Below are positions 1 to 64,000 of a DNA stretch of 64,000 nt, in pieces. The stretch lies in NCBI GenBank assembly GCA_002269645.1, contig NIVC01000069.1, positions 248,001 through 312,000 of the forward strand, given 5' to 3'. The notes under the pieces were generated by a model. The model worked only from the letters and a program-made list of their open reading frames with translations. It was not told where the DNA came from and ran no database searches. The DNA is from Macrostomum lignano (taxonomy: Eukaryota). The translations under genes and the position numbers were made by a program. Positions within the stretch are counted from its first letter, which is position 1. Every line of letters begins with the position of its first letter.

Positions 1-562
1 TCTTAGAAAAGTTAAACCTAGTTTTTTAATTTAGTTTTCTATTTTTTGTGAAGGACTGGCTATTCTTTCTGATCAAAATTTAGCTACTGTAACTATGTAC
101 ATAGAGACTATGCCAAATATAAACTTAATCATTTTTGTATTTTGATTGTATAGTTTGATTAGGACTTAGAACTTTTGGTCATATCTGCTGTTTCAGCAAT
201 TTCTATACACATAGAGGGGTATGTCATAAGTACAAGCTACGAGGGATATTCCATAAGTACTTATACTTTTGCATGCTGCTCAGGAACTACGCAACCAATC
301 ATTGTAAGTTTTATGTTGCTGGAAAGCGGCTTTACTCATCTTTAATCTGTTGCCAAAATCATTTCGTTCCATCAACTATGTCAAAAGTTACAATAAAAAA
401 TGTAGTCAAAGGTCACCCATAGACTTACAAGAAATTTTCAAAGTCAAAACTTCAAAGTTCAGCACGCAGAGTTATTTCCGATTCTGCATAATGCATTCTT
501 TTTTTGCTTCATAAGTGAATGCCACACCCTTTTCGTCTATGGAAAATACTGGCCTAAGCTTT

Positions 563-623
563 CACAGCATCTTAATCTTAAGATCACAGCATCTTAATCT
601 TAAGATCACAGCATCTTAATCTT
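563..623. repeat. 22-bp tandem repeat (cacagcatcttaatcttaagat), ~3 copies
   Basis: Read directly; lies inside the mariner derivative. Confidence 0.85.
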
Positions 624-721
624 GTAAAGTTTCACCACCTTGGCTGCTGCTGCATCACCATGGATGTGAACTCAAGGGAAGGACAGCCCGCTGCAATTTT
701 TACCCTCTGGAAACTCGGAAA

Positions 722-1018
722 GCAGACTTTGCTTTATTTCCAGAGTTGAAGCGCCATCTGAAAGGATGCGTGTATGAGACCAGGAACCAGATCAAGGAGG
801 AAGTCTGCAGAATTCTGCTGTACATCATCCCCCAACAGCTGTACACAGAAGCCATCAACAGCATGTTTAACAGGTGGACCAAGTGCATCAACTCCGGTGG
901 AAACTACGTTAAGAAGGTGTCGGTACTGACCGAGGATGAGTTACAAAGAAGTCAAACTTTTTGTCATCAACAACGCGCCTCTGTTTTAATGCTTGCCATT
1001 GTAGTTGTTGCTCTTTAA
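722..1018 (+). pseudogene. Mariner transposase C-terminal fragment
   Basis: DFALFPELKRHLKG...NRWTKCINSGGNYVKK matches the mariner C-terminal pattern (DF.LFP.LK..L.G...RW.KCI...G.Y.EK); the upstream catalytic region is missing. Confidence 0.8.
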
Positions 1019-1377
1019 ATTTCTTGTGAGTCTAAGGGTGACCTTTGACTACATTTTTTATTGTAACTTTTGACATGGTTGACAGAACGAAATGATTAAT
1101 TGGTGACAGATTAAAGATGAGTAAAGCCGCTTTCCAGCGACATAAAACTTACAATGATTGGTTGCGTAGTTCCTGAGCAGCATGCAAAAGTATAAGTACT
1201 TATGGAACATCCCTCGTATATGCCAAGAGGGCACGCCAGGCCCCTCTATATGCCAAGTTGTATGCCAATAATGTATCCTAGGTCCCTCTGTATGCCAGGA
1301 TTTTCTGGTATACATGTATATTATATATTATCCAGAATCTAGATTGCATGGCATAGGCCTATCTGAAGGCTGCATAT

Positions 1378-1584
1378 GCTATTTAGTCCAAGGACTAGAA
1401 GGTCACTACACATACCCTAAATTATCTTAGCTAATGCTGGTACCCATTTTATAGCTGGGTGAACTAAAGCAATGCAGAGTTAAGTGTCTTGTTCAAGGAC
1501 ACAAATTGTTCCAAATGAATCAGGAATTGAACCTTCAACCTTCAAGTTATAAGTCCAATGCTTTGACCTCTAGGCTACAATCCC
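1378..1584 (-). mobile_element. tRNA-derived SINE
   Basis: Minus strand starts GGGATTGTAGCCTAGAGG (A-box-like)...GGTTCAATTCC (B-box), followed by a core containing GTGTCCTTGAACAAGACACTTAAC and CACCCAGCTATAAAATGGGTACC, typical of invertebrate core-domain SINEs. Confidence 0.72.
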
Positions 1585-2989
1585 TTATAAATATAAATAT
1601 TAAAAATAGTATTTATGAAAAAATAAATATTTATAAACATAGGGCCTAAACAAAAAATAGTATATAGAAAGATTGTGGAAATTTTTATTTTTAGATAGTC
1701 TTGTACTTTTAACATTAATTGTTTGTTGTCATGTTAATTGTTAGTTGTGTTTTTATGGTTTTTATGGTGTTTTTAATAAGGTCTTTATTTTATCATTATC
1801 TCATTTTAAACTCATAATGCTAACCTCATATTTAATACCCCTAAATGACATTTGATTTTGTCACTAATGCTGAAATTCCAAAAGACAAATTAAGTTTTAT
1901 TACTTCATAATCCAGATCTTATTTAGCTTATGTCAGATTAAAATTTCAGCTTTTCTTAGATTTATTTCAAATTTAGTGCAAAGGAGTTAAAAGAACTTAA
2001 AAAGTACATTCACTATAGTGTAAAAACTGAAAAAGGAAAACTTTAAATTAAAAAAGCTTTTATGCAAACAAAAGATACATGAAGATATGATGTTAATAAC
2101 ATTGCTAATTAACTAATTAAATACATTTTAGTCTAGTTTTTGTTTTAGTTTTCTTTACCAAAACTTTTTAAAAAACAATTAGCATATAATCTTTTACAAA
2201 TATTCAAAATAAAATTACACAAACCATGCAACATATTTTTGTAGCTTGCCTGAAAACAAAGTAAAAATCACTAATTTGTTATCATTTTAAAAAATATATA
2301 AATGTCTAATATTTTCCACAGTTTTAAATGCTAGGCCTATCTGTTTTGCTATTCACCCTTGGTTTGCCACAATTGACACTAGCAAGATTAGTTTAATTTC
2401 TTGGCAATTATCCATGTTTGTGTGCAAGCTTACATTTTAAGACATAACAAATAGATAGTATAAAATATAAAATGTATATAGCACTGGGCCTATATTTGAA
2501 ATAGAGATATTTATACTACTAACTCTATATATAATAATTTATAACTAGCAGTTAAACCAAGCATGCTTTTCTATTTGATTTTATTCTTCATAATATATTA
2601 AGATATTCGTATAGTTCTTAATTCAAATTGATACCCAGCATTTCTAGCATAAATTATTTTATGTAGCCTAAGTTTAAAACTATAATTTCTTATGTTTTTG
2701 AAGTTTTGGTATATTTAATGAATATTTTTTCTAAGCCTCATATTTATTATCCACTTTTCATGTAAAACATTAAGATGTCAATAATTTTATAATTATTCAG
2801 ATTTTTTAGATTCCAATGTTTCTTTAAATTGTCAAAATTAAGTAGGCCCAACCTTAAAACCATGGAGTCAGCAAAAAACCTCAAAGCATAACAATGCAAA
2901 GTATAGGATATAGATACCAGGTACTAGTATTTTATTTGATTTTGACAACAACAACAAAATATGAAGTTCTGTGTGTAAGGTCACATACA

Positions 2990-3400
2990 GTTAGAGCAGG
3001 GTGCATCAGATAGCACACCACAGAGCATGTGAGTAGGTATAGCAGGCAGTTCACATATTGACATGTTTGGGCCTGACTCTGCCTTAACAGGCCTTGCAAG
3101 GTGAGCAGCAGGATGTCCTAAACAGGTTGGGGCAGTAGCCCTAGGCTTGGATCACGTGGCCTACCAATTGAAGTCACCGCCAGTGCAGGATGGTAGACAG
3201 GTGTTGCAGCTTAGCCCAATCATTCAGGGCCTCAGTCCCGATGCTCTTGTTAAGAGGATGGCCTGCATCGAATGGAAGGCTGTCCAGGCAAGTCTGTGCA
3301 TCAGAGGTCTTCCTCCATGTGGGGCAACAGGCTGCCAAGATAGGTGAACCACTGGCAGTATGCAAGCTTGATTGTCTGCCCATCTGTGCCGCGTGTCTAT
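2990..3400 (-). mobile_element. Degenerate RTE-like LINE 3' fragment (copy 1)
   Basis: Minus-strand remnants WFTYLGSLLP, LAWTAFHSMQAIL and LVGHVIQA*GYCP resemble the RTE-like copy at 17190-18605 (AWGAFRTMRTVL, LIGHVIRAEQYCP). Confidence 0.6.
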
Positions 3401-4548
3401 TAAACTTAATATGGTTAATATAACTAACAGCACTATAACAATAGGGCTGCAAAAATTCTGTGAAGTATGTTGTGTACCATTCTCTATGCATTTTCAATTC
3501 TATGTAAGAAACACCTGTGAACTGCCTGCTTTAAGTTTATTAAACATTTTTGCTATGGAGTGCTTTTGGGATGCTTTACCTTTAATTACATGTCTTTAAA
3601 AATTTTTAATTAGGTATAATTTATCTAAAGTATTTAGAAGCCTAAAATTTTGGAATAGACTGTAAAGAGTATTTTATAATAATGAAAAGAGTATCAAGAA
3701 AATTTGTTTCCACAATAGTCCCTCGGGATTGAACATATTTTCATATTGAATTTATGGCTTGTCATATTTTGAGTAGATACAAACTTCTATCTTTTGTGAT
3801 CTTTGAGTGGAGTGGAAAGTTATTCCCAAATAGAATCATTTCATCGACAAAACATTTATAATTTAGATCTCATGGTGATAATTATTTGTATTTATTCGGA
3901 TCGAATGACTGAAGTGATGAAATTGAAAACTTAATCGCGTTCATTTTGCAGGAAGCGAATCCAAGTTTGTCTATGTACATCACTTTTCACAAGTACTTGA
4001 TACTTTTGCACACGTTTTAATGTACTGGATGAAGCATTTATTGTATAAATTGCTTGGAACGACTAGACTTAGAAAGTGAACACTGGGAGTGAAGCCTGAA
4101 ATCTCTTCTGTCAGACAAGACTTGTCAAATTTGTGGGGGCGGCAGGGTTAGCTAAGGCAGGAATGAAGGCCTGTGTACATTCATATCATCACGCCCTCTA
4201 GTGTGAGTGCCAAGTGCGTGGGCAGCCTGCAGGCCGCCCTCAGGCTCAACCCCTTCAACTTCAACCCCCATTAGTCAGACTGCCGCCCACCTCTGCAGCC
4301 AACCAGAGAGCAGCCAATTCCGCTGTCTCCTGATCAGCTGATTCTAGTCGGCGTTGCCCCAGCTCTACATCACCCTATTAAGTAGTTCCCGGCGCAACTT
4401 TATCTGTTTATATCTTCTAAACCAAACATCCGATCGGAATAAAAATCAATACACTTCCTCATCATACATTAAATTACATGCCTGTAAAATTTGTCAATGT
4501 ACAGAAATAAAGGTCAATTTTTGTTAAAGAATAACGTCTGTAAAGCAA

Positions 4549-4971
4549 TCTTATATACTAAATCTGAAAATGTTTGTAACTTTGTTTATAAGTTTCGCAT
4601 CTCCTCTTGAACCACTTGGTAGATTTTCGTCAAATTTGTTTCATTCGATGTGGAATTCTATTGGGACCATGTGGTCTAATTTTCATTTTGATGTCGTAGT
4701 GTGAAGCCTCTCAAATTGGAGAAATACTGTATTTCGCCTATCTAATTAGTGTATTTTTCTCGCAGTCAGAGTTAAATTTTCAATTTTATATCTATGGTGG
4801 TCCGTGAAGTTGACTACGCGGCAGCAGCATCAGCAGCAGCAGCAGCGGCTCGAGTCTAAATAAAGTCTTTCAATATATAAAGCTAATTATATAGTGTATT
4901 TTTCTCGCATTGATTTTATAACCTTGAAGTTCTTTAAGGTGAGTTCAACCGGTGAGTTCAACAGTCAGTCT
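4549..4971 (+). mobile_element. Truncated 5' end of the Helitron, inside duplication unit 1
   Basis: A|TCTTATATACTAAATCTG start, near-identical to 7979-8401; cut at the duplication breakpoint. Confidence 0.7.
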
Positions 4972-6419
4972 AGTCGGTCAGTCTAAGGGATTGTAGCCTC
5001 TAGGCTACAATCCCTTATAAATATAAATATTAAAAATAGTATTTATGAAAAAATAAATATTTATAAACATAGGGCCTAAACAAAAAATAGTATATAGAAA
5101 GATTGTGGAAATTTTTATTTTTAGATAGTCTTGTACTTTTAACATTAATTGTTTGTTGTCATGTTAATTGTTAGTTGTGTTTTTATGGTTTTTATGGTGT
5201 TTTTAATAAGGTCTTTATTTTATCATTATCTCATTTTAAACTCATAATGCTAACCTCATATTTAATACCCCTAAATGACATTTGATTTTGTCACTAATGC
5301 TGAAATTCCAAAAGACAAATTAAGTTTTATTACTTCATAATCCAGATCTTATTTAGCTTATGTCAGATTAAAATTTCAGCTTTTCTTAGATTTATTTCAA
5401 ATTTAGTGCAAAGGAGTTAAAAGAACTTAAAAAGTACATTCACTATAGTGTAAAAACTGAAAAAGGAAAACTTTAAATTAAAAAAGCTTTTATGCAAACA
5501 AAAGATACATGAAGATATGATGTTAATAACATTGCTAATTAACTAATTAAATACATTTTAGTCTAGTTTTTGTTTTAGTTTTCTTTACCAAAACTTTTTA
5601 AAAAACAATTAGCATATAATCTTTTACAAATATTCAAAATAAAATTACACAAACCATGCAACATATTTTTGTAGCTTGCCTGAAAACAAAGTAAAAATCA
5701 CTAATTTGTTATCATTTTAAAAAATATATAAATGTCTAATATTTTCCACAGTTTTAAATGCTAGGCCTATCTGTTTTGCTATTCACCCTTGGTTTGCCAC
5801 AATTGACACTAGCAAGATTAGTTTAATTTCTTGGCAATTATCCATGTTTGTGTGCAAGCTTACATTTTAAGACATAACAAATAGATAGTATAAAATATAA
5901 AATGTATATAGCACTGGGCCTATATTTGAAATAGAGATATTTATACTACTAACTCTATATATAATAATTTATAACTAGCAGTTAAACCAAGCATGCTTTT
6001 CTATTTGATTTTATTCTTCATAATATATTAAGATATTCGTATAGTTCTTAATTCAAATTGATACCCAGCATTTCTAGCATAAATTATTTTATGTAGCCTA
6101 AGTTTAAAACTATAATTTCTTATGTTTTTGAAGTTTTGGTATATTTAATGAATATTTTTTCTAAGCCTCATATTTATTATCCACTTTTCATGTAAAACAT
6201 TAAGATGTCAATAATTTTATAATTATTCAGATTTTTTAGATTCCAATGTTTCTTTAAATTGTCAAAATTAAGTAGGCCCAAACTTAAAAACATGGAGTCA
6301 GCAAAAAACCTCAAAGCATAACAATGCAAAGTATAGGATATAGATACCAGGTACTAGTATTTTATTTGATTTTGACAACAACAACAAAATATGAAGTTCT
6401 GTGTGTAAGGTCACATACA

Positions 6420-6830
6420 GTTAGAGCAGGGTGCATCAGATAGCACACCACAGAGCATGTGAGTAGGTATAGCAGGCAGTTCACATATTGACATGTTTGG
6501 GCCTGACTCTGCCTTAACAGGCCTTGCAAGGTGAGCAGCAGGATGTCCTAAACAGGTTGGGGCAGTAGCCCTAGGCTTGGATCACGTGGCCTACCAATTG
6601 AAGTCACCGCCAGTGCAGGATGGTAGACAGGTGTTGCAGCTTAGCCCAATCATTCAGGGCCTCAGTCCCGATGCTCTTGTTAAGAGGATGGCCTGCATCG
6701 AATGGAAGGCTGTCCAGGCAAGTCTGTGCATCAGAGGTCTTCCTCCATGTGGGGCAACAGGCTGCCAAGATAGGTGAACCACTGGCAGTATGCAAGCTTG
6801 ATTGTCTGCCCATCTGTGCCGCGTGTCTAT
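6420..6830 (-). mobile_element. Degenerate RTE-like LINE 3' fragment (copy 2, in duplicated unit)
   Basis: Same sequence as 2990-3400, shifted by 3430 bp. Confidence 0.6.
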
Positions 6831-8734
6831 TAAACTTAATATGGTTAATATAACTAACAGCACTATAACAATAGGGCTGCAAAAATTCTGTGAAGTATGT
6901 TGTGTACCATTCTCTATGCATTTTCAATTCTATGTAAGAAACACCTGTGAACTGCCTGCTTTAAGTTTATTAAACATTTTTGCTATGGAGTGCTTTTGGG
7001 ATGCTTTACCTTTAATTACATGTCTTTAAAAATTTTTAATTAGGTATAATTTATCTAAAGTATTTAGAAGCCTAAAATTTTGGAATAGACTGTAAAGAGT
7101 ATTTTATAATAATGAAAAGAGTATCAAGAAAATTTGTTTCCACAATAGTCCCTCGGGATTGAACATATTTTCATATTGAATTTATGGCTTGTCATATTTT
7201 GAGTAGATACAAACTTCTATCTTTTGTGATCTTTGAGTGGAGTGGAAAGTTATTCCCAAATAGAATCATTTCATCGACAAAACATTTATAATTTAGATCT
7301 CATGGTGATAATTATTTGTATTTATTCGGATCGAATGACTGAAGTGATGAAATTGAAAACTTAATCGCGTTCATTTTGCAGGAAGCGAATCCAAGTTTGT
7401 CTATGTACATCACTTTTCACAAGTACTTGATACTTTTGCACACGTTTTAATGTACTGGATGAAGCATTTATTGTATAAATTGCTTGGAACGACTAGACTT
7501 AGAAAGTGAACACTGGGAGTGAAGCCTGAAATCTCTTCTGTCAGACAAGACTTGTCAAATTTGTGGGGGCGGCAGGGTTAGCTAAGGCAGGAATGAAGGC
7601 CTGTGTACATTCATATCGTCACGCCCTCTAGTGTGAGTGCCAAGTGCGTGGGCAGCCTGCAGGCCGCCCTCAGGCTCAACCCCTTCAACTTCAACCCCCA
7701 TTAGTCAGACTGCCGCCCACCTCTGCAGCCAACCAGAGAGCAGCCAATTCCGCTGTCTCCTGATCAGCTGATTCTAGTCGGCGTTGCCCCAGCTCTACAT
7801 CACCCTATTAAGTAGTTCCCGGCGCAACTTTATCTGTTTATATCTTCTAAACCAAACATCCGATCGGAATAAAAATCAATACACTTCCTCATCATACATT
7901 AAATTACATGCCTGTAAAATTTGTCAATGTACAGAAATAAAGGTCAATTTTTGTTAAAGAATAACGTCTGTAAAGCAATCTTATATACTAAATCTGAAAA
8001 TGTTTGTAACTTTGTTTATAAGTTTCGCATCTCCTCTTGAACCACTTGGTAGATTTTCGTCAAATTTGTTTCATTCGATGTGGAATTCTATTGGGACCAT
8101 GTGGTCTAATTTTCATTTTGATGTCGTAGTGTGAAGCCTCTCAAATTGGAGAAATACTGTATTTCGCCTATCTAATTAGTGTATTTTTCTCGCAGTCAGA
8201 GTTAAATTTTCAATTTTATATCTATGGTGGTCCGTGAAGTTGACTACGCGGCAGCAGCATCAGCAGCAGCAGCAGCGGCTCGAGTCTAAATAAAGTCTTT
8301 CAATATATAAAGCTAATTATATAGTGTATTTTTCTCGCATTGATTTTATAACCTTGAAGTTCTTTAAGGTGAGTTCAACCGGTGAGTTCAACGGTCAGTC
8401 TGTTCAACTTCGATTCATTCGTATTCGTGCTGGATTGGAGTGATTTGTCAACCGGTCGACCTGTCTGATCTTCTGTTTGCTGTTCGATTATTTGTCGGCC
8501 TGAACCGGTCGACCGGTCTCAACAATTTCATGTGAATGTGTCTCTTAGTTTTTGATACCTGGGCGCGGGTGTGCTGTCGCTCATGCCGAAGAGGAAGCGA
8601 AAGAGTGAGTTAGTAGAGTCGGGAAGCAAAATTGCGTCGTCGGCAGGAAACAGCGGAGGAGCGTAATTCGCGGCTTGAGAAACAACTAGAGTATAGTCTA
8701 ATACTTTACTCTATTTTGTTTCTAACCATTTTAG

Positions 8735-9491
8735 GTTGGCGAAGGTTCGATACCGAGTGATTCAGACGCCAATATCGTGCTACCACCCGAAATCGTTTTG
8801 CCTGGTGACGCTACTGTTGTTGATTTGATCCGGTTTGTATACCCAACGTTCGCTGGGATCGAAAACAGGGAGAAGTTTTTTGAGAGCCGCGTCATTTTAG
8901 CTCCACTAAACGACTCCGTTGATAAAATTAACGATGCATGTTTAGATTTATTTCCAGGCGTTGATCGCGAATATAGATCAATTGACAGTGTCGAGGATGA
9001 GGATGACTTGACGCACTATCCACCTGAAGTGCTGAATAGTATGGACGCACCTGGATTGCCAAAGCATCGGCTTCGTCTCAAATGCGGGATGCCTGTAGTT
9101 CTACTACGAAACTTAAACCCACCACGACTGTGCAACGGAACACGATTAATCATTAAGGAATTGCGAAACAATATCTTACAATGTCAAATTGCTGCTGGTC
9201 AATTCAAAGGCGAAACAGTTTTGTTGCCGCGCGTACCATTGATACCAAGTAATTTGGATCTACCTGTTAAGTTCAGAAGGCTACAATTTCCTCTACGACC
9301 CTGTTTCTGCATGACTATTCATAAAGCACAAGGCCAATCCCTTGACGTAGTTGGAATTGACCTTGCAGGTAGCTGTTTTGCGCATGGACAGCTCTACACT
9401 GCACTTTCCAGAGCAAAAAAATGTTTGTAATGTTCGAGTTCGAATGTGCGGCGAAAGAACCAAAAATATCGTTTACCCAGAAGTTTTTTGA
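8735..9491 (+). pseudogene. Helitron RepHel Pif1-like helicase, C-terminal exon only
   Basis: After acceptor ttttag|: VGEG...LAPLNDSVDKIN...LRNLNPPRLCNGTRL...RRLQFPLRPCFCMTIHKAQGQSLDVVGIDL...FAHGQLYTALSR. The terminal TKNIVYPEVF* is out of frame by one extra A in an A7 run at ~9415-9421. Confidence 0.9.
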
Positions 9492-9744
9492 ATTGGACGT
9501 CTTTATTATCTATTAATAATTTTTTACAATTCAATTTAAAAAAAATATGTTGCTATTTTACTACGAGAAACGATTAAATATTGAAAGTGCATGCTGTCAC
9601 GCAAAACGTCTATGAGAAAATGTGTGTCCTGAAACTGTATTTTTCGCGGAATGCATAAGCTTGAGATGCATTTCTAGCTTAAGATGAATTTCTAGCTGCA
9701 AGTAGTAAATTCCATTAAATTTGTCTTCATCGTTATGTTAAAAG

Positions 9745-10915
9745 ATGGCAAGCAAGCTAAGCAAGTTAACGATTTCTTCTCTCTCTGTCGGTCCCATGCG
9801 CGGCGTAGTCTCCGGAATTACTTCGTTAAGAACTGAGGTAAGCTTCCATAATTTGCTATTTTGCTTCATATATATACTTTTTTTATACAATCAATCCACT
9901 TAAACAACATCGTTTTTTACTAAACCAGATTAGGGATGGCAAGAAGAACAAATGGTTTTCGTTTTTGATGTCAGATGAGTCAGGTGAAATCAGAGTGGCA
10001 GTTTTTGGCGATGAGTTGCAAGAACACTGGAGCATTTGCGAAAACGGGCAAACAATCTCCATCCGTGAAGGAATGGTAAAGTGTGCTAATCCAAAATTCA
10101 ACCGAACAAGCAATATGCATGAAGTTACTCTGTCAATCAATGAGGATAACAAGGACTCTCTCCGCCAGTGTAGCGATGCGATAGTTCCCATAAATGGTCC
10201 GTTCAAAGCGCTCTCCGAACTACCAAGAATTGGAGTGAATGGGTAAGTCCATCCTCAAAATGTAGAATAAACAGGAAGATATATATACTTCACACATTTT
10301 CATTCTTCATATTTTCAGTTTTGTTGATGTTCTCGGTGTCATTGTCAAAGTGGAACAACCCGTTGACGTCAACACGCGTTCCGGAAAGTTGGTGCAGCTC
10401 GCAAAAGTCTGCATCGTAGACAAATCTGGTTTTCAGACTTTTTGCAACTTCTGGGACGCCTCTGCTACCCAGGTACATTTGTGGAGACCAGGAGACGTAG
10501 TCGCCATTAGAAAAGCCAAGATTCAAGAGTACGCCGGCTCGCTTTGTCTTGGTTGCTCATCATCAACTATTTCGTATTCGCCTGTTCACGACACTGCTCA
10601 AGATCTGAAAACCTGGTACGAAGAGTCCGAGAGCAGCACCCAATTTCTACCGCTAGCTAATAGCTCAACTATGGACATTACTGACACCGCAGCTGACGAC
10701 GTGCTTGCATTTGAATTCCCAGCGTCGATGCAGCCGCATATCGACCGGATGCGTCGAGTTGTTACCCGCTGTGGAGCGCAACGGGTACTTATATATACAT
10801 ATGTATATTAACGGGTATGATTTGACTTTTTAATAGTTTGTACTTGAAGAACACATTAATACACTTTCCATTTTAGTACGTCGGCCTGTTGAACATTTGT
10901 AACGAATTCCTATGA
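9745..10915 (+). CDS. RPA70 (RPA1)-like ssDNA-binding protein with tandem OB folds, Helitron-encoded; exons 9745-9837, 9929-10242, 10319-10784, probably 10877-10915 (~303 aa)
   Basis: GT-AG introns with compatible phases give an open frame. FSFLMSDESGEIRVAVF...VKCANPKFN resembles RPA70 DBD-A; VDVLGVI...IVDKSG...FW...VVAIRKAKIQEY...SSSTI...LKTWY resembles DBD-B. Last exon uncertain. Confidence 0.8.
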
Positions 10916-11502
10916 AAGATGGAAAGCTTACGGGAAACTCCCTGAAAAATACGGGAATCTGCTACAACCCCAAGTAACCGAGGATATTTTATGGTTAAAT
11001 AATTATTTAGGATATGCTGCAAGTAATTTTAGGTTGCTGTTTAAGTTAATCGTTGTCGATTACGTTAAGATTAAATGCTGCTGAAAATTTCAATTTGCTA
11101 GATCAAACTTTTGTTCTCAAACTTTCAAGCAAATTAACTACTACTTAAATTTGTTCCAGAATTTTTAATCGAATAAAACTAAACTAACCCAACTAACTAA
11201 ACTATACTAACTAACTAAATTCACCCGCAAAAATACAATTGTAACCTTATGCCACATGCTAAAAGTAATAATTAAAAGCGAGTCTCTGAAATAAAAAGTG
11301 ATAAGTTTGCCCGCAATAACTTCAACATGTCCATGGTCGGATGCTTTTCTTACTTGTTCTGTATATCAGCATACTTTTGAGTACAAAATGGACGTCGGTT
11401 TTATTTGATTGTTAATTTAGGCCTTAAAAATCCAATGGAAGATTGCGTCTAATCCAAAGAGAACTGTACAGTCTCCCCCCGAAGGGGGGGCAAATTCGCT
11501 AG

Positions 11503-13190
11503 TCATATACCTAAAGTTGAGTTTGTTTGTCTGTGCGCGTCACGTTTCCGGGCGAACGGCTGGTCCGCCGTCCGTGGGACCTGTACCATTCGATGGCACA
11601 TCTTTCTGGGACAATGTGGCATGTTTCAAATCGCCTTAATGTTGACAGGGAGCTTGGCAAATGTGGGAAAAACTGTATTTTTCCTATCTCCTTAGTGCAT
11701 TCTAGCAACCAAAGTCATAAAAGCAAGTTGCAGTTAAAAGCAACAAAAAACGAGACCCCAGCAACCAAAGCACGAGACCGTAGCAACCAAAATCAAAAAT
11801 ACCCTAGCAACCAAAATACGAGACCCTAGCAACCAATTCGAAGACCCTAGCAACCAATTCGAAGACCCTAGCAACCAATCCGAGGACCCTAGCAACCAAT
11901 TCAAGGACCCTAGCAACCAATCCGAGGACCCTAGCAACCAATCCGAGGACCCTAGCAACCAATTCGAGGACCCTAGCAACCAATCCGAGGACCCTAGCAA
12001 CCAATTCGAAGACCCTAGCAACCAATTCGAGGACCCTAGCAACCAATCCGAGGACCATAGCAACCAATCCGAGGACCCTAGCAACCAATTCGAGGACCCT
12101 AGCAACCAATTCGAAGACCCTAGCAACCAATCCGAGGACCCTAGCAACCAATTCGAGGACCCTAGCAACCAATTCGAAGACCCTAGCAACCAATTCGAGG
12201 ACCCTAGCAACCAATTCAAGGACCCTAGCAACCAATCCGAGGACCCTAGCAACCAATTCGAGGACCCTAGCAACCAATCCGAGGACCCTAGCAACCAATT
12301 CGAGGACCCTAGCAACCAATCCGAGGACCCTAGCAACCAATTCGAGGACCCTAGCAACCAATTCGAGGACCCTAGCAACCAATTCGAAGACCCTAGCAAC
12401 CAATCCGAGGACCCTAGCAACCAATCCGAGGACCCTAGCAACCAATTCGAAGACCCTAGCAACCAATTCGAGGACCCTAGCAACCAATCCGAGGACCCTA
12501 GCAACCAATTCGAGGACCCTAGCAACCAATTCGAGGACCCTAGCAACCAATTCGAGGACCCTAGCAACCAATTCAAGGACCCTAGCAACCAATCCGAGGA
12601 CCCTAGCAACCAATTCGAAGACCCTAGCAACCAATCCGAAGACCCTAGCAACCAATTCGAGGACCCTAGCAACCAATTCGAGGACCATAGCAACCAATTC
12701 GAGGACCCTAGCAACCAATTCGAAAACCCTAGCAACCAATTCGAGGACCTTAGCAACCAATTCGAAGACCCTAGCAACCAATTCGAGGACCCTAGCAACC
12801 AATTCGAGGACCCTAGCAACCAATCCGAGGACCCTAGCAACCAATCGAGGACCCTAGCAACCAATTCGAAGACCCTAGCAACCAATTCGAGGACCCTAGC
12901 AACCAATTCGAAGACCCTAGCAACCAATTCGAGGACCCTAACAACCAATCCGAAGACCCTAGCAACCAATTCGAGGACCCTAGCAACCAATTCGAGGACC
13001 CTAGCAACCAATTCGAGGACCCTAGCAACCAATTCGAAGACCCTAGCAACCAATTCGAGGACCCTAGCAACCAATCCGAGGACCCTAGCAACCCGATTTC
13101 TTTGGTTTCTTTGGCTATACATAAAAATTTTTTGCAAATAAGTACAAGATGTGAAAGTCACACTACACAGCATTTCAGTATTATTTTAAG
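11503..13190 (+). mobile_element. Second Helitron-like element (5' end plus internal minisatellite); 3' end not identified
   Basis: Starts TCATATACCTAAAGTTGAGTTTGTTTGTCTGTGCGCGTCACGTTTCCGGGCGAACGGCTGGTCCG, a typical Helitron 5' pattern, immediately after the first element's CTAG. Right boundary is arbitrary. Confidence 0.55.
11802..13093. repeat. 21-bp minisatellite (ccctagcaaccaattcgagga), ~60 copies
   Basis: Read directly; degenerate precursor units from ~11700; explains the LVARVLE and WLLGSSN ORFs. Confidence 0.95.
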
Positions 13191-13798
13191 TATACTTTTT
13201 TGCGATTGAATTCGTCCAAACTGCAAAACCTTTCGTCCACTAACGCTTTCTTAATGGGAGCTAAATTTAGATTATACCATAGACAACTGTGTTCACGCAA
13301 AACGGTTCATCCAGTTTGTAAAACATTTCTTCTTCTTCGTCCATCTGCTGATGGTAACTTCTCGATCAATGCGCCCGGTTTGAACGTAGGTGTCGACAAT
13401 CGTTTTGGCTGTCTTTCTCTTGATCCCAAGGATATCGGCCAGTTGTTTCCAATCGCGGCCTTCTTCAACAGCCAAGGCTAATCGCCTGCGGTCTTCGTTT
13501 GACACTGGATGGTAGGGGCCTCGGTTCATCTTCGACTGTTTTGCCGGGTTCAGAATGGAAGATATGCGTTGCTGTAGCTGTAGTGGTAGCAAAAGCGAAC
13601 TGTCAATTGGGTGTTAACTATGGTAGGAACAGTACACTCGGTCTCTAGTCTAGGGGATGAAATGTTTTACAAACTGGATGAGCCGTTTTGCGTGAACACA
13701 GTTGTCTATGGTATGATCTAAATTTAGCTCCCACTAAGAAAGCATTTGTGGACGAAAGGTTTTGCAGTTTGGACGAATTCAATCGCAAAAAAAGTATA
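13191..13798 (-). mobile_element. Tc1/IS630-like deletion derivative with ~140-bp TIRs
   Basis: TATACTTTTTTGCG...CGCAAAAAAAGTATA ends; ~13191-13330 inverted at ~13660-13798; minus ORF MNRGPYHPVSNEDRRRLALAVEEGRDWKQLADILGIKRKTAKTIV..TGR is an N-terminal transposase-type HTH. Confidence 0.8.
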
Positions 13799-15018
13799 TT
13801 TCCGTTGCATTGTCTATTGCGATTTGTTATCGAATTTTAATAATATCAATTAAAATTATGTTGGCTCACATACTGTAAGACTAGGATTCCGAGGATTTGC
13901 ATCCCATAGATTGGAATTTTTCACGGATGGGACAATTTAATGGGGGAGTTCTGCAATAGATTAGAATTTTCCGTGGATGGGACACTTTAAGCGGGGGGTT
14001 CTGCTAGAGCTAACTATAATTCCCGCAATCGAAACGTGTATAGGGTGACCCACGTTGTCTGTCGCTATTTTGCATCCCAGCTTATCCGCAGTTCATTGAC
14101 ATTCGACAAAATCATTCTTAAAACATCGAAATAATGTCAACATACTCTGAGATCGACGAAGAAAAGCTTTCTTTGTCTGATATGCCTGACGAGTTGTTAA
14201 AAAAGGTTCGATGGGTAAGTGAAATTGTCACGTTTTTGCATCCGAAGTACAACATAATTCCTTTGACAGCTCTCTATAAGCTTTTAATTCAACATCTAGC
14301 CTAATTTTATTTGTTATGAAGGTGAAATTTAGCAATTTACGTTTGTTTCTATGGCTGTCTACAAAAAATTAATTTTTTTATTAATATTTTAGCATTTCAA
14401 TTAAGATTCGCATGTGTTAACGAAAGTAGTTGACCATCACCGTTTAGTGTGACTATGCCAGCTCGTAACACTTTAAAACCACAAAAGCACTATCAAAACA
14501 ATCGATATGCAGTATTAAGATGCGTTTTTTGGAGATTTTAAATGCTGTAAATGCTTTCGAACAGTTCAGTTTTTTCAATAACTTCCTGTACACGTACATA
14601 GCACAGTGCACAGTACGTACATCCCTATACTGTACGTTGACTATTACTTTGCTACTCCATCAAATGAAAATGAAAAGTACTTTTTTACACGATAAATTAT
14701 CTGCTTTTCGAAGTTTCTAAGCCTTTATATAGATTATATAGGTAAATTAGTTCTCCCTTTTTTGGCTTGAATGATTTAGTTTGATCCCCATGTCACGTAG
14801 CCCTGTATCCTACAGGGGTATGCGGCAGTATGGTTAGCGAATAGCTTTAAAGTATGTAAAGCAAATCAATAGTTAAATCCATATTAACAACTTTACTTGT
14901 CTATTTTGTAAAATAAAATTACCCCGAGTGCTGTCAATGAGTTGTAGAGTTGTAAATTGTTCATTCTGATCGCTGCAATCTGCAGCTTTAAGTTATGAAA
15001 TTTACTTAAGCTTTTAAT

Positions 15019-15575
15019 ACCTGTATAACTTTCGCCGACACATTTTCAGACAGATCTTTCGACACTTTTTACAACACTTAAAATGTCGGAAAAAGTGTCG
15101 TAACAGTTAACTTTTGCCGACACATTTTCAGACAGATCTTCCGACACTTTACGACACTTAAAATGTCGCAAAAAGTGTCGAAAAAAGTGTCGTAACAGTT
15201 GACATTCACCGACACATATTTTCCGACACTTAAATTAATGCTGCAAAAAGTGTCTGAAAATTAAGTGTCGTACAGTTAAATTCTGCCGACACATCTTCCG
15301 ACACTTAAAATGTCGCTTCTTAGAGCTAGGTGATGTACATGTAGCTCGTACTATTCATGTAAGCTTACATGTATGTTTGTTAAGTACGCACTACACAGCA
15401 GCCTGCAGTGCACGTTTCAATTGTGTTGCGCGTCATTTAATTACATTAATCGATATACATATGTACATGTAAAAGTTGGCGTTTTATTTAGACTACAAAC
15501 AGTATGTATTGTAAATGAAAGGCATGATATTTTCAGTGTTAAATATATTTGCAGCCAAATTAATACAAAATGCTA
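15019..15575 (+). repeat. Left long TIR with modular CCGACAC/GTGTCG subrepeats
   Basis: Near-perfect reverse complement of 30462-31015. Confidence 0.9.
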
Positions 15576-17189
15576 GCTATATAATTATTACTACGTAAAT
15601 ACGTAATACTAAATTCCAGTGAAGTCAGAATATCAGATACTCGTAGTACGGCACTCCAAAGTAATCCGAATCGAAAGCTCGATCTTATAAATGAGTCCAA
15701 TTTACGTTACGGATACTAACTTTTTCGAAATACTTTGTGCATATGTAGCTACATGTACTGGCACTGTCCGAGCTGGCTGACTACTAGGTGCAGTGCGCGC
15801 CTTTGTTTTTAGCGTAAACTGTTAAAACTTTACTGAGAATTTCGATTTTTATTACAGCGCTTTACACATTTTAAGCGAAATTGGAAACCACTTGTTGTTC
15901 GTCCACCACGGACGACGTGCAATTAAAGGAAGGACAGTGTGTGATTAATTCAACTCCCTAGAAGCTTGGCATTTTGGCAAGAATCGCTGGCGATTTAGTC
16001 ACTCCTAAATTGGGCCTAGTGAGGTAAAGGAGATGATCGTCTACAACTAGGTTGAGCAGTTTGAAGCACAGTCCAAATTTTGCTGATTTGCCCTGGTCGG
16101 GCCACAGATGTGCTCTAGGCTCCAATGCTCTCGCTGATCGAATTCTCGATATCCTGAATGAGGACTATTGGCTATGCAGACCGACTGGACACCAGGAGCA
16201 CAACACTGAAAAGCCAACGTTTCTGTCAATCACCCTGCGTGTCTCTTTCCATCGTTTCCCATTGAGATAGTATGAATTAGTTGAACTAGTTTATTAAATG
16301 AAATGATTCTCGCACCATAAAATAGAGCGATAAAGCCGCTTTCCAACAACAGCAAGATTACGATAGTATTTTAACCGCATTTAAAAGTATATAAGTCATA
16401 ACACCCATCGTAGCAGTGAGAGAAACATACCAATTACCAACCATATTTAAATGCTAATTAAGTGCTGGTAATTTGTCGCTACGTATACGATTTAGTAAAA
16501 GCAAAAATAGCACCAAAGGTAAATACGAGTATACACAACTACAAATACACAGTAATACACAAACCACTCGAGTATACGAGTATTTACCTTAAGCTGAATA
16601 TGTTTAAATGTATACATAGAAGCAAGGGCAATGAAATGCACGGGTATCAAATTTAGTGTGTATTGCCAAAAACTTGGCTAAAGTTTAGACAGCTTTGGTA
16701 AAAAGTTTGAAAGAAATAAAATAATGTGGCTGCGAATGAAAAGAATCGAAAAAAAAGACAACAACAATTGAAAAAACTGGCAACAAATATAAAGACCTCT
16801 CTTGAGAGGTTGGGATTGGGACACACCGCAAGTACGTATCCAACTGCACTGACAAAACACACAGAAATATGACATTCATATTTTTGCACCGATAATCAGG
16901 AGACCCACACTAAACCACAGAGGAAAAAACTGTGACATCCATCCCGAAATTCAGATAGTTGGTTGGAGATGTGTTTAGAAGATGCGCTGTGCACTATGCA
17001 TTATTTTACGTTTGCAGCCCATATAAGCTTTATCTATTGGCTGCACTTGGTCAATAATAAAGACGCAGCTGTGCACCAGGCTCTTATCAAGCCCGGCAGT
17101 TATTTAAGAGTACAAGCGCACACAAACCCTAGGCATTCTTCTCGAATCGTTCGTTCCCCTCCCTCTAACCAACTCATCCCTTTGGACCA

Positions 17190-18605
17190 TAGACTGCGCA
17201 TATAGTCGGGATCCCAAAGAAACCAGGTTCTGTCAAGGTCGAAGAACATCGCGGTATTTTGCTAATGTCCTGCACAGCTAAGCTACTTAACAGAGTTCTG
17301 CTGTCGCGGCTGCAGCCAGTGCTGGACCCGTTCCTTCGGCGCGAGCAGAACGGATTCCGGCCAGGCAGAGGCACCGTGACCCGATTTCTGGCTCTGCATC
17401 GATTTCTAGAAGAGGCCCGCATCCACCAGTCGACCATTATCTGCATCTTCGTAGACTTCCTGAAGGCCTTTGACTCGGTGTCGAGGCGGTTCATCGCGAA
17501 CATCCTACGCGCGTATCATGTACCTGAGCAGCTGGTGACGGCTGTGTTAGCTCTGTACCAGGAGACGGGCGGAAGTTGTGATTGTGACACCGGATGGCCT
17601 TTCCGACTTTTGCGACACGTCTTCCGGCGTTCTCCAAGGCTCCGTCATGGAGCCTTGGCTCCATCTGTTCGTCCTGGTCTGGGTACTGCGCCCTGGCCTT
17701 CCTGACGACTCCAAAGGATTCTTGCTCTGCCGCAGAACAAGCAGGCGGCACCCCGAGAAGCGACTCTCCGTCCTAGCGTACGCGGACGACCTAGCGCTGC
17801 TGTCTAGCACAGCTGAAGGAGCTCAACGCCTGCTAGACCACCTGACGGCGGCGGCCGCTTCCATCAGACTGTCCGTGAATACCAAAAAGACAATGGTGCT
17901 GACCGTGCCGACGGACCTCCCAGCTGAGATCTACTGCCGCTATACTAACGGGCAGGTGGCGTTGTTGCCCTGCTGCAGAGTTCGTCTACCTCGGCGGTCT
18001 GGTGCCAAGCATCACGGACGACACGGCATGGCGCAGGGCGCTTGCCTGGGGCGCATTCCGCACCATGCGGACTGTCCTGCAGAGCCCCCCGCTGCCGGAT
18101 CGGCTGAGAGGGCGGCTGTTCCAGGCGGTCATTGAAACCGTCCTCCTTTACAACGCTGAAACTTGGACACTGAACGGCCCGCAGGAGCGGCAACTCGACG
18201 CCGCTCACGCTGGACTCCTGAGAGCCACCTTCCGTGTCCACTACTCCGTGCCGCCACCTCTAACACCAGCAATGACGAGCTATACCGACGGGCCCAGCTC
18301 TCCCGACCCAGCCAGCTGCTGCGCATCCGGCGCATACTGCTGATTGGCCACGTCATCCGGGCAGAGCAGTATTGCCCTGAGCCGCTTAAGGACATGCTGC
18401 TGCTATCCCTTTAAGGGCATCGGCGGCTTGGTCAGACGAGAAGTCTGCGTTTCGTCGACCTGCTTTTAAGAGACGCTGAAATCGCTGACCCTCGCGGACT
18501 TGCTGTTCTGCCTAAATCTGCGCTTGCGCGCGCCTTTTGACAGCAACCCAACTTGGCTTGCCCAGGGTTGCTGTAGTTTCTTGTTGTTGTTGATGTTGTT
18601 TAAGC
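17190..18605 (+). mobile_element. 5'-truncated, frameshifted RTE-like LINE
   Basis: RT motifs EQNGFRPGRGT, FVDFLKAFDSV, GVLQG, LAYADDLAL and LFQAVIETVLLYNAETWTL spread over several frames; (TTG)n-like tail at ~18580-18600. Confidence 0.85.
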
Positions 18606-18703
18606 GAGTTTTTTTTAACGATCGAGACAGTCATTGTCAGAAAACAGGATTATACTGGGGTCCAGTGCCTCCGCCAATTACGAAAAGTAATTGGGGTAAC
18701 TAG

Positions 18704-19305
18704 GTGTGCCTCAGCCAGGTGTGCCTCCGCCAGGTGTGCCTACGCCAGGTGCCTTTGTCAAGTGCCTCCGCCAGGTGTGCCATTGCCAGGTGTGCCTCCG
18801 CCAGATGTGCCTCTGCCAGGTGCCTCAGCCAGGTGTGCCTCCGCCAGCTGTGCCTCCGCCAGGTGTGCCTCCGCCAGGTGTGCCTTCGCCAGGTGTGCCT
18901 CCGCCAGGTGCCTCAGCCAGGTGTGCCTCCGCCAGGTGTGCCTTCGCCAGGTGTGCCTTCGCCAGGTGCCTCCGCCAGTGTGCCTTCGCCAGGTGTACCT
19001 CCGCCAGGTGTGCCCCCACCAGCTGTGCCTCAGCCAGGTGTGCCTCCGTCAGGTATGCCTTCGCCAGGTGTGCCTCCGCCAGGTGCCTCCGCCAGGTGTG
19101 CCTCCGCCAGGTGCCTCAGCCAGGTGTGCCTCCGCAAGGTGTGCCTTCGCCAGGTGTGCCTCCGCCAGGTGCCTCAGCCAGGTGTGCCTCCGCCAGGTGT
19201 GCCTCCGCAAGGTGTGCGTCCGCCAGGTGTGCCTTCGCCAGGTGCCTCAGCCAGGTGTGCCTCCGCCAGGTGTGCCTCCGCAAGGTGTGCCTTCGCCAGG
19301 TGTGG
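18704..19305. repeat. 15-bp GC-rich minisatellite (ccaggtgtgcctccg) with shorter variants
   Basis: Read directly; gives PPPGV, CLRQV and ARCAS ORFs in all three plus frames. Confidence 0.92.
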
Positions 19306-22000
19306 TATTGGGCATATAAGTATATACAAAAAACATTCTTTATTGCAATTACTTTTGGGAATTTATTGCAATTTTTTCAACAATTTTTAATATATTTTAT
19401 ACACTATTAATAAGACCTTAAATTATTACCTATAAAGAAAAGACAAAAAGGCAAATGAATAGCTATATACTATATATAAAAAAATTCTAGACTTAATCTT
19501 GCATAGGTCATGCCAATGCCTATGGCTATGATATCAAAAAACTTTGCTCTTAAAAGGAAATTAGGTCAAAGTGCTTCATTTTGATGAATATATAGATTTT
19601 AAGTATAAATAATATATTTTAACTAGTAAGAAATAAAATTTGCACTTTGATTATAAATTGGTAACTATATTTAAATAAAAACCTATTTTACAAATATATT
19701 GCAATCCTATTATTACGGCTAAAGATTCCAAAGAAACTTATTTTGAAAGTAATTTTAATTTCAAATCCCAAACCTTAGTTGCCTAAATAAAAGTATACTG
19801 CATTTCAAAAAAAAAATTAGACAATTATAATCATATATTTTGGTACCTAAGTATTTATTGTAGGAGATAAAATTAGTTAATAAACAATAAAACTATTTGG
19901 CTAAGAATGTTGAATGTTAAAACTTTGAATTATACTTTTCTAATTTTCTATATTCAACTTTTCATTTTCTTAGTGAAGCATAGGCCATGTGCTCATGTGC
20001 ACATGTGCTAACATATGTGTGAATTTCTAAGACATGCCAGGTACAATCTACAAAATAGGCCTAGAAACTTAAAAATTTTTAAATTTGAAGTTAAACTTAA
20101 TTCTTAAAGCAAGTTATTCATTTTATATAAGAGTTCTAAGAATAGTTTCTTAAAGTTACTACTAATATAATTACTATACAGCATTTAAACATTTATTAAG
20201 CCTATATAATTTTTTTTTAATTTTATTATTTCTATGAACTTATGTATGATAAATTAATTTAGCATCTTGGCTAATAAAAATATTTGTTTCTACTTGGAGA
20301 TAACTAAGCTAGCCCAGTAGCCTATAGAGAAGACAACAGATTTTGTCAAAGTTTTAATTTAACGAAACATTAATAAGGATATAAGAAAGGTCTTAAGAAT
20401 CTAGAATATTCTCACTAAACAAATAGATAGGCCTACCTGTATTAGCAATTTAACTAGACAAATAGGCTTAGCAAAAAAGCTATTTGTCTAGTCAGCAGAC
20501 AAATAAAAACTGCCATTTTTAATTCTTAAATAGCCATTCTATAAAAAAGATATACTTATTCCTAGGCCTAATCCTAATACAATGCATTGCAACTTTTCTC
20601 CAACAAAAACTAGATGTATTCATCATTTTAAAATAAGTTCTTTTCTAGGCCTAATAAAAATATATTTTTCCTTCTTCAATAATTCTTCATTAGCATTTTA
20701 GTCTCTGTAGTTTCCTGGGCTAGATAAGCCTATAAATTTGCAAACAACTTTTTCAACTTTGTCTTTGGATGACTGTAAGTCAAAGGACAGTCAGTAAGGA
20801 GTAGCCCAGAGTAGGCCCCTGGGAATAGAGTAGGGACCCTGGCATTGCCCTTACTAAAATGATAAAATCCCTATCTATAGTTTAAGTTCATAGTTCATAA
20901 GTTCAAGGTCATATTCAACAGTGAACTCTATCTCTGCCTTCGATTAATTATTCGTATCGTAACTGACAGCTTCCATCCAAGTTCGTTTTTTCAATAGATG
21001 TTTTTCAACGGATGTTTCTTTGAAATTTTGCAATAAACAAAACTACGCTTAGAAAAACTTACATCCCGATTTAATTATTTTAGTCTTTTTGCATGCCTCG
21101 CAATATTTATTTATGAAAAATTAGCTTTGCTAGAAATGTAGCTATACTTTATCTTTTCTTCTCAAAAAGTTGTTTCGTCTGCCGGCAGCCGAACAGGCGC
21201 CAGATGAAATGACCGAGCACCGAAATTTTAAGACAAAATATATGCGCTAAACGCTAAACGAACTTTGGCTTCCATTTTTAATTCTTTTAGAGATATTTAT
21301 CTTTTTTGTATTTGATCGAAAACAGCATAATCTTGTGAACGTATTTAGTTTAAAAAGTAGTATAAATTAGTATAATTAGTAGTATAAAGAAGAAAATCAT
21401 ATTATCCAAATTTACATTTACATTGGAATAAATTGCACATTGAAATCTGTGATGCGGACCGTTTAAAAAGGGGCCATGCGGCGTGAAGCAATTAACAGAA
21501 ATTATAGCGCAGTATAATAAACTACTTTTGTGGGCCCAATATGATTCGATCATATACAATTTAACACATTTTGTAAAAATATAAATATAATGACAAAAAT
21601 TAAGTCCCGGGATTCAGGACCCCAAATCCCGGGACTGGAAATCCAGGGATTGCAATCCCCATGTACGTATTTTCGCTTAGATTCACAAAATTTTGTTATA
21701 ACATACAAAAAAAGAGCTGGGAGCTATATACATATATATATGTAATATAGTAAGTTTTAAATTGACCTAAAGTTTAATTGTGTCGCTTTAGATACACATG
21801 TATGAAAACGTACATGTTTAAACACAGCTGTTGGTGGGTAATATAATACTGCAGTGGTCCATGGTGTTAGGGTTACATGCACGATGCACCCTCTATTATA
21901 CTATAATGCCCTAGAGACACATAATGCAAAAATAATGCATTTTTAATGGGGATTATATTCCCATTAAATGCCATTAAATGGGAATGTAATCCAATTATAA

Positions 22001-22165
<165 letters not shown>

Positions 22166-22870
22166 TGAATTGTTTGCCTGTCGTCCTGTGTAAGTAACGA
22201 TGGTTTATGAAAAACAGGTCATGCAATTTTTTATTTATTGAAATTCAGCAGTTTTGTAATTAAAACAATTAAAATCATAATTTTGCCAACTTATTATAAG
22301 AGAGCTGCAACAACGAATTGAAAATGCAAATAAGATCTTTGACTTCTTAATTCATAGAGTTAATAAGCAAAGTGGAGTTAAAAATGGTGACGATATCAAT
22401 ACAAAGCAAAGAGGTGCAGCACTGCAGAAACATTTATGAAACTATGAGATCTGAAATATGCTACAATTCCACATTAAATAAGAGACTGCAGAACATAATT
22501 TTTTTATATAACTCGTATTGTACGTGTCGGGTGCAGGTATTTCATAGTTGTCAGAGCTACAAGTCATTATTGTCCACAATAGATCGCGGCTGAAGATCGG
22601 GTACCCTAATATGATCCTAACAATTTTTTGGGCATTGGGGGCCGTGTTTGGAGTCTGGAGTGCCTTTGTTGTTAGGGGTGCCTAAAGGGTTCTTTAGGTC
22701 GATTTTTAGAGTAGTTTACGACAATTTTAAAGGTGGCTTTTGGGCGACTTTAAGGATCATTAAAGGCGATCTTTAGTCACTGATTGATGACATAACTGAC
22801 GCTATCCATTCTGAATGAACTATTTAGTAGTGAAAGTTCACGATTGACTACACGAAGAGCTGCAGATTTT

Positions 22871-25222
22871 TTAATCGTGTTCAGATTCTTCAAGAAGTGG
22901 CAAAATACAAAAAGAGCCATTAGGGAGGCCAGAGAAAGAAATGTCAATTTTGATGCAACGGGAAGCTACATCAGACATGCTTACATTTTCGGTGGTGTGT
23001 AGAAGGACGGATGAGAAAACAAAGATATTGCTAAGGGGAATATTCGATCGCAAAAATGCTACGAGCTCAGAATTCATCAACGGAGGGTTAGGGCACCTCA
23101 AATCGAATAAACATTCCAACAAGGTACAATGCTTGTCAAGGCGGTGGCACATAATATGAGAGTCCGCAAACTCTTTAACTGCGAAATACATGCCGGCAGT
23201 GGTTTTAACAAATGAGCTGCATGTCTTGAGGCATGCATCGCTTGCAACTGAGCGTAAAACGTTTCCTTTCGTGGAGTGCCCATTTGGCTTTTTCGAATAG
23301 TCAGGTGCAATGGCATAAAGCGCATCTTGAATTTGCAAGCTGGAAGCAGCTGTCGATTGAAGGGAATAAAAAAGTTGCTTGAGCCAAAAAAAGTTTTCGC
23401 TTATCTGCAGAGCATGAAATCGACTGCCAAAGTGCAGGCGATTGAAAGAATGCATAGCAGATTCAAATGGGAACATGGAAGCAGCATACACTGGACCGAA
23501 CCGAGCATACTGGTCTGGCAAATGACGGAGTAAGTGAAAATTTAAAAGCAGAATTCGTTCTGAGAAAAAAGTTGGTGCGAGTTTTAAAAACAGATTGCTC
23601 AGTCGTGTCATTGTGGGGACGCATGAATTGAAAGAATAAAGCAATGTATAAATTGAATGAAGCAGAAGAAGGAATCATTTAAATTCGCTGCAGTTAATTC
23701 GTGGCAAGATAATTACAGGTAGAATATACAAAGCAAACACTTTGTATGTTTTTGCTTTCCACAGAGAGAGCTTCGTTATTGATGGAATAGTAGAAATCCC
23801 TTGAGGCAGCTTCAGAAGCGAAAGAGAATTATTAATAGCATGCAGAGATGAAGATCCTAACATATATTTTTTATCACCGACTTTTGCGTCCGTAAGGAAA
23901 GAAAGAATATGCTTTACTTGACCCTCCCACATGCAGTGCATAGAGTCGATAATAAAATCGTCAGGAAATCGGATAATTCGAAGTAAAGCAGTTTCGCACT
24001 TGATACCAAAATAGCTCTTGAGACCTTGTACTTTTAAAACATTTAGATGGTGTAAATGCATTGAATAAGTTCGCAAAGGAATTGTAATAACGTTAGGAAA
24101 AATCCGAACACTGCCCCTCTCAGACACTGTCATTCGCTTTCCAGCAAGCAAACACCTAGGGCAGGCAAATTCCCCGTTAAACTGCTTAATGCCGAATTAA
24201 TGGGACAGAGCTGGCAAATCACAGGTAAAAAAGGAAAAGTGGAGAATGAATTTTACATTACGAACAATAACAAAAGATGGTAAGGTGTTGAGAATAAAGG
24301 GTAAGTACGGTTCAAAGCTTCGCTTTCCACGTTTAGCAAGGAGAGCAATAGTAATTATATTAACAAATTTTTGACGCAGTCGAACGGGTAGATTGAGGCA
24401 TATAGCACAAAAGGGCCATATAGACATGTCAGACGCTTTAAAGAAATTGGCACCATCGGCAGAAAGAAGAAAGTACAAATGAAATTCAGATTCAGAGAAA
24501 CTTGTCACCAGCTCACTTGCTACTGCAGAGTTAAGCACGTCAGTTCTAAAACGACGACGCAGCTCCTGTTGGTACGAAAAAAGCTTATGAAAGTACTTTT
24601 CAATGGTAAGTTCGATTTGATACTGTACGTTCAAAAGCCAGATTCCTTGAAAATAGTCTGCTGGATGCTCGGTACAATTTAGCGCTAAGCAAATTAGACA
24701 GACGCTTTCTACAATGTCGGATCTAAAAGAAAATGAGCGACGAAGGGTTGTCTTCATGGTGCTGTATGATGCAGGAAATGAACTGCCAGGAGCCGCAATA
24801 CGCTGGAAGAGAAGTAGGCCGTTGATGGCCTTCTTTGAAACACAGGAAAGAAGCATCCATAGTCTTAAAAGGGCGCACGTTGTCTCTAGATTCAGCCCAC
24901 CTCGTCCAAAAATAGACCTGTAGGATTGGGCTGACTGACTGTCATCCGTTTCAGGTCTACCGTCGAGATTTTCAACGATGACTTTGTCCACAGTGCTGGA
25001 CACACCAGTACAGGAGGCTGAAAGCGGTGATGGTGAACCAGAGGAACTCGTCGAACTGTATTCGTTAATCGAAGTTTCATACTCCGAATCTAGGCTCGAG
25101 TCAGTTTCGGCAGTAGACGATACAGATGACATGCTGTCACCAGAGTGGCTCATTGCTCTTGATCGAGAAGTGAACGCTGTAAGTGTCATGTTTGCTATAT
25201 AATAGTGAACATTAGTCGACAT
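22871..25222 (-). pseudogene. EnSpm-type DDE transposase (783 codons) with two in-frame stops
   Basis: ADGANFF..SIWP....NLP..LR, CDLPA, KQFNGEFACPRC, DSMHCMWEGQVK, WKAKTYKVFALY, NFHLLRHL...FGP...SMFPFES. The three listed ORFs share one frame, separated only by TAA (24197-9) and TGA (23675-7). Confidence 0.88.
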
Positions 25223-26034
25223 ACGGTAACGAACTAAGATGTAAAATTATCTGCGCTGCTGTGAGAAGAGATAATTGATAAGAAATAATCACTATAACAC
25301 ATTTAGAAAGATCTAAGGATGGAAAATATCAAGTTTTGGCAAAACGGGGGCAAGGAGATTTGACTGAGGCAAGAAAATATGAGATTAGAGTCTGACCTAA
25401 ATGATAATTGTGTGATTGAAAAATATTATCCATTTACTATACAATGTATACCAATTTGTAATACCATATACAAACATGTTATATCTCTAAAATTCAGAAA
25501 GCTCAGATTGAACCTTAACACTTAATATTGATCCCTTGCAAATAGAGTATAAAATGAAAAAGTCTTGAAGAAGCAGTCTTATCCAAAAGTTGTGCACTGT
25601 CCCATTTAATTTCAAAAAACAGAATTCACAATTCTTACTGATATGCCAGCAATCATTTTATAGACACCTTTACAGGCACAAACAGTGAAGGCAGTTACTT
25701 ATTTGCTGCACTATTGAAATGTAAATGTGGGTACATTAAAAGTGTAAGATTTTTGTTCTCTTTTTATTTTATTTTTTGCTTGCTGTGCATTTTTAGATTT
25801 AGGAATAGAATTGATTTTTATTTTATTTTTTGCTCGCTGTGCATTTTTAGATTTAGGAATAGAATTAATTTGATGTCTCTTTTCGTAGAGAAATAAATTG
25901 TTTATTTTTCGTAGCAGTAGCTGATACTATTTTTGACAGTTTTAATAGTGCTAGTCAAATAAGCAATGCCAAATAAAAAAGTAGAAATAATAGTCATGTT
26001 AGCACTCATGTATGCACATAGTGCACATAGCCAC

Positions 26035-29000
26035 TTATGAATCAGCCTTGCGCTTGCGATGTGCTTCCTCTGGTCCCATACGGTTGAGAGAATCCTTTAC
26101 CGATGTCCAAGCTGCAGTGGCTTGGTCTCTCGAGACTCGGAAAACCTTGAAGAGCACTCCTGTTAATGAAAAAATAATATAACAGACAGTAAGTCTTCCA
26201 CTTTTAATTTTCAGATTTTAAATAACAATTAGATCATGCTTACTTCTTAGTTCATCAATAACTTCCTTGGTTGCCATCTGACTTTTGGAAGCACCAGAAT
26301 ATTCTCCGAAAATGTGAGACTGGACATATTCCTGGCCATACCGAGCACAGGCATAAGTTCGAATGTACTTGGATGTGGTCGTACGCGGAAAATCGAGCAG
26401 AGTGTGCACTTTGCCATCGCTGCCAGCAAACTCCTAGAAATACATTAAAAATGAAAATATTAATATTGATAAAATTTATCATCTTTAAATCAAATTCCAA
26501 TCATGTGCAAGTCTTCCTGATTCTTGTCTACTATGTTGCATTGGGAGAAAGGATGCTTACCTCATTCATGAATTCAGCTGCTGTTGGCAAGTGTAAAGTT
26601 GTACTGGCGCCAGTTCAGTTCTTTTTCAGCTTATGCGCGATGAAGCGCTTCAGGCCATCTATATAGGAATTTAAAAACAAATAAATAAATTTATGTCTAT
26701 TGGTGACAACTAACAAGCAAAAGTGTGACATGATACATTGTTTAAAAATTACCAACTTCTCGAAGAAATTCTTCGCGACTTAGAATGCTGCCTTCTGCCG
26801 ACCCAGCAAGCCGATTATTCTGGGTTCGTGCAGTACATGAACTAAGTAGCTCAGAAGGTAGTCCGCGCCTTTGTTCAGCAATAATTGCAGATTCTTGCCT
26901 CTTCTGCTCCTCTTGCTGTGGGTCAGTGAGTGATACACTGTGCTGACTAGCATTAGCACACAGTAATGTAGCACTGCTTGGTGACTGATGACTTTTCCTT
27001 TTAGCACTGGCAGTGGCAGTGGCAGGAGTAGAAATTCCTGCAGCAGCATTGTTGCTGCCCAATGGTGAAAATCGAACTTCAACATCTGGCTCATAAGTGC
27101 CATCACCATCCTCATCATCAGCATCTACCTCCTCATTACTATCACTCCATGAGTCCACTTGAGATGTTCTCACAAACTTTTGCATGTGCATTTCAACTGA
27201 GTCAGACAGAGATGCATTCTCTTTATGCTCTGAGATGTATGCCTCGAGCTCTTTCTCAATGGAAATTATTTTCGACCAAGACTCTGCAGCGATGAACATT
27301 CCAGCAAAGACGCCATCTTGAAGAACAAGTGGGTAGTCCTGGCCCTAAAAAGAAAAAAGTTACAATTAACAGAATGTTGAATACTGGTTACAAAATAAAC
27401 AAATCTTCAATATAACTCATCTTGAACAATTCCAATTAGAATTTTACAAACTTTTGACAGAGACAAAGATTAAATACTAAACTACAAGTACTATATTGCT
27501 TAAGATTTAAATAAATAAATAATAACAGAATTTATAATACACACCAAAAGCAAAGCATAAGTATTCATTATAGATTGATATATATAATAGGACAAGTCTC
27601 AGACTTCAAATGAAATGTCATAACCTATGGAAAATATTCTCTGTATGACTATTTATCTTAATTTTGTTTTCAGAAAGCATATGTCTAATTTGTCATGAAA
27701 TTTGAGTAAAATTACAACTGAAGTGTAAATAAAGGGATGAGTATAATTAATCAGAAAAATTAGGTAAGTTGTTGTTTGATAACTTCATTGTCAATAATTG
27801 ACAAAAATTGTCAGATACTTCTTCAGTATCTAAATAATTTATAATAGCTATACATAGTATCATTAGATAGAGATAATACTAGTCTAGCTAATATATAAAT
27901 AACTTTATAGAACATATTGACCATATACAGCAATAGTCAAGCACATAGCTAATAATAAGACTTGATATCCAACAATGCTCTTATTGTAAACCAAGCGTAG
28001 TATTTAGTCTTAACTCTTAATATAGCTAGGCAACTCTGAAAAACAAATATTTTATTAATCACCATTTTGTATCAAACACAAAGTCAAAGAATCAGATTAG
28101 CAAAAAATAAAGAGAACAATAGAATTATAGTATTTTTCTTTGTTATCCTTATATTTACAGTTGTGGTAACTTTTGTCTTTGACCTAAGGTAGTGCTTATT
28201 CAATCAGCAGTTGCCTCATTAGTCTGGTATAAATTTTGGTGCAGTATAACAAAACTTAATAATAATATTAGTTTTATTCAATATTTATTTCTTGCTCACT
28301 TTGACCTTTATGTTTTTAGAATTAGAAATTAATGTAATTAAATTATTTTTTTAATGTTTAATTATTTGTAAAACTAGTGGGTTCTATTCTCAACAGTTTT
28401 ATTATTGCCAGTTGAATAAGCACTGAATAGACAAGACCTAAAGCTAAAACAAATCTATAAAATTATCATTGGTAGCTAGGCCCTACTTGAGGATAAACAA
28501 TCGTTTGTAAAGATTATAATTTAGTTACATAGCCAGCAATTATATATACAACAAGATTTTAAGCATGTACATAGCTATCATAACATATTAGCTAATCCAT
28601 AGTGACTTAATAAGCTATAGCTACAATAAGGTTTATAAGGCAGGTTAGGCCTAGATATATTACCTGAAACAAAAGATGTAACACAACTAGCAAGTTTATA
28701 ATATAGGCATGCACAATCAATAGGAAAACAAAACTTAGCTACTAACAAGATAGCTAGCTCTTTGTGATTGAGGTCTAGCTAGGCCTAGCTAGAATAAAAA
28801 AGTAATTAATAAAGGATCTAGGCAAAAATAGTAAGAAAACAGGAAAATAGCAAGAGTAGACCTACAACAACAATTTTTTATTTTGGTTAAATAGAGTAGG
28901 CTATGTAGAAACAACAAAAAATGAAAGCTTTACATTAGGACCATTATATTTGCGAGCCATTATATTTGCGAGCCATTATATTTGGGGCTTGTGTATTTTG

Positions 29001-29361
29001 TTGTTGTTGTTGTTGTTGTTACATTAGGACCTAAGTTGAACATTACCTATGTCATTGACATTTGTCATTAATGCCATAGGCCTACATTAAAATGTGCAAT
29101 TATAGCTATATTTTTGACAACAACATGAAACATTGTACTTTGTCATTATACTTTATCACTTACAAAAGCAAAGCTGGTGGACATGCTGACGTTACTAAGA
29201 GCAACGCTTCCACGTGAAAAGTTGTGGTAAGTCTTTGTTTTTCTAATGTAGAAAAGTAAATACTTGCCATGATAAACTACATGATAGGCAGCACTATCAA
29301 TTAAACGCTCAGGAGCTTTCGATACCCTTCCAGACTTTCTTACGTCTGAGCACGATGCCAT
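26035..29361 (-). pseudogene. EnSpm accessory gene, putative C-terminal BEN-like DNA-binding domain; exons ~29361-29152, 27344-26757, 26658-~26561, 26433-26244, 26159-26035
   Basis: Splice phases fit for exons 1-2 and 4-5. Acidic, low-complexity middle, then SKYIRTYACARYGQEYVQSHIFG...KEVIDELRRVLF...AWTSVKDSLNRM, which resembles BEN helices. Exon 3 has a stop or frame problem. Domain call by eye. Confidence 0.5.
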
Positions 29362-30461
29362 TCGGACTTTTTGGATTCAGTCTAAGAAACAAAAAAGTAC
29401 AGTCTGACTGCTATGTTAAAAAGACAAAAAAGGTGCTAGTTTAAAATACACTTGCGCAGCTTTACGAGGTTGTTGCGGGTTACCGCTCGCAAGCCGACAG
29501 CTTAAAAGTGTGAACTAGAGATTGAGTAAGGAATCGTTGTTAATTTGCGGCCGTACGAATTCCTTACAACTCGATCCTTTAAGTTTAACGATCGATGCAC
29601 GTGTATTTAATCAGTTTGATTAGAACAAGCTAATGTTATATACTTAAACAAAAATTCTATTAGATTCTTAGATTTAGAGCCTTAGATTCAAGTAGAAAAA
29701 ATGTTTCATAGCATTAAATTATGTAGTTAAATACCACACTAAATATTAAACATGCATTTAGAAACATATGAACGCTGCAATTCGTCGTAAAATTGTGAAT
29801 AGTGGAATTTGAATAGGATGACAAAGTAATCTCTTGTTATTGAAGGTCGTTATAAGCAAATCTGCATTTAAAAGCTGTTCCATTAAGATAATGGAAGTCT
29901 CAGTTCTTCACTTCAGAAAAATCCAGTGATGTCCTCAAAACTATTGAAACTGATATTTAGATCAGCGCTGTGAAAAGTTCTCATTAAAATCTCATTATAA
30001 TCAGGATTGAAAATAGTGCAATTATATTGGGGTTAAAAGCGCATTATAAATTTAATTTTATATAATGCACTAAAAATGCATTTTTTCCTATTCTACATTA
30101 GAAATGTATTGTTTTTGCATTATGTGTCTCTAGGGTGTATATGTACATGTGTACAACTATCATGTACATATATGCATGACACAATTCGCGATTGCAAGTT
30201 TCATAACAAACAAAGTTGCAATTATATTTTGCTAGGAGACCTTTGTAATCTGTTGCTATATATTATATGTACGTGTACATGTACATGTACACATATATAG
30301 CAAGAAAAGAACTCTTACATGCATGAATCTTAAAAGATCCCTTCATGGGAGCAAGAACTGTTTCTCAAATCACAAACTTACATTTAATGGTTTGATCTAC
30401 TGTATTTATCTGATCGACAGAAGATTAATTTGAATGAATCTGTCATGTACGTAGTAATTTA

Positions 30462-31015
30462 TAGCATTTTGTATTAATTTGACTGCAAATTAACACTGAA
30501 AATATCATGCCTTTCATTTACAATACATACTGTTTGTAGTCAAAATAAAACGCCAACTTTTACATGTACATATGTATATCGATTAATGTAATTAAATGAC
30601 GCGCAACACAATTGAAACGTGCACTGCAGGCTGCTGTGTAGTGCGTACTTAACAAACATACATGTAAGCTTACATGAATAGTACGAGCTACATGTACATC
30701 ACCTAGCTCTAAGAAGCGACATTTTAAGTGTCGGAAGATGTGTCGGCAGAATTTAACTGTACGACACTTAATTTTCAGACACTTTTTGCAGCATTAATTT
30801 AAGTGTCGGAAAATATGTGTCGGTGAATGTCAACTGTTACGACACTTTTTTCGACACTTTTTGCGACATTTTAAGTGTCGTAAAAAGTGTCGGAAGATCT
30901 GTCTGAAAATGTGTCGGCGAAAGTTAACTGTTACGACACTTTTTCCGACATTTTAAGTGTTGTAAAAAGTGTCGGAAGATCTGTCTGAAAATGTGTCGGC
31001 GAAAGTTATACAGGT
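30462..31015 (-). repeat. Right long TIR of the 16-kb element
   Basis: Near-perfect reverse complement of 15019-15575. Confidence 0.9.
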
Positions 31016-32430
31016 GCTTTTAATTGGTACGAATTTTATTTAATTTATTTTATAAAATAAATTTCAGATCTGTCGGATTAATTGGCAACTCCCAGAAGGG
31101 AGACCCGTATCACGGATCGGAGAAGCGGTCCCGGCGAGAAATTGCCAATTGCAACGAGCGGCGTCGAATGCAAAGCATCAATTCTGGCTTCGAGTCGCTC
31201 AAGACTCTGTTGCCAACGGAAGAGGCGAAAAGTTAAGCAAGGTAAGTTTGAGGAAAATCCAGTGTATTAACGGTGTCCTAGTGTGTGTCTGGGTAATCCC
31301 TATCCCCGGCCAGCTGTTTAAACTTAGGACTTAGCCAGTGTGGCACTAATGTGCAATAGGCTAGGATTATTTTAGGGTCTGTCAGACTGCCAAGTTCCCT
31401 AAAGCACTGAAATGTACGCAATGCGTGCACTATACTACTTAGATACTTCCTCAGTAGAAATAGTAGGTTTTTGTACGCGCATTTTCTAGCTGCTCGTATG
31501 TGCACCCTAAAAAATAGTTGGAAAACCGGCCTGATTCTTAAAATAGCAAAGAATTGAGTGCCGATTTTTAACAAATCCGACTTGCTTCTATTTTAGTAAG
31601 TCACTCGTGTAAAAAAATTGTCGCACACAATTTCAACGCATTTCAGGCAGCCATTCTACAACTAACGTCCAAGTACATTCAACATCTTGTTGGCGAAAAT
31701 CGACGAATGCGCGACCAGTTGTCGCAGATGCAGCAGCAGCAGCAGCAGCCTCACATCCAGCAGGCCTCCGAGCAACTCCAGACACTGGCTAGACCCTATC
31801 GGGGCTGGCCGCCAGTGCTGGACTGTCAGGCGTGGGGTGGAAGGTCCGCTGGCCACGGACACGAAAGCTGGAATTCCGGCCCCTCTGCTGGGGTTGACCC
31901 TGGTGGACCTGGTGGCAGGCTCACCGACATGCCCTCTGCACACTCACGCGGCGACGCGGTGGTGCAAGGCCCCTGTCCTATGGTGAGCGGGACATTGACG
32001 GCTGGCTGTGCCATGTTGCAGTCAGACCGTTCCCGTAGGCCCATTGACCAGGTGACCCAGCGGGGCCGGCATCAACAACAACAACAACAACAGCAGCAGC
32101 AGCAGCAGCAACATCAGCAGCAACCGCCGCAGCAGCCTCGTAACACCGATGTGCTTCTAGCCGCATCTGATGTTGCGCTAAGAAAGCGTAAACTGCCCGC
32201 CGCTCCTGACGACAGCGACGGCGGAGGAGGAGGAGGAGGAGGCGGCGGCGGAGTCTACATTGGCTACTTCCAGCAGCAGGGCAATCACACTATTATTCGG
32301 GCGCAGCCTCAGCAGCAGCAACAGCAGCAGCAGCATCCAACCTTCCAACTAGCTGTCAAGCCTGACTATGAGCAATTCGTTATCGAACCGCCTGTTCACC
32401 AACTGCAGCAACAGCAGCAGCAACAGCATC

Positions 32431-35400
32431 GGGGCTTGGAGACGACGTCCACGACGTGCCCCTGGACCGACCGAGAAATCGCGTCGGAGTACCGACTAAC
32501 GGTCTCCCCTACCACCGAACCTGCGAAGAGATGCACACGGTGCTCAGGCTGCGAGGCGGCGACTCCACCATCGCTCCAGCCAACCACCGCAAGACACGCC
32601 GTAGCGCCCGGAAACGTCGAGACGGACGGCCCAGTGCAGAGCCGGATCAAGAGCTCCGAGCACTTCAGTTCAACGCCAACGGACTGAAAGCACGCCTCAC
32701 AGAGCTGACCCATTGGCTCGCCAAGAACCGCCCGGCCCTCGTCCTCATCCAAGAGACAAAGCTCGTGCCCGACGAGGAGTTCACCCCACCGACCGACTAC
32801 TGCATCGCAGCGCGAGTCGACGGACTCCCCTACGAGGAAACGGAGAGCGCTCGAGACGACAACACGGACACCAACAACGCCGGCACCCAACAACAGCAAC
32901 AGCAACGACCTGTGGCCCGCACCGCGACCAGGCGAGTGACGAGACCACGGTGCCGCCTCCGCTTCCCAGACGATCGGGCCAGATGGTGCCGCGGATGCCG
33001 CAGTGGACGTACCGCCTGTACCGAACGCGACGCCCCGTGGCCAGGCACAGATGCAGGCCCCGAGCAAACCGAGGCCGGAGAGCAAGAGGAGACGGGCGCG
33101 CCACTAGCCGGGAAAAAACCAAAAAGGCAAAAAAAACCAACCGGCAGGGGCGGCGTCCTGATCTTGACTCGCTCGGACGTGAGGTACAGCACACTACCCA
33201 CGATTCCACAGGACCAAGGCAAACTCGATGCGGCCGCCATCGTCCTTCACATCACCGGCAAGTCCCCCATCACCGTCGTCAATATTTACGCCCCGCCAAC
33301 CAGTGCCCAGCGCCAGGACACTTGGACTCCGAACTTCGACACTCTGCCCGTGGGCCCCAACTCCATCATCTGTGGCGACTTCAACGGCCACGGCTGCTGG
33401 GACAAGTGGACCGATGAAGACGCTAGGGGACACCGTATCGAACACTGGATTGCGATTAACGGCCTCCACGTCTGTAACGGAACCAGCCATACCAGGAGCA
33501 GCCCGAGCAGCGGATCCCGGAGCTCACCCGATCTGACGCTGGCAAAGGGCTTTCCGACCGCGATCATCCCGGCGGGTTGGAGAACCGAAAAGGATATGGG
33601 CAGCGATCACCTCCCTATCACCTTCCCGCTGGCAATGGCGAGGCGCGAACTCAAGCACGGTATCACTCGCTGGAGCTTCGCCAAGGCCGACTGGCCCGCC
33701 TTCAGACAACACCTAGCCGACATCCAAGGACCCCAGGACTGGGGCGACGTGGACTCTGAACACGCGACCCTCTGCGCCGACATCATCGAGGCCGCCACTC
33801 AGACGATCCCCAGAGGCAGCCCCAAAATCAACCGCTGCCCCTTCTGGACCCCAGACTGTGAAATCACCCGACAAGCCTGCATCAGAGCAAGGGCCACGGC
33901 CGAGTCCGACCCGACCCCAGAGAACCTCGCGGCTTACAACGCAGCTCGACATGCCGCCAGCAATACCATCCGCAAAGAGCGCAGAGGCTTCCTGGAAGAC
34001 CGCGCCAGCGAAATGACGGTCGACAGCAACCTCTTCCGGCTCCTGCGCGCAGCCAGAGGAGATACGCCAGTCCCGCGCGGCAAAGTCGATATCACCCGGA
34101 AATCGGTCGACGGTGTCGAGCTCCGACCGGCGCGCACCGACAAAGAAAAGGCAGACACTTTCTGCCAAATCTACGCCGCTGCCGCCAGGGTCCCCGCCGA
34201 AAGGAGGACTACAAGATCCGCTACGAGGCAAGACGCGCCAGGAGATGACCAGTCCAGCCGCCGGTACCCTTCACTCTCCTGGAGCTCAGATCAGCTATTC
34301 GACAACTCAAATCCGGCAAAAGCGCCGGGGAAGACGGCGTTACCAACGAGATGCTCAAACGCCTCCCACCGGCCACCGACCAACGCCTCCTGGACCTCAT
34401 CAACAGCACGTGGATACAACAGCGCTGCCCCTGAAGCTGGAGGTCGGCAATCATCATCCCAATTGTAAAAAAAGGAAAAGACGCCACCCTCCCAACATCC
34501 TACCGACCGGTGGCCCTTACGAGCTGCATCGCCAAATGCGCGGAGAGGATGGTGCTCCAAAGACTCAACCGCCAGCTCGAAACCAACGGCTCCCTGTCCC
34601 CGGCACAAGCTGGATTCCGCAGAGGCCGCAGCACCGAGGAGCAGCTCGCCAGGGTCTGTCAGGACATCTTCGACGGCCTGGAGCGCTCTCCACCGCACAG
34701 GAGCATCCTCGCGTGCATGGACTTCAAAGGAGCCTACGAAACGGTCTGGAAGGAAGGCCTCGCTGTGAAGATGACTCGAGCAAAGATCGACCAGAACACC
34801 ATCGGCTGGACGGAAGCCTTCCTTTCCGACCGACGCGCAAGAGTCCGCTTCGGGCGCACCCTGAGTCGCCAGCGCGTCTTCCGAGAGGGACTTCCGCAAG
34901 GCTCGGTTCTGGCGCCAACTCTCTGGAACATCTACGTGAATGACCTAGAAGAGGCAGTCACGACAGCAGCGCCGGACTGCGGTATCAGCCTCTACGCCGA
35001 TGATTTGGCTGTCCTCAGCACCCAGCCCTCACTGGCGAGCTGCGGAGCCAGGATACAACCGGCACTCGACGCTATAGCCAACTGGACCAAGGAGTGGAAA
35101 ATCACCCTGAGTACCAGTAAGTGCAACTACTCAACTTTCACGCTCGCCCCCAACGAGGTGAACGGCAAGCTCCGGGTCCCGCTCGAGCTAGCCGGCGAGC
35201 CACTTCAGTTTGAAGAAAACCCGACCTTCCTGGGCCTCATCCTGGACTGCCAGCTGAACTTCGCGAAGCACGCAGCCAAAGTCTGCCGCCGCATGAGCCG
35301 ACGCCGACGCGCTCTCACCGACCTCGCGAACCGCACGATAGGAGCCACCCAGGAGGTGCTCCGGACGGCCTACCAGGCAACCATCCGCGCCGTGGCCGAA

Positions 35401-36799
35401 TACGGATGCGGAGTCTGGGGAGCCAGCGCGGCACCAAGTACCAAACTGCTCATCGAACAGCAACAGAACAACTGCGCAAGAATCATCACCGGATGTATGC
35501 TCCCAACTCGAACCACGGAGCTGCTTCGGACGGCCAACCTCCCCCCCTTTGGCCACACCATCCTGGAACGCGCCGCCTGCCTTCGAGAACGGGTGCTGCG
35601 CCTCCCGGAGGACGTCCCAGCACACCGGACTGCGGCCAGAGACACCACCAGCAGACTACGAAATCGCGCCTACGAGAGCGCCCGCCGGCAAGAAGAGGCA
35701 AATTTTAACGCGCTACTAGACAACGACTACAAGCGCCCTTTCCGCGGCTGCTGGCGGCGAATCGCGAGAGAAATCACCGATCCCAGCGGCCTCGAGGACC
35801 GGCCCAGAGAGCCGTTCCCACCACCGCCGCCCGACCTGACACACCTCGCGCTGAAGCAGTACAGCCCGACTTTCGACCTCACCCTCGCCGACGGCTGCGG
35901 CAGAGCAGTCCCGACGAGTGTCCGCCGCGACAGGGCGATGTCAGCTCTTGAGCAGCTGACACCCTGCGACATCGACGCGTGGACGGACGGCAGCGTCAAG
36001 GAGGGCATCAACGACGCAGGGGCGCCGCGGTGGTCTGTACCCGCCTCTGGTGCCAAAAGATCACCGCCCCGGCCGGCCGGATCGCATGCAGCTTCCAGGC
36101 GGAGATGGTCGCGATCAGCGCCGCCCTCGACTACATTATTCAACTCCCGCCAGAGCACGGCCTTACAGTGCGGATCCTCAGCGACTCCAAATCTGCAATC
36201 ACGGCCCTCCACAGCGGCCCCAGCAGGCAGGACACCACCGCCGGAAGCCGCTGCTGGGAGGTACTGGCCCACATGTCGCGCCCGTGCGACTTCGTCTGGG
36301 TCCCGGCCCACTGCGACGTCCCGGGCAACGAACAAGCAGACCGCTGCGCCAACGAAGCTAGACGCGGCCAACACCAGGACGAACCCATTACGCTGCAGGC
36401 CGCCAAGGCCGCCATACGACGCGCGCGGTCCGCTCGCGACCAGGAACTGCTTGGACGGCCCTGGCAACGACCACCACGACACCTGACCAGGAAAGAAACG
36501 GTGGCGATAATTCAACTCAGAGCCGGGTGCTCCACCCTGGCCGGGGCCACACGTCACCGGGTCGGCCTGACTGAGAACGCCAGCTGTCCCGACTGCGGGG
36601 CGCCTGACACGGAGGAGCATATTATCCTGGAATGCCCACGAGGCGACGCCCTTCGGGCGAGCACAGAGGACGAGAGGGACATCCGTGACGACCCGGAGCG
36701 CCTTCTCGCCCTCCTTCGCAGGTTGGGGCGCCTCTGAGCGCCCTCCCCCCAGCTGCCAACGGCAGCGTTGCGGGGCGGTGGAAGAAAAGAAGAAGAAGA
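32431..36799 (+). mobile_element. Full-length Ingi-type (I group) LINE, copy A: APE-RT-RNase H-CCHC, decayed
   Basis: TSD AGCAACAGCATC (32419-32430, 36800-36811); GGGG 5' end; (GAA)n tail; QFNANG, QETKL, GDFNGH, SDHLPI, GLPQGSVL, LYADD, WTDGS, WVPAH, CPDC..H...C. At least two frameshifts and a TGA near 34430. Confidence 0.9.
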
Positions 36800-36921
36800 A
36801 GCAACAGCATCAGCAGCTTCCCCTGCCTACAAAGCCTAAGCGACTCGAGCACCTAATGATGGCCATCGAACGCATCGAAGGCCAATCAAATCTGCAGCAG
36901 CAGCAGCAGCAAGAGCAGAAT

Positions 36922-39900
36922 GGGGACAAGAAGGCGCCCTCCTAGAGAACATCATGGGGTCCCCGGAAGTCCAAGGAGAGACCGAACGGCCAAACCTTGG
37001 AACTAACTGCCTTCCCAAACAGCGATGCCCCGCAGGGGGCGAGAGACTAAAACGCGGCAGTGGAGATATCGATAACGACGTCAGAAATACCGATAACATC
37101 GACACAGTCCTTCGACTCCGCGGAGGGTGCGGTACAGCCCCCCGCAGCAAGCGGAGTGGTAGCGGGAAGAACGGCGAGGACCACAGCCCAGAGCTCATCC
37201 TGCAATTCAATTGCAACGGCCTTCGGGCCCGTTCCACCGAGCTGGCCAAGTGGCTCCAGACTAATCGACCTGCAGCTATTCTGCTTCAAGAGACAAAACT
37301 CCGGACGGGACAAGTTTTTAACCCGCCGGACGGATACTGCGTGGCCGCTAGGTGCGACGGCCTCCCCAAGGACGCAGCCCAGCGGGGACAGGAGCCAGAT
37401 GAGAGACCATCCGAAAGCAGCGCTCCCTCGGACACATGTCCGACGCCTTGGACAAGGTGCGGAGGACGTCGCCTTACTAGACCACGATGCCGGATGCGCT
37501 GGCCGGAGGACCGCACCGAATGGTGCCCTGGATGCAAATCGGGCCGCACCGGTTGCGTTCGCAGGAACGAGCCATGGCCAACACCGAGTCTGAATCAGGC
37601 GGATATCACAGTGATAGCAACAGAAGACGCAGGAACACACGCACCCGCACCTACGTCAACGGCTGATGCAGCACAATTACAACACAAGGGGCTAGCCTGG
37701 CACCTCCTAAGAAAACAGGCTGGCAGTGCTGCAAGTGCGGCAACCAAATTAAAGGACGGCAGTATTCGGTCCGATGCAACGGCTGCAACGACTGGTGTCA
37801 CCTATCGTGTAGCGGCCTGGGCCGTAGCAACAGGTGGACAAGTGCTTTCAAAGCGGAAATGTGCAACTCCTGTACACCTGTCCAACCGCCGCCATCACAG
37901 CCACCGGCAGAACGGAGCCCATCACCGTCACCACCGACACCACCATTACCGATACCGATACCAACAAATAAGACTCGGAAAAACCCGATCAATCACGCGG
38001 CCCGCGGCGGGGCGATGATTCTCACCCGCTCGGACATTGCCGTTGACAACATACCGACGCCAGGAGATAAGGAACGCGGCATGCTGGACGTCGCCGCAGC
38101 CGCCATCCACCTCAAAGACTCAAAGCCAATCACGCTCGTTTCTGTCTACGCACCACCTATCAGCGACCAGAGAGGCGAGACCTGGCACCCCCCGCTCAAT
38201 CTCATTCCGGACGCCCAGCGCGTCATCATAGGGGGCGACTTTAACGCTCACGGGATTTGGGACAGCCACCAAGAGGAAGATGACAGAGGCCGCAGGGTGG
38301 AAGCTTGGGCTAGCGCAAGGAACCTGCGACTCGCTAACGGCGAGCGACACACCCGCACCAACCCGGCGACAGGCGCTTTATCCTCGCCGGATATCACCTG
38401 GACCAGCACCAATCTGCTGAGCAGCGTCGCGGACAGCTGGACAACTCAGAGTGACATGGGCTCGGATCATCTTCCCATCACGTTCCAGCTTTGCTCCGCT
38501 CACAAGCGCCCGACCAGGCAGAGGCGCCCTAGGACTGCAAAGTGGAGCTACCGAAAGGCGGACTGGAGTGGTTTTAAACAGGAGCTCGCCACCATCGATG
38601 CCGAAAGGGAACAATACCCGACGGAAGGTGTCGAGGCCGAGCACCTCCACGCCCTTATCTGCGACGACATCCTGAAGGCGGCGAGCCATAACATCCCTAA
38701 AGGGGCTCTCCCGAGGACCAAACCCTTCTGGAGCGAGGAGTGCGAGAAGGCCACCCAGGCCTGCAAAGAGGCGCGCCGGACAGCTGAAACTGAACCGTCC
38801 GAACCCAACATTGCAGCCTTCAAAATGGCTAGAAACCGAGTTCGGTCCACCATTCGCAAGGAAAAGGAAAAAGCCTGGAACGAGAAGGCGGCTCAGCTAG
38901 ACGTTAACAGTGACCTCTTCCGCCTGCTGAAGAACATGAGGGGGGACGGGCACACCCCCGCCAGCAGTACATCTATTACCAGGCACCAGACGGGTGGTAC
39001 CGCGCCCAGCAGACCAGCGCGAACTAAACTGGAAAAAGCGAACCTGTTCTGCCAGATGTACAGCGCGGTCTCCAGAGTACCAAAACGCCCAGAAGACAGA
39101 CTGATCAACAAAAAGGCCTATGAAGCGGCCAGTGCCCGCTGTTGCGATGCCGACAATCGCCAGGGAATCTGCCAGCCCTTCAACCCCACGGAGTACCGGA
39201 ACGCCGTCCGAGCCCTGAAATCTGGAAAGGCACCCGGACAGGACGGAGTCAGTAATGATATGTTGAAACACTTACCACCGTCCACTGACAAAAGACTCCT
39301 GGAGCTCATTAACAGGTCATGGATGGGAGGCAAGTGCCCGTGGCAGTGGAGAAAGGCTACCATTATCCCGATTCCCAAGAAAGGGAAGGACGCCAGCAAG
39401 CCGGAATCATATCGCCCAATCGCCCTAACCAGCTGCGTGGCTAAGCTCGCAGAGCGCATGGTCCTCCAGCGTCTCCGTTACGCCCTGGAGGCCTCGGGTC
39501 GGCTGACCGCCAGCCAGGCGGGCTTCCGACGGGGGCGTTCCACTGAGGAACTCATTGCCGACATCTCCCAGGAGATCTTCGACAAGCTCGAGGCCACCCC
39601 GCACATCAGGTCAGTGCTCTGCCTGCTTGATTTTAGCCGCGCTTACGACAGAGTCTGGAGGGCGGCTCTCTACTCGAAGCTGCGAGACTTGGGAGTGCCA
39701 GCCGACGTCATCCGGTGGATCAAGGCCTTCCTGTCAGACCGAAGAGCCCGCGTGCGCGTCGGTGACTGCACCAGCAAAGAACGCATCTTCCGGGAAGGAC
39801 TACCACAGGGGTCGGTGCTCGCCCCCACACTGTGGTTAGTCTACGTCAACGATCTGGCTGATGCGGTGCTAAACGCCGCCGCGGGTGTTTCCATCAAACT

Positions 39901-41754
39901 TTATGCCGATGACAGCGCCCTCCTGACCTCTAACAGGTTTCTGGACACATGTGAAGAGAAGCTGCAACCCGCGCTGAACGCCGTCTCACAGTGGTGCAAG
40001 GAATGGAAAGTGGAGCTCAGCGTGGAAAAGAGCGTGTACGGCACTTTCACGCTGGACGCAAAGGAATCAAACGGCAAAAAGAGACTCAACCTGCTCATCG
40101 ATGACAAGCCAATAGCCTTTGACCCAGCCCCGAACTACCTCGGTGTTCGCCTAGACGGTCAACTCAATTTCGCGCAGCACGCCGCGACAGTCCGCGCCAA
40201 GATGTGCGCCAGACGCCGACCGCTCGCAGCGATGGCCGGCAGGAGCACCGGAGCTGACCTACAAACGATCCGAACAGCCTACATCAGTACCGTCCGCGCT
40301 GTGGCCGAGTACGCCGCAGGTACCTGGCTATGCGGCGCCGCCCCCTCCACCAGACGAGCTATTGAACAGCAGCAGAACGCGTGCGCGAGACTGATTACGG
40401 GATGTATCATGCCGACCAACATCCGCTCAGTCCTACAACTGGCCGGGCTCACACCGCTCTCATTCATCGCGTCCGAGAGGGCGGCACGCCTAAGGGAAAG
40501 AGTCCTCAGACTCGACCCGAGTGTCTCGGCGGGACAAGTAGCCTTGCGGAACACCAGGCCTAGACTGAAAAACCGTACCTACGAAGCTTTGGCACGCGAC
40601 CACGGCCGCACCCACGGAGACGGCGGCGCCGACGACGAAGCACAGCCGAACTCGCTGAACCTCATCGACCCGCGGGACGCCACCCGCCCCTTCCGGAACT
40701 CTTGGAGGAGGGCGGCACTGGAGCTGCCGTCGGTTGCCATGTTGGATTCCCACAAAAGAGGCGACCCGGTAAGCCCCGGCATCCCGCCGTGGGAGTGCGA
40801 CGCACGGGACATTAACATCCGCCTGGACATCTCGGCCCGATGCCGCCGCACGGACCCCCAGGAGTCCCGGAGCGCGGCGGCAACGGAGTTTCTGCAGTCA
40901 CTGCCTGAGGCTGACATCTGCGTGTGGACAGACGGATCGGTGGCGGACGGCACCGGACCCGGCGGCAGCGCCGCTATAACCTGCACGAACTTGGCGAGCC
41001 ATGTGCGCAAGGCCCCGGCCGGAATCATCTGTAGCTCCTTTGACGCAGAAATGATAGCCATCCGCGAAGCACTGGTTTTTATTAAGAACAACTGCAGCCC
41101 GAGCGAAAAGAAGATTCGCCTATGTAGCGACTCTTTATCGTCACTGACAGCACTAGGGGCCGGACCACTAGCCCAGGCGACTAAGACCGGTACGGACTGC
41201 TGGCGCCACATGCTAGACATCAACGAAACGGCCGACATAGAACTAATCTGGGTGCCAGGCCACTGCGGCATCAGCCTTAATGAAGCGGCGGACCGCGCGG
41301 CCGGCATGGCAAGAGGCTTGCCCCAAGAGGAAGTGCCCATCTCCTTCAACGCCGCAAAAGCAGCCATTCGCCGCGATCGCCGGACCCTGGAGAAAGAAAC
41401 CCTGCCGCAACCCTGGCCGGACTTCAAAGCGAGAGACCGGCGGGAGCAAACGGCGGTGTGCCAGCTTCGCGCAGGCATGACGATGCTCTGCGCCGAGATC
41501 CAGCACCGATTCGGTATGATCGATAACCCGCAGTGCCCGGACTGCGGAGAACTCGACGACAGCGCCCATGCGCTACTTCACTGCCACCGGGGAGACGCTC
41601 GACGGATGGCCCTGGTCGGGAACGATCACGAGGAGCTCCTCCGGAACCCGGGAAAATGTCTCTCGCTCCTTCGGAGCATGGGGCGATGGCCCCCGCAAAT
41701 TTCGGCGCCGCCGCGCCGGTAAAGCGAGCGCTGAAGCAGAAGAAGAAGAAGAAG
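36922..41754 (+). mobile_element. Full-length Ingi-type LINE, copy B: APE with PHD insert-RT-RNase H-CCHC, nearly intact
   Basis: TSD AAGAGCAGAAT (36911-36921, 41755-41765); GGGG 5' end; (GAA)n tail; ORF 36954-41722 with one frameshift near 37620-37720. Confidence 0.92.
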
Positions 41755-43659
41755 AAGAGCAGAATCCAAATCAGTCTCAGTCTATTGCTGTTTCCTCTGA
41801 GCACAGGCCCTGCTCTACAGAAGCGGCTCGTTGCCTGTTGCAGCAGCAACCTCAGCCAGCCGTCATGATCAGCCCGTTCACGCCGCAGGACACCAGCCAG
41901 CCTGCTGATCGGCAACAACAACAACAGCAGCAGCCAATTGACGACGAGGACGCAGCTGAGAAGGATTCCAATTTGTCGTTGTCCTCCCAGCGACTTGTCG
42001 TAGTCGATTTGGCAGCGGCGGCTGCTGCAGCTGTAGAATCTTCGCCACACTTGGCCGCTGGCTCGTCTGACCCGGACTCGCCCGGCCAGTGCCGGCCAAG
42101 AGCGATACCGCACAAGTACCTGCACCGACCGCAAGTTGTCCAGGCTAACCGGTCTAATTAAGGTTGCCGGCCCCACCTCCCCCACCTCTGCCATTGATTT
42201 GTTTAACTTTAATCGCTTGTGTTGTTAGTTGGCTTTTTTCAAGAAAAAACAACCTTCAATTATTATTACGGGCATCTATCGCGTGCGTTTATTAGTTCAT
42301 AATAGTAGTAATATTCTACTAGTAACATTTATTTATTGGTCGTTACTAAAAGCCTAGCTTAGTCTGGATACTGGTGCACATGTACAGACTCGCTGGCAGG
42401 CCAACTGTAATTATTTATTATTAAAGTCATTCATTAATGCTTAAAGCCGGTTTTATATTTCAATTCAGATTCTTTCTGACCCCGTCTGTACACATAGTTT
42501 AGAAAAGCCTCTGATCATATATATCCGGTATATATGCTAAGCCGTCAGTTTCTATGGCTAAAAGTGCAGACACCATCAATTAATTAATCATTTAGTTAAT
42601 TGATTTTATCTGATAAATAATTTGTAATTCAAAAATTTGTGTACCACAATTAATACGCCATATATAAATGTAGTCAAACGTTTATTTGCTCAACACGAAA
42701 TCACAGTTTCAATTTGTTGTTATTGTTGTTGCTGTTGTTATGTTGCAGAATTGCTCTTGTCGCTTCAAGTTAATTAAATTTTATAGTTTTTTTGCGTATC
42801 TATGCCAAATATAAACATAAGCATTGAGGGGTTACAGTTAATTTGTTAGCAGACAACAATTCTGCCTCATATAGTAATTATTTATTAAACAATTCATGTA
42901 GTCCCTTGTTAATCCCATTGTTCCTAATTAAACTTTTAATCTCCCCCGTGTGTGCTTGTGCTCATGCCGTTGCTATCTGCAATCACTATCGTATTTCTCC
43001 GTGCATATGTAATAAAACATTAAATAGTGCGTATTGTCAACTACTGTAATCTTTATAGTCCTACTAATAGTAATATTGCTTTTTCTTGTGTTTTTGTGTT
43101 TAAAAATGCCATGCCTGCTCGCGTTGAACCTGTGTGCGTCAGATATAATTAGTAAAAATCAATTGTATATCTATATTATTGTAATTTGATATACTATTAT
43201 TATATTGAAACTATTCGCAAATATATGGCTTTCTGACACTAATAGTAATAAATATATTATTTAATTTATTTAATTTATTTTATAATTTAGGCAGAATCAA
43301 TTGCGCAAGATAATGAAACCGGCGCATTCATCATACTACTGACTTCAAGTAGGTAAAAAATTCTAAATCTAATTAAAGATTTTTTCGATACATATCGTCG
43401 TTAATTGTACCAATGATAAAATGCCGCTTAGAACACCGAAATGAATAAGAAGAAGCCAAGCCGCGTTAAATTGTGCATCTATAACAGTTAGTTGTAATAA
43501 CAGTGTATATTTATACTAAACTCTACTGTGAAGTCAGCAATGCTTTCTACCGACATGTTGCGCACGATTGTCAAGGTGCTTGAATGTTCTGAAGTAAAAC
43601 GAAGGACTAAAGTACATCAATTTTGAATACTAATTTATATTATTATTTCCTGCCCTAAT

Positions 43660-43850
43660 GGCCAGATGTGCAAGCGACGCATCCTTAATTACCCCCAGCT
43701 GGCACCCATTTTTACAGTTGGGGAACTACAGCAATGTAGAGGTAGGTTCTTGCTTAAGGACGCAAATTGTTCCAAGTTAAGTGGGTCGAGAATCGAACCC
43801 CTGACCTTTCAGTCGTGAGTCCAACGCTCTAACAACTAGGCTACAACCTC
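43660..43850 (-). mobile_element. tRNA-derived SINE related to 1378-1584
   Basis: Minus strand GAGGTTGTAGCCTAGTTG (A-box-like)...GGTTCGATTCT (B-box); shared core ...CTGTAAAAATGGGTGCC. Confidence 0.7.
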
Positions 43851-43858
43851 ATCACTAA

Positions 43859-47362
<3,504 letters not shown>

Positions 47363-47629
47363 TACTTACCAGTACATCCGTGCAGAACGTGTATACATAT
47401 TTATTTGGGTTCGTGCGCACGGGAAAGTTCTCAGTTTGTATCTATTGATAATAACTACAGTTGAAGCCTAATAACTTGATGCTGAATCAGTGTGGTATGC
47501 TAATGTTAATTATAATAAGTGTGCATGTGCATGTTGAGTAAATAAAATATATATATTGTTTCCTACTCAAAGTAAGAACTGCGCTTCACCCTTAAATTGA
47601 GACCCGCGCCCTTTTACATTGAGAATCCA

Positions 47630-47880
47630 TCTTCTAATTGAGAATCACTTCCCCTAATTGAGAATCACTTCCCCTAATTGAGAATCACTTCCCCTAATTG
47701 AGAATCACTCTTCCCCTAATTGAGAATCACTCTTCCCCTAATTGAGAATCACTCTTCCCCTAATTGAGAATCACTCTTCCCCTAATTGAGAATCACTCTT
47801 CCTTTAATCTAGAATCGCCCATCCCCTAATTAAGAATCCGCCCATCCCCTAATTAAGAATCCGCTCATCCCCTAATTGTG
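47630..47880. repeat. 19-21-bp minisatellite (aattgagaatcact[ct]tcccct)
   Basis: Read directly, downstream of the GPCR stop codon. Confidence 0.85.
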
Positions 47881-47918
47881 AATCGGATCTTCACAGAAAA
47901 ATTCGCTCATTCGATCGA

Positions 47919-63785
<15,867 letters not shown>

Positions 63786-64000
63786 GACTGAAAAGCGACT
63801 TGCAATATGGATAAAATCTCTATTTTGGTTGAATTGGGTTTATATAGAAACAATATTTTTTTAATTGAAAGGTCGATAACAACAGCTAACAGCTACAAAT
63901 TACCTCGCGGCCACCTGTTTTGTCCCATGACGCATACATGTAGGTCTAGCTTCATCGGCATGGTCTCGAATCTCTCTGATCAGCCTGTTTTTCATCATAA

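What the first reader, a model, noticed from the sequence alone, without database searches (positions are those of the whole stretch)
32531..37130. Two diverged Ingi LINE proteins carry a ubiquitin C-terminus mimic (TVLRLRGG) just before the endonuclease
Seen: copy A encodes MHTVLRLRGG-D (VLRLRGG at 32540-32560) and copy B encodes IDTVLRLRGG-C (37107-37127), about 20-30 residues before the APE start LQFN[A/C]NGL. The flanking leaders are unalignable, yet all eight TVLRLRGG codons differ synonymously (acg gtg ctc agg ctg cga ggc ggc vs aca gtc ctt cga ctc cgc gga ggg), which points to protein-level selection. Established: ubiquitin ends LHLVLRLRGG and deubiquitinases cleave after GG; trypanosome ingi/L1Tc-type elements have a 2A-like processing peptide at a comparable N-terminal position. 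Inference: these LINEs use host DUBs to cut off a leader and set the N-terminus of the ORF protein. The exposed residues (Asp, Cys) are both Arg/N-degron substrates, so cleavage might also limit protein lifetime. I cannot check whether the motif is already described.
Basis: partly seen in the sequence, partly recalled or inferred. Interest (0 to 1): 0.85.

Follow-up and report, generated by a model that had tools for sequence, protein, structure and literature searches.

The report
Ubiquitin-tail motif heading flatworm-type LINE proteins
Two diverged jumping genes (LINE retrotransposons) begin their single protein with a short, unstructured leader that ends in the last seven residues of ubiquitin. 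This sits where related elements carry a self-separating 2A peptide, so it is probably a new way of cutting off the leader, though cleavage is untested.

Summary
Copy A (32430-36799) encodes MHTVLRLRGG|D and copy B (36922-41754) encodes IDTVLRLRGG|C, 34 and 24 residues before the endonuclease. All motif codons differ synonymously. Chance expects about 7e-4 VLRLRGG hits in the window; two are seen.

Two further copies elsewhere carry it at the same place: LHRVLRLRGG|D in a Macrostomum lignano contig, and LLHVMRLRGG|G in an SRA assembly. TVLRLRGG is one of only eight exact runs of 7 or more residues that A and B share; the others I could place are endonuclease and reverse-transcriptase motifs.

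The leader must be translated. No Met lies between GG and the endonuclease, and the B-family ATG, 33 nt from the 5' end, is conserved. The leader body is unalignable, has no Pfam ubiquitin hit, and AlphaFold2 gives no confident fold. It is a tail only.

Of 93 database relatives with an N-terminal region, 40 carry a canonical 2A peptide there and one carries the ubiquitin tail. Of 25 metagenomic relatives, 13 have 2A and none has the tail.

Best reading: a lineage-specific replacement of 2A by a site cut after GG by host deubiquitinases. Cleavage is unproven, and tail-only peptides are poor deubiquitinase substrates. I found no prior description. New variant of a known kind; interest 0.68.

The parts
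32430..36799 (+). Copy A: non-LTR retrotransposon, 4370 bp, degenerate (at least 2 frameshifts), probably 5'-truncated, ending in a (GAA)n tail.
   Evidence: Pfam finds endonuclease, RT and RNase H. An 11-bp target-site duplication flanks it and the host ORF is restored when it is removed. ORFs.
32419..32429 (+). Target-site duplication of copy A (AGCAACAGCAT). The second copy is at 36800-36810.
32531..32560 (+). Copy A leader end, MHTVLRLRGG. VLRLRGG is at 32540-32560 and the putative cut is after 32560. The frame is open upstream to the element's 5' end.
32561..32662 (+). Copy A basic linker (DSTIAPANHRKTRRSARKRRDGR...) between GG and the endonuclease. It contains no Met.
32663..33625 (+). 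Copy A endonuclease (LQFNANGL to DMGSDHLPITF), with a Cys knuckle inserted at 32951-33019.
34513..35235 (+). Copy A reverse transcriptase domain. RNase H is at about 36009-36359 and the C-terminal CCHC motif at 36585-36635.
36922..41754 (+). Copy B: non-LTR retrotransposon, 4833 bp, full length, single ORF, one frameshift at about 37675-37715, ending in a (GAA)n tail.
   Evidence: The 5' end is confirmed by the same terminus in L003.
36911..36921 (+). Target-site duplication of copy B (AAGAGCAGAAT). The second copy is at 41755-41765.
36954..37127 (+). Copy B leader, 58 codons from the conserved ATG (33 nt from the 5' end) to GG. TVLRLRGG is at 37104-37127 and the putative cut is after 37127.
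   Evidence: No confident fold predicted.
37128..37199 (+). Copy B linker (CGTAPRSKRSGSGKNGEDHSPELI) between GG and the endonuclease. It contains no Met.
37200..38485 (+). Copy B endonuclease, split by an inserted Cys knuckle (37488-37556) and a PHD-type finger (37727-37873). The endonuclease resumes at 38006.
39371..40045 (+). Copy B reverse transcriptase domain. RNase H is at about 40913-41305, the CCHC motif at 41534-41584 and the stop codon at 41720-41722.
31602..32429 (+). Host exon upstream of the insertions: GC-rich, polyQ-rich, with a bHLH-like stretch (AAILQLTSKYIQHL). It continues at 36811-36921 and 41766-42161.
   Evidence: Removing A, B and one duplication copy each restores one uninterrupted reading frame that runs to a stop codon.

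Best explanation
Copies A and B are two diverged families of a single-ORF non-LTR retrotransposon with the order endonuclease (APE), reverse transcriptase, RNase H, CCHC.

Shown:
- The ORF begins with a short, fast-evolving leader for which no fold is predicted: 58-59 residues in the B family and up to 88 in the A-family relative.
- The only constrained part of the leader is its end, [L/M/I]-[H/D]-x-V-L-R-L-R-G-G. In the A-family relative L002 this matches ubiquitin residues 67-76 at 9 of 10 positions.
- The motif is kept by protein-level selection.
- The leader has to be translated, because no other start codon exists before the endonuclease.
- The motif occupies the position where a large share of related elements carry a 2A (StopGo) peptide.

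Inferred:
- The tail was taken from a ubiquitin coding sequence and has replaced 2A as the device that separates the leader from the enzyme.
- Host ubiquitin-specific cysteine proteases, which normally process ubiquitin precursors, cut after Gly-Gly. This releases an endonuclease-RT protein that starts with D, C or G followed by a basic, possibly nuclear-targeting, stretch.
- The leader may itself be a by-product of 5'-terminal DNA or RNA signals that happen to be translated. Only its first roughly 50 nt are conserved at the DNA level in the B family.
- Cleavage may be partial, because no ubiquitin body is present.
For: - Motif and synonymous codon divergence in four independent copies. In every pair, 5-7 of the 7 VLRLRGG codons differ synonymously, and the only replacement is L to M in L003.
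- Chance expectation 7e-4 against 2 observed. The motif is one of only 8 exact runs of 7 or more residues shared by A and B, which are 45-55% identical.
- No Met between GG and the endonuclease in A, B or L002. B and L003 share the 5' terminus GGGGACA... and an ATG at +33.
- The leader body is unalignable.
- Positional equivalence with 2A. 40 of 93 database relatives with at least 30 residues before the endonuclease have NPGP there, as do 13 of 25 metagenomic relatives. Odon et al. 2013 place 2A 40-80 residues from the N-terminus of single-ORF non-LTR elements, including Ingi (PMC3708506).
- The residue after GG is never Pro. From my own knowledge, deubiquitinases do not cut Ub-Pro.
- Residues that are surface-exposed on ubiquitin's last strand (H68, V70) tend to be kept, while buried L69 is replaced by T, T or R (interpretation from my own knowledge of ubiquitin structure).
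Against: - No cleavage data exist.
- There is no ubiquitin fold upstream of the tail. Pfam finds no ubiquitin domain. tblastn similarity beyond the tail is weak (13/37 identities in B, of which 7 are the tail). AlphaFold2 gives pLDDT 57 and 42 with no confident fold, though from a 4-sequence alignment and a single sequence, which are poor inputs.
- Deubiquitinases use an exosite on the ubiquitin body, and LRGG tetrapeptides are 'very poorly hydrolyzed' (PMC7477763).
- Only four copies were available, all of them damaged.
- The elements encode no protease of their own.
Confidence: 0.45

Rival explanations
1. The tail works uncleaved as a docking peptide. It sits in the active-site cleft of a deubiquitinase or another ubiquitin-tail-binding enzyme, recruiting or inhibiting it, for example to protect the ORF protein from degradation.
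For: The motif is strictly conserved but lacks the ubiquitin body needed for efficient hydrolysis. A poorly hydrolysed tail could act as a pseudo-substrate.
Against: I know of no precedent in retrotransposons. It does not explain why the motif sits exactly where relatives carry a separating 2A peptide. The free leader body carries no other conserved feature.
Confidence: 0.15
2. The motif is part of a basic nuclear-localisation or nucleic-acid-binding arm (RLR plus the downstream K/R cluster). Its identity to ubiquitin's tail is ancestry without any ubiquitin-related function.
For: A K/R-rich stretch follows GG in all copies: RKTRRSARKRR, PRSKRSGSGK, RQTRSSKKRGRGHR, NAKRRQ.
Against: Basic arms tolerate substitution. 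Here V, L, R, L, R, G, G are each fixed while the adjoining basic stretch varies freely. The invariant Gly-Gly and the conserved hydrophobic positions are not expected for a nuclear-localisation signal.
Confidence: 0.1
3. The leader is a cryptic, highly diverged ubiquitin-like (beta-grasp) domain, so this is an ordinary ubiquitin-fusion protein processed like polyubiquitin or UBA52.
For: The copy B leader aligns without gaps to ubiquitin residues 40-76 (13/37 identities, E 0.006 in a 64-kb search). L003 has GETITIE, resembling ubiquitin's GKTITLE.
Against: Outside the tail, identity in B is 6/30. Leaders are 58-88 residues, mutually unalignable and rich in polar or low-complexity sequence. Pfam finds no ubiquitin domain. 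AlphaFold2 finds no confident fold.
Confidence: 0.07
4. Cleavage after LRGG is done by an LXGG-specific papain-like protease supplied in trans by another element or virus in the host, not by host deubiquitinases.
For: LXGG is the classic site of coronavirus and arterivirus papain-like proteases, which accept peptides without a ubiquitin body (papers listed; my own knowledge).
Against: No protease domain is present in these elements. No candidate partner was seen in the window. Dependence on a second parasite is unparsimonious.
Confidence: 0.05
5. The motif is a neutral relic of a captured ubiquitin fragment (5' transduction) with no present function.
For: The motif matches ubiquitin at up to 9 of 10 positions (in L002), which argues for descent from a real ubiquitin gene.
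Against: Synonymous sites are near saturation while the seven residues are unchanged across families whose proteins are only about 50% identical, and the rest of the leader has diverged beyond alignment.
Confidence: 0.03

Closest known systems
2A / StopGo peptides in the N-terminal region of single-ORF APE-type non-LTR retrotransposons (L1Tc, Ingi, CR1, L2, Rex1, Crack; Heras 2006, Odon 2013, PMC3708506)
   Same: Same class of element and same position: a few tens of residues from the N-terminus, shortly before the endonuclease or a PHD finger. Same pattern of a free-evolving upstream peptide ending in a short invariant motif. Relatives of these very elements carry canonical 2A.
   Different: The motif is VLRLRGG, not D(V/I)ExNPGP. 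2A acts on the ribosome without a protease, whereas this would need a host cysteine protease acting after or during translation.
Cellular ubiquitin precursors (polyubiquitin, UBA52 and RPS27A fusions) processed by deubiquitinases
   Same: Identical P7-P1 residues (VLRLRGG), and the downstream protein would be released by a cut after Gly76. The residue after GG is not Pro.
   Different: Cellular precursors carry the whole 76-residue beta-grasp domain, which deubiquitinases need for efficient catalysis (PMC7477763). Here only the last 7-10 residues are recognisable.
Cytopathic pestivirus (BVDV) genomes with host ubiquitin inserted upstream of NS3 (my own knowledge, not checked here)
   Same: A selfish genetic element uses a host-derived ubiquitin sequence and host deubiquitinases to create a new N-terminus in its polyprotein.
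   Different: Those insertions are complete or near-complete ubiquitin monomers in an RNA virus, arise sporadically, and are not a conserved family trait.
LXGG cleavage sites of coronavirus and arterivirus papain-like proteases
   Same: A bare LRGG-type site in an unstructured linker is cut without a ubiquitin body.
   Different: Those viruses encode the protease themselves. These elements have no protease domain.

Membership tests
APE-type non-LTR retrotransposon (LINE) | Endonuclease (Exo_endo_phos) and reverse transcriptase (RVT_1) in one element | tested here: met
   Pfam hits in both copies, plus RNase H.
APE-type non-LTR retrotransposon (LINE) | Insertion flanked by a target-site duplication, simple-repeat or A-rich 3' tail, no LTRs | tested here: met
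   Perfect 11-bp duplications and (GAA)n tails. The host ORF is restored on removal.
Ingi clade (I group) | Placement of the RT domain within the Ingi clade by phylogeny against reference elements | not testable with these tools
   No Repbase or Dfam reference set was available.
Ingi clade (I group) | Single ORF with endonuclease-RT-RNase H and no ORF1 | tested here: met
   Copy B's ATG is 33 nt from the 5' end, leaving no room for an ORF1. Domains.
2A / StopGo peptide | C-terminal D(V/I)ExNPGP motif in the leader | tested here: not met
   No NPGP lies upstream of the endonuclease in A, B or L002. It is present in 40 of 93 and 13 of 25 relatives.
Ubiquitin / ubiquitin-like domain fusion | C-terminal LRLRGG tail directly followed by the fused protein | tested here: met
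   VLRLRGG in A, B and L002; VMRLRGG in L003.
Ubiquitin / ubiquitin-like domain fusion | Beta-grasp ubiquitin fold (about 70 residues, Pfam PF00240) preceding the tail | tested here: not met
   No ubiquitin Pfam hit at E<=0.01. Only weak similarity beyond the tail. AlphaFold2 pLDDT 57 and 42 with no confident fold, although the inputs were a 4-sequence alignment and a single sequence.
Viral LXGG site with a cis-encoded papain-like protease | Protease domain encoded by the same element | tested here: not met
   Only endonuclease, RT and RNase H were found by Pfam. The remaining segments are the linker, zinc fingers and CCHC.
Deubiquitinase substrate | Hydrolysis of the peptide bond after Gly-Gly by a deubiquitinase | not testable with these tools
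   Needs biochemistry. The literature says tail-only peptides are poor substrates.

The most novel reading that the evidence does not exclude
A lineage of flatworm LINEs swapped the ribosomal 2A device for a fold-less ubiquitin tail, a minimal portable deubiquitinase site that frees the endonuclease-RT from whatever is translated upstream. Because all four known copies sit just after CAG/CAA runs, and at least three of these are within host polyQ coding sequence, the tail may also let the element free itself from host-protein fusions when it lands in frame in polyQ exons. The new N-terminus (D, C or G) might additionally tune protein half-life.
Probability: 0.3. Interest if true: 0.85.

Novelty: new variant of a known kind. 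Interest (0 to 1): 0.68.

Why it matters
- **Two solutions to one problem.** If the tail is a cleavage site, retrotransposons have solved leader removal in two unrelated ways within one clade: ribosomal skipping and hijacking the host's ubiquitin-processing enzymes. That would support the view that leader removal itself is the selected function of N-terminal 2A peptides, which is still debated.
- **A short deubiquitinase site.** It would provide a natural example of a 7-10-residue ubiquitin tail accepted by cellular deubiquitinases without the ubiquitin body. That is of interest for enzymology and as a short protease-based alternative to 2A in expression constructs.
- **Control of protein lifetime.** It would link LINE protein production to the ubiquitin system and possibly to N-degron control.
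- **If cleavage does not occur.** A ubiquitin tail conserved as strictly as the catalytic motifs would still need an explanation.

Tried and rejected
- **Full ubiquitin upstream of the motif.** tblastn of ubiquitin against the window and Pfam recover only the tail. The ungapped 37-residue alignment in B is 6/30 outside the tail, so I rejected it as evidence of a domain.
- **In-frame fusion with the host ORF.** In A and B the host polyQ frame differs from the element frame. L002 and L003 lie in the host polyQ frame, but in L003 a stop codon precedes the junction, so only L002 gives an uninterrupted host-element ORF. This is not clearly more than chance, so fusion is not required.
- **Word-indexed protein searches.** One with the full A N-terminus and one with a leader alignment were swamped by polyQ or ubiquitin words and returned 4 and 0 hits. 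The exhaustive phmmer search and a polyQ-free, motif-free profile found P0010 and P0155.
- **Identifying the window's source.** Exact-protein look-ups found nothing on record. The P0005 look-up also failed.
- **Shared frameshift between the Cys knuckle and the PHD finger.** It occurs in B, L002 and L003, so I considered programmed frameshifting. The directions differ (-1 versus +1) and L002 and L003 carry further shifts, so I treat these as decay or assembly errors.
- **Literature.** Searches for retrotransposon or transposable with LRLRGG, RLRGG or ubiquitin fusion found no prior description.


Full report
**1. What is there**

The GC-rich block at 31.6-42.2 kb lies in an otherwise AT-rich window. 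It is a host coding exon interrupted by two non-LTR retrotransposons in the same orientation.

Pfam finds an endonuclease/exonuclease/phosphatase domain, a reverse transcriptase and an RNase H in each element. A C-terminal CCHC motif follows.

Copy A is 32430-36799. It is flanked by a perfect 11-bp duplication (AGCAACAGCAT), ends in a (GAA)n tail, and is broken into three reading frames.

Copy B is 36922-41754. It is flanked by AAGAGCAGAAT, also ends in a (GAA)n tail, and has a single frame break near 37675-37715.

Deleting both elements and one duplication copy each restores one uninterrupted reading frame that runs to a stop codon. The restored protein is polyQ-rich and contains a bHLH-like stretch. 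This fixes the element boundaries independently of the finding.

**2.

A reads MHTVLRLRGG|D (ATG at 32531). B reads IDTVLRLRGG|C (GG at 37122-37127). All eight TVLRLRGG codons differ and all differences are synonymous.

The endonuclease motif LQFN[A/C]NGL begins 34 residues after GG in A and 24 residues after GG in B.

A and B are only 45-55% identical as proteins and align as DNA only within the RT. They share eight exact runs of 7 or more residues. TVLRLRGG is one. Of the others, DMGSDHLPITF lies in the endonuclease and several (QAGFRRGRSTEE, FREGLPQGSVLAPTLW) lie in the RT region.

From the window's residue frequencies, 7e-4 chance VLRLRGG hits are expected in six frames and two are seen.

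**3. Independent copies elsewhere**

An exhaustive phmmer search with the A N-terminus found P0010. It is encoded on contig NIVC01002647.1 of assembly GCA_002269645.1. Papers that cite this accession deal with Macrostomum lignano.

That A-family copy (locus L002) reads NLHRVLRLRGG|DSN, with a third set of codons.

A polyQ-free, motif-free profile then found P0155, on a Logan assembly of run SRR31628394 (locus L003). It belongs to the B family. It has the same 5' terminus (GGGGACA...) and the same ATG 33 nt from the end. It reads LLHVMRLRGG|G.

Across all six pairs of copies, 5-7 of the 7 motif codons differ synonymously. The only amino-acid change is L to M in L003.

In A, B and L002 the pattern is [L/M/I]-[H/D]-x-V-L-R-L-R-G-G; L003 is shifted by one residue upstream of the Val. 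L002 matches ubiquitin 67-76 (LHLVLRLRGG) at nine of ten positions, which argues for descent from a real ubiquitin sequence rather than convergence.

**4. The leader is translated, and it is not ubiquitin**

No Met lies between GG and the endonuclease in A, B or L002. In L003 that segment is deleted. Translation must therefore begin upstream of GG.

In the B family the start codon and the first roughly 50 nt are conserved, while the rest of the leader is not.

Leaders are 58 residues (B), 59 (L003) and 88 (L002). Copy A appears 5'-truncated.

Apart from the tail, the leaders are unalignable. Pfam reports no ubiquitin domain. tblastn similarity to ubiquitin beyond the tail is 6/30 in B.

AlphaFold2 gives pLDDT 57 with no secondary structure for the B leader, and pLDDT 42 for P0155. 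The inputs were a 4-sequence alignment and a single sequence, so this is weak negative evidence. Taken together, the evidence points to a tail without a fold.

**5. Comparative context**

Of 113 database relatives whose endonuclease N-terminus could be located, 93 have at least 30 residues before it. Among these 93:
- 40 carry a canonical 2A motif (for example AGDIETNPGP);
- 29 carry a PHD finger;
- only P0010 carries the ubiquitin tail.

Of 25 relatives recovered from metagenome contigs, 13 have 2A upstream and none has the tail.

This matches Odon et al. 2013. They found 2A 40-80 residues from the N-terminus of mostly single-ORF non-LTR elements of the Ingi, CR1, L2, Rex1 and Crack clades, sometimes followed by a PHD domain. 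That paper never mentions ubiquitin (PMC3708506).

The ubiquitin tail therefore sits in the slot that 2A occupies in the wider group, and it is restricted to the lineage represented here.

**6. Mechanism**

The most economical reading is that the tail is a proteolytic release site that replaced 2A. The leader is made, then a ubiquitin-specific cysteine protease cuts after Gly-Gly. That yields an enzyme starting with D, C or G followed by a basic stretch.

Shown: conservation, position, obligatory translation of the leader, and absence of an element-encoded protease.

Inferred: cleavage, and the identity of the protease.

The main objection is kinetic. Deubiquitinases bind the ubiquitin body through an exosite, and LRGG tetrapeptides are 'very poorly hydrolyzed' (PMC7477763). 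Cleavage could therefore be slow or partial, or depend on a protease that tolerates bare tails.

The rivals are an uncleaved docking motif, a basic nuclear-localisation or nucleic-acid arm, a cryptic beta-grasp domain, a protease supplied in trans, and a neutral relic. Each is listed with its test in the rival explanations. The neutral relic is essentially excluded by the codon pattern.

The N-degron suggestion rests on four residues (D, C, D, G) and remains speculation.

**7. Novelty**

Searches of the paper library for retrotransposon or transposable with LRLRGG, RLRGG or ubiquitin fusion found no description. Subscription journals and Repbase annotations are not covered, so priority cannot be excluded.

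I class it as a new variant of a known kind, namely N-terminal leader-separation modules of single-ORF LINEs. The functional claim is still to be tested.

**8. Side observations**

All four 5' junctions lie directly after CAG/CAA runs. In the window and in L002 these runs are demonstrably host polyQ coding sequence.

Both datable nick sites read CAGCAGC^A(A)G. This suggests a preference for CAG repeats, and hence polyQ exons.

The endonuclease is interrupted by a Cys knuckle, and in B, L002 and L003 also by a PHD finger.

Noticed in passing
32419-32429 / 36800-36810 and 36911-36921 / 41755-41765; L002 1880-1912; L003 60-96: Both elements are inserted about 110 bp apart, in the same orientation, in one host polyQ-rich exon. 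All four known copies (A, B, L002, L003) sit immediately after CAG/CAA runs. The two datable nick sites read CAGCAGC^A(A)G. This suggests a (CAG)n, and hence polyQ-exon, target preference with microhomology to the (GAA)n tail.
   Followed up: partly
32951-33019 (A); 37488-37556 and 37727-37873 (B): A Cys knuckle (C-x12-WC-x2-C-x6-C) is inserted inside the endonuclease domain in A, B, L002 and several more distant relatives seen (P0007, P0009, P0011, P0012). B, L002 and L003 also have a PHD-type finger there, whereas 2A-bearing relatives place the PHD before the endonuclease.
   Followed up: partly
36922-36975 (B) versus L003 97-150; 32445-32470 (A) versus L002 2010-2035: The 5'-terminal DNA is conserved far better than the leader peptide. 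The B family shares GGGGACA..GAACATCATGGGGTCCC, and the A family shares GCGTCCACGACGYGCCCCTGGAC. These may be promoter or RNA signals that are translated as part of the leader.
   Followed up: no
43862-47270: A third non-LTR element on the + strand, with the C-terminal half of the endonuclease, RT and RNase H. It is 5'-truncated, so its leader cannot be examined.
   Followed up: partly
15148-15542 and 30490-30884: A 100% identical inverted repeat of at least 395 nt encloses about 15 kb. The enclosed region has ORFs matching DUF4218 (weakly) and DUF1258. It may be a large DNA transposon with terminal inverted repeats, or an assembly artefact.
   Followed up: no
1567-1866 and 4997-5296: A perfect direct repeat with 3430-bp spacing. 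It is part of a longer duplication, since further matching peptides occur at 3844-3945 and 7274-7375.
   Followed up: no
11696-13200; 53829-59258; 59682-60268; 61669-62519; 62815-63229: Satellite arrays: a 21-bp unit with about 60 or more copies, a 24-bp unit with about 225 copies that is stop-free on both strands and has strong GC skew, 14-bp GGTTTAGGGTGAAG-type arrays, and another 21-bp array.
   Followed up: partly
8777-9430: An ORF with Pif1 2B and UvrD-like helicase C-terminal domains, probably a Helitron-type helicase fragment.
   Followed up: no
L003 430-470 (P0155 residues 105-114): In the B-family copy L003, the Cys knuckle is followed by CTAETNPGP. This resembles the end of a 2A motif, where A and B have ...PWP. 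It is probably coincidence, but it could be a 2A remnant.
   Followed up: no
37675-37715 (B); L002 about 2600-2700; L003 about 600-640: Three copies change reading frame between the Cys knuckle and the PHD finger, in different directions. Decay or long-read indel errors are likelier than programmed frameshifting.
   Followed up: partly
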